Positions 1-64,000 of a stretch of DNA of 64,000 nucleotides are shown piece after piece. Position numbers and translations under genes: made by a program. The notes under the pieces are model-generated. The model had not been told where the DNA came from, ran no database searches, and saw only the letters and a program-made list of their open reading frames with translations. Each line of letters begins with the position of its first letter. Position 1 is the first letter of the stretch. The stretch is from Octopus sinensis (lineage: Eukaryota): assembly GCF_006345805.1 (NCBI RefSeq), contig NC_043007.1:39556001-39620000 (forward strand). The letters run 5' to 3'.

Positions 1-59
1 GGTGTATGTGTGCGTGTGTGGGTGTGTGGGTGTATACTATTCAAGTATTGAAATCCGCA

Positions 60-470
60 TTGTGTGATAAAAAGCTTGCTTCCCAACCACATGGTTCCGG
101 GTTCTGTCTCACGGCGTGGCACCTTGGGCAAGTGTCTTCTACTATAGCCTCGGGCCAACCAAAGCCTTGTAAGTGGATTTGGTAGACGGAAACTAAAAGA
201 AGCTCGTTGTGTGTTTATATATACATATATATATATATATATCTGTGTGTGTTTGCGTGTGTTTGCACCCCATCACCGCTTGACAAGCGATAGTGGTGTG
301 TTTACGCCCCTGTGTTCCCGTGACGAAGCGGTTCGGCAAAAGCGAGCAATAGAATAAATACTAGTCTTTAAAAATAAGCCCGGGGGGGGTGTCTAAAAAT
401 CCTTCAAGTCGGTGCTCCAGCATGGCTGCAGTTAAATGACTGAAACAAGTAACAGAATTAAAGAATGAAA
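60..470 (+). mobile_element. tRNA-derived SINE, family A (CORE-like), with internal TA/TG microsatellite
   Basis: Matches the family pattern gcttgcttcccaaccacatggttccgggttc...ggcaccttgggcaagtgtcttct...ggtgctccagcatggc...gactgaaacaagtaa seen in many copies in the window. Confidence 0.8.
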
Positions 471-476
471 GAATAT

Positions 477-477
477 C

Positions 478-548
<71 letters not shown>
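477..548. repeat. (GATA)n microsatellite
   Basis: Direct tandem gata units. Confidence 0.95.
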
Positions 549-729
549 GCAAGCATGGTCATATATGCATATTTAATTCTTTCTCCAGCTATTTCACGTC
601 TCAGTCGAATGGTCAAATAGACATTCTTATATTTATGCGTCTGTTTGTGAGAGAGTCTGCATCTGTCTGCGTGGATGTATCCATTAGCGAATTCTTAATA
701 ATAAAACTAATAAAAATAATGATGGTACC

Positions 730-930
730 AAATTTTGGTAAAAGGCCAGTAATGCTTTGTGGGGTGGGGCGTTAGGTTAGTCGATTGCATCAACCCCGCT
801 ACTCAATTAGCACATATTTTATCAACCACGAAAGGATGAAAGGCAAAATCGACCTCGGTGGAATTTGTTCCCAGAACCGAAAGAGACGTCGCTAAGTCAT
901 CTCTTGTACGACGTGTTAGCGATTCTGCCT
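730..930 (-). mobile_element. SINE family B, degenerate
   Basis: Reverse complement of the family core: gaaaggatgaaaggcaaaatcgacctcggtggaatttg. Confidence 0.7.
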
Positions 931-1020
931 ATAATGATCATTTTATTTTGAAAGTATTGTTATTTGCAACAGCTATTTTTGTAAGTGCCTGTGTGTGCGT
1001 GTTATATATGTGAGTTCGAA

Positions 1021-1417
1021 GGCGGCGAGCTGGCAGAGACGTTAGCACGCTGGACGAAATGCTTGGCGGTATTTCGTCTGCCGTTACGTTCTGAATTCAA
1101 ATTCCGCCGAGGTCGACTTTGCCTTTCATCCTTTCGGGGTCGATAAATTAAGTACCAGTTACGCACTGGGGTCGATGTAATCGACTTAATCCGTTTGTCT
1201 GTCATTGTTTTTCCTCTCTGTGTTTAGCTCTTTGTGGGTAGTAAAGAAATAGGTATTTCATCTGTCTTTACGTCCTGAGTTCAAATTCAGGCGAGGTCGA
1301 CTTTGCCTTTCATCCTTTCGTGGTCGATAAATTAAGTACCAGCTGAGTACTGGGGTCTATCTAATCGACTGGCCCCCTCCCCCAAAATTTCTGATCTTGC
1401 GCCTAGAGCAGAAAAGG
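1021..1417 (+). mobile_element. SINE family B, internally duplicated (dimeric) copy
   Basis: Head ggcggcgagctggcagagacgttagc with B-box-like gaattcaaattc; core ggtcgactttgcctttcatcctttcg...gataaattaagtaccag occurs twice. Confidence 0.85.
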
Positions 1418-1439
1418 TTATAGTGGATGTTTGTTGCTT

Positions 1440-1845
1440 TCATTTATTTTTATTTGTTTTAGTCATTTAGATTGGGGCCAAGGAGGGAACACAGCTTGAA
1501 TAATTTTAGTCGAATGCATTGACCCCACTATCTATTTTTTTAAACCTGGTACTTATTCTATAAATCGGCCGAACTGCTAATTTACAGGGACGTATACACA
1601 CCACCAGCAGTTGTCAAGCGATTTGTGAAACAAAGAGAAACACACGGCCACATACACATCCTCACACACAAAAACACACACACACACGACGGACGCCATT
1701 TTAGTTTCCTTCAACCAAATCTTCTTTCAAGCCTTTGGCTGGCCCGAGCATATAGTAGAAAACACTTGCCCATCGTACCATGCAGCGCGACTCAACTCTG
1801 AAGCAGGTGATCGGGAAGCATACTTCTTACCACACAGCCACATAC
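1440..1845 (-). mobile_element. SINE family A, degenerate
   Basis: Reverse-complement similarity to 4300-4694 throughout, ending cttaccacacagccac. Confidence 0.7.
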
Positions 1846-1903
1846 TTATATACATATATATATACATACATATATATACATATATATATATATAAATATA
1901 TAC

Positions 1904-1936
<33 letters not shown>

Positions 1937-1940
1937 ATAC

Positions 1941-1990
<50 letters not shown>

Positions 1991-1995
1991 CATAT

Positions 1996-2028
<33 letters not shown>

Positions 2029-2093
2029 TATATACATATTACATATATATACATATATACATATATACATATATATATAATATATATATATAT

Positions 2094-2133
<40 letters not shown>
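1846..2133. repeat. TA/TACA microsatellite
   Basis: Direct inspection. Confidence 0.95.
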
Positions 2134-2136
<3 letters not shown>

Positions 2137-2147
2137 CGTGAATTCAT

Positions 2148-2264
2148 AGCTGACTGAAGACGCCACGGGGAAGTCTGTGAACCAGTTTAATGTTGAGCCG
2201 ATCTTATTCCCAAACGGCGCGTTTCTATGTTGTCGAAAGTGGCGTATATTACGTGTCTTTAGCT
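2148..2264 (+). ncRNA. Degenerate hammerhead-like motif with long stem II
   Basis: agctga-CTGAAGA-cgccac...gtggcg-TATA(GAAA lost)-ttacgtGTC-tttagct; stems I and II pair but the GAAA core is mutated. Confidence 0.3.
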
Positions 2265-2921
2265 AAGGATAACCAGCACGCACATACATAGTTGAATATA
2301 CACCGACACACGCAGTCGCATATGTTTGTGTGGGGGGACGACGGGGTATTGGGGGGGGGGGCGGTGTCTGTGTGTCCGTGTGTGTGTGTGTGTATATGAG
2401 CGTGTCGGAATGATTTGTATTCCGCCATAAACTGGTTTTCATGATTTCAACACGAAATTTGACAATATAACTTAATAGGAACTCCGTGGAGTCATATAGA
2501 GATAATTTTTTCACGAAATAAATAAATAAATAGCGAAGAGCGTCAGAAATAAACGGACAAAACTCTCCGTTAATTGCTGGTTTTAGCAAATTGCAATTAA
2601 AGCCAAAACGACCGTCACTACTCCAACGTCATCTGCATTATCACCACCACCACTACTACTACCACCAATAACAACAACAACAACAACAACAACAGCAATA
2701 ACATAAAAATAAGAATAACGATGATATTCATTGCTAAAAGAACAAAACTGTTAGCAAATGTTGTTACGAATAGCTTTTATATCACAGAGAAGCAAGTAAA
2801 CTGGAGTGTAGAATAGTATTAGTATACTAGAGGGGCGATTGTGACGTTGTTTCAGTGTAGAGTTTTAGCATTACCACACTGATGGAGAAAATACAGTTTA
2901 TAATTACATTTAGTATATTAA

Positions 2922-3375
2922 GGCGGCGAGCTGGCAGAAACGTTAGCACGACGGGCGAAATGCTTAGCAGTATTTCGTCTGCCGTTATGTTCAGAGTTCA
3001 AATTCCGCCAAGGTCGACTTTGCCTTTCATCATTTCGTGGTCGATAAATTAAGTACCAGTCACGCACTGTGGTCGAAATAATCGACTTAATCCGTTTGTC
3101 TGTCCGTGTTTGTCCTCTCTGTGTCTAGCCCCTAGTGGGTAGTAAAGATATAGGTATTTCGTCTGCCGTTACCTTCTGAGTTCTAATTCTGCCGAGGTCG
3201 ACTTAGCAGTATTTCGTCTGTCTTTACGTTCTGATTTCAAATTCTGCCGATGTCGACTTTGCCTTTCATTCTTTCGGGGTCGATAAATTAAGTACCAGTT
3301 GCCTACTGGGGTTAATCTAATCGACTGGACACCTCCCCATAAATTTCTGACCTTGTGCCTATAGTAGAAAAGAAT
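2922..3375 (+). mobile_element. SINE family B, multimeric copy with imperfect ~14-bp TSD
   Basis: Family head and repeated core; flanks acatttagtatatt / acatttaagatatt. Confidence 0.85.
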
Positions 3376-3439
3376 AACATTTAAGATATTTGCGTGGTGG
3401 ATGGAATACTTTTTTTAGACTTAACTTTATATGTTAGAG

Positions 3440-3765
3440 CAGTAGTTCTCAACCGGGATCTACATAGCCCCAAATGGTCCATATATGATTTTTGTAGGGT
3501 CCACTGTACAATAGCATTCTGGGGGCCTCTGAAAGAATTTCGCTTTAGATATATGTACTGCTATGTATAATAAGAAACAGCCAGGTTTCTTTCTCTAACA
3601 TTTTATATCGTTCAAACTACACAAGTTAATGTGTGAATGAGAAGATTGGAATTTTGAAAGAAACTTCTATAAAACTAGTTTATGAGCAGCAAATGGCTAT
3701 GGGGGTCCACCAGAATAAAATAGTAACCAAGGACCTCCATAGATAAAAAATGGTTGAAAGCCCTG
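3440..3765. mobile_element. hAT (Charlie-type) MITE
   Basis: TIRs cagtagttctcaacc / ggttgaaagccctg; subterminal similarity to 62346-62606. Confidence 0.65.
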
Positions 3766-3948
3766 GTGATGAACAAAATGAGTTTCCTTCCTTTTCTGAG
3801 TTCAGGTCCTGTTGGGGATCGACTTTCCTTTTCGTCTTGCTGAAGCCGATATATTAACAGTAACTCGACAATAAACAATTGATTTTTATGCATCTAATTG
3901 ACTATATATTTAATTATCTACATATCCAATTGACTTTATATCTAATTC

Positions 3949-3988
<40 letters not shown>

Positions 3989-4196
3989 ATCGCTTCGACA
4001 CCTGATGAGAGTTACAGGGTGCACCTCTTCAGAAAGCCTCGATTTGATGGCGAAAGGGAGTTAATGTGCAGCACGAACGTTTGATTACTACAAAACACAT
4101 CATTTGTCCAGGTCGCTCGACAAAAAGCTGGATGCTCATACGTGGTCTTCGACGGGAGAGCCCATCACACACATACACACACACACACACACACAC

Positions 4197-4229
<33 letters not shown>

Positions 4230-4299
4230 TATAAAAACAATTGCAGCGTGGAAGGTACATACATACATATATATATATACATATCCCGCTTGCTTTATA

Positions 4300-4693
4300 G
4301 GCGTAGGAGTGGCTGTGTGGTAAGTAGCTTGCTTCCCAACCACATGGTTCCTGGTTCAGTTCCACTGCATGGCACCTTGGGCAAGTGTCTTCTGCTACAG
4401 ACTCAGGCCCACTGAAGCCTTGTGAGTGGATTTGGTACACGGAAAGTGAAAGAAGCCCGCCGTATATATATAAATGTGTGTGTATGTGTTTGTGTTTCTC
4501 CACCACCACCACCATCACTTGACAACCGATATTGGTGTGTTTACGTCCCCGTAACTTAGAAGTTCGACAAAAGACACCGATAGGATAAGTACTAGGCTTA
4601 CAAAGAATAAGTCCTGAGGTCGATTTGTTCGACTAAATGCGGTGTTCCAGCATGGCCGCAGTCAAGTGACTGAAAAAGTAAAAGAGTAAAAGA

Positions 4694-4694
<1 letters not shown>
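4300..4694 (+). mobile_element. SINE family A, full length
   Basis: ggcgtaggagtggctgtgtgg (A box) ... ggttcagttcc (B box), core ggcaccttgggcaagtg, tail (aaaagagt)n. Confidence 0.9.
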
Positions 4695-4730
<36 letters not shown>

Positions 4731-4839
4731 ATATACTTCTCCTGGTTTTAATTATTAGAGTGTGACCATGCTGGAGTACTCTCGTTAAAAGAGTTAACTG
4801 AATGTGTGGGCGTTTTCTTATTTCTATATATTCGCTTTA

Positions 4840-5030
4840 TTAAGAGCAAACTTTGTTTAAGTAACATCCTGTTGAGTACGTCGGTCCTCCAAGTATTGTG
4901 AGAGTTCCTTTGTGATTCTAAGTTTACGGATCTTCTCCTTCTTGTTTACAAATAAAAGACTGTTTTATAATGTTTCCGGTCACTAGGGTGTTTCTATGTT
5001 GTAATATCGTCAGTAAGAGTCAAAAGCTTA
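4840..5030 (-). mobile_element. Possible very old Penelope GIY-YIG C-terminal remnant
   Basis: Frameshifted minus-strand peptide RKLRIT..TILED..LN resembling the R.L...E...I....P.LN end of GIY-YIG domains. Confidence 0.25.
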
Positions 5031-5144
5031 CATCACCTCGTTTTCTTTGAGTTAAAACATGCGTGCAGAGTGACGTCATCATATGTTAATTTTGCTTCAT
5101 CATACTTCATCACAAATAATAATTTGTTGACAGCGTAGAGCAGT

Positions 5145-5565
5145 TTCTCTTTCTCTTTCTCTTTTCTCTTTTACTTGTTTCAGTCATTTGACTGCGGCCA
5201 TGCTGGAGCATCGCTTTTAGTCGTCTACCAAATCGACCCCAGGACTTGTTCTTTGTAAGCCTAGTACTTATTCTATCGGTGTCTTTTGCCGAACCGCTAA
5301 GTTACGTGGTCGTAAACACACCAGCATCGGTTGTCAAGCGATGTTGGTGGGACAAACACAGACACACAAACATATACATACATGCACATATATACATATA
5401 TACCGCGGGCTTCTTTCAGTTTCCGTCTATCAAATCCACTACAAAGGCTTTGGTCGGTCCGAGGCTATAGTAGAAGACACTTGCCCAAGGTGCCACACAG
5501 AGGGAATGATCCCGGAACCATGTGGCTGGTAAGCAAGCTACTTACCACACAGCCACTCCTGCGCC
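5145..5565 (-). mobile_element. SINE family A, full length
   Basis: Reverse complement of 4300-4694, ending agccactcctgcgcc. Confidence 0.9.
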
Positions 5566-5588
5566 AGTTGTTCATTCCATATGTATTA

Positions 5589-6520
5589 AGAAGGGGTACC
5601 CAATAGAAATCGGAAGTTTGCAATACAATTTTATTCACGTAGTTTTACATGTTTACACTTTTATTGCCTTCAAAGTATTCGCCATTCGAAGCGACGCATC
5701 GGCCCAGACGCGTATTCCAATGTTCGAAGCAGGGCTGGAACCCTTGCGAAATGATGCCTTTTAACGTCTCTGTTGTTGTTTTTCTTTTGTTGTTTTTTTC
5801 ACCTTTTCCACATTTGCAAAGCATTTTCCTTTAAAGACTTTTATTCATTCAGGAGAACAAGAAAAAGGTCGCAAGGAGCAAGTTCAGGTGAATTGGGGGT
5901 AGTGATCCAGCGGGGTCATGCCATTTTTGGTCAAAATCTGTCTAACACTTCCGTGAGCAAGCGATTCACAAATTTTGCTGCAACTCCTTTCATTCACAAT
6001 TCCTCGCTCCGAATTAATAGACAGGAGCTCCAGGGCACATCAGTCATATCAACAAGTTCGTCAATCGTTCGACGACAGTCCCTCAAGATCAGTTCATGAA
6101 TTTTCGTGATGTTTTCATTCAGTCAGGAGGTCGTCGATCGCCCTGAACAAGGTTGGTATTCAAGCGACAAGTAACCATTCCTAAAGCGTGAAAGACCACT
6201 CGTAAACTTGTGTTTTCCTCATGGCAGCGTTCTCGTAAGCTGTTTGAGGCATAAAAATGGTTTCAGTCGCTGTTCCCTCAGCAGAAGACAGAATTTCACG
6301 CAAACCTGCTGTTCCTGCGTTTCAACCAACTCAAACATCGACGAACAGGGAAGAAGCACTGCAAAACAAAGGCGTACCACATGGCAGAACCATACTAGAT
6401 GCCGCCGGTCGACGGGCAAATGCGTGAGGGTCGCATCAAGTGCATTCTAGCGGCGGAAGCACGAACTGCAACGGCTTATTCCACAAAGAACGTTTCTGGT
6501 TACTTTTGGGGACATCCTCG
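5589..6520 (-). mobile_element. Mariner DNA transposon relic, internally deleted
   Basis: Degenerate TIRs (gaaggggtacccaatagaaatcggaag / tttctggttacttttggggacatcctcg) flanked by TA; minus-strand peptides EQQVCVKFC.L (HTH), NSPELAPCDLF (YSPDL motif) and CFEHWNTRLGRCVASNGEYFEGNK. Confidence 0.85.
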
Positions 6521-6809
6521 TAAATGACAAAGAAATGTTACTCATCGACATGTTTGGTCGATTACATGGCATTAAAAAGCGTTTCACAATCTCTATTACC
6601 CAACTACTTTTTAAAGCAATCTCCTTTTCTTTGATTGCCAGAACATAACCTTCAAAATGGGATGTGATGTCATGGTCAGAAGACCATGCGGCTGCACGGG
6701 ACATTATTGAGGGTTAAATGTCTCTTGGCTAGTTCACACCTCGCCTGAAGGAAGTTATATCATATATTGGTTTCAAATTTTGGCACAAGTCTAGCAAGTC
6801 GAGGCTAGT

Positions 6810-6900
6810 ACAAGAGACTGAACAAGGTGCCACGCAGTGGGACTGAACCCGGGACCATATGGTTGGGAAGCAAGCTTCTTACCACACACCCAAGCCTGTG
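6810..6900 (-). mobile_element. SINE family A head fragment
   Basis: caaggtgccacgcagtgggactgaacccgggaccatatggttgggaagcaagc. Confidence 0.7.
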
Positions 6901-7734
6901 CCTATGTATGTATGAATGTATGTATGTATGTATGTATATATGTATGTATGTATGCATGCATGCATGCATGTATGTATGTATGTATGTATGTATGTATGTA
7001 TGTATGTATTAAGTGAAGGAAGGCTTTATTTGGGGGAACTGCTAGACTTGTGCCAAAATTTGAAACCGGTGAATGATATCAGTAAGGCGGCGACTTGGTA
7101 GAATCGTTAGCACGGCCGAGTAAAATTGTAAGAAAGGGTTTGCATAGGGACAATCACTCTCTAAGTGACCTATCATTTGCCCGGAAATGTGCAGGGCCTA
7201 TCTTCACCTTCAAATCTTCAAACACAAGCATGTTTGATCTTTAACTTTGCTATTATGTATTGTATACATTGGTTGACTTAGAATGAAGACATGAGGTTTC
7301 ACTCTGTTGATCAGCACTTCACTGTATCCTACACTACTAACTTTTCCAGGTCCCTTTTCCAGGTTGCGTTGCACTATAAGCTCTTTTGCAACCAAATTAA
7401 AAACCGATTAGCATAACTTTTTCTGTGGAAAGTTATGGCTCGAATTTCTTTTCCGCTGGCGATTTTGAATGTTTCCACTCTATTCTTTATCTTTCAGATT
7501 CAAGTTCAATGTGATGAACCTATGTTTCAATTATGACTATTCTCTTCACAAAAACGCTTCACCTCCATCGCTATAGCAGTCCAGTAAGCGTTGACAGATC
7601 TTGACACGATTGTGCTTATGCGCTTTGCTAAGATCTCTTGGAACTCCTCTCGCACAGACTTTACGGAAGCAGCACAGAAAGAAACAAGGAGAGAAAATAA
7701 AGAATGTGTAGCGGCTAGCAATCTATCATGGCGA

Positions 7735-7799
<65 letters not shown>

Positions 7800-7802
<3 letters not shown>

Positions 7803-9815
7803 TGTTGTGTCTGGGTAGAGTCATTGTCTTTTAGTGCCTTATAATTTAACACACTCACCAGTAAAATTTCCACTCATTTCCTTTTATCTTTATAAAATTT
7901 TCGTTGCGTCTTGCAACCTTTTCAATAGTTGTTGACTGCGTTCTTTTTGTTTGTTTATGCGCATATGTGTGGGTCAGTATATATATATATATATATATAC
8001 ATGTGCATACACATGTATATATGTATGTACGCATGCATATCTGTACGCATGTATGTGTCTGCGCATATGTATATATGTATATATCTGTGTATATTTGTAT
8101 GTATGTATTCTGTATATTCATGTTTGTGTATTTTGATGTATGTGTGTGTGGTTGCATGTGTGTGTGTGTGTACCTCTGTCTCCTTGTGTGTGCATGTCTG
8201 AGTGTCTGTGTGTCTGTGTCTGTATGGGTTTTTTGCAACTATGTTCTGTGTTTGTATGTATGGATGTATATCTCCATATGTGTGGACGTGTGTCTCCATA
8301 TGTGTCCTTGCGTGAAGGGAAGTGTGTGTGTATATATGGTCATGTGTTTCAGTCTTCATTTGTGTATATGTGTGTATGTGTGCTTGTCTGTTCATATAAC
8401 CTATGTACCTATCTGTCTGTATGTCTATCAGTTTAATTTCATATCCATATGCTTACATATTTGTGCGTATACAAATGCATATATACATACACACACACAC
8501 CCCACACACATACAGACATCTATCTACATAACAGCCCACTAACTATTTTTCTCTACCTGTATAAAGTGTAAATATGGGGGTATGATGTCTATTACGTATA
8601 TTTCCTATCTAGTACTGAGGAAGTTTCATTTATGAGGACGTACTCCTGTATTTGTCTGAGTGTTGGGTGCTTGGATAAGATGCGGATGTCATGTTAACCC
8701 AGGTTGCTTCCACGTTGGTCCTTGGCATGTTGGTAGAGTATGGAGGACTGTTTTTTGTCATCATATTGTCTCAAATATTCATTTAGTCGTGCCGCATTGC
8801 TCCTAGATCTCTTCCCTATTTATGCCATGTTCATGTCTTTACAAGCACCTTCTATGCATCTTATACTGTAAACTACATTTCTAGTTCTACAGTTAATGCC
8901 AGGGCTAATTCTACATACCATGCAGTTATCATTGGTGCATATGATAGTTATGATCTGACGGAGTTCCCTGGCTTTTCAAAAATCTTTATGTTGAGTTTGC
9001 TCTCCTTCAGAGCTTTCCTAAATTTACGGGCTAGTTCTCCATGGGCTGTGGCTTCTACAAACATCACCCCTTGATATTTGTCAGTTTTATACCACGTGTT
9101 CACCCAGTTTGCTTTGTCACAGGTTCTTTGTATCCTATTCCAGTCTTTGTTTCTATAACTAGGGCAGGTACCACTGATATCATTACATATAATGCTATCT
9201 AACTTCTTTCTAACTCTCTTGTATACTCGAACCCTGTCTTTCTGATCATATCCAGAGAACTGCACGCGGTGCATGAAGTTCTGTACATGTTTTTTTCGTT
9301 TCATAAGGGTTTGCATAGTGAGGACGCGTTGTTCATTATCCTAACTAGGTCTGCTATCAGTATGTAAATTTTCATGTTGTGTGACAAAGCTAAGTTATTG
9401 TGAACAACATATTTTGAAGTTATGGGTTTCATGTGGAAGAGCTGCACTCTATTGTTCACAGTCTCTAACCAAAGTTCAGTATCAAGGACGGGGAGTCTAT
9501 TCTGGGGTGCCTAGTGGGGGGTAATCTATAATTACCGTGATACTTTGGTGGATGGAGTTAGCTGCTTCCTGGATGCTCTCCTTTAGGTTCCTCTTAGTTT
9601 CTATGAACATTTGAGACAATATAACGACAAAAAATAGTCCTCCATACTCTACCAACATGCCAAGGACCAACATGCACACACAAGGAGACAAAGGTGCACA
9701 CACACACATACAAACACACACACACACATACATAAAAACCCTCAAACACATGAATATGCAGAATACATACATACAAATGTACACACATACATACATACAT
9801 ACATACATACATACA

Positions 9816-9846
<31 letters not shown>

Positions 9847-10140
9847 GCACACACACATACATGTATACACACACAGGCATGCATACATACATACATACAT
9901 ATGTATGCACACGCTGACCTACACACAGGCGCACAAACAAACAAAAAGAACGCAGAGTGAATAACTATTGAAAAGGTTGTAAGACGCAACGACAAGTTTA
10001 GAAAATAAAGAAGTAAATGAGTGGACATTTTACCGATGAGTGTGTTAAATTATAAGGCACTAAAAGAGAACGACTCTCCTCAGACACAACAGAATATGCT
10101 TCAACACACGAACTCATATAAAGAATCTTGCAAAACAAAT
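7800..10140 (-). mobile_element. Penelope-like element fragment (RT thumb + GIY-YIG) with inverted terminal duplication
   Basis: Minus-strand peptides LPVLDTELWLE, GVMFVEATAHGELARKF..KIFEKPG (ORF 8948-9316) and CRTRNVVYSIRC..IGKRSRS..RLNE; 7800-8195 and 8715-8785 are repeated in inverted orientation at about 9600-10095. Confidence 0.8.
7891..7928 (-). ncRNA. Minimal hammerhead-like motif, U3-A8 core variant
   Basis: cta-TTGAAAA-g-GTTGC-aagac-GCAAC-GAAAATTT-ta; mutated homologues at 9965-10001 (+) and about 13700-13735 (+); stem I is weak. Confidence 0.45.
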
Positions 10141-10538
10141 CCCAAAACTAAATATATATATATATATATCTTTAATCTTTAACTAGTTTCAGTCATTTAA
10201 ACGTGGCCATCTTGAGGCACCGCCCTGACCCCTATATGTATATATATATATATATTATATATATATTATATATATATATATAATATATATATATATAATA
10301 TATATATATATAATATATATATATATATATTATATATATATATATACATATATATACATATATATACTATATATACATATACATGCATATATATATACAT
10401 ATACGTATATATATATATATAATATATATATATATATATACATATGTATATATGTATATATGTATGTATGTATATATGTATGTACGTATGTATGTATGTA
10501 TGTATATATATGTACGTATGTATGCATGTATATATATA

Positions 10539-10759
10539 CGAAGGGGTGCAAAAAATATTCCTAGATTTAAAGGTTTCGCGAAAAGGCCTGGTTTGAGGCC
10601 CGGCCTTTCGAGTTCTTTAACAGAGCTTGAAAAAAATTAAGGGGCCCCCTACATTAGGTGTGTGAATCTGAGAGGGGAATATGTTGAATAAATTTGTCAT
10701 TAACAGATCCTCCTGTATTATCTTTTACCCAAAACCAGGATCTTTTCAACACCCCCTCG
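10539..10759 (+). mobile_element. Mariner-derived MITE
   Basis: TIRs cgaaggggtgcaaaaaatattcct / aggatcttttcaacaccccctcg; internal CVNLRGEYVE* transposase C-terminus. Confidence 0.7.
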
Positions 10760-10795
10760 TGTACACTCACATATATACATACATACATACATACA

Positions 10796-10829
<34 letters not shown>

Positions 10830-10998
10830 CATACATACATACAGACACACACATATATATATATGCGTGTGTATGTATGAATGTATATATATATATAATG
10901 TATATATATATATATGTATGTATATGTATATGTATATGTATGAATATATCTATATGTAGATATGTATATAGATATATAGATATGTGTGTATATATATA

Positions 10999-11128
10999 CA
11001 GGGTGTCCCCAAAAAATGTATACACATAGTGGTTCGGCAAAAGAGAACGATAGAATAAGTACTAGGCTTACAAAGAATAACAAATTTACAATTATTTAAG
11101 GTGTGTATACATTTTTTGGGACACCCTG
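10999..11128. mobile_element. Tc1/mariner-type mini-MITE containing a SINE-A fragment
   Basis: ~28-bp TIRs cagggtgtccccaaaaaatgtatacaca / tgtgtatacattttttgggacaccctg with TA on both sides. Confidence 0.85.
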
Positions 11129-11162
<34 letters not shown>

Positions 11163-11583
11163 TGTATGTATGTATGTGGTTATCCCTGTAATGATGCTCT
11201 ATGTCACATGGTATTCAGGATATACTTGTCTTTAAGGAGTTGTCTAATCACCCAATCACAAGCCGGACGGCGGAAGATGTTGCTTGAACAACAAATGAAC
11301 CAGTGAAAGATTAGAAGAAAAAGGAAGGAAACAGAAAGAAAGGCATAAAAAGAACAACAAAAAAAAAACAAAAAGAAAGAAAGAGAGAAAGAGAGAAAGA
11401 GAGCGGGAAGGAAGAATGAAGAAGAACGGCATAAAGAACCATTGAGCAGATGGAGAAGGAAAATTCCAAGTCCGCACCTTTATAATGGTTTAAGTGCTCT
11501 TTCCAGCTGTGTCCTTGAAATAGTTTCGTGTTTGTGTGGGCGTTGTTGGTTTAATGTTTTTGTATGTTTCTTCGAATAATGTG

Positions 11584-11614
<31 letters not shown>

Positions 11615-11828
11615 TGTGCGTGTGTGTGTGTGTGTGCGTGTGTGTGCGCGCGCGCTCTTCTGTGACTGCATTGATCAAATGCGTATGAATTCACGTGAAG
11701 ACGTATGGAAGCCATGTGTTTATGAATAATATTACACTTGTAAGTGTGAGACTATTTGTGCACATGTCTGCGTGTGTGTGTATGTGTACGCGCATGCGTG
11801 TGCGTGTGTATATATCTGTGTTGAAATC

Positions 11829-11864
<36 letters not shown>

Positions 11865-11987
11865 ATACACATACATGTATATACCACTATGTGTATACAT
11901 GATATATGTATATACCACTATGTGTATACATGATATATGTATATAATATATACATATATATATTATATAATATATATATATATATAT

Positions 11988-12018
<31 letters not shown>

Positions 12019-12109
12019 CTTGATGTATAATGCATTTACATTAATATGTACATGCATATATATGTATGTGTGTATGTATATACACACATACATGTATGTA
12101 TATCTTTTT

Positions 12110-12330
12110 TTTCTTTTTTTCTTTTTCTTTTGCTTGTTTCAGTCATTTGACTGCGGCCATGCTGGAGCACCGCCTTTAGTCGAGCAAATCGACCCCGAGA
12201 CTAATTCTTTGTAAGTCCAATACTTATTCTATCGGTCTCTTTTTGCCGAACCGCTAAGTTACGGGGACGTAAACACACCAGCATCGGTTGTCAAGCAATG
12301 CTAGGGGGACAAACACAGACACAAACAGTC
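12110..12330 (-). mobile_element. SINE family A 3' half
   Basis: cttgtttcagtcatttgactgcggccatgctggagcacc...gacaaacacagacac. Confidence 0.85.
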
Positions 12331-12434
12331 ACAAACAGAGTGACTCAAGGATCGAGAGTTTCGTGCGTAAGCACATACCAAATTAGTCAGAAGTCGAAGA
12401 CATTTCAACACGCTTCTATACATTCAATTACTCT

Positions 12435-13000
12435 TTTTATTCTTCTTGTTTCAGTCAATTTTTACTGCGGCCTGCTAGAGCATGACCTTGAAGTGTTTTA
12501 GTCGAATAAATCACCCACAGGATTTGTGAGTTTAGTACTTATTTATTTTTTTCTTTGCCGAACCGCTAAGTTACGGGGGCGTAAACACACCAGCAACGGT
12601 TGTCAAGCGATGTTAGGGGGACAAACACAAACACACAAACATATACACGCACATACATACATACATACATACATACATACATACATGTATATATATATAT
12701 ATACATATATTGGCCTGCTCGCTTAGCCAGCGGGGTGGCGTCATTCGAAGGCTAAAACAATGCGAACGCATTGTGACCAGCGATGGCCTGGTAGGTCACG
12801 TGATCACGTGATATATATATATATATATTACATATACATATATACGATGGGCTTCTTTTTAGTTTCCGTCTACCAAATCCACTCACAAGGCTTTAGTTGG
12901 CCCAAGGCTACAGCAGATGACACTTGCCCAACGTGCCACACAGTGGAACTGAACCAGGAACCGTGCAGTTAGAAAGCAAACTTTTTACCACACAACCACC
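12435..13000 (-). mobile_element. SINE family A with a foreign ~110-bp insert in its internal microsatellite
   Basis: Both halves present; unrelated GC-rich segment at 12710-12812 ending ggtcacgtgatcacgtgat. Confidence 0.75.
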
Positions 13001-13373
13001 CATATATATGCATGTTTATATATATGTATGTACATATGATGTCTGTGTCTGTTTGTGTGTGTAACGATCTATCAAATTCACTCACAAAGCCCAGGGTTGT
13101 AGCAGATGGCATCGGCCTAAAGTCCTGCGCAATCCGATTGAACAGGAGATTCTTAGCCACACATCCGTGTCTGCTCCTGTAAGGATATACGTAATTTTAT
13201 TATTATTAAAAACAGGAAATATTGCGTCGGTTGGGGAAACGGTATTGACACCAGGCTTCGAGGGAATGTGAAATATGACCCCTTATTAGTGAAATTTAGA
13301 GGAATTTGATTTAAACAAGTTCATGTTTAAGACAAAATTTCGCGAACCTTTTTATGATATTGCACTGGTTTAA

Positions 13374-13585
13374 GGCGTCGAGGTGGCAGAATCGGTAGCA
13401 CACTGGCCAAAATACTTAGCTTCAATTTGGTCCGTCTCCACGTTCTGAGTTCAAATTCCGCCGGCGTCGACTTTACTTTTCATCCTTTCGGTGTCGATAA
13501 AATGAGCACCAGTTGAGCATTGAGGTCGACGAAATCGACTAGCCCCTTCCCCCAACATTACAGGTCTTGTGCCTATAATAGAAAG
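13374..13585 (+). mobile_element. SINE family B monomer with imperfect 16-bp TSD
   Basis: Family head and core; flanks gatattgcactggttt / gatattgcattgattc. Confidence 0.85.
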
Positions 13586-13699
13586 GATATTGCATTGATT
13601 CAGCTGCTTTAAAACATCTTCAAAGATAGCCTTATTTCGTACGAAACAAAATTATGTTGTGTCTGAGGAGTCATTCTCTTTTAGAGCCTTATTATTTAA

Positions 13700-14280
13700 C
13701 ACGAAAAGGCTGCAAGATGCAACGAAAATTTTAGAAACGATAAATAAGTATAGGCGTAGGAGTGGCTGTGTGGTAAGTAGTTTGCTTACCAACCACATGG
13801 TTCTGGGTTCAGTCCCACTGCGTGGCACCTTGGGAAAGTGTTTCTATTATAGCCCGGGTCGACCAAAGCCTTGTGAGTAGAGGGAAACTAAAAGAAGCCC
13901 GTCGTATATATGTATATATATATATATATGTATGTGTGTGTATATGTTTGTGTGTCTGTGTTTGTCCCCCAACATCACTTGACAACCGATGCTGGTGTGT
14001 TTACGTCCCTATAACTTAGCGGTTCGGCAAAAGAGACCGATAGAATAAGTACTAAGCTTCCAAAGAATAAGTATTTGAGACGATTTGCTCGACTAAATGT
14101 GGTGCTCCAGCATGGCCGCAGCCAAATAACTGAAACAAGTAAAAGAGTAAGTAAATGAGTGGGAACTGAACCGGTGATTGTGTTAAATAATAAGGCACTA
14201 AAATAGACTGAGTCTCCCCGGACACCACAAAATATGCTTCAACACACGAACTCACATAAAGAATCTTGCAAACCGAGTCC
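13700..14280 (+). mobile_element. Penelope terminal-repeat fragment split by a SINE-A insertion
   Basis: 13700-13750 plus 14149-14280 are colinear with 9968-10135. Confidence 0.7.
13753..14148 (+). mobile_element. SINE family A, full length
   Basis: Starts ggcgtaggagtggctgtgtgg, ends gaaacaagtaaaagag. Confidence 0.9.
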
Positions 14281-14370
14281 ATAAACGAAATAAATTTCAT
14301 GGAAGAAACACGAAAGTTCTGAATAAAATTTATTATTCTTTTTTAAGCAAGACTTTCCTAAAAAATAGTT

Positions 14371-14625
14371 GGAGACGCATGGCTTAGGGGTTAGGATGTT
14401 GGAGACTTGATCGTAAGATTGTAATTTCGATTCCTGGACCGGGGGACGCGTTCTGTTTTTAATTTATTATCTTTAGCAAAACACTTCATTTCACGTTGCT
14501 CCAGTTCATCCAGCTGGCAAAAATGGATAATTCTGCGACGGACCAGTTTCCGTCTAGTTGGGGAATATATACGCCAGGAAAACCGGGAAAACGGCCAAAT
14601 GAGACAATATGGCTCTCGAAGAAAC
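14371..14625 (+). mobile_element. tRNA-derived SINE family D
   Basis: tRNA-like head, core aacacttcatttcacgttgctccagttca, tail ctgcgacggacc...gaaaaccggg shared with 48246-48540. Confidence 0.65.
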
Positions 14626-14729
14626 TTTACTTTCTTTCTTTTCATTGACACTTGTAATGTTTTTTAAGGAAAATACTGACGTTTACAAGCTGTTTTATTA
14701 TATATGTATATATATTTCTCTGTATGTAA

Positions 14730-14930
14730 GGCGGTGAGCAGGCAGAATCGTTAGCACGCCGGGCAAAATGCTTGGCGACAGTTCTTCCGTCTTGAGTTCA
14801 AATTCGCCGAGGTCGACTTTGCTTTCATCATTTCAGGGTTGATAAAATAAGTACCAGTTGAACACTGGGTTGCATCTAACCGCCTCATCCCATCCCCCGA
14901 ACTTGTGGGCCGTGTGCCGACATTTTGAAT
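14730..14930 (+). mobile_element. SINE family B monomer
   Basis: ggcggtgagcaggcagaatcgttagc...ggtcgactttgctttcatc. Confidence 0.8.
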
Positions 14931-15025
14931 TGACATTTCTATGAATGAATGGATGGATTTGAGCATATGCATGTTAATGTATGTATTTATGCATCTGTAT
15001 GTATGCGTATATATATATATTTGAA

Positions 15026-15061
<36 letters not shown>

Positions 15062-15271
15062 CATACATAGATATATAATGTTTATTCTCCGATTTGAAGC
15101 GACAAATGACTGAAAAATGATGAGCTAACCTCAAGCAGAATCGAACTCACAAATCGACGCTTTCATGGTTCCTTGTGAATCTGATTGGTCAAACGCTCAC
15201 CCATCAATTTCGGTCAAATTTAGTTAATATATACTACTTAAATAATATTTTCTATTCATATAAAAATTAAT

Positions 15272-15326
<55 letters not shown>

Positions 15327-15450
15327 GTGTGTGTGTATGTGTGTGTGTATGTGTTGGTATGTATGAATTTATGTATGTAGTATGCATGCAGTGTGTATGC
15401 ATATATGTGTGTGTGCCCGTATGTAAGCATGTATGTATCTGTATGTGTTT

Positions 15451-15488
<38 letters not shown>

Positions 15489-16430
15489 TATGTGTGCGTG
15501 CATGCGTATGTGTGTGTGTATTTATGTTTTTAATTTTAGATTATTTAAGTTCCCACGGTAGAATTTGTATCGGTCATTATGAAAAAAACAAAGCACTTTT
15601 TGTTGCGCATAAGTGAGTTATCATGTGTGCACATCTACGTGTGTGTGTGTATGCACGTGAGTTAGTGTGTGTCCGTGTGTGTCTGTGTGTGTGTGTGTAT
15701 GCACGTGCGTTAGTGTGTGTCCGTGTGTGTCTGTGTGTGTGTGAGCATCGATATTTATATATACATATATATATGTACATGCATATGTACATACATACAC
15801 CTAAACTTACATATGTATAAGCACTTATCTAGAAGCATTCAATCACATTAGTAGCGTATATATATTTCTTTACTATACATGCTTATGTCATCCGCACGTG
15901 ATCGCCCTTGCGTAAATTCCAGGAAATTTAAATGGAAAAGAACATCTTCATAAACATATGCACATAGATATACGAGGAGGTACTCAAAAGTAACCGGAAG
16001 CGTTTACTGTGAGACAAGCCCGTTGTAGTTCAGGCTTCCGCCGCTAGAAGCAGATTGATGCGCCCTTCGGACATCAGTCTCCCGACCAGCAGCTTCTCGT
16101 GAGATTGTAATGCAACATGGCGCGTCTTTAATTTGCAGTGCCTCTTCTTTGTTTGTCGGTTTTTTGCGATGGCTGAAATGAAGGATCAGCGTGCTTCCGT
16201 GAAATTGCTTCCTGCTGAGGAAGACGGTGGCTGAAACAGTTGTCATGCTTCAAACAGCTTATGAGGATGCCATGCCGCCATGAACAAAACACAAGTTTAC
16301 GCTTTAGGAATGATAACTTGTCGCTTGAAGACCAACCTCGTTCAGGGCGATCGTCGACATCCCGAATAAATGAAAAGAGGAAAATTCATGAACTGATCAC
16401 CGAATAATTGCCGAACCATCACCGAACAAT

Positions 16431-16560
16431 TATTCTTTTACTCTTTTACTTGTTCCAGTCATTTGACTGCGGCCATGCTGCGGCACCGCATTTAGTCGAG
16501 CAAATCGACCCCAGGACTTATTCTTTGGAAGACTAGTACTTATTCTATGGGTCTCTTTTG
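16431..16560 (-). mobile_element. SINE family A 3' fragment nested in mariner
   Basis: Nearly identical to 16751-16885. Confidence 0.8.
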
Positions 16561-16750
16561 AGTAGACTCGTTGAGTGTAGACTCAACACATTCCTAAGAC
16601 GGAGACAAAATCAATGAAACGTTGCTGGGGTTTTCCGTTTCGCGGACATTAATGTCTCGTCTAATGTCGTTGGGGGGAATAAACAACATATGGTGAACTA
16701 CAGCAAAATTTACAGCTCTTTTATTTGGATAAAGGACAAAAAGATTTCGT

Positions 16751-17172
16751 TATTCTCTTTTACTCTCTTTTACTTGTTTCAGTCATTTGACTGCGGCCAT
16801 GCTAGAGCACCGCATTTAGTCGAGCAAATCGACCCCAGGACTTATTCTTTGGAAGACTAATACTTATTCTATCGGTCTCTTTTGCCGAACTGCTAAGTTA
16901 CGGGGACGTAAACATACCACCATCGGTTGCCAAGCGATGTTGGTGAAGACAAACACAGACACACAAACATATACACACATATGCATATATATATATATGC
17001 ACATATATACGACGGGCTTCTTTCAGGTTCTGTCTACCAAATCCACTCACAAGGCTTTGGTCTGCCCGAGCCTATAGTAAAAGACACTTGCCCAAGCTGC
17101 CACGCAGTGGGACTGAACCCAGAACCATGTGGTTGGTAAGCAAGCTACTTACACACAGCCTCTTCTGCGCCT
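16751..17172 (-). mobile_element. SINE family A, full length, nested in mariner
   Basis: Reverse complement of 4300-4694. Confidence 0.9.
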
Positions 17173-17661
17173 ATTCATAAATTATACCACCGCGGCGTTC
17201 GAGCGAGCCAGCGGCGATGATCGATCTTGATATGAATGGTGTGTCCTAGAGCTCCTACAAGCGAATTTTGAGCGAGAAATTCCGAAAGAAAGAATTACAG
17301 CAAAGTTTGTACCTCGCTTGCTTACCGAAGATCAAAAGCAGTGCCGACTGAATACGGGTCGTGAACTGAAAGAAGAGCTCGAGATTAATCCGGACTTTTT
17401 TCGAAGGTCATCACTGGTAACCAAAGCTGGAGTTACAGCATTTGCAGATGTGGAAAAGGTGAAGAAAAAAATAAACAACTGAGGCGTTAAAAGGCATCAC
17501 TTCGCAAGGGTTCCAGCACTGCTTCGAACAGTGAAAAACGCGTTTGTGCCGATGCGTAGCTTCGAATGGAGAATAATTTGAAGGCGATAAGAGTGTACAC
17601 ATATAAAACTAAGTTAATAAAATAATATCGCAAAATTCCCTCTGGATATCCTTTCGTATGT

Positions 17662-18041
17662 GGAAGCACTCCGTCGGTTACGACGACGAGGGTTCCGGTT
17701 GATCCGATCAACGGAACAGCCTGCTCGTGAAATTAACGTGTAAGTGGCTGAGCACTCCACAGACACGTGTACCCTTAACGTAGTTCTCGGGGATATTCGG
17801 CGTGACACAGAGAGTGACAAGGCCGGCCCTTTGAAATACAGGTACAACAGAAACAAGAAGTAAGAGTGAGAGAAAGTTGTGGTGAAAGAGTACAGCAGGG
17901 ATCACCACCATCCCTGCCGGAGCCTCGTGGAGCTTTAGGTGTTTTCGCTCAATAAACACTCACAACGCCCGGTCTGGGAATCGAAACCACGATCCTACGA
18001 CCACGAGCCCGCTGCCCTAACCACTGGGCCATTGCGCCTCC
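17662..18041 (-). mobile_element. tRNA-derived SINE family C with 12-bp TSD
   Basis: Head ggaggcgcaatggcccagtgg (A box) ... ggtttcgattccc (B box); flanks cctttcgtatgt / cctctcgtatgt. Confidence 0.9.
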
Positions 18042-18064
18042 CCTCTCGTATGTATGTAATGTAT

Positions 18065-18357
18065 GAATGACCACGGGATTGCACCTAGAAAGTTCCCATC
18101 CGAGGCACAAGTCCGCGCAAAGTTGTTGATGGAAGACTTGTACTCGCCCATGTATACCAGCCTCCCCTCTCCACGTCGCCGATGTTATCGAAGGGAGACA
18201 AAAGCTATATACCTTGGCACAACTTGTGTCTACAGCTGAGTGAACTGGAGCAACGTGAAATAAAGTGTCTTGCTCAAGAACACAACACTCAGCCCGGTCC
18301 GGGAATCGATCTCACAAGCTTATGATTGAAGCCCGACCCTCTAACCACTGAGCCATG
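18065..18357 (-). mobile_element. SINE with family-D core and a different tail
   Basis: cagctgagtgaactggagcaacgtgaaataaagtgtcttgctcaag...ctaaccactgagccat. Confidence 0.7.
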
Positions 18358-18359
18358 AG

Positions 18360-18900
18360 AGGAAGCTTGGTATGCTACTACGTGGTTACAGATTCAGTCC
18401 GACTGAGTGGCACAACGGACAAGTGTCTTCTGCTATAACCCCGTTTCGAATAATGCCGCCTGAGTAAATTTGTGAGACAGAAATTGTGTAGAAGCCCGTC
18501 GTTTATAATATGTGTAGAGTAATCCCTCGACTATCGCGGGCGTTACGTTCCAAAACCTCCCACAGGAATAATCAAAATCTAAAAAACTATAAAAGCCTAT
18601 CGGCCGCAGAAACCAGCAATATACTGAGGAGTCCTCGATATAAATTTACATATATTAGCCAAAAAAATACGCGATGTACTGAGTACACAATAGGTGAACC
18701 GCGATATAGCGAGGGATTACTGTATACACACACACATACATACACATCTGAAATGTAGTTGCGGTTAGAAAGAGCATTCAACCGTAGAAACCATGTCAGA
18801 ACAGAGAATGGAGCCTGGAGCGGTCCCGGCCTTACCAGCTCCTGTCAAACCATTCAACCCATGTCAGCATGGAAAACAAACATTAAGGGAAGATAATGAA
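18360..18900 (+). mobile_element. Degenerate SINE with A-type head and alternative tail, interrupted by a MITE
   Basis: A-type head to gaagcccgtcg; tail caacccatgtcagcatggaaaacaaacattaa after the MITE. Confidence 0.55.
18517..18722. mobile_element. pogo/Tigger-type MITE
   Basis: TIRs agtaatccctcgactatcgcgg / ccgcgatatagcgagggattactg with TA on both sides. Confidence 0.85.
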
Positions 18901-18914
18901 TGATATATATACAC

Positions 18915-19034
<120 letters not shown>

Positions 19035-19093
19035 CATACGTGTGTATGTACTTGTGTGATGTACTTACTTCTTTGTGTATGTGTGTGTGTGTC

Positions 19094-19138
<45 letters not shown>

Positions 19139-19771
19139 CACGCATGGGATGGTTTTAGTACCGTGATTTAGTTGCTCAGACTATATTGTGAACAGTTTTG
19201 GCAACAATGTCATTACATGTAGAGGTTCGTTGTGAGTGGTAAAGCCTGTTAAGATTTGTGATATCTTCCACATTGGCATGTTACAGGTGACATGTATATA
19301 TCGGTATCGTGGACTGGAATCAACCCTGTTTTTTTTATTGATCAGGTATTTAGTAGCTAACTCCTCTTCCTGTTCAGCGCTCTTTATAGATGAGATATAT
19401 CGCCGCATCTGTGATAAGTCCATTTATCCATCAACGTTCATTAGATTAGACATAACCAATGTATTATCTCAGTTTCACATTTTACCTGTTTAAAATTTTA
19501 CCTGAAGATGGTGATTTGTATGTTATGATGTAATTTTTAAACCCCATTAGCGTTCTCTTTTTATAACTACACCACAGATGGAACCAACCCCAAAACCGGA
19601 TCTACCGTTTAAAATGGATTTGGTACTTACACATTTGCAGTATCCTTCCAAAATTTGATACTTTCATTGTTGTCCGCCTCGCTTTGAAGTCTGTGTTATT
19701 TTACCTACCCATTTCTGATGTCCTTCGTGTTGATGTCTCTAGATCCTATTGAATCCTATAACAAATATTAT

Positions 19772-19815
<44 letters not shown>

Positions 19816-19829
19816 ATTCTCTTATCGTA

Positions 19830-20270
19830 AACGGCAAATGAGGGTTCAGTAAAACAAAGCGTTGATCATGCTCTGTTGACACGAATGTGTCTCTTGGGGC
19901 CTGCCGGTGCCTTGCAGACCTTTTGGCAGATGGAACAGGTTGAGGACTCTTGTGGATCGTTCACTGTGTATTCTTGAGTGGACGGCAAGGCCTGTTTTGC
20001 TTCGTGCTACAAAACCATAATGACAGGTAAGATTTTTATTTAGAGGAGCAGCGTTTTGCCACGGTGCCTTCGTGCTTGCACAAAGTGAGTCCCGATGAAG
20101 GAGTCGACTTTGCTCAAATCTTTGAACTGAGGAGAAGCAGGACTGGTGCCAGATTCTGCGTTTTGATGCTTTGTTTTCCCAGGAAGAAAAGGAATTGTTG
20201 CATCGCTTTTAGTTTACCTTTGAAGCGCAAGAGCGGCTTTCCTACAGACCTTCCAGTTGGGAATTAATCA
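19830..20270 (-). mobile_element. RTE-like LINE 3' end with C2H2 zinc-finger remnants
   Basis: Minus-strand peptides GRSVGKPLLRFKGKLK, TCHYGFVARSKTGLAVHSRIH and CSICQKVCKAPAGPKRHIR. Confidence 0.65.
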
Positions 20271-20508
20271 GATCATCTCTCACGTATGAGTGATTTAGAT
20301 AGTGGTCGATAACGTGTTTTTGAATTATATATATATATGATTTGAATAACACCTGTGTTTAACTCCATTTCACTTAACCCTGGAATTTATACCTTTATAA
20401 CTAAGCTGTAATATATTTGGCACGTGTGAACTTTTGCTACGCTGGTAACTATTTATTTTTTCCTTGTTATTCGTACACAATGAAAAATTATACATAGATT
20501 TATATATA

Positions 20509-20553
<45 letters not shown>

Positions 20554-20600
20554 ATACATATACAACACACATGCACACACACATATATATATATATATAT

Positions 20601-20603
20601 AGG

Positions 20604-20691
<88 letters not shown>

Positions 20692-20716
20692 CAGATAGAT
20701 AAATAGATAGATAGAT
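20601..20716. repeat. (GATA)n microsatellite
   Basis: Direct inspection. Confidence 0.95.
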
Positions 20717-21019
20717 ACACACGCACACATGTAAATCATATTTTCCGTTTGTAGTCTTTTTATTTAATCCTCAAAAAATTACACAGATGTGTAGAATGAT
20801 CCGGTGGTGATGCTGGACTTTGTATTTTTCATAGCTCCCATGGTTACCGAGATAATCTACTATAATAATACTCTTGTGTTTATGAATGAGAAAGGAAGGG
20901 GTGACGTAATACTTGGTAGTGGGATGATGAAAATTGTACGCTAAAAAATTAATCAAACAGCGTTTCAATTCTGTGTGAATATATGTATGTGTATGTAAAA
21001 GGGGAGTATGTGAATATGT

Positions 21020-21312
21020 GTGCCTGTGTGTGTGTTTGTGTGTGTATGTATGTGTGTGCGTGTGAGCGCGCAAAGGAAGTGCGATGGTTCATCTTTGTTC
21101 GCTTAGTATTTGGGTTCATTTTTTGATTTGGATGAATCTTGGTTGATTTTTTCCTTTTGTTGGTTAGTTATTTTTAGCGTTTTCACAGAAATAAGTCATT
21201 CTAAAATTGATTTTTAATGTAAGCGTGCCCAAACAAATCGAATGCTTATACAGAGCAGGTTCTACAGCCACATCATCGAAACCGACCGGGTGAAACCGGG
21301 CTTAGCTGCTAA
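21020..21312 (+). mobile_element. Non-autonomous Helitron-like element, degenerate
   Basis: 3' hairpin ccgggtgaaaccgg followed by gCTAA-t (CTRR terminus); 5' boundary uncertain. Confidence 0.5.
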
Positions 21313-21527
21313 TATATCTGCATTGAGTGTGAGTGTGTCTGTTGTGGTTTCTTGATGTTGGTTGAGGAGCTGTGGAGTTCAATATGGAACATTATTGTGT
21401 TTGTTGATGTATATTGATCTATATTGTTTATATTGTATTATTGTGTATATATATGTACGAATATGAGTATGTATGCATATTTTATTTATATGTAAATTAT
21501 TTAGGATTTGTACTCATACTTGCATTA

Positions 21528-21643
21528 GAATCTCTGAAGAGGCCGTAAGTTATTCTTGTTAATGTCTCATTTATACCTGCATTTATGGCTAATCGGTTAA
21601 ATGAGACATACCTGTCTTCATGGCCGAAACAGCTGTCAGGTTC
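21528..21643 (+). ncRNA. Type I hammerhead ribozyme with extended stem II
   Basis: gaatct-CTGAAGA-GGCC-[77 nt]-GGCC-GAAA-cagct-GTC-aggttc; palindromic stem III acagctgt; predicted cleavage after 21637. Confidence 0.8.
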
Positions 21644-21826
21644 AATGTAAATGTATTTTTATGTCTTGTTATATTTATTTAGTTATATTTCACCATATTG
21701 ATTGTAATTATTGTACTGTATTTATGTATAATATCATTGCTATTGTGTAGTGTTTTAATAAAGTATATGATTCGGTACTATCTGACAGTTGATTGATTTA
21801 GATATATTTCTCCATTTTCACCATTT

Positions 21827-21894
<68 letters not shown>

Positions 21895-22023
21895 ACCAAG
21901 ACCCCATGAACTATCAACTTCGTAAACAAACTTTAAACCCTACTAGAAATCAATGAAAGACAAATCGAATGCCATGAGAAGATAGGATACAAACAGTTCA
22001 CACACAAATAAACAAGTACAATA

Positions 22024-22082
<59 letters not shown>

Positions 22083-22169
22083 CATATGCATGTATGCACG
22101 TATGTATGTATGTGTATAGCTTACCCGGATCTTAATTTTTAAAATAAAGTATGTTATTGTTATTGTTAT

Positions 22170-22340
22170 AGGAAGCTGAGTCAATGTTCGCAAACGTTCT
22201 GAGCTCTAATCCTGTCCGGGTCAACTTGTTTTGTTTCCTACGGAGTTGATAGAATCTAATATCAGTGAAATAATGGAGTAGATTTAATTCAACGAAATAC
22301 CACTACCCAAAATTTCAGGCCTTGTACCTATGTTAGTAGC
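22170..22340 (+). mobile_element. SINE family B, highly degenerate
   Basis: cgttctgagctctaatcc...ggtcaacttg...cccaaaatttcaggccttgtacc. Confidence 0.5.
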
Positions 22341-22508
22341 AATTTCTTATACGTCATCGGTGTTTTAATTTTTGGCATTATATTACACTATGGTATCCAT
22401 AGCGTATTCAATCCAGTTTTGTACTGTTTTCTATGTTAAAATACTGTATTTTTAACTAATGTTGTTGTTACTAACGCCGTATATTATATTGTGTAATGTT
22501 CCAGAGGT

Positions 22509-22556
22509 AATGGTGTCATTGAGACCCAATGGTGTCATTGAGACCCAAAGGTGTCA
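22509..22556. repeat. 19-bp tandem repeat x2.5
   Basis: aatggtgtcattgagaccc repeated. Confidence 0.85.
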
Positions 22557-22664
22557 GGTAATGCTGAATAAGTGCTACGGATAGACCATAGTTAAGTTCC
22601 AAATTCGGTGATTTTGCGAATAAGGTGTTCAGCGTTGGTCAAATGTCAGCATGTGCATATAACA

Positions 22665-23097
22665 TTTTTATTTCGTAATAACATAAACCAACGCTGTGTA
22701 GATTTTAGAACATTTGTAGATAGGTCTTAGAGCTGTTTCCGGGATATTTATTATATTCCTTCATCGGACACAGTGTGAGGGGATGGTTAAAAAATGATTA
22801 ATTTAGATAAGATATAAAATAGAGAGTGAGGTCGAGGAAATAAAAAAAATAGATGTGAGATATGTAGGGATATTGCATTTGTAGATCCATTTTTTAAGGC
22901 AGAATGGTATACATATAATATTCCAATACCTTATGAGTAAAATCCAATAGAATTTATAATTGGTTATTCCAAGTATAGAGTTTATATACAGTGTTATTGA
23001 ATCCAGGGTTATCCTGGAAACAGCTGTAATACCTATCTATAAATGTTCTAAAATCTACACAGCCTTGGTTTTTTTTATCTCATTACGAAATAAAATT
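22665..23097. mobile_element. Fold-back element with degenerate hammerhead motifs
   Basis: Arms 22665-22746 and 23010-23097 are reverse complements; minus strand 22723-22772 reads cCGATGA-aggaatat..atatcccg-GAAAcagctcTA-agacc. Confidence 0.65.
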
Positions 23098-23100
23098 TAT

Positions 23101-23159
<59 letters not shown>

Positions 23160-23497
23160 CAAATGGGACAAGAACGCAAAACATCCGGAGAGTTAGGTGA
23201 TACAAAAATGGGACAACAAAACACCCAGATGGACGATACAAAGAAAACGAGGACGGGTCATTCGAAGTTTTCTTTCTTCAGTCGACTACCAGATTATCGT
23301 CGCAATTTCGGCTGATTATACTCGAGATTGCTACATTCTGGCGAGCCCCAAGGAAAAACTAAGCTAAAAGCATTAGATTCTTTAGAAGAAAGCAGAAAAT
23401 GTATACAAAAACAAGGACGGAAAAAAACGGACAATGCTACACAAATACAATAAAAATAATAACAGGACATAACAACAGGTGTCTTTCGACTAAGGAC

Positions 23498-23498
<1 letters not shown>
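23160..23498. repeat. Unclassified interspersed repeat
   Basis: Segments recur at 44890-44960, 46995-47035 and 59845-59975 (aaacaaggacggaaaa..gacaatg.tacacaaata). Confidence 0.7.
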
Positions 23499-23528
<30 letters not shown>

Positions 23529-23851
23529 TTACAAAATGAGCGCTATCAGCTGGGAGCTATTTTGCATACATGAATAAAATGTTTCACATGATTCCAACAC
23601 GGAATTTGGCAATATAGTTTAATAAGATGTCCAAACGGTCCCATGACCTTTAATAAGATATAAAATAAAATAAAATAAAATAATGAAATAAGTGTAATAA
23701 AAGAAGGACAGATCAACAATCTGCTATTATTTGTTTTAACTGTTTTCCTACAAATTTCAATGAAAACACTTATAGCCACGGTTAGAAACGGAGTACAGAC
23801 TAGGACGGACAAAACACCAAGAACAAGTTTAACAAATACGATGATGAAGAC

Positions 23852-23889
<38 letters not shown>

Positions 23890-24152
23890 CGACGACGATA
23901 ATGATGATGGTCATCGTCGTCATCATCATCGTCATCGCAGACGACGTCTTTGACACTATTATTATTTACTCTAGTTGGTAACCTCAGAACGGACAGCAGC
24001 CTGTTGTCAGAGGTTTCGCAGTGTCTCTTTCCGCAAATTATAAGCTTTGGTACTTGGATGTTAAATTATCGTGGGAGACACTTAACACTCAAGGACCACC
24101 ACCATTGTTATTATTATCAATATTGTTATTATTGTTATTATTATTGTTGTTG

Positions 24153-24214
<62 letters not shown>

Positions 24215-24335
24215 TATATTTGACTTTTGCTTTACATTTGTACAAGTTGGCTCCAAATCTCACCCAGAGACCTCAAGAGACAAGCTGGAAGCTCCTGTTG
24301 GTGTTATGCCTAGGGTGCCATATATTTGGTTTTGT
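24215..24335 (-). mobile_element. R4/Dong-like LINE 3' UTR (subfamily 1) abutting (TTA)n
   Basis: Reverse complement of 46460-46580. Confidence 0.75.
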
Positions 24336-24361
24336 ACTTAGTGTTGTACTAGTGAATGTTT

Positions 24362-24436
<75 letters not shown>

Positions 24437-24498
24437 AGTAGTAGTAGTTGTTGTAATGGTAGCAGCAGCAGCAGTAGCAGCAGTAGTGGTAGTAATGC

Positions 24499-24560
<62 letters not shown>

Positions 24561-25588
24561 TTGAGTGAGAGAGCTAAGCATGCCATCAAGATGAAACTGG
24601 AGTACAAATATACGGAGTCCAATATACCCATCAGTACTACCCGTCTGATAAGGGTACACCAGACACATGCATCACAACCCTTTGTGTTTGACATGGTGAT
24701 TTCATATAAAGATAGACAGCGCATGACTTGGTAGCGAGGGCTTGGTCCTGTGCAGCAATGATCAGGCTTTCGATGGTACGCTTCAAATCACCTCGCTCAA
24801 GCCGTGTCCTCAACACTGTATTATCCTTAACGTCCTGTGTATTCCTTTCAAACTGTCCATGCGTTCTCATTTCAAGAAGGTCTTCTTTTCTCTTCTACTC
24901 AGCTCTTTTGTTAAACGCTTCCTTACCCATCATTTCATCTGCATTTACACACATATCTTTCACGGCATATTGCAGCAGGTCTTCATCACTATTTATTAAA
25001 TATTCGGCAACAGTTCTCCTTTCACCCCTTATATAATGGTCTATACTAATTAGTCCCCTGCTACCGCTCTTTGTTTTCATATACAATCTATTACGTTTAC
25101 TTTAGGGTGTAGCGCCCCATGCAGCGTCATCAACTTTCTCCTCCTTCTATCCAGTGTTGATATTTCTTCCTTAGTCCATTTGAGGATGGATGCACTATAT
25201 CTGACCACCGCAACTGCTCAGATATTCATTGCGGTAATCAAACTTTTGACATTCATGTTGGATTTCAACACCATTTTCACCCTTTTTTGATACGTCTCTC
25301 TGATCTTGGCGTTCACTTCTACGTGTAGAATGTCATCCAACTCCCAAATGCCTAAATATCTATATTCACTACTTTTGGGTTTACCAATGGTCTCTCCTGA
25401 TGGTGACCGCAGTCCTCTGTAAGCTGCTTTCTTCCTTCTTTTCATATTAAGTACTGAGCATTTCATAATCCCAAATTCCATACCGATATCCCTAACACAT
25501 TTCTAGACTGTTTTGGTCAAGGAATCTATCTGTTTTTCAGATTTCCCAAACAATTTCAGGTTATCCATAAACAGAAGTATTTACACTT
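24561..25588 (-). mobile_element. R4/Dong-like LINE RT fragment joined to a 3' terminal repeat
   Basis: Peptides LLFMDNLKLF, MEFGIMKC, YRYLGI, LYMKTKSGSRGLISI and ESLIIAAQDQALAT; 24561-24730 matches the ends of the 60016-61159 units. Confidence 0.85.
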
Positions 25589-25589
25589 C

Positions 25590-26716
25590 AATGCCAGACT
25601 TGTTTGCGAGCCTCTTGGCCAACGTCTACTGCAACTGGCAACAAAACGGGAGAATTCCTGCTTTTGTTTGTCGAGGAGTGGGGACGTTATAGGGAACTTT
25701 AGGCCCATCACTCTGCCCCATGCAGAGTTGAAGATTTTGGCCAAGGTGATAGCCAAGAGATTGGTGCTTGTCGTAGACAAGCTGATTGGCAAGGCGCAGA
25801 CATGCGCCGTATCAACCAGGTCAATACACGATAATCTCCATCTCATGCGCTACATCATAGAGATGGTGGGTAACGAAGCTGGCGCGGGTGGGGCTTTGAT
25901 CAATTTAGATCAGAGTAAAGCCTTCGATAGGGTCGACCATCGACACCTGGCAGCTGTTCTCAAGGCAGCCGGTTTCGGTCCAGTCTTTCGCGGGCGGATC
26001 GCTGCTTTGTACAGCAACATCTGCTCGGTGATACGGGTGAACGGTCACCTTTCGGAGCCGTTCGACATCTCGCGTTCTGTTCGCCAAAGATGCCCTCTCT
26101 CCTCCCTTCTGTACGTGTTGATTCTCGAGCCATTACTGCGGAAGTTGGAGGCTTTGAGTGGTATCCCGCACGATCTAGGATGTGGAAACAGCGTGTCTGC
26201 CTATGCCGACGACGTCACCGTGATGGTGTCGAGCCACAGGCACATTGACCTGATCGGCGAAACGCTAAACGAGTACGAAGCGGTGACAGGTGCAAAGATT
26301 AACGCGAAAAAGTCCGTAGGCTTGCAACTGGGCACCTGGAGAGGCAAGTCCATGCCGTCCAACAGCGTCGTAGGGCGCTGGACAGACGGACCCGTTAAAC
26401 TGCTCGGGGTCTGGTTCGGTCCGGACCTCCAAGTGGATAAAAACTGGGAAGAAGTGACGAACAGGGTGGCCAATCTCACCCAGAAATGGACCGAGAGGAA
26501 GCTGTCCCTAAAAGGTCGAGCGGAGGTAGCGTATGCGTACATCGCATCCGTTATCTATTACCGATTGACCGTCGTCCCTCTGGTTGGCCGAGCTGGTGCG
26601 CTTGCTCTTCGACTTTTTGTGGAAGGGTCAGGTACCACTGGTCAGGCGCTCCATCTGCTGTCAATGACCGCTGAACGGAGGCCTTGGCCGTGGTTACTGA
26701 TGCGCTCAGGCTACGA
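25590..26716 (+). mobile_element. L1/Tx1-like non-LTR retrotransposon reverse transcriptase fragment (ORF 25668-26870)
   Basis: FRPITL, LDQSKAFDRVDH, VRQRCPLS, SAYADDV, KLLGVWF and LSLKGR motifs; GC-rich; the ORF tail runs into (TTA)n. Confidence 0.9.
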
Positions 26717-26768
<52 letters not shown>

Positions 26769-26792
26769 ATTATTATTATATTATTATTATCA

Positions 26793-27083
26793 TTCAGTAG
26801 TTTTATTTTTATAACGTGCTTTTACTTCACTACGGAGCGCAGCTCCGTGTGCCTTGGGTATGTGCTGTGATTTGTTGTGATGCTCTTATGGTTACTGTAT
26901 TGAAATTGTTCTGCGTAGGATGTGTGCAGTGCCTAGTAGTGCAATTTTCTGTATGTTTTATGTGTTTGTAAGTCCTGGTGTTTTTGTTATGTATTTGTCT
27001 GAATATTTTTTTATCATGCCTAATGCACCTACTATGATAGGAATTGTTTCTGTTTTTAGATTCCACATTCTGGTTACCTCTAA
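26793..27083 (-). mobile_element. R4/Dong-like LINE 3' end (subfamily 2) abutting (TTA)n
   Basis: EVTRMWNLKTETIPIIVGALG...IQKIALLGTAHILR; reverse complement of 46647-46911. Confidence 0.85.
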
Positions 27084-27174
27084 TGAGCCAGGCAGGGCTC
27101 GAGAAGGAACAAACAATAAATATGACTAGGTTGTTAGAATACCTACATTGCTAGAAATAAGTTTTATCACTACA

Positions 27175-27560
27175 CTAGCAGTATCGCCCGGCGTTGCTCG
27201 GGTTAATTTCGACCCTTTAGAATTGAAATTTTTGAAAAGTAAAAATTTTGCATTATGTAGCTTGTTATTCTCTTTAAGTAAACATTTTTCTGGTTGAAAT
27301 ACACCGAAGAATAGCGACACAGCAGTCAAAAAATTGTAAAAAATAGGGACTTTCATAGAAAAAAAGCACCTTTTTAATGTAAATACTTTTTGGTGTTAAT
27401 ATGGTCCGATTTGAATTTTATCTTCTATGGAAGAAAGAGCAAGCCTTCTTCTATCATACTCTCAATTTTGATCAACTTGCGCCGCAGGGTCTCGGAGGGG
27501 ATAGCGTTAGTTGAAGGCTACCAAACCTGCCACACACAGACATTCTTCTCCACGGTTTAT
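27175..27560 (-). mobile_element. Non-autonomous Helitron-like element
   Basis: Minus-strand 3' end cccgagcaacgccggg (hairpin)-cgatactg-CTAG-t, identical to the 33588 copy. Confidence 0.7.
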
Positions 27561-28099
27561 TGCGGAAGTTTTGTTGACATCGTATCGGGTAAAAACGATT
27601 TACATCATATTCTAGAGATAATCCTACGAATTAGTAATGTACATCTATATAATTATACATGTATGTGTTGTGTGCGTATATATATATATGTGTGTGTGTG
27701 TGTATGTATACATACACACGTATGTTTATGTATATATATATATAATTATACATGCATGTACATGAGTGTATATTTATATAGCCCTATGCATCATATGCAT
27801 ATGATTATATTTAAATATAAATATATATTGAGGTGTGTATGTGTATATGTATATATATATATATGTGTGTGTGTATGTGTGTGTTTATATATATATGTGT
27901 CTATGTGTGTATGTGCGTATGTATAAATATGTGTGTGTGTGTGTGTGTTTAAATATATATATATATATATAAATATGTCTATGTGTGTGTGTATGTATAT
28001 GTATATATACATACATCCATATCAATATTTATGTATACCAAGCTAATACTACACACACACGCATATATTATATACATATATATATATATTATTATATAT

Positions 28100-28142
<43 letters not shown>

Positions 28143-28639
28143 CTACATATATATATATAACATACATGGATGCACATACACATATATATATATATACATG
28201 TGCGTGTGCGTGTCTGTGCGTGTCTGTGTGTCTATGTTTGTAATTGTTGTAGCTCCACAAATGTCTGTGTGTTGTGTGTGTGCATATGTGTGTGTGTGTG
28301 CATGTGCGTGTGTATGTGTGTGTGTGTAAAATTAACGCAAGCGTATCCCTGCTGATCCGTGTCCCTGAATAGGTCATTAGGTGACCAGCGTAGACACTTC
28401 TCTCTGTTGTAATATTTAGAGGGAAATATTCAACATGGCGTGGAGCATTCCCCTCTAGACCAGACAACGGCATTGACGAATAAACAAAACTGCTCCGCTG
28501 ACGCCATATTGTGAATTTTGTGTAGAAGCTGCAGTTAAAATTACACGCAACAGTGTGTTGCGCTTTCACGGATCATGTGATAATTCAGAGGGCAGTACAT
28601 TTCCTCATTAGCGGACATGTGAACTACTCGCGACAGCGC

Positions 28640-29190
<551 letters not shown>

Positions 29191-29991
29191 TAGATGATAT
29201 AGAACTGAAGAAACTTTGCTGGTGCTTGTGGCGGCGGTGGTGTTGGCCTTAGCGATGTCGGCGGTGATTTAGAAGAATCTGTGATGTAATATATTTAACA
29301 CGTGACTGACCATGTCGATATCATTGATCGGTCATTATTTCGGACAATCAGCCTATTGACCAGTAAATGCTCACTATAAAGGATTTTATAATTTTCAAAA
29401 GATGCTAAGGGCCGTTTTGTTCTTTGAATCTCTTCATTTATTCGCCAACTTTCAAACACAAACGCCGAGCGCAGAACCGCCGAAATATAGAAACCAACCC
29501 TTTTAGCCATGAAAACGCCATTTAATTCACATCGTTAATTAATCTAAATCGGATTAAGCGATTACTCTCAAAGTCAATGGAAGATTCTTCAAAAATGGTT
29601 AGAAAAATGAAAGATTGTGTATGTATGTGTATATATATTGTATATACATATATATTATATTGGTATGAATGACGCTTTCGTAGGTCTGTCTGTGTGTTTA
29701 TTAATAATGGATTTAAATTGATATGTGTATATGTGTGTGTGGGGGGGGGGGGCTGCTTCTCCGCATGTATGTATGTATGCCACTATAAATGTATGCATGG
29801 GTGAATACATACAGACTACAGGCAGTATCGTCTGAAAATCTTTAGTAGACGTAAACATTTTCTATCCTTAATAAACAGCTTTTGTGCTCGAATTTGTGCC
29901 TGTATATAGCTCTCTCTCTCTCCCTCTCTCCCTCTCCTTCTCTCACACTCTCACACTCTCTCTTTCTGTCTCTGACTCTCTCTCGCTTTCC

Positions 29992-30027
<36 letters not shown>

Positions 30028-30085
30028 GTGTGTATGTATGTATATTTATATATACATATATATATATATATATTTATTTATATGT

Positions 30086-30470
30086 GGAGGCGCAATGGCC
30101 CAGTGGTTAGGGCAGCGAACTCGCAGTCATAGGATCGCGGTTTCGATTCCCAGACCGGGCGTTGTGAGTGTTTATTGAGCGAAAACACATAAAAAAGCTC
30201 TACGAGGCTCCAGCAGGGGATGGTGGTGATCCCTGCTGTACTCTTTCACCACAACTTTCTATCACTCTTACTTCCTGCTTCTGTTGTACCTGTATTTCAA
30301 AGGGCCGGCCTTGTCACTCTCTGTGTCACGCTGAATATCCCCAAGAACTACGTTAAGGGTACACATGTCTGTGGAGTGCTCGGCCACTTATACGTTAATT
30401 TCACGAGCAGGCTGTTCCGTTGATTCGGATCAACCGGAACCCTCGTCGTCGTAACCGACGGAGTGCTTCC
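30086..30470 (+). mobile_element. SINE family C, full length
   Basis: ggaggcgcaatggcccagtggttagggc...gtaaccgacggagtgcttcc. Confidence 0.9.
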
Positions 30471-30489
30471 ATCCATAAATATATATATA

Positions 30490-30525
<36 letters not shown>

Positions 30526-30607
30526 TATATATATTTACATATGTACATATATATATATGTACATATGTATACATAATATATATATATATGTACATATATA
30601 TATTTAC

Positions 30608-30681
<74 letters not shown>

Positions 30682-31364
30682 CTATATATATATTATATAT
30701 ATATGCATACATACACACACACTCACACATATATTTAGATAGCTAGATAGATAGATATAGATATATGCGAATGGTTTTCTTAAACCGTGTCGAGTTTTAC
30801 AATTCCCACGTACATGAAAGCCTACTTTTTTCTGTCGAAAATCATTTGTACGCTGATCGCTATAAGCTTTAAGGTTATGTAATAAAATAAAATTTTTAAC
30901 ACAAGATTGTACCAACGCGTATCTACGCCAATAACAATAAACAACATCTTTAAACATCTTTTTCATATATTTTTAAATATCATTCGATTGACTACACGGA
31001 AATTCACTCTCTTTCTCTCTGACGAGTGGATGTATTACCTAATAATGATTATCAATTTTAGATTCCATTTCCAAGAGTAATACATTCATGAAATGATCGT
31101 AAGATATTTTAAACTTTTAAACTTTTTAAATAATCATACTTTATATATTTATACAGCTATCTTACAATATTATTTTGGACGTAAATCTTCTGTGATGATA
31201 TTTTGAAGTAATTTTCCTGCTCTTACTTTATAATATAATATATGATCCCTCTTATTAAATGTCTAAATACCTTTAATGTTTTAGACATTTCCCTACCAAG
31301 AGCACTTATTATAAATTCAATATATTGTATTCTCATCGAATATATTTGATTAACGATACATACA

Positions 31365-31396
<32 letters not shown>

Positions 31397-31404
31397 AATA
31401 TATA

Positions 31405-32767
31405 TACATTTCGAAAATAAACCGTCGGTCCGTTTGATTAACCCAACCAAGTCTGACATCGGATCCGTCAGCAAGAAGATCCTGGACAGGATTTTACCAA
31501 AAATGCGTGAAGCTTCACCCCTTCCACTCTGGAATGGACCTCCGAGGCAATAACCTGGTTCCGGGATTTACCAGATAAAGCAAACAACCCGATTCCTACA
31601 ACTGGATATCGAGGATTACTACGCCTCTATATCGGAGAGCTTGCTGATCGATGCGATTAACTTAATTCGCAGGAGGTCCTCCACCATCACCGAGGCCGAG
31701 CAAGATGTGATCCTCCACGCACGTAAGACTTTTCTTTTCTATGACGGATCCCACTGGATCAACAAAAAATCTATGACCCCCTTCGACGTCAGCATGGGTG
31801 CTACGACTCTGCTGAAATAAGTGACCTAGTGGGCCTTTTCATCCTCCATAGGCTGAAAACCCTATTCACAGGCCTCTCCGGTGGTCTTTACCGAGATGAC
31901 GGCCTTTTCGCCCTCCACAATATAAACCCCAGGACCACGGATGGGTTCCGGAAAAACCTTCACACCTTCTTTAAAACTTAGGCCTTAGGATTACCCTAGA
32001 ATCCAACTTAACAAAGGCTAACTTCCTCGATGTCACCCTCGACTTAAAAACCTCACTTTATTACCCGTACCACAAACCAAATGAATCCCTTAGATATATA
32101 GATATCAATTCCAACCACCCCAAAATATATTAGATAACCTAGTAAAAAGTGTCTCAATTAGAATCTCTAGCCTGTCCGCCACGGAAGATATCTTTAAAGC
32201 CGCAGCCCCCTATTACAACGGCCCTGGCCCGCAGTGGTTTTAAAGATAAGATTACCTATACTAGTATAGCCCACGCAACCCAGGAAAAATAGACGAAGAC
32301 ACATTAGCTGGTACAACCCCCACCCCCCCTTCAACCGTGAGGTCGCTACACCGTAGCTAAGATCTTTTTCACTCTCCTACAGAAACACTTCCCCACCCAA
32401 CATAAGTACTACACTATCCTGAATAAGAACACTATTAGACTCTCCTACTCTACCACGCCCAATCTAGCCAGGAACCTAGCAACAACAATGTGAAAAACTT
32501 AACATATCTACTTTCCCTCCGGGGCCCATCCAACGTCCGATAGCAGTTGCAACTGCCATGATAAAACCACCTGCCCCCTCAACAACAACTGCCTACAGAG
32601 GGACCTAGTATATAAATGCGAGGTAAGATCAGGCCTTGACGATAAATGTAAATCCTACATTGGAATGACGTCAAACAGCTTTAAGACCCGCTGGTACGCA
32701 CATACACACTCGTTCCGGCGACAGGATAAATCCAACCAAACTACCTCGCCGCCCACATCTGGTACCT
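31405..32767 (+). mobile_element. Penelope-like element RT + GIY-YIG pseudogene, frameshifted
   Basis: Peptides ENKPSVRLINPTKSDIG, QLDIEDYYASI, PFDVSMG.YDSAEISDLVG, GLYRDDGL, NFLDVTLDL, YPYHKPN..SNHP, WYNPP and CNC...CPLNNNCL..LVYKCEV...YIGMTSNSFKTRW. Confidence 0.9.
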
Positions 32768-32815
32768 ATTATATAATATATATATATATATAATATATAA
32801 TATATATATATATTA

Positions 32816-32858
<43 letters not shown>

Positions 32859-33027
32859 AAATTTAAAGGACTGCCCACTAAAAAGTGGACATTCAATATA
32901 CTAGATATAGACGTCATAATCGCTATTTTCCACGAAGAATGTGTTCTCAAGAAAAAACTCAGCAAAAAACCAAAGTGTAAAAAAATAAGCAAGACAAATG
33001 AAAATATACGAAATAAAAAACGATTAC

Positions 33028-33102
33028 CTATGTACTAATTAGTTTCACTTGTTAATATTCACGTGTATGCACACGCGAACATCTGCAAGATCATCAGCAT
33101 AG
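33028..33102 (-). ncRNA. Type I hammerhead ribozyme with long stem II
   Basis: ctatg-CTGATGA-tCTTG-[hairpin]-CAAGt-GAA-ACTAATTAGT-A-catag; 5-bp stem I, 10-nt palindromic stem III, GUA cleavage triplet. Confidence 0.8.
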
Positions 33103-33587
33103 TCTGTCGTTTACAAACAATTTCCAGAACTAGATACAGAACGCCTTCCCGCATGCATAGAGTTCGACAAATTAGAGAATATTTTTTTATTTAAAATTGA
33201 ATACCCAAACACTCTGGCTGTGACACCAAGGCTGAGGGCACAAAGTGAGGAACGCATGTGCTAGGTTCCGGGGCCGTCTAGAATCCCTGGTTGAAGTTCT
33301 GTGCAGCTATTTTGAGTAAACTGTTACCTCCAGCCATAATCTACTTCATAGATTTTGATTTTTTTAAATACTTTTATTTTTGGATGGAAATATTGTATTT
33401 TATCCTTCATTTGTGCAACTAAACAGCAACACTTTAAACATTATATGTCCAAAGAACCAATCAGATATTGGCCAGCAATTGATAATAATCGAAGATATTA
33501 CTAGACCCAGTTTGTGAATGATATAGAAATATATCTTTCCCTCTAGATATAACAGATATACTACATGCAAAAGCGTGTATAAGTACA

Positions 33588-34101
33588 CTAGCAGTATCGC
33601 CCGGCGTTGCTCGGGTTTGTAAGGGAAATAACTGTATAAGCATTTTTAGAGAGTTACTTCCTTTATAGATGCCAATTCGGGCTTTCTTAGCCATTTCTGT
33701 TTTGGTGTCTTCAAGCCATGAAGTCGTTGTTCTAAAAGAACGCTGGTCTCCTTGACAACGCATTACGACGTTGATTTCCTTAAACTCCCTTCCCCACAGC
33801 TTCACGAGGGAGGGAAGAAGGGGGAGAAGCAATACAGGTGCAGCTGTGACCATGGACGCCAACTCCGCCGCCATCGACACACGAAAAATTATGCATTAAA
33901 ATGGAATAAAAAATGATGTTAAATTATTTTTAAAATCGTAGACTCATCGTAGACGCGCGATAATAGCCAGACGGGCTCGATATGAATCACGACTATAAGA
34001 TACCCGAATTTGGTTAAACTGCACCGCAAAATGTGGGAGGAGTTAGGAATCTAAATCGTAGGAGACAGACACTCACACAACTACAGTTTTATATATAAAA
34101 A
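33588..34101 (-). mobile_element. Non-autonomous Helitron-like element
   Basis: 3' hairpin + CTAG as at 27175; 5' end ttttatatataaaactgtagttgtgtgagtgtctgtc resembles Helitron TC(TA)n starts. Confidence 0.75.
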
Positions 34102-34583
34102 TATGCTACGCATACATAAGTCCCATAAATTGAATTATTGTAAACACTATAATGAGAAACTCATAAAAACAGCAAGAAATTTATGTCGCATCGAACAAGA
34201 AACCGACAGTAAGAAATATGATTCAAAAACATGAGAATTATAAGTTTGCTATTCAACCTCAAACCACCACCTGAAAGTCATGGAATACATTTTGGATAGC
34301 TAACGTATCACACAGGCTTCAATATACATATGTAAGTTGTATACTTCATAACTTAAGCTTTTAGAAAGGACAGACATGTATAATAGTTTATTGCCAGTTG
34401 ATAATGCATTTACAATTCAGATCATTGCAGCATATTACAATAACGGAAGCGAAATGAAACGAAACAGAAACAGAAAAAAAGCATTAATTTATAATACAAG
34501 CATACTATTTATAGTACCGCAAAAAAGAAAACTGGAAGTTTATGTATTAGTCGAAGTAATGTCCTCATCTTGATAGTTGCTTT

Positions 34584-34625
34584 CACTACGTTTCGGATGT
34601 GTTCGCTCCAGACTGCTTCAGGTGT
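34584..34625 (-). ncRNA. Degenerate hammerhead, same family as 37481 and 56675
   Basis: acac-CTGAAGC-agtctggagcg..atcc-GAAAC-GTA-gtg followed by aagatgaggac. Confidence 0.5.
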
Positions 34626-34713
34626 CTTGTAATTTATGTTAGTGTGTTGCCTCGATGTGTGTCGTCATGATAGATCGCTAGCCACTACACGTTCTTCATT
34701 TTTTCTCCTTGTT

Positions 34714-34751
34714 TCTTTCTATGGAAGAGCGTAGGCTCGAAACGTTAAAGA
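34714..34751 (+). ncRNA. Degenerate minimal hammerhead in an interspersed repeat
   Basis: tcttt-CTATGGA-a-GAGC-gtag-GCTC-GAAACGTT-aaaga; all stems intact, 5' core mutated. Confidence 0.5.
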
Positions 34752-34935
34752 CGTTTTCACTTTCCGAGCGTCAAGCTGATACATCTGTTTGTTGTCTAAA
34801 CCACCTGTCTTCGTCTTTTGTTTTTTGTGAATTCTCCCTATATATGTGTGTCTGTGTGAGAGAGAGAGAGGGTGTGTGTATGTGTGTGTATGTGTGTGAG
34901 TGTGTGTATGTGTGTGCGTGTGTATGTGTGTGTGT

Positions 34936-35292
34936 GGAGGCGCAATGGCCCAGTGGTTAGGGTAGCGGACTCGCAGCCGTGGGATCGCGGTTTCGATTCC
35001 CAGACCGGACGTTGTGAGTGTTTATTGAACGAAAACACCTAAAGTTACACGAGGATCCAGCAGGGGGCGGTGGCGAACCCTGCTGTACTCTTTCACCACA
35101 ACTCTCTCTTTCTCTTTCTTCCTGTTTCTGTTGTACCTATATTTCAAAGGACCAGCCTTGTCACACTCCGTGTCACGCTGATTTCCCCAAGAACTACGTT
35201 AACGGCACACGCGTCTGTGGAGTGCTCAGCCACTTACACGTTAATTCCACGGATCAACTGGAACCTTCGTCGTCGTAGCCGACGGAGAGTCA
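34936..35292 (+). mobile_element. SINE family C
   Basis: Colinear with 30086-30470. Confidence 0.9.
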
Positions 35293-35499
35293 CGATACAC
35301 ACACACACACAATAGAGCAAGAGAAAGACAAAAGAAAGTGAAATGTTTTATTCTCTTAAAGTGAGCAATAATAATGTTTCATCTACCTATGTGATTTATT
35401 ATACCTTAACCGTTTTGAACGATGAAGATTTGAAGTAGAAATATAGAAGAATATATGCGAAGATTAACAAATTCCGTACTGGCTCTGTGTCAAAATTCA

Positions 35500-35668
35500 C
35501 AGATTTTCATTTCAACCGTTTTACTATCAAGGACCCCTTTTAATTTAAATAAGTTTTCCCACGGACCCCAGGATATTGAAAAATCTGTCAGTTTAACATA
35601 TTCACGGATCCCCAATACTACCTTTGCGGATCACCAGGGGTCCGCGGACCACAGGTTGGGAATCACTG
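35500..35668. mobile_element. hAT (Charlie-type) MITE remnant
   Basis: Typical end ggggtccgcggaccacaggttgggaatcactg-ctct; left TIR degenerate. Confidence 0.55.
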
Positions 35669-35879
35669 CTCTGGCTTATATCCGAACACATTTTAACTGA
35701 AAGTAGGATCAAATCTTAAAATGCTTCTTGACGTACTTTTACGCTTAAAGATATTGCGTAGTCCTTTTATATAATGGTGAGAAGTACTATTAAAACAGGT
35801 TTCATCTAAAGACAATGAAAATACACATTAACTTATATGGGATACCAACGTATTCAAAACTGTAATAGGCAGATTAGAG

Positions 35880-36445
35880 TTCATTATATATTGTAATTTT
35901 TCATTAGGGTTTTCCATAAAGGTAAAACTTATTAGTATCAAGGTTTATAGCGACATCCGATATTCTGACTACACTAAGGCTTCTATGTATCAACCACCAT
36001 TCTTAAATCTAATTCTTTGGATGTCTCTATAAGATCTTTTCTGAATATGTATAAAATGTCACCGTTCATACAACACAAGTCTATTAAACTATTGTACTTG
36101 ATTCCAATATTATCTCGTCCTCAGATGATAAACACCATTTATCTTCCATTCAAATAATAGTGCTTCTGTAACTAAATGGTTTCAGCGGCATCAACGATGG
36201 AAAACATTAAGAATTCACGCAATTCCATGTAATAGAATTTCTTTATAAAGCTTTAGCTTTCGCAAATAATCCTATCTACTTCATAAAAACCTTAGTTTTC
36301 GCTTATAATTATATCTCAATTAGTGAATCTGATATCGGAATTATGCACGCGTGGAAGTCCCTGCCACTCTTTGATAACTCATTTTGAGTAAAAAACAACA
36401 GTGAGGGAGAGGCATGATATCCCCATGGTGTTTTATAAAGTGGCT
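35880..36445 (+). mobile_element. Old Penelope-like RT remnant related to 31405-32767
   Basis: Peptides SVTKWF, EFTQF, LVFAYNYISISESDIGIMHAWKSL.FDN.F*VKN and DIPM align with the ILHARKTFLFYDGSHWINK..FDVSMG region. Confidence 0.55.
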
Positions 36446-36464
36446 CGCATTCAGGAAATTATTG

Positions 36465-36522
<58 letters not shown>

Positions 36523-36946
36523 TATATATATATATATATAATATATATAATATATATACATATATATATAATATATATTATATATATATATGTATGTACA
36601 TATGTATATATGTATATATATATATGTATGTATGTAGATATATATGTATATTATATATATGAGAGGAGAGATTAGAGCATGTATATAGTTAGAATGTAAT
36701 AGAGAGATAGAGAGAGAGAGATAAAGAGAGAGAGAGATAGTGAGAGCGAGAGTGAATGAGAGAGAGAGAAAGAGAGAGAGAGGTACACATATATTTATAT
36801 ATATGTGTGTATATGTATGTATATACATATGTATATATGTGTGTATATGTATGTCTATGTAATGTACATGTATGTACATATACGTATATAAATATCCATA
36901 TATATATATTACAATTATATAGTAATATATATATATATACACACAT

Positions 36947-36985
<39 letters not shown>

Positions 36986-37480
36986 CTTGTATGTGACGTG
37001 TGTGTGTGTGTCTGTGTGTCTGTATGTGTGTGCACGCGCGTATCTACATCTGTGTGTGTGTCTACACTCAAAATCGTTAAGCATACAAGAACCTCACAAT
37101 GGAGAAAATCTTAATTTGGCTAATTGAAGCTTTCATTGCTTAAGTGTGCTCAACATCTAAATAACAATTCGTTAGGGGTTATGACCAACACCTAAATGGT
37201 TAAACGGAATGCATGATTGCCAAATATCTTCACACATCGACTATGTGCATATATTTTCCTCACACCTGGATGTGTATTCGCCGACATCAAGAGGTAGTTG
37301 CGAGCAATGGCTTCCACAGCCGGCCGGTATACTGGTTACTAGGGTTACTAGGGATTTAATATAAAGGGAAGGAAGCGAATATATTTTAGACAAGAAAAAT
37401 ACACTTCTATATTTCTGTTATGAAGACTACATAATATGCATTAGTCGGGATGGTGATGTTCTCATCTTCATTGTCGCTTT

Positions 37481-37522
37481 CACTACGTTTCGGCCTTTGA
37501 GCGCTCCAGCCTTCTTCAGGTC
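37481..37522 (-). ncRNA. Minimal hammerhead motif
   Basis: gac-CTGAAGA-a-GGC-tggagcgctcaaag-GCC-GAAAC-GTA-gtg; core intact, stem I only 2 bp in this copy. Confidence 0.6.
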
Positions 37523-37547
37523 TCTTATGATCCACTTTACTGCCATG

Positions 37548-37613
37548 CCTGAGATTGGACTCGGAACCTTCTGCGAGTTCACTGCATTTCAGCGCCCTTA
37601 TCCACTACGCTAC
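37548..37613 (-). promoter_or_regulatory. tRNA-like Pol III head upstream of the hammerhead
   Basis: A box TAGCGTAGTGG matches TRGCNNARYGG; T-arm-like ccgag-tccaat-ctcag with a mutated B box. Confidence 0.5.
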
Positions 37614-37651
37614 ATAAAGAAAACAAGAGCGTACACAGCAGAAACATAGTG

Positions 37652-38035
37652 TAGGAACACTCCGTCGGTTGCGACGATGAGGGTCCCGGCTGATACGATC
37701 AACGGAACAGCTTACTCGTGATATTAACGTGCAAGTGGCTGAGCACTCCACAGACACGTGTACCCTTAACGTAGTTCTCGAGGAGATTCAGCGTGACACA
37801 CAGAATGTGACAAGGCTGGCCCTTTGAAATACAGGTACAAGAGACACAGGAAGAAAGAGCGAGAGAAAGTTGTGGTGAAAGAGTACAGCAGGGTTCACCA
37901 CCACCCCCTGCCGGAGCCTCGTGGAGCTTTAGGTGTTTTCGCTCAATAAACACTCACAATGCCCGGTCTGGGAATCGAAACCGTGATCCTCCGACCGCGA
38001 GTCCGCTGCCCTAACCACTGGGCCATTGCGCCTCC
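37652..38035 (-). mobile_element. SINE family C with ~17-bp imperfect TSD
   Basis: Flanks acagcagaaacatagtg / acaagcagaaacatactg. Confidence 0.9.
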
Positions 38036-38432
38036 ACAAGCAGAAACATACTGAAAGCAACAATGAAGATGAGGATATCTTCATATAAAGAAAAGTTCAG
38101 TTTTACAGTGATAGTAAAAACAATTTTAGAGCGCTGTACCAGCATTGATACTAAGTAAGAAAGCATAAAATACCGTATAGAAATTAATACATGATAACTG
38201 GAGACATAGAGTTTCTTAGGTTATATCTTTATCGTTTTATTGAGTCCTCTATACACTGAATAGTGCTCAATAACTAATGTGAATTATTTGGGACGCTGGC
38301 CTATCCATTTTTTTTTTGTTTTTTTTTTGTTTTTTGTTCTCTTCATCCCCCAAAAGAAAAGCTCTACCTTGTAACTTGTCCCATCTGTGTGCAGCCCTGT
38401 GTGGCCAATAAAGAAACTTATCTATCTATCTA

Positions 38433-38477
<45 letters not shown>

Positions 38478-38619
38478 CTCTATCTATCCATCTATCTATA
38501 TATATATATATATTATACATCACACATCAGCGACACACATCACACTACACACACACACCACCACGCACCACACACCACACACACACACACACACACCACA
38601 CACACACAACACATACACT

Positions 38620-38657
<38 letters not shown>

Positions 38658-38834
38658 TATATAAGGTTAAACAAAAGCGCTCACACTCTAGAAAAAAACT
38701 TCTTCCCCAAAATGGTTAGTAACATCCTCATAGCAGATTTGATAACATTTACTTCAAATACAATTTGTCTAAAAATCACCTTTACACTTCAAGATTTGTA
38801 TTACGTAATTCTCATAGACCTTCACACACACTAC

Positions 38835-38877
38835 CAAGGCCTTGTGACGGAAACCGAAAGAAGCCCGCCATATATAT

Positions 38878-38957
<80 letters not shown>

Positions 38958-39183
38958 GTGGGTGTGTGTGTGTGTGTGTGTCCCTTACATCGCTTGACAC
39001 AAACCGATGCTGGTGTGTTTACATCCCCGTAACTTAGCAGTTCGGCGAAAGAAACCGATAAAATAGATACTAGGCTTACACAGAAATAAGTCCTGGGGTC
39101 GATTTGCTCGACTAAAACAGGCGGTGCTCCAGCATGGCCACAGTCAAATGACTGAAACAAGTAAAAGAGTAAAAGAGTAAAAG
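38835..39183 (+). mobile_element. SINE family A, 5'-truncated, with expanded internal (TA)n
   Basis: gaagcccgcc-(TA)n(TG)n-...gaaacaagtaaaagagtaaaagag. Confidence 0.85.
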
Positions 39184-40628
39184 TGTGTATATAATATATA
39201 TATATATCTATATATATATATATAATATATATATATATATAAATTCGATATATATATATAGTTACTGATTAAACTATATATTAAATTTAAATCTTCGCAT
39301 TTTCACCTTATTTTTTTTCTTTTTCTTTTTTTTTTTGTTTGTACTTCTAGCTATGGTAGAAGAAGGTATTTTGCCCAAGTCTGCAAAGTAGGGTCGAAGG
39401 CAGGACAACTTGGTAAGGAAGCGATCTTGTTAACGACACTGCCACGTCTCTGACCATATAAGCATCGTTGTTAGAAGAAGAAAAAAAAAAGCAAAGACAA
39501 AAACAATTACCTTTTTTAGTAATGTTTATATTTTTTCCATGTAATTATATGTCATTATAAATTGTTTTTAAAATGTTTAGTGAGATTGTTGTCGGAGTCA
39601 AAGTTCGTCATGTGATATATTCTTGCACAACGAGCACGGAGGCTGGCAAGTTATGCATGCAGTTTTTGAGAAGGGAGTGGCGATAAGAGAAAGAGATAGA
39701 CTGAGAGAGAGAGGTTGAGAAAGAGCGAGAGAGAGAGAGAGAAAGAGAGAGAAATAGTAAGGATGTGCGTTTCTATAAGTGAATGAAAGAGAATTAGAGA
39801 GTGTGAAGGAGTAATGGAGGAAAAGTTAGTGAAGATATTAACGAACAACAAAAACTCTGTTCATACGATTGAAAAAATGTTTAGACTCAGGAGAATAATC
39901 TTATGATTTATAAAATTTTGATCGTGTGCAGTATTTGTACCGTTTTTACTAAGTTACGTTCGTGTCTGGATACACACATGCATACATACATACATAATAC
40001 ATCAAACACATATATACGTACATATATATACATATATACATTATATTTATACATACACACACATATATATATGAATATATACGCGCATACGATATGTACA
40101 TAATGCATATAATATATATATATATATACATGCATACACATACATATATAAATATGCGTACATGTATGTGTGTTTCAAGGAATATGGTGTGACTACATGC
40201 TAGCCTTGTATGTATATATATATATATAAATATATATATATACATAAATACATACATACATACATACATGCATACATATACACATATATATATACATATA
40301 TATATATACACACATACACACATATATATATATATAAATTCATATATATATATATACACACGCACACATATATACATAATGAGACAAACACATATATATG
40401 CATATATACACACGCAAAATTCTATTTTATATGTACATGTGTGTGAGTAAGTGGGAGCATGGTTGCGACTATATGCCTGGCGGTATGTATGTGTGTTATA
40501 TATGATCATGTGTGTGCGTCGGTGAAGTTAAATTTTTGTGATAGCGCTTGTATGTAACGGTGTGTCCGTGTGACAACAGTGTGCTGTGGTTTTTCCTCTT
40601 GTATAAATATGTGTCCATTTGTGCATAT

Positions 40629-40702
<74 letters not shown>

Positions 40703-41239
40703 ATTTCTGTGTACCATTGCCTGTGTGTGTATGTGCGTGTATTGTTTGTTCTTCTCTTTCAATTATTTCCCTCTGAAGACGTCTAGTTCTTATATGGAAG
40801 CATTATATGTATTTATTCCTCTTGACTTGTTGTTTTGTGTTGTTGTGTGATTTGGGATTTGTGTTTTACTCCTGAAACAAACAAAAAAAAATAATAATAA
40901 TAATTTAACCAAAAAACAAACCATAAAACCATAAAAAATAACCAGAAAATATTTCTAAAAGTATAAATAAAATAAACGAAAAACAGAAGAATTATAATTT
41001 GAAAGCAAATCATATAACGATTAAATCTATTATACCGCTAATGTTTCTTTTTTGCTATTGTTGTTGTTATAGTTGTTGGGCTCTTGTTGTTTTTCTTTTT
41101 CTTTTTTTTTTTGGTTTTTGGTTTTTTTATATATTTCTTCTCCTCTATAACTCGTCCTTCCATTCGTTATAAATTAAATTTGATAAGCCTGAAACTAATT
41201 TAAATATTTATCAAATGGAAATTTCAAACTGTCTTCTCT

Positions 41240-41478
41240 AACAGCAATGCCAACATCAACTCCACCACCACCACAACCGCAACCACCACTACGACCACTA
41301 CCACCACAACCACCACCACCACAAGCATCAGCGCCACAACCACAACCACAGCCAACACCGTCACTACCACAACCACCGACGCCGCCGTCGCCGCCGCTGC
41401 CACCGATATAACCAGAAACAACATTAACATTACCACCAGAAGTCCCATCACCATCTCCATCACCACCAGCACCACCTG
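41240..41478. repeat. ACC/GCC-rich cryptic simple sequence
   Basis: Direct inspection. Confidence 0.85.
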
Positions 41479-41620
41479 AAGCACACAAGACAAAAGAAAA
41501 AAAATGTTAAATAAATATACAAATTTTAATTTTTTTTAAATTGAAAAAAGATTACACATATATACATATACACACATATATATATATACATATATGTACA
41601 TATATACATATATATGTGTT

Positions 41621-41653
<33 letters not shown>

Positions 41654-42061
41654 GTATAATTATATGTATGTATGTATATGCATTATGTATGTGTATGTAT
41701 ATATAATATATGTATCTATATATATATTATATATATATGTATATATATATATATTTATATAAATACATGCATATATATATATATACATACATATAATATA
41801 TATACACATATATATATATATATTATATATTATATATATATCATATCTATATATATATATATATAAGGGGGTCGTATAAAATAAAAGAACAAACACAACT
41901 ATAACAAGAGCAATAACAACCATTACAACAGATCAAATGATAATTTTTTTCAAATTAAGCAAACAAAATAATGATGCTACTACTACTACTAATAATAATA
42001 ATAATAATAACAACAACAACAACAATTATAATGACAATAGCTGCAGCAGCGGTAGTTGTAA

Positions 42062-42134
<73 letters not shown>

Positions 42135-42349
42135 TAGTAGTAGTAGTAGTAGTAGTAGTGTCGACAATGGTAATACTAGTAATAATAAAGCAACAATTAC
42201 TTTTTTAAAAAATATTTACAAAAACTATTTAAAAAAAAAGACAAAAAGAATGTAAAAAGTTAATTCCAGCTGATCTCTTCTTCAATTTTCTCAATCATTT
42301 TGATGTCGTTTTAAAATAATTAGTTAACACGCTTAAAAGTATGTAATGG

Positions 42350-43076
42350 TACGGTGGTGGTGGTGGTGGTGGTGGTGGTCGTCGTCGTCGTCGTCGTCGT
42401 CGTCGTTGTGGTCGTGGTCGTGGTCGTGGTGTTCATGGTGGTGGCGGCCGCGGCGCCAGTGCTGGTAGTGGTATCGGTGGTCTTGGTAGAGGTGGGGGGG
42501 TGATGGTGGTGGTAATCTTTGTAGCTTTTGTTGCTTGCTTTTGGTGTGGGTGAAGTTGTAGGTAGCGTTGTTGTTGTTATTGGTGGCGCTAATGCATGTG
42601 ATGGTGGTGGTGGTCTTTTTGTTGACGTTGTTTGTCTTGATGTGTTTCTTGTTGCTACTGCTGACAGAGGTGGTGATGGTGTTGTTGTTGTTGGTAGTGG
42701 TGGTGCTGGTGCTGGTGGAGAGGACGATGATGATAATGATGGTGGTGATGCGGATTGTGGGGGTGTTGGTGGTGGTGATGGCGGTGGTGGTGGTGGTGGT
42801 GTAGGTGGTGGTGGTGTAGGTGATGGTGGTGTAGGTGGTGGCTATCCTGGCAGGTTGAGGATGGTGATGAGGAGGATGATGTTGACAATGATGGTGATGA
42901 GGAGGATGATGTTGACAATGATGGTGATGATGATGATAATCATTATCATCCCCATCATTATCGTAACTATCATCATCATCAACATCGTCATCATCGCCAT
43001 GATGATGATGGTGATAATGATGGTCATCATTACCATCATTATTATCATCATCATCATTATCATCATCATCATCTTT

Positions 43077-43134
<58 letters not shown>

Positions 43135-43890
43135 GCTTCTACATCATCTTCATCATCATTATCATCATCGACATCGTCATTATCGCCATCATCATCTCCA
43201 CCCTCATCATTTTGGTCGTCGTCGTCATCATCGCCATCATCATCATCAGCGTCACCTTCATTATCATCATCATCATCATCATTATCATCATTATCATGAT
43301 CACTCCATCATTATCATCAATATCGTCATCATCGTCATCATCATCTCCACCACCTTCATCATCATCAACATCATCCTCATCATTGCCAACATCATCACCA
43401 CCACCACCAGCTTCATGATTGTTATCGTCATTCGTATCATCCACATTTCGTCAAAATCGCCATCACTAGCCATTATTATTTTTCTTTCCCAGTATCACCC
43501 TCATCATCACCATCGCCACAGCGATAATCCTCTTCTTCTTCTTTATCATTATCATTATCGTTGCCCACATCACCGCCGCCACCACCACAATAACTACCCT
43601 CATCTCCATCACCGTCCTCCCCACCACCATCGCCCCTACCACCATTATTACAATCATCAGTTTCACAACCGTCAGCATCACCACCAACACCATCATAGCC
43701 ATCAGCATCACCAACATCATAACCATCATCCCCATTTTTACAACCCCAACACCATCGCCACAATCACCACCGACACCACCACCAACTCCTTCACCATCAT
43801 CGCTATCACCATACTCACCATCACCATCCCCACCGTTACCATCTCTACCGTCGCCACCACCACAACCATCAGTGTCATTACTTCCATCAC
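42350..43890. repeat. Long trinucleotide low-complexity region (GGT/GAT switching to CAT/CAC)
   Basis: Direct inspection; polarity switch at about 42940-43025. Confidence 0.9.
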
Positions 43891-44259
43891 CGTCTATTTT
43901 CTACTTTCCCCGTTTCCTATAAATATCAGAAAAAATTATAATTTAATTAAATATTAAATATTTAAATATTTATATAGTTATTTATTGATTAGAATTTTCC
44001 TTTCTTAATTTAAGTTGTATCATATCTATGTAATCATCTGCATTTATTACAGTGTCTTCCGGTTCCGGTGTGGACGTGATTCCTAAACAAACGCATGCAC
44101 AAACAATCATATAAGAACACAAGCAATACATACACACACATACATGCATACTTACACAAAAATATGTACATGTTTATACATAAATACATATCATATATGT
44201 ATACATATATATATACACACACACACACACATATATATATATAAATATAAATGTATATA

Positions 44260-44830
44260 CGCAGTCTGATCACTAAGTATCCGGACTGTTGCTATATAAC
44301 GAAGCTAAAGCATGCAGAGTGAAGCCGCTTGAACTCTGCTGTGCATGCGCACTAAGTTTTGACGCTCTAGTTCACTTCCGCTGTTTACAGCAGTACTTGG
44401 AATTAAGGTGTGTAGCGTGTGATCGTCGCATTAACTGTGACAAATTTGTCATGGAGATACCTGCTCAGAGGCCAACGCAAAGTTGCAGAAAGTGTATGAG
44501 GAGAAGTGTATGAGCCACACATAAGTGTACGAGTGGTTCAGACGTTTCCAAGATGGCCGAGAAAATGATATTGACCCTCAACCAGCAGAACTGAGAAAAA
44601 CATCGCAGATGTGTGTACAGCTGTGAGGAGAAATCGTCGAATCACCATCTGTGAGTTATCAGGGGATGTGCAGATTCTGTTCAGTCCATTATCACTGAAG
44701 ATTTGGGTATGAGACATGTGCCTGCCAAAGCTGCTTTCAACTGACCAAGAAGACACTCGGGTTTCAGTTGTATAAAATCTCATTGATTGTATCAAGAATG
44801 ATGAAAGTTATTTGAAAACTCTGCATAGGC
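44260..44830 (+). mobile_element. Mariner relic, 5' part (second family)
   Basis: LQKVYEEKCMSHT*VYEWFRRFQDGRE, PSTSRTEKNI..V..NRRITICEL and IITEDLGMRHV.AK. Confidence 0.8.
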
Positions 44831-44959
44831 CTCTGAACAGGTATCGCCAAGCTTTTGCCAGATTATCTGTTTAACTTTCTGCTATGGTCTGCGAAAACAA
44901 GGACGGAAAAACCGACGATGTTACACAAATATAAATACAAAATACAATGAAGAAAATAA

Positions 44960-45031
44960 TATAATAATAATAATAATAATAATATAATAATAATAATAAT
45001 AATAATATAACAATAATAATAATAATAATAA

Positions 45032-45063
<32 letters not shown>

Positions 45064-45093
45064 TAGTAGTAGTAGTAGTAGTATTAGTAGTAC

Positions 45094-45134
<41 letters not shown>

Positions 45135-45158
45135 TAGTAGTAGTAGTAGTAGTAGTAC

Positions 45159-45202
<44 letters not shown>

Positions 45203-45235
45203 TAGTAGTAGTAGTAGTAATGATAATAATAATAA

Positions 45236-45267
<32 letters not shown>

Positions 45268-45285
45268 TAATAATAATAATAATAA

Positions 45286-45347
<62 letters not shown>

Positions 45348-45348
45348 C

Positions 45349-45407
<59 letters not shown>

Positions 45408-45437
45408 ATGATAATAATAATAATAATAATAATAATA
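44960..45437. repeat. (AAT)n/(AGT)n compound microsatellite
   Basis: Direct inspection. Confidence 0.95.
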
Positions 45438-46576
45438 AAACTTGTCTCAAAACATGAAAACAAGAAAGCATCATACTCAGTAACAAAACAGGCAAAGGAA
45501 TATCTAAGTGAATTCCGAATACAACAAATTTCGGAATTAGAGATAGACATACAAGAAACAGGCACAGAAAAAGCTAAGCGCATGAAAACCCGTGCTAAAT
45601 CTGCGGCCTTAGATATTCTGAATGATAAATGGCAAGAAAAACCTCTCTATGGCAAATACCCAAAGAGAGCGAATAATGCAGATGTTGACAAAGCCCTGAC
45701 CCATCAATGGCTAATGATCTCTGGCTTAAAATCTGAAACAGAGGGGTTTATCATAGCAGCTCAAGATCAATGCCTACCAACAAGAAACTACCAGGCCAAC
45801 ATATTAAAGATCGGCAGTAGTCCAACGTGTTGTGTATGCCAGCAACAAAACGAAACCATTGATCATGTGGTCTCCAAGTGCAGTCTTCTAGCACCTACAG
45901 AGTACCTCAACAGGCATGATAGAGCTGCACAATATATTCACTGGGTAATCTGCAAAAACCTGGATTTGCCCCATGAAAAAAAAAACTGGTGGGAACACAA
46001 ACCACCTCCAGTGCATGAAAATGACCACATCTCACTCCTCTGGAACTTCACCATTCAAACTGACAGAAAGATAGATGCAAATAGGCCAGATATCATATTG
46101 AAAGACTTCAAAGAACATGCCTCCTCATTGATATGACTGTCCCAATTGATATAAACGTATCTATCAAGACCTACCAAAAACTGAGCAAATATAAAAATCT
46201 TGAAATAGAAATCAGCAAAATGTGGAACCTGAAGACTAAAACAATACCTGTTGTCATAGGTGCCCTGGGAATGATAGCAAAAGGGGTTGATTGCTACCTA
46301 ACTCAGATACCAGGAAACCCAAAAGTGGCAGAAGTTCAAAAGATAGTGCTCATGGGAACTGCTCATATCCTACGCAAAATACTTTCTATGTAATCTCAAG
46401 GTTTAAAACAAACATTTTTGTTTTTGTTTTTAGACACCCACCAGTACAACACAAAAAACAACCAAATATATGGCACACTAGGAATAACAACAACGTGAAC
46501 TTCCAACCTGTTGTCTCTTGAGGTCTCCGGGTGAGACGTGGAGCCAACTTGTACAAATATAAAGCAAAAGTCAAAC

Positions 46577-46580
<4 letters not shown>
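45438..46580 (+). mobile_element. R4/Dong-clade LINE, 5'-truncated: zinc knuckle, restriction-like endonuclease and 3' UTR
   Basis: ORFs 45408-46136 and 46133-46393: ETEGFIIAAQDQ, CCVC..ETIDHVV.KC, YLNRHD, NRPDII, K..KY..L and PVVIGALG; (AAT)n on both sides. Confidence 0.92.
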
Positions 46581-46646
<66 letters not shown>

Positions 46647-46911
46647 CTGAAAACAGAAACAATTCCTATCATAGTAGGTGTATTAGGCATGATAAAAAAA
46701 TATTCAGACAAATACATAACAAAAACACCAGGACTTACAAACACATATAACATACAGAAAATTGCACTACTAGGCACTGCACACATCCTACGCAGAACAC
46801 TTTCCATACAATAACCATCAGAGCATCACAACAAATCACAGCACATACCCAAGGCACACAGAGCTGCGCTCGGTAGTGAAGTGAAAGCACGCTATAAAAA
46901 TAAAACTACTA
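46647..46911 (+). mobile_element. R4/Dong-like LINE 3' end (subfamily 2) inside (AAT)n
   Basis: LKTETIPIIVGVLGMIKK..IQKIALLGTAHILRRTLS; (AAT)n on both sides. Confidence 0.88.
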
Positions 46912-46986
<75 letters not shown>

Positions 46987-47553
46987 TCTAATAATAATAA
47001 CAGGACATAACAACAAGTGTCTTTCGACTGGGATCGAATTGAATTCAGCTGGCGTATGTGGAAATGAAGCCTTACGGCAGAGATACAGAACTTTCACAAA
47101 CACAGGGAAGAATATCGATGTGGCAGCAACCATAGTCAGACGCAAAAAAAAGGGCTAGCAGTCTGGCTATCGGTCACGTGAGAAGAGAAGAGAGAGAAAA
47201 AGAGGAACAAAAGAATTAAGGAGGGGAAAGAGAAGAGAGTGTAGAAGCAGATGGACAGAGGAATTAAGGAGGGGCGAGAAAAAATGACAGAGTCATAGTG
47301 AAGTGAAAAGTGTGTAAGAAAGGCAAAGAAATGTGAGAGAAGGGGAAAGAAGGAACGAAGAGTGGAATGAACGAATAAGTGTGAAAAGGTTGAAAAGGTC
47401 GTACAAAACTTGTCAAACCCAACCTCTAAGAAATTGTGAATTGCGTGGAGAATTCATGGAATAAAATTGCCGACGGTTGCTTTTCCAATGCTCTACGAAC
47501 AGGGTAGTTGGACAAAAAAGCCTTCAATTATTATGGAAAGTTATATTGCCAAA

Positions 47554-47596
47554 CATCATCATCAGCGTCACCTTCATTATCATCATCATCATCTTT

Positions 47597-47640
<44 letters not shown>

Positions 47641-47901
47641 TATCATCATTATCATCATCACTCCGTCATTATCATCAATATCGTCATCATCGTCATCATC
47701 ATCTCCACCACCTTCATCATCATCAACATCATCCTCATCATTGCCAACATCATCACCACCACCAGCTTCATGATTGTTATCGTCATTCGTATCATCCACA
47801 TTTCGTCAAAATCGCCATCACTAGCCATTATCATTTTTCTTTCCCAGTATCACCCTCATCATCACCATCGCCACAGCGATAATCCTCTTCTTCTTCTTTA
47901 T
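47554..47901 (+). repeat. Dispersed near-identical copy of 43238-43546
   Basis: Same unique words (cagcgtcaccttc, atttcgtcaaaatcgcc, gccacagcgataatcc) in the same order. Confidence 0.9.
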
Positions 47902-48137
47902 TGGGGTCCATGATTCTACAGGAAGGGGATTTACAAGAAATTCAGTCTGAAGTTCGGGGTTTGATGATTTATAAACGATGTTCCGGAACAGGAAGAAATG
48001 TTTGTACATCACTAAAAACAAGAGGCAAATAAATAAAGTTTTGTTAACTAAAAACATGAGTTTCCTTTTAACAATTTTTTGTCCTTTTACTCGAGGACAT
48101 GAGACTTTTTGTTTTTTTTCTGCAAAAATATAAAGCA

Positions 48138-48215
48138 CCCCCCGAAAATAAGACCCGGTCTTATATAATTTTGCATCTAAAAATGCACTAGGGCTTATTT
48201 TCAGGGAAACCCCGG
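48138..48215. mobile_element. Tc1/pogo-type MITE end
   Basis: Inverted repeat cccgaaaataag / cttattttcaggg; end gaaaccccgg-TA. Confidence 0.5.
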
Positions 48216-48245
48216 TATATCCACTCACATACATACATACTTATT

Positions 48246-48540
48246 GGAGGCGTATGGTCTAGTGGTTAGAGCAGCGGACTCGCGGTCGAGGGATCGCGGG
48301 TTCGAATCTCAGACCGGGCGATGTGTGTGTTTATGAGCGAAACACTTAAGCTCCACGCGGCTCCGGCAGAAAATAAAGGCAAACTTCTGCTGACTCTTTC
48401 GCCACAACTTACTCTCAATCTTTCCTCTTGCTGCTGACCTGCGACGGACCGGTGTCCCGTCCATGTGGGGAACCTATACGCCAAGAAAACCGGGAAACCG
48501 GCCCTATGAGCCGGGCGTGGCTCGAGAAAGAGCAAACAAC
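48246..48540 (+). mobile_element. Chimeric SINE (C-type head, D-type tail) with 11-bp flanking duplication
   Basis: B box gggttcgaatc; flanking catacatactt on both sides. Confidence 0.85.
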
Positions 48541-49243
48541 AGCATACATACTTGCGTAGTTGGCAGGAACAGGCGTTTGCTTGAGGTAGAAGATGGTTAT
48601 ATGTCCAGCATTACTTATTCTTCAAATTGCATTGATTAAAAAAACTTTTATTCAAGATCGTACTAGCCAATTCACCATAGGGTGAATCGTTACAAACAGC
48701 ATGGCTTGAAATTAAAGAAGAATCGATTGAAAACAACGTCAGAATAGGTAACTGAAATACTATTTATTTATTTATCGAAGGGACTCATTAACGCATTTGG
48801 CATCCTCGCGAACCGTTACTAAGATGATTTTTGTTTCCCTCTGATACACATTGTATTATGAACACAACACGTCCAACAGAGATATCCCCAGACGATTATC
48901 GTTATAGAATACGCCTAACAAAGTATCTATGTTACGATTGATAAAAAGCTACAAACACGCACACATGGCGTTTTATTGACACCCAAATAACTTCACAAAA
49001 TGTTATCCAAAGTTTCTCACAACCGATCGACAGACAACCCCGAGTATTTTACTAATACGTGCTTATATTTGTGTTTACAAATCTTTATTACGTGCGACGA
49101 TGATAAGCAGTTCAGTTACATATACGTAGCTATGTACAAAGCTAACCATGAAATTAATCTACCTGCCTAGCCAAGTAGCTACCTACACGTACATACATAG
49201 ATACATATCTTGCTACCTGCCTACTCTCCTACATAGGTACATA

Positions 49244-49245
<2 letters not shown>

Positions 49246-49274
<29 letters not shown>

Positions 49275-49680
49275 CATACATACATACATACATACATACA
49301 TGCATGCACACATTTATATACATACAAACATACATACATACATACATACATACATACATACATGCATGCATGCATACATACATACATACATACATACATA
49401 CATACATACATACATACATACATGCATGCACACATTTATATACATACATACATACATACATACATACATACATACATGCATGCATGCATACATACATACA
49501 TACATACATACATACATACATACATACATACATACATACATACATACATGCATGCACACATTTATATACATACAAACATACATACATGCACACAAACATA
49601 CATAATACATACATACATGCACACATACATACATGCATACATATGTACACACATGCATGCATATATGCATGCATGCCACT
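49246..49680. repeat. (CATA)n microsatellite with ~124-bp higher-order period
   Basis: catgcatgcacacatttatatacat recurs with cattt at about 49311, 49433 and 49559. Confidence 0.85.
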
Positions 49681-49920
49681 ACTCGTCTTATACACTACAC
49701 ATCACTCAGTAATTAATTTTTTATTCGATGTGAAAGAGAAATATTTAATGGTACTTTTTGACTACATTTATTGGTTTGATCAGACATTATTTAATTTTTT
49801 ATATTTATATATAATATACATACGTATATAAATATATATATATACACACACACACTCACGCTCACTCACTCACACACACACACTCACACACATTCACACA
49901 CACACACACACACTCACACA

Positions 49921-49986
<66 letters not shown>

Positions 49987-50289
49987 CATATGTATATAGA
50001 TATATATGTGTGTATATATATTCATATGTTTATATATATATACACACACATACGCACATACACAGATACGCACTCGCATATACACTCATACTCACACACA
50101 TGCATGCATACATACATACATACATACGTACATACATACATACACACACACACGTGTGTGTGTGTATGTTTATGTATGTATATGTTCATATGCCGGCTTA
50201 TTGTTGACAGATAGTCGGTCATCACCTCCATTAACCTCTCAGCTGAAAACAAACCAAAAACGAACATAGCGGCGGCTGCAGCGATTTGA

Positions 50290-50390
<101 letters not shown>

Positions 50391-50639
50391 TTGGTGGCGT
50401 TGGTGGGGGGGTACATGCATTGATGGTGGTGAGGACGATGGGGAAGCTGATGGCGATAGTGGTAACGGTGATAGATGTAAAGATAACGGTAGTGGTGGTT
50501 GCAGTCGTAGTAGCAAAGGTTGCAATGGTGGTTGTGATAAGGGTGGAGACGGTGGAGCGAGTACTTGGGTCGATTAATGCGTGTTGGAATTTTAAGTCCT
50601 GTGGTACTTTGAGAATTCCTGTTTGTAGTAGTAGTAGTG

Positions 50640-50715
<76 letters not shown>

Positions 50716-50899
50716 CTGTCGTCGTTATTGTTTAGTCACTGTTTAACAATTTCTATAAGCAAAAGCATTCCATCCGTGATAATCCTGTTTTTCTTATTTG
50801 TAGGGAACCCAGAATCACGTTACCCAAGATGTCCCGTTTCGAGACAAGCTTTTGGAATTCATCAAGTAAAACAAGTAAAAGAGTAAAGAGTACCAGGAC

Positions 50900-51347
50900 T
50901 GCTGAAAAATATGTGCCCATTGCAGCCGAAATTTCTTGACCCGTCGTGGGAAACTACATCTTAAATCTTGAGATCTGATGTCGTTCAGGAAGTGAATTGA
51001 TTCCAGGTCATTTTCGCCCTGCCCGGCTCCTTCCGAAGCGGATTGTACATTTAATGCAGAAAAATTTAGTGTGTTTAGAGCAAGCCTTGCCGGCTTGCCG
51101 ACTTACCATTCCTTGTCCAGGAAGCGCATTGACACTACGAGTCCTTTCCAAAATGGCGCAGCCACACCTTTCGGGCCAGACCTGCCAAAAGACACGTACA
51201 CCTCAAAAGCTACGTAATCCTCGCGATGAGATGAGAATTTTCGACTATATCGAACTTTTGCGGACTGAGGTCGTTCAGCAAGTGATCTTGTTTACAACTC
51301 AGTCCCAGGGTATGTGCATTCAAGCTACAGACTTTCGGTTTCGTCAT
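50900..51347 (-). mobile_element. L1/Tx1-like APE endonuclease remnant
   Basis: KVCSLNAHTLG...KQDHLLNDL...FDIV and FEVYVSFG...KGVAA.FWKG...FLDKE resemble APE domains I-IV. Confidence 0.55.
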
Positions 51348-51361
51348 AATATATATTTTAA

Positions 51362-51650
51362 ATTCTTTTATTCTATTACTTGTTTCAGTCATTTGACTGC
51401 GGCTAGACTGGAGCACCGCCTTTTAGTCGAGCAAATCGATCCCAGGACTTATTCTTTGTAAGCTTAGTACTTATTCTATCGGTATCTTTTGCCGAACCGC
51501 TAAGTTACGGGGACGTAGACACACAAACACACACGTACACACAAACATACACACACACACATATATACATATATATATACGACAGGATTCTTTGAGTTTC
51601 CGTCTTCCAAATCCACTCATAAAGCTTGGGTCGGCCCGAGGCTATAGTAG
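51362..51650 (-). mobile_element. SINE family A, 5'-truncated
   Basis: acttgtttcagtcatttgactgcgg...ggtcggcccgaggctatagtag. Confidence 0.85.
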
Positions 51651-51700
51651 ATACATAGAGAGACAGACAAGCAGACATACAGACAGACAGATAGACAGAC

Positions 51701-51767
<67 letters not shown>

Positions 51768-51809
51768 CAGATAGATTAAAATTTAAAAATTAAGGGTACT
51801 AACAGACAG

Positions 51810-52295
51810 TACCGGCATGCTAACATATAGCAGTCAAAATGACTAAACCACAAGTTTTCACTTAAACACAAAGGTGAAAGCATGCAAATGAACAAAAACC
51901 TTATGAACCCGTACCAATGCCGAAAATAACCGAAAATTGAAAAAGCCAGATATTATTATAAATAATATATTCATATATATATATTTATATAATTTTTACT
52001 CACTTAGATCGCATTTTAAATATTTGCTGCGGTATTAAAAACGGTCAACGCACGCGTTAGTTGAGATGAACAAACTCTTCAGCCCTGTTGTCAGTATGAC
52101 TTACTGAGGATGAGCTACGGGTATTTCTCAAACTTCGAAATCACGGTGATAGGGGCAGGTCTGACATTTTCAGTTTTCGATTATTTTCGTCATTGGTACG
52201 GGTCATAGAGTTTTCTTCATTTGCGGCTTTCACCTTTCTGTTTAAATGGAAATCTGTGGTTTGGTCATTTTGAATGCTATGCTAGCATGCCGGTA
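51810..52295. mobile_element. Fold-back element with hammerhead-like core
   Basis: Arms 51810-51950 and 52160-52295 are reverse complements; CTGAGGA...GAA-atcacggtgat-A at 52104-52151. Confidence 0.65.
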
Positions 52296-52543
52296 TTAAC
52301 TGATAATTTCTACCTGTATTTGGTTTTTTTACACACTCACACACACACATGTGTATATATATACATATATATTTATATATATACATTATATACATTATAT
52401 ATACATTATATATAATGTAATATATATAATATAATATATACCTATCAGGTGGTCTTATTAAGTTAGACATGGCCTGGGCCAATCTTTGGCCGAAACATAC
52501 ACACACATAATATATATAAATATATCTATGTATATATATGTAT

Positions 52544-52584
<41 letters not shown>

Positions 52585-53514
52585 TGTGTGGTGTGTGTGT
52601 GTGTGTGTGTGTGTCTGTCTGTGTGTTTGTGTTTGTGTGCTTGTGTGCGTGTGTGTGCGTGTGTGTATACATTCTTTTATCCTTTTATTCATCTCAGCCA
52701 TGCTAGAACACACAGTGGGTTTTGCTGGTTTCCTATTTGCTGAAAAGCAAATAGAAAGAAAGAAAATAAGAAAAAATACATGTAGCGAAATGAGAATGAG
52801 TCATTAAGGGTTTACCGGGGTCAATTGGTGAACTTCACGGATTCCTGCTTTCCTTGCCTTAGCTTCTGGTTCTCAACTCTCGCGGGACTGCAGAGGTGCC
52901 GTCGTAACATATGGTTTGCAGGGTCATTTTAAAATCTAGTAGACTTCATCTCATATAGTTCTGATAACTGCTGATTTCTTCCAGAAAGAGTGAGATGGGG
53001 AGAGAGGGGAGGAGAAATATATATAGAGAGAGAGGGGAGAGAGATAAGGGAGAGCGAGGGAGAGAAAGGAGAGCATGGGAGAGAGAAGGGAGAGCGGGGG
53101 AGTGAGTGAGGGAAAGACAGAGATAGAAAGAGAGAGACAGAGAGACAGATGTATATATATAGAGAGAGAAAGAAAGAGAGAGACAGGGACAGAAAGAGAG
53201 AGGGAGAGGCTAAGCACAGTGAGAGGACGAGAAGAAGGATCGATTCAGTACAAAATTGATATGTTATTTAAACACTCTTTAGAACGATCAAAGCTAAAGT
53301 TGACCGCGAGAGGATTTGAACTCAGAGCACAGAGAGCCGAAATAATTAATGCAATGCAATCCATCCGTTTCTTCCTACCAGCCGCCAAGTCAATCTGATC
53401 ATAAAGGACAGTTCCTTGTCAAAAGATGTAGGAATATTCACCGCAGTCATCTCGCCACCCTCTACGTTGACTTATTCCATGTGATCTTAGTTATTAGGTA
53501 CTGCTTGAAAGGAA

Positions 53515-53745
53515 GGTGGCGAGCTGGCAGAAACGTTAGCATGCCGGGCGAAATGCGTAGCCGTATTTCGTCTACCGATGCGTTCTGAGTTCAAATTCCG
53601 ACGAGGTCGACTTTGCCTTTCATCCTTTCAGGGTCGATTAAATAAGTACCAGTTACGCACTGGAGTCAATATAATCGACTTAATCCGTTTGTCTGTCCTT
53701 GTTTGTCCTCTCTGTGTTTAGTCCCTTGTGGGTAGTAAAGAAACA
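53515..53745 (+). mobile_element. SINE family B with imperfect TSD
   Basis: Flanks aggtactgcttgaaagg / aggtattgcttgaacagg. Confidence 0.88.
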
Positions 53746-53829
53746 GGTATTGCTTGAACAGGTGGTGTTGTCTTTTCTTTTCTCACTCTTCACCAACAAA
53801 TATCATTATCACCTGTAATAAACCATAGG

Positions 53830-54055
53830 GGTGGCTCTCAGGGCTTCTGACCTTAACTGATTGGAAAATCCTTACAGGGTCTCCCCTGCAAGGCCATGCA
53901 CTGTTTATCTTGACATGAGATCACCATGTCGCGCACATGTGGTTGTGATGCATGCGCCTGGTGTACCTTATCAGACAAGTGGTCATGATGGGTATACTGG
54001 GCTTTGTATATTTGTACCCGTACCATTTTCATGGTACGCATTGGACTCTCACTCA
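53830..54055 (+). mobile_element. Internally deleted copy of the 60016-61159 repeat unit
   Basis: ggcttctgaccttaactgattggaa joined to cctgcaaggccatg...ctctcactc. Confidence 0.75.
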
Positions 54056-54107
54056 TCGCCACCACCACCACCAACAACAACAACAATAATAATAATGATA
54101 TAATAGT

Positions 54108-54850
54108 AGCTGGACTCTAAATGAACTAATCAAAATAGACATGAAAACAAGAAAAATAATGACAGGGTTTAGGATGTACAACCCAAAATCTTACATAGAA
54201 AGGCTATATGTACAACGTATAGAAGGTGGTAGAGGATTTATACAGCTAGAAAACTGTTTGAAAATAATCACCATAGGACTATAGAAATATATCTATATAC
54301 GGGGATCTATATACGCTGGAAGTTATGCCAATACTATGGAATAACAACAGAAAAAAGATAGTATAGGCACACGCCAGAAAAAGGTCACAGAAAATGAGAA
54401 AGCAACCATACTCTGGCATATACCAAAACGCACAGATAGAGAAATTAGGGCTAATATACCGGATATAGTTGTCAGATATACAAAAAAGCAATGCTTTCTA
54501 ATTGACGTATCAATGCCAACAGATGACAATGTTTCTCTAAAAGAAACGGAGAAACTTTCAAAATTCAAAGATCTGGAAATAGAGGTAACTCGAATGTGAA
54601 GTCTAAAAATAGAAGCAACTCCTATTATAGTAGGTGCATTAGGTATGACAAAAAACATTCAGACAAATACATAGCAAAAACATCAAGACTTACAAGTATA
54701 CCTAACATACAGAAAATAGCACTACTAGGTACCGCGCACAAAACACTTTCGATACAGTGAAAATAAGAGCACCACAGCACATACCCAAGGTACACAGAAT
54801 TGCGTTCGGTAGAGTAGTGAAAGCACGTGATAAAAATAAAACTACTGAAT
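54108..54850 (+). mobile_element. R4/Dong-like LINE (subfamily 2), internally deleted
   Basis: DMKTRKIMT..ERLYVQRIEGGRGFIQL, ANIPDIVV, FLIDVSMP..EKLSKFKDL and PIIVGALG. Confidence 0.85.
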
Positions 54851-55704
54851 AATAATGCAAAGGCATCGGAGGGGTGATGCATACCCTGCGTGCAGATAAA
54901 TGTTTTCACGTATTATAGTGTGGGTTACAATGCATTGCTTACCCATGCTTTTTAACTGAACTGAATTAATTCTTTTCTTTTTTTAAGTATCACCATTATA
55001 GGTATTTATACTCCGGTGAAATTAATAAATCAACTCATAAATAAATGAAACCCTTGAATCCATCAGTGTACACACACACATGCACACGCAAACACACACA
55101 CGCACGCACTCACACACAGTTATATATGTATGTATGTATGATGTATGTATGTATGTATGTATGTATGTATGTATGTATGTATGTATTATGTTTGTATGTA
55201 TCGACGCACATGTGTCTACGCGCATAGGTACACCATGATCAATACACACGCAGATGAGGAGCGATTCATATGAAAAACAAAGTGAACAAAATAATATGAC
55301 TACTTGCTTATAAGGAATTATGTAAGTGGGTTTTTTTTAAGATAATCAAACCAAATGTTCATCATTTCGAGCTATTCACCCAATGAGTATTTCTGCTAAA
55401 TGTGGTGAAAATACGTTCAGCCGTCTTCCAGTAATTTTGAAAATACACAAACAAAGACGATTGATTACAATACTCTGCTTTCGCTTGCACGCGCAAGGTA
55501 ATAATAATATTTTACAGCAGTGCTCTACCCACAGAACCAAAACATTTACATATAAGATTTGGAAGAAAATAACCTAGATAAGGATTTGGATAGAGCGATG
55601 AATGCTAATAAATTAGTTAAGATACCGAGATATATTCTCAAAACAAAAGACAAATATCAGGAATAGAAATAGAGTACTTAAAATGATGTTGATGATAATG
55701 ATGA

Positions 55705-55905
55705 TCCTTTCTACAACATGCATATGTCTTGAAATTTTGGTGGGAGGGGCCTAATCGATTACATCAACACCTGTGCTCAACGGGTACTTATTTCATTGAC
55801 CTCGATATGATGAAAGTCGGCTTCGTGGGTAATTTGAACTTAGGACCGAAAGACGGAAGAAGTGCCACTTAGCATTTTGCTTGGCCTGCTAACCATTCTG
55901 CCAGT
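55705..55905 (-). mobile_element. SINE family B, degenerate
   Basis: gaaattttggtgggaggggcctaatcgattacatc...ctaaccattctgccag. Confidence 0.65.
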
Positions 55906-55952
55906 TTGCTGTATTATTATTACTATTATCATTATTATTATTATTATTATTA

Positions 55953-56013
<61 letters not shown>

Positions 56014-56019
56014 TATTAA

Positions 56020-56233
56020 GGCGGCGAGCTTGCTCAATCGTTAGCACTCTGGATGAAATGCTTCGCGGCATTTCGCCCGTCGCTACATTCTTAGTTCAAA
56101 TTTCGCCGAGGTCGAATTTGCCTTTCATCCTTTCGGGGTCGATAAAATAAGTACTAGTTGAGCACTGGGGTCGATGTAATCGACTAGTCCCCTCCCCCAA
56201 AATTGCTGCCATTGTGGCAAAATTTGAAACCAG
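56020..56233 (+). mobile_element. SINE family B monomer in (TTA)n
   Basis: Complete head, core and tail. Confidence 0.88.
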
Positions 56234-56407
56234 TATTATTATTATTATTAAGGCGGCGAGCTGACAGAACCGTTAGCACGCCGGGCGAAATGGCTAGCGG
56301 CATTTCATCTGTTTTTATGTTCTGAGTTCAAATTCCGCTGAGGTCAACTTTGCCATTCACCTTTTTGGGGTCGATAAATTAATTACCAGTTAAACACTGG
56401 AGTCGAT

Positions 56408-56776
56408 ACAGCTCTATATTTAAGAGATGAAGAATTATGTACAATATTTACATTTGACGGATATTTGTTCTCATCTTGTTTGTTGTTAACACGTTTCGGC
56501 TGATATACCCTCCAGCCTTCATCAGATGTCTTGGGGAAATTTCGAACCTGAGTTCCCATTCCTAAGGTATTTTTCGATGTCATCATCATCATCATCATCA
56601 TCATCATCAATATTATTATCATAACACCTAAAAATTACCATAGGAATGAGAACCCTGCTTCGAAATTTCCCCAAGACACCTGATGAAGGCTGGAGGGTAT
56701 ATCAGCCGAAACGTTGTGTTAACAACAAACAAGATGAGGACAAATATCCGTCAAATGTAAATAATGTAAATAATGT
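56408..56776. mobile_element. 369-bp non-coding fold-back element with hammerheads and 12-bp TSD
   Basis: Arms about 56440-56580 and 56622-56768; (CAT)n spacer; TSD actggagtcgat at 56396-56407 and 56777-56788. Confidence 0.88.
56675..56720 (+). ncRNA. Minimal type I hammerhead ribozyme
   Basis: gacac-CTGATGA-a-GGCTG-gagggtatat-CAGCC-GAAAC-GTT-gtgtt; palindromic AACGTT stem III; mirror copy with a 3-nt deletion at 56488-56530 (-). Confidence 0.8.
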
Positions 56777-58264
56777 ACTGGAGTCGATGTAACTGACTTA
56801 GCCTGTCCTCCGAAATTGCTGGCCCTATGCAAAAAGTTTGAAATTATTATTATCATCATTATTATTATTATATTATTATTATTATTATTATTATATTATT
56901 ATTATATTATTATTATTATCATTATTATTATTATTATTATACTTTACATGACAGGGATGACAATCGTTTCTATGATGAGGAAGAGGTAAAGAGGATCTTC
57001 TTCCTCGTAGTTCTTCTCTACATCATCATCATCATCATCATTAACATCATCATAAATGAACGTCATTATCGCTATACATTGGTTAACATGTTTAACATAT
57101 GATAGTTATGATACAAAATTTGTTGTAGATGATGAATATGATGATGATGATCATCATCATCATGATCATCATCATTATTGTCATGAGGAGGAGGAGGGGA
57201 GTCAGTGGTGGTGGTGCTGCTGCTGCTACTGCTGCTGTTGAGGAGTAGGAAGAGGAGGCGGGGGAGAAAGGGGTGGAGGAGGAGGAAGGGGAAAGGAAGA
57301 TTTGGAGGGGATGAATGATTGCTGTGATAATGATGGCGGCATTGCAGATGATAAAATAAGCATACAGAATGAAATAGAATGAAATCGTATGAAATAGAAC
57401 GAAACAGAATTGAACAAGAGCAGAACAGAAAAGAAAATAGAGGAGAAGATAGAGAAGAAAATGAAAGAAAAGACGAGAAGATGAAGCGAATAGAAGAGAA
57501 GAAGAAGAAGAAAGCGAAACAAAACAGAGATGATTAGAAATCAATACTTGTTAAAGCCGACGAATCTGTATTTGGTATTCTCTGTCTGCACCATTATGCT
57601 ACCATTTAAAACTAAAAATGAAAAAGGATAAAAGAAAAAACCATGTAGAATAATAAGAAGGAAAACAGACAAATATAACGACGTCAAACAAACAAAATTT
57701 ATACAAAATGGCGAACACATAGAAGAAGCAGACGACCGAGAAGATGGTGTAGAAAAAGGGGGAATAACTAACAATAAAACACCAACAACAACAACAGCAA
57801 AAATATTAATGAAATAAAATAAAATAAAATATAATGCTACAAAACAAAGATATCTCAAAGTGGACGATGAAAAAGAAGAAAGAAAATGAAGAAATATTGG
57901 TAATTTCATTTAGAAAGCCTTGTTAGAAAAAGGGTAAAAAAAGAAAAAAGAGAATCAAACTTGCAACGCCAGACATTCAACATGGTATACGTTCCGCTGG
58001 TCTTATTATCTCTAACGCAATTTGACGGCTATCCCAAGAGAAGATGATAAATTTATTTCCTTGATCTCTCAAGCAACGTGGCTAGCTACTTCGAATAACA
58101 GTTGAAAGTTGTGTTCTTTGTTCTGGCCTCAGTCTAGCTAGCTTGTTTCAACTGTTGGACTGTTTGACTGTATAACTGTTTGACTGTTTGACAAAAGCTG
58201 TCTTTTGATATGAAAGAAACGCGGTTGTATGTCTACGTATGAGTGTGTGTCTATATGTAACTCC

Positions 58265-58317
<53 letters not shown>

Positions 58318-58676
58318 TGAGTGAGTGGCGTTTTGTATGTGTGCATGGAAGTAAATGTGTCTGCGTAAATGAAGAGAATTCTATGTTTGTAATCTTTTTT
58401 GAATGCATACATACACAAATGCATACATGTATATATGTATACATACACACACACATTTACATATATATATACATATGCACATGTATAACATTATATATAT
58501 GTACATATACATATATGTAAATATATATGCAACATAAATGTTTATATTCGTATGTGTGTGTACACACATATATTTATATACATACATATATACATATGTA
58601 TATATATACACAAATACCCATACATTTAAATCCTCTTCTCTCTCTGTCTATCTACACACACACACATATATATATG

Positions 58677-58730
<54 letters not shown>

Positions 58731-60015
58731 TATATTTACATATATATATATATCAATTTATGTATGTATGTATATATATATATATATATATAGTATACAT
58801 ATATATGTACAATATGAATATATTTGCATATATAAATATATACATATTTACATACATATTAATATATATTATATATATATATATACACACCTGCATACTT
58901 ACATACATATAAATACATGCATATATATATACATACATACATACATGCATACATACATACATACGTACAAATACATATATGCTTAGTATTGTAATATATA
59001 TACAATGCTATATCTTTTTGATCCAAAATAGAAATGTATGTCAAGATAGTACTCGATATATTCAGATAGAGCTAATTCAAATATGTTTATAGTTGGACAA
59101 CTATTTATACTGGAAACAATATATTCCATATGTACAGATAACGAACGGATATTTCAATATCTGTATATAGAGAGATTATATTGCTTCCAGAATTCATTTC
59201 CATTTAACTATAAACATTTTAGACGCGTGTAGTTCAATATCTCCCACGAAACTTTAAGTAATGTGGAGCTAAGTCAGACTGTCATTAACTACATGTAAAT
59301 GAGATGAGTGTCACTTTCTTTCGTTTTCTTACTCACATGTATGGGTGTATGTATGTACGCATGTATGCGTGTGCGTGCGTGTGCGCGTGTATGTGTATGC
59401 ACAAATATTGTAGTAGGTTCGTGCGAGAACATAAACATTTAGATTAGTTCAAAAATGCTTCGGACCTATTTCGATTCGTACAATGGCGTATTCACTGCCG
59501 TTTGACAGTGAGAAGAATTCTCGCTTTTGACAATAGTCGTTAAAAAGAGTACCAACAAAGTTATTTTTAGGCGCCGCATGGGGGTACTAATGATAGTCAA
59601 CAAGCTAGAAATATGTTCAACGCTTATCGTGAAAAAAGCTTCGGTTGAAAACCTTGACATAAAATTCGGAACTGAAAGCCTTAAAGTCGTTCGCTATTGC
59701 TTTCACCATTGTTCTAGCAACTTCTATAACAGCACTGGTGCGATTATCCAATGTAATTTTCCATTTTGAAAAGAGTAAAAAAAACGAAAGAAAATTATTC
59801 ACTCTGTCTTACAGATAGAGTGACCAGGTAGAGTACCATTGTTTGGATCTGGCCAATCCCAAGGAAAAACTAAGCTAAGAGCATTAGATTCCTTGGAAGA
59901 AAGCAGCGAATGTATACAAAAGCAAGGACGGAAAAATACGGACAATGTTACACAAATATAAATACAAGAGAATAATAATAACAACAACAACAACAACAAC
60001 AATAATAACAATAAA

Positions 60016-60558
60016 TACCCTGATGTAGTACCAAGCAGTGGTTCTCATGACTCTTGATCTTGACTGATTGGAAGTGTTATCAATTACATTGTTTTGTCTT
60101 GGTATAAAAGATAGACTACAGCAAATATTCTGCTCAATATCACAGATTTGCTAGTCAGTTGTCTGAGCTTAACCAGTTGAACATGTCACTTGGTGGCTGA
60201 CGATATGTGCATCTCTGATCACAAGCAGAAGTAGTTGGGGAGCATCATAGCAATGTGTTGAGAGGAGTTCTTTGGCGTTTGGATTATTCACCTTTGGAAA
60301 CATGGGTGTTTCATTCAACATCCTTAAACAACCCTTATCCAGGGACCTTTTGAGTAGAACGGACTACTATACCTGAAGAAAATTTTTATTGGGCCCCACC
60401 TGCAAGGTCATACGCTGTTTATCCTGATATGAGATCACCATGTCGCGCACATATGATTGTGATGCAGCCTTACCAGACGGGTAGTCATGATGTGTACACT
60501 GGACTTCGTATATTCGTACCCCAGTGTCACTTTGATGGCATGCACTGCTCTCTCACTC
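60016..60558 (+). mobile_element. ~540-bp repeat unit embedded in (AAT)n (probable R4/Dong-associated 3' region)
   Basis: Colinear with 60634-61159; ends ctctcactc-(aat)n. Confidence 0.8.
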
Positions 60559-60616
<58 letters not shown>

Positions 60617-60633
60617 GTAATAATAATAATAAT

Positions 60634-61159
60634 CTCATGGCTTCTGATCTTAACTGATTGGAAGCGTTATCATGTACATTGTTTTGTCTTGGTATAAAAG
60701 ATGGTCTACAGCAAATATTCTGCTCAATACCACAGATTTGCTTGTCAGTTGTTTGACCTTAACCAGTTGAGCATGTCCCTTAGTGGCTGACGATATGTGC
60801 ATCTCTGATCACGAGCAGAAGTAGTGGGGGAGCATCATAGCCATGTGTTGAGAAGGATTCTTTGGAGTTTGAATAATTCACCTCTGGAAACATGGGTGTT
60901 TCGTTCAACGTCCTTAAACAACCCTTATTCAGGGACCTTTTGAGCAGGATGGGTTACTCGATCTGAAGAAAATTCTAACTGGGCTCGACCTGCAAGGTCA
61001 TGTGCTGTTTATCTTGATATGAGATCACCATGTCGCGCACATATGGTTGTGATGCATGTGCCTGGTGTGCCTTATCGGACGGGTGGTCATGATGGGTATA
61101 CTGGGCTTCGTATATTTTACCCCAGTGTCACTTTGATGGCATGCTCTGCTCGCTCACTC
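60634..61159 (+). mobile_element. Second, diverged copy of the ~540-bp unit
   Basis: Same as above, (AAT)n on both sides. Confidence 0.8.
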
Positions 61160-61174
61160 AATAATAATAATAAT

Positions 61175-61495
61175 CTGGTGCAGAAGCTGCACCACATATC
61201 CTTTATAGTTGATATTGCACGTCCCTTTGACCCACGAATGTTCAGGAAGGAATGCGAAAAGATAGATAAATACAACACTCAGTCGAAACGGCCCGGCTAT
61301 GGAAAATGAAGAAGATGAAGAGTGCCTAGTAGAACTGTTACAAAGGGTTTGCCTCCTTGGCATGGCCAGAATAATCAGGAAAGTATTAAACAGCTGAAAA
61401 TATCAGATAGCATGGTACCGTAGGCTGCAGGTAGCAAGCCCGCAACGCATACAAGACTCCAGAAGCTCCAACAAAACCAGTGATAAAAAAGAAAT
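61175..61495 (+). mobile_element. R4/Dong-like LINE 3' end (another subfamily)
   Basis: FIVDIARPFD...KECEKIDKY, RLWKMKK and LLQRVCLLGMARIIRKVL. Confidence 0.75.
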
Positions 61496-61745
61496 AATAT
61501 TAACAACACAACAACAATAATACTAATAATAATAACATGCCAAGACGAAAACTTCATTTGACCTTCGATACACGTGAATTTGTGGAATACCAAATAATAA
61601 TGAATTTCCCTTCGCTGATGTCTCCTTCGCTGCTGGAATGAATTTTTTGGTGCGTTCATTTGTCATTCTGTTTAGCTATCATTGGAGGTGTGCTTCATTT
61701 TTGATCTACTTTGATCTGTCCAATAGAACGATCCCCAGCAAATTG

Positions 61746-61833
<88 letters not shown>

Positions 61834-61864
61834 GTCTATCTATCTACCTATCTCTATCTGCCTG

Positions 61865-61925
<61 letters not shown>

Positions 61926-62002
61926 TATCTATCTATCTGTCTGTCTGTCTGTCTGTCTATTTAAAGTTTACTTTAGATAGATAGATAGAGAGAGAGAGAT
62001 AG

Positions 62003-62055
<53 letters not shown>

Positions 62056-62056
62056 C

Positions 62057-62094
<38 letters not shown>
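61746..62094. repeat. Inverted (TCTA)n/(TAGA)n microsatellite palindrome
   Basis: Arms of opposite polarity meet at taaagt-tt-acttta (61962-61975). Confidence 0.85.
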
Positions 62095-62192
62095 GGAACC
62101 TTGGATTTAGGTTAGAAACCGACTTCTCTATTGGCAAGAAATCTTGAAATAAAACTGAATGGCATACATACATACATACATACATACATACA

Positions 62193-62226
<34 letters not shown>

Positions 62227-62345
62227 CAAGTTTAAGGATGTTAAGGTTTGAGGAGATTGTATTGATAGTAGTGAAATTATCGATAAATATCGCCAGAATA
62301 TTGAAACTCAGTTGTATATGCATCAGACATTGTATCCCTCTAGAT

Positions 62346-62606
62346 CAGAGGTTCTCAAATGGAGTCCATATGGCCCTTTGTGTTTTATATAAGATTTTGT
62401 TGTTAAAATTCATCTGCAACAGATTGGTTGCATTTCTACTATCCACAAAATATTTTAACAAATTTTTATTATACAATTCCAAATAGCATTTAATCATAAA
62501 AATATCATAGGTGTTTTTTTAACATCAATTGGATGTGACTGTGCACTCGAGTAAAATAGGAATCGAGGAGACTCCATAACTTAAAAAAAAAAGTTGAGAA
62601 ACATTT
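62346..62606. mobile_element. hAT (Charlie-type) MITE with 8-bp TSD
   Basis: TIRs cagaggttctcaa / ttgagaaacattt; TSD ctctagat / ctccagat. Confidence 0.75.
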
Positions 62607-63219
62607 CTCCAGATGATTATTTCCAAAAGGGTTCGTTTTGTTTCTCGACAAGTATTTTCAGTAGAAACCAAAAGGAGATAAGCTTAAATCAATGAAAATG
62701 ACCAATGTCAACTGTAAACGTCATGTCCTGAATAAAACTGAATTGTGATCTGTAACCAAGACGAACAGTCTGTGCAGTTTCATAAAAATTGCTTATTCAA
62801 TAGTAGAATGTAATGGCTAAAAAACTACAGGCTGTTGAGATTACTGAAATGGTAGAGTTTCCAGAGATGTTGTCACCTACAATTACATTTTCGAAGCAGT
62901 TATTGCCACTGATGAAAGATCGTATGTCGCATACAAACACACTGCGATCATCAGAGCATAGCTGTCCCATGCATCGAATATTGCGACCATCTGCTGCCTG
63001 ATTGAAAATCAATTTTGAACAAATACATAAGAACAGAGCTGCTTTTGATAAGACCTAGACCAAATTCTGTGCAAATTTAAACAAAACTGAGATCAGAGTA
63101 GACAACCGACAGTCCCAAATGGCGGATAATGCCCGCAGCATAAATGCATGTTGGAACATTGAAGTGGTTGTCATCGAAATCGAATCCACAGCTGCCATAT
63201 ATATATATTATATATATAT

Positions 63220-63252
<33 letters not shown>

Positions 63253-63589
63253 AGTGTGTGTGTGTGTGTGTGCGTACGTGTGTATGTGTGTGTTATGTAT
63301 GTATATATATGTAAATGTGTATATCGGTGTAACTCATTTTTTGATGTTATTCGCTCTGTAAACATAGTCATTGTCATACATACACATATACACATAACCT
63401 TTATTCATAACCTCATTTATATATACACTCACACACGCACGCATAATCACACGCACACACATTCACGCTCTCACACTCACACACACACACAAGCACACAA
63501 TCGCGCGAGTATATGAAGGTACAGCAATCATATAGTTGAAATATTGCTTATTGATAACTGGCAGATTAGAGCGTTGGAAGATGTTTGTT

Positions 63590-64000
63590 CTGATATTTCT
63601 GTATATCATAGCAATAGCAGGTAAGCTCTCCAGATATCAGAAAAGAATAGATCATTATCAACATGATATTTGAGACAGAACAGAGGAGATTTTATAATCA
63701 AATAGAGGAGAATAAAGTACTGAAGATGAGAAACTTAATGCAGAAGAAGCTAGAAGGTTCTGGTGTAATATTTGGGATAAACCAGTCAATCATAATGGAT
63801 ATGCAGTATGGTTAAAGAAAGTGAGGGAAAAAGTAGTGAGTGAGAAGCAGCTCTAAGATCTAAGATTAAATAGTACATTAATGTGTAAGGTGTTAGGAAA
63901 ATTTCCGAATTCCAAGGGACCGCGGCCAGATTTAGTTCAAGAGTATTGGCTAAAGAAATTTAATAGTTTACATGGGAGGCTGAGGGAGCAACTTCAAGAT
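63590..64000 (+). mobile_element. R4/Dong-like LINE, region N-terminal to RT (runs off the window)
   Basis: AGKLSRYQKR, EARRFWCNIWDKPVNHNGYAVWL and PNSKGPRPDLVQEYWLKKFNSLH.RL. Confidence 0.8.

What the first reader, a model, noticed from the sequence alone, without database searches (positions are those of the whole stretch)
56408..56776. Self-contained 369-bp fold-back mobile element carrying two opposed hammerhead ribozymes
Seen: a perfect 12-bp TSD (actggagtcgat) splits a SINE; between the two copies lie ~140-bp inverted arms around a (CAT)n spacer. The right arm has a complete minimal hammerhead (56675-56720, GUU triplet, palindromic AACGTT stem III) and the left arm a mirror copy with a 3-nt deletion. 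There is no coding capacity. Known: Penelope-like elements carry minimal hammerheads in pseudo-LTRs that can be inverted, and retrozymes are non-autonomous hammerhead retroelements. Inference: a non-autonomous, PLE-mobilised hairpin retrozyme-like family that inserted as one unit, with a ribozyme motif on each strand.
Basis: partly seen in the sequence, partly recalled or inferred. Interest (0 to 1): 0.8.

Follow-up and report, generated by a model that had tools for sequence, protein, structure and literature searches.

The report
tRNA-headed Penelope repeat with ribozyme scar
The 369-base hairpin is one of thousands of two-armed fragments of an octopus Penelope-type jumping gene whose end repeat carries a tRNA-like segment that likely acts as its promoter, and about one arm in nine lacks exactly three bases at the predicted ribozyme cut site, likely a scar of self-cleavage in the cell.

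Summary
In detail: 12-bp TSD, inverted arms, one minimal hammerhead, and a 3-nt deletion in the other arm. The reading as a self-contained fold-back family does not hold. The insertion is two 5'-truncated copies of the pseudo-LTR (pLTR) of a 2.6-kb Penelope/Poseidon-type element, found here with its RT/endonuclease ORF. The copies are joined head to head; one has the 26-nt tail, one lacks it. The inversion point varies (spans 106-1030 bp in 50 two-armed copies), which is known PLE anatomy. Two features were not found in the papers searched. (1) The pLTR starts with a tRNA-derived A/B-box head; 72 of 133 head-bearing arms end within 21 nt around its first base, and no T4 run is shared by aligned copies of the unit. 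This suggests Pol III transcription. (2) 271 versus 2,117 exact-match arms lack 3 nt at the hammerhead cut site. The loss occurs in both subfamilies and is usually in one arm only (20 of 27 partners intact), while subfamily markers agree between arms. This fits reverse transcriptase jumping across a self-cleaved RNA. Neither Pol III use nor cleavage was shown; poly(A) RNA reads showed no ends at the site. New variant of a known kind.

The parts
56396..56407 (+). Left copy of the 12-bp target-site duplication
   Evidence: family TSDs found in 44 of 66 two-armed copies, most often 12-13 bp
56777..56788 (+). Right copy of the TSD
56234..56395 (+). 5' part of the host SINE-like repeat that was split
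   Evidence: family D3 (79% to 56002-56175)
56789..56838 (+). 3' part of the host SINE-like repeat
   Evidence: family D4 (73% to 56164-56225)
56408..56580 (-). Tail-bearing arm: 5'-truncated pLTR copy (body positions 1-175)
   Evidence: (L001), 90% to natural copy L128
56408..56433 (-). 26-nt PLE 'tail', present on this arm only; likely the stretch between the two RT start sites
   Evidence: 3' ends cluster at body 171-175 and 139-149; PMC11167929
56488..56530 (-). Hammerhead motif lacking 3 nt at the cleavage triplet (loss between 56493 and 56492)
56410..56559 (-). First 50 codons of the PLE ORF (one codon short because of the deletion)
   Evidence: same frame continues into RT in L371
56581..56631 (.). 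Junction: remains of the pLTR trinucleotide microsatellite of both arms; tRNA head absent in this copy
56632..56776 (+). Tail-less arm: 5'-truncated pLTR copy (body 7-149)
   Evidence: (L001), 92% to L128
56646..56774 (+). First 43 codons of the PLE ORF
56675..56720 (+). Complete minimal type I hammerhead motif, GUU triplet, predicted cut 56715/56716
   Evidence: descriptor in PMC4209133
37400..37620 (-). Older related family (family 2): tRNA-like head, hammerhead with GUA triplet, tail
34500..34700 (-). Further decayed relative: hammerhead-like motif and tail

Best explanation
The hairpin is a single insertion of two 5'-truncated, head-to-head copies of the pLTR of a Penelope/Poseidon-type retrotransposon, likely made by separate reverse transcription of each arm from RNA that likely starts at a tRNA-derived Pol III promoter, and its 3-nt deletion is likely a scar of hammerhead self-cleavage. 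Shown: the source unit is about 2.6 kb and reads pLTR - ORF - pLTR. The pLTR runs: about 30 nt after the stop codon, tRNA-like head, (AAT)n, start codon, hammerhead, 9-bp hairpin, tail. Inferred step 1: transcription starts 7-10 nt before the head and can run through the whole unit, which has no shared T4 terminator. Inferred step 2, from the Anolis PAc biochemistry: the element protein cuts both target strands 12-13 nt apart and primes on each, one at the outer start site (tail kept), one at the inner site (no tail). Priming in the 5' pLTR copies at most about 280 nt, giving SINE-like solo pLTRs. The two cDNAs meet at short homologies, so the inversion point varies. Inferred step 3: in about a tenth of arms the RNA had been cut after GUU, and the enzyme resumed on the upstream piece through a 2-nt GU match, dropping 3 nt. 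This copy has no head and is predicted to be inert. Odds by step: PLE pLTR two-armed insertion 0.93; arms templated separately 0.75; Pol III promoter 0.6; cleavage scar 0.5.
For: Source element: the tail of L273 runs on in frame into coding sequence, 311 candidates; full units in L361, L362, L377; RVT_1 hit E 9e-9; 56% identity to unnamed P0005 and 40% to an Anolis carolinensis protein over the RT, against 29% to a Neptune-like ORF of the same genome. Arms: 43 of 50 two-armed copies are tail plus tail-less, 6 are both tail-less, 1 both tailed. Markers agree between arms in 35 of 37, 46 of 49 and 24 of 24 pairs. Head: G1 start, A box at +8, B box, z 7.7 against the best of 15 distinct genome tRNAs; boxes 77% and 75% identical between families 1 and 2, spacer 45% (shuffled 38%), 17 of 18 copies scored. 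5' ends of 133 arms: 72 at -18 to +3, 22 spread over -22 to -794, 39 inside the head. T runs over 2,602 aligned columns: 382, 74, 15 and 0 of length 1, 2, 3 and 4+, about 3.75 expected, p 0.024; Neptune-like ORFs have 9 and 10. Deletion: 271 versus 2,117 exact matches; 14 of 156 arms against 0-3 at five other 3-nt repeat contexts (p 0.005 against the strongest); in both subfamilies and both arm types; no linked variant, best p 0.012 of 306 tests; partner arm intact in 20 of 27.
Against: No pile-up of read ends anywhere on L128 among 1,700 laid reads of a poly(A) run, and PMC11167929 found none for PAc and showed cleavage is not needed for insertion in vitro. Both arms carry the deletion in 7 of 27 pairs, more than the 11% base rate (p 0.024), so arms are not fully independent. 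Family 2 shows the matching deletion in only 1 of 34 (not significantly lower, p 0.17). The triplet is GUU in nearly all family 1 arms, recalled as a slower site than GUC or GUA. T4 depletion is weak by codon resampling of natural fragments (1 seen, 3.8 expected, p 0.08). Rfam and ARAGORN do not call the head a tRNA reliably and it does not fold as a cloverleaf. Marker sites 50 (body) and 27 (head) were not concordant between arms. Core, stems and loop of the hammerhead decay at the same rate as flanks in copies. The endonuclease region has no Pfam hit. An uncapped Pol III RNA would need an unexplained route to translation.
Confidence: 0.7

Rival explanations
1. Ordinary PLE debris. Insertion as above, but the element is transcribed by Pol II. 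The tRNA-like head is an old passenger, the 5' pile-up is an RT stop or fold-back at the small GCCC/GGGC palindrome (or an RNase P cut at G1), and the deletion is DNA slippage after insertion.
For: D. virilis Penelope uses a LINE-like TATA-less internal promoter (PMC2377424). The palindrome sits at the pile-up. T4 test is marginal. The deletion lies in a GT-N-GT context that becomes a TGT tandem after CpG decay; 4 of 14 deletions show that T.
Against: A and B boxes are kept between two families while the spacer changes in sequence and length. 39 of the 72 piled ends lie at -10 to -3, 5' of G1 and across the palindrome, though some of these letters come from the opposite arm. The stronger AAC repeat nearby deletes in 3 of 162 against 14 of 156. 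10 of 14 deletions lack the T that slippage would use.
Confidence: 0.25
2. An independent PLE-mobilised SINE: solo pLTR copies with their own Pol III head are the main source genes, and the ORF-bearing copies only supply protein.
For: Solo full-head arms (72) outnumber arms that run into the ORF end (22). Every full solo copy carries both boxes and the RT start sites. Family 2 has a shared piece joining ORF start to ORF end, so a non-autonomous derivative did amplify once.
Against: Subfamily markers occur at similar rates in solo copies and in both classes of ORF-linked copies; no solo-specific lineage was seen. This rival is compatible with most of the best explanation and differs only in the template.
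Confidence: 0.3
3. The second arm is a snap-back copy of the first cDNA, or both arms come from a pre-formed hairpin master that moves as one unit.
For: Subfamily markers agree between arms; 7 of 27 pairs share the deletion; many full-length pairs meet at the 5' palindrome.
Against: Copying predicts about 95% sharing of the deletion; 26% was seen (p 6e-21). Either arm can be the longer one. Spans vary tenfold. Arm-to-arm identity within an insertion (92.4%) is no higher than between insertions (92.1%); rare alleles shared 16 of 319, 10 expected.
Confidence: 0.08

Closest known systems
Penelope/Poseidon PLEs, in particular PAc (Poseidon of Anolis carolinensis; PMC11167929, parts 1-2 of 4 read)
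   Same: Single RT-endonuclease ORF that starts inside the pLTR at the hammerhead; two 3' ends separated by a tail; both target strands extended; AT-rich targets; inverted 5'-truncated partner copy (also bioRxiv 2021.04.23.441226, passages). An Anolis protein of 836 aa is among the homologues.
   Different: tRNA-derived A/B-box head and microsatellite in the pLTR; start codon 34 nt before the hammerhead core, not in stem II; a recurrent 3-nt loss at the cut site. None of these appears in the parts read.
Minimal hammerheads of metazoan PLEs (PMC4209133, parts 1-2 of 4 read)
   Same: Short helix I, extra nucleotide before stem II, palindromic 15.2-16.2, and pairs on opposite strands 100-700 bp apart, which that paper already notes in Schistosoma.
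   Different: Here the motif is tied to a tRNA head and to a countable deletion at the cut site.
Sm-alpha / Sj-alpha of Schistosoma (passages in PMC2770079 and PMC6765202; primary papers not read)
   Same: tRNA-related, Pol III-type repeat followed by a hammerhead.
   Different: Those are tandem SINE-like repeats with canonical hammerheads and no ORF. Here the unit is the pLTR of an ORF-bearing PLE, dispersed and head to head.
Non-LTR retrozymes (PMC7229834 passages; bioRxiv 2026.07.22.740005 part 1 of 5 and passages)
   Same: Short hammerhead repeats related to PLE pLTRs.
   Different: Retrozymes are direct tandems that yield circular RNA; no tRNA head is mentioned in the passages found. Family 2 here is closer to that design than the finding is.
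TRIMp3 elements Helenus, Ajax, Cassandra (PMC10886601, abstract and outline)
   Same: A small-RNA-derived Pol III promoter inside the terminal repeat of a retroelement.
   Different: They are non-autonomous LTR elements with PBS, PPT and 4-5 bp TSDs. Here the repeat belongs to a protein-coding PLE.

Membership tests
EN+ PLE, Penelope/Poseidon clade | [quoted passage not shown] | tested here: met
   RVT_1 hit; copies align over the length of P0005 and of the Anolis protein including the C-terminal region; two-tyrosine motif visible. No Pfam GIY-YIG hit; all copies seen are broken.
EN+ PLE, Penelope/Poseidon clade | pLTRs and partial tandems flanking the ORF | tested here: met
   L361, L362, L377; partial tandems of many lengths
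EN+ PLE, Penelope/Poseidon clade | Minimal hammerhead in the pLTR | tested here: met
   sequence match only
EN+ PLE, Penelope/Poseidon clade | Optional tail and inverted 5'-truncated copy | tested here: met
   tail 26 nt, a little shorter than the 30-40 nt quoted
EN+ PLE, Penelope/Poseidon clade | Clade placement by RT phylogeny | not tested
   Pairwise identities only; no tree was built
tRNA-derived SINE | tRNA-related head with A and B boxes | tested here: met
   Rfam tRNA model not reached
tRNA-derived SINE | Transcription by RNA polymerase III | not testable with these tools
   Indirect only:
tRNA-derived SINE | Non-autonomous source genes distinct from the partner element | tested here: inconclusive
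   Markers shared with ORF-linked copies
Non-LTR retrozyme | Direct tandem units each with a type I hammerhead | tested here: not met
   Copies are dispersed and head to head; a few direct partial tandems exist (L221)
Non-LTR retrozyme | Abundant circular RNA | tested here: inconclusive
   A few 'goes back' joints of 3 reads each, with extra letters between, not at the cut site
MITE / Foldback DNA transposon | Terminal inverted repeats with fixed ends on both sides | tested here: not met
   26-nt one-sided tail, variable second end and centre
Active hammerhead ribozyme | Self-cleavage at the NUH site | not testable with these tools
   No read-end pile-up in one poly(A) run; cofolding gave no clean dimer

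The most novel reading that the evidence does not exclude
An autonomous, protein-coding Penelope-like retrotransposon runs on a captured tRNA-type Pol III promoter, sheds its own 5' end as some 20,000 SINE-like pieces, and has left a genome-wide fossil record of its hammerhead cutting in vivo: a 3-nt loss in about 11% of arms, made when reverse transcriptase crossed the cut.
Probability: 0.3. Interest if true: 0.85.

Novelty: new variant of a known kind. Interest (0 to 1): 0.62.

Why it matters
Whether the minimal hammerheads of PLEs cut in cells is open: the papers read report low activity, no need for it in vitro and no matching read ends. A site-exact, arm-specific deletion that can be counted in thousands of copies would be genomic evidence, and it can be sought in any PLE-rich genome today. 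The same counts test how inverted PLE insertions form, favouring two separate reverse transcriptions over snap-back copying. A tRNA-derived promoter inside a coding PLE would blur the line between PLE and SINE and give a route by which hammerhead SINEs such as Sm-alpha could arise.

Tried and rejected
Rfam scans: no hammerhead hit on the finding, no tRNA hit on 8 loci with heads. ARAGORN at relaxed score called scattered weak tRNAs in 8 of 27 sequences, not consistent. Pfam GIY-YIG search of the genome returned other, mostly Neptune-like PLEs; none of 30 plus 20 loci shared the tail, so that route missed the partner. An early impression that the deletion is specific to the tail arm came from the query's own state; in the unbiased sample it is 6 of 55 tailed and 6 of 70 tail-less scored arms. 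A 5' truncation hotspot at the cut site is only suggestive: 6 ends in 5 nt against 34 in 74 nt, p 0.03, with anchor bias. Run search: no RNA holder listed. Read lay: both orientations, 76% running on into unlike sequence, so most reads come from copies inside other transcripts; the deletion showed in 3 of 690 reads, probably undercounted. Dimer cofold did not return the catalytic fold. No covariation test was run: stems are the same in families 1 and 2. A strict A/B-box pattern used as a control on 24 loci missed even the known heads, so it says nothing. DNA context of the unnamed homologues could not be read, so the head's spread beyond this genome is unknown. PMC5785218 is not held. No paper supplements were opened; Repbase, Dfam and SINEBase were not available, and the 1994 octopus SINE paper (OK, OR1, OR2) was seen only as a citation, so the family may be catalogued there. 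Ten paper searches found no tRNA-headed PLE and no cut-site deletion; subscription journals are mostly missing. Earlier scan findings: none.

Full report
Observation. The features are there. A 12-bp duplication flanks 56408-56776 and splits a SINE-like repeat. The arms pair over about 140 bp. The right arm has a minimal hammerhead with the extra nucleotide and palindromic stem III described for metazoan PLEs in PMC4209133. The left arm, on the other strand, lacks 3 nt at the triplet. The left end has 26 nt with no partner. The host is an octopus, judged from a named Octopus sinensis protein that begins with 36 residues of this element (92% identity).

The family. The genome holds 5,207 first-look candidates and 2,842 exact matches to a 37-mer. 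With about 5% divergence that implies roughly 15,000-25,000 arms (my estimate). I fetched 89 distinct loci covering the first 96 of the 100 matches listed on contig C1. The recurring unit is a 76-nt head, an (AAT)n tract and a 175-nt body with the hammerhead. Fifty of the 89 have a second, inverted arm, always 5' to 5'; 43 pair a tailed with a tail-less arm; spans run from 106 to 1030 bp. TSDs were found in 44 of 66 pairs from three samples, most often 12-13 bp. Inverted truncated copies with a one-sided tail are standard for PLEs (bioRxiv 2021.04.23.441226 and PMC8969392, passages).

The source element. In L273 the tail continues in frame into coding sequence. Searching with that piece gave 311 candidates. 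L361, L362 and L377 hold whole units of about 2.6 kb: pLTR, ORF, stop codon, about 30 nt, then the head and body again. The ORF starts inside the body, 34 nt before the hammerhead core. It has an RT and is closer to an Anolis protein (40%) than to a Neptune-like ORF of this genome (29%); I read this as Penelope/Poseidon clade, without a tree. An unnamed relative at 49% identity keeps the residues that the hammerhead region encodes. The short elements are therefore this element's own pLTR. All ORF copies seen are broken.

The head. It starts GGGC at a tRNA-like position 1, has an A box at +8, a D-arm, a 7-nt anticodon-type loop and a B box (read from the sequence; box consensus recalled). It scores z 7.7 against a tRNA-Arg(TCT) gene and 2.7-6.8 against 14 other distinct tRNAs from this genome. 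An older family keeps both boxes while the spacer changes (best-match anchoring inflates the box values somewhat). Of 133 head-bearing arms, 72 end at -18 to +3, 22 run back into the ORF, and 39 break inside the head (the sample joins the unbiased and the deletion-anchored loci). That is 3.4 ends per nt against 0.03 upstream. Twelve aligned long copies share no run of four T in 2,602 columns, where about 3.75 are expected; two Neptune-like ORFs of equal T content have 9 and 10. Codon resampling of single decayed fragments is weaker (p 0.08). Together this suggests a Pol III start just before the head and read-through of the unit. It is not shown. D. virilis Penelope uses a LINE-like promoter (PMC2377424, passages).

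How the two arms form. PMC11167929 reports that the Anolis protein is predicted to be a dimer, extends both target strands and starts at two internal sites whose distance is the tail. That predicts what is counted here. Subfamily markers agree between arms (35 of 37, 46 of 49, 24 of 24; two other sites did not), so both arms come from the same kind of source. Either arm may be the longer.

The deletion. It is present in 271 exact matches against 2,117 intact, and in 14 of 156 arms against 0-3 at five other 3-nt repeat contexts. It occurs in both subfamilies and has no linked variant. In 70 deletion-anchored loci, 28 had no partner body within 900 bp, 15 partners could not be scored or had another change, and of 27 scored partners 20 were intact and 7 deleted, while marker 59 agreed in 21 of 22. 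So the loss mostly arises arm by arm. A cut after GUU followed by a jump through the 2-nt GU match gives exactly this product (inference). The excess of shared deletions could reflect both RNAs of a dimer being cut, some snap-back copying, or deleted source copies. Against: no read ends at the site, only 1 of 34 in family 2, and slippage after insertion is not excluded without orthologous loci.

This copy. Both arms broke in the microsatellite, so it has no head. One motif has no triplet. A transcript across both arms is predicted to pair them. It is most likely inert.

Comparison and novelty. It works like a PLE and meets the PLE features that could be tested. It is not a retrozyme or a MITE by the tests above. 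tRNA-related hammerhead repeats are known in Schistosoma and tRNA-bearing LTRs in Helenus. A tRNA head in the pLTR of a coding PLE, and a cut-site deletion, were not found in ten searches or in part 1 of 3 of a 2026 O. vulgaris repeat paper. Repeat databases and supplements were not seen. Verdict: new variant of a known kind, interest 0.62.

Noticed in passing
window 37400-37620 (-); L232-L260: Older family 2 (70-86% to the window copy) with head, GUA hammerhead and tail. Several copies carry a shared piece in which about 50 nt of ORF start are joined to the ORF end, so a short non-autonomous derivative amplified.
   Followed up: partly
window 34500-34700 (-) and 34720-34840 (+): A third decayed hammerhead-plus-tail relative, and beside it another repeat end whose inverse lies downstream of the GIY-YIG match in L031.
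   Followed up: no
P0002: An annotated Octopus sinensis protein of 368 aa begins with 36 residues of this element's ORF start, ahead of a cysteine-rich, probably membrane protein: exonisation or an annotation artefact.
   Followed up: no
L091, L092, L093: Neptune-like PLEs with open frames of 775-883 aa; many genome hits have the same score, so one family looks young. L092 has a hammerhead-like motif with a U3-A8 core after its ORF.
   Followed up: partly
body 107-157 of the pLTR (L128:1696-1746): A 9-bp hairpin encloses the inner 3' end and is kept in families 1 and 2 with different loops; a 9-nt unit inside it varies in copy number. Candidate protein-binding or RT start signal; fold z only -1.2.
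   Followed up: partly
L128 read lay: A>G and T>C differences at 27 and 23 places in the RNA run; inverted copies could be editing substrates, but copy variation cannot be separated here.
   Followed up: no
L149, L159, L168, L317; L174, L294: Several arms share the same unrelated repeat upstream of the microsatellite, probably other elements inserted into or ending at the (AAT)n tract.
   Followed up: no
L040, L041: Two GIY-YIG matches look like SLX1-type host nucleases (recalled label), not PLEs; L041 has stops.
   Followed up: no
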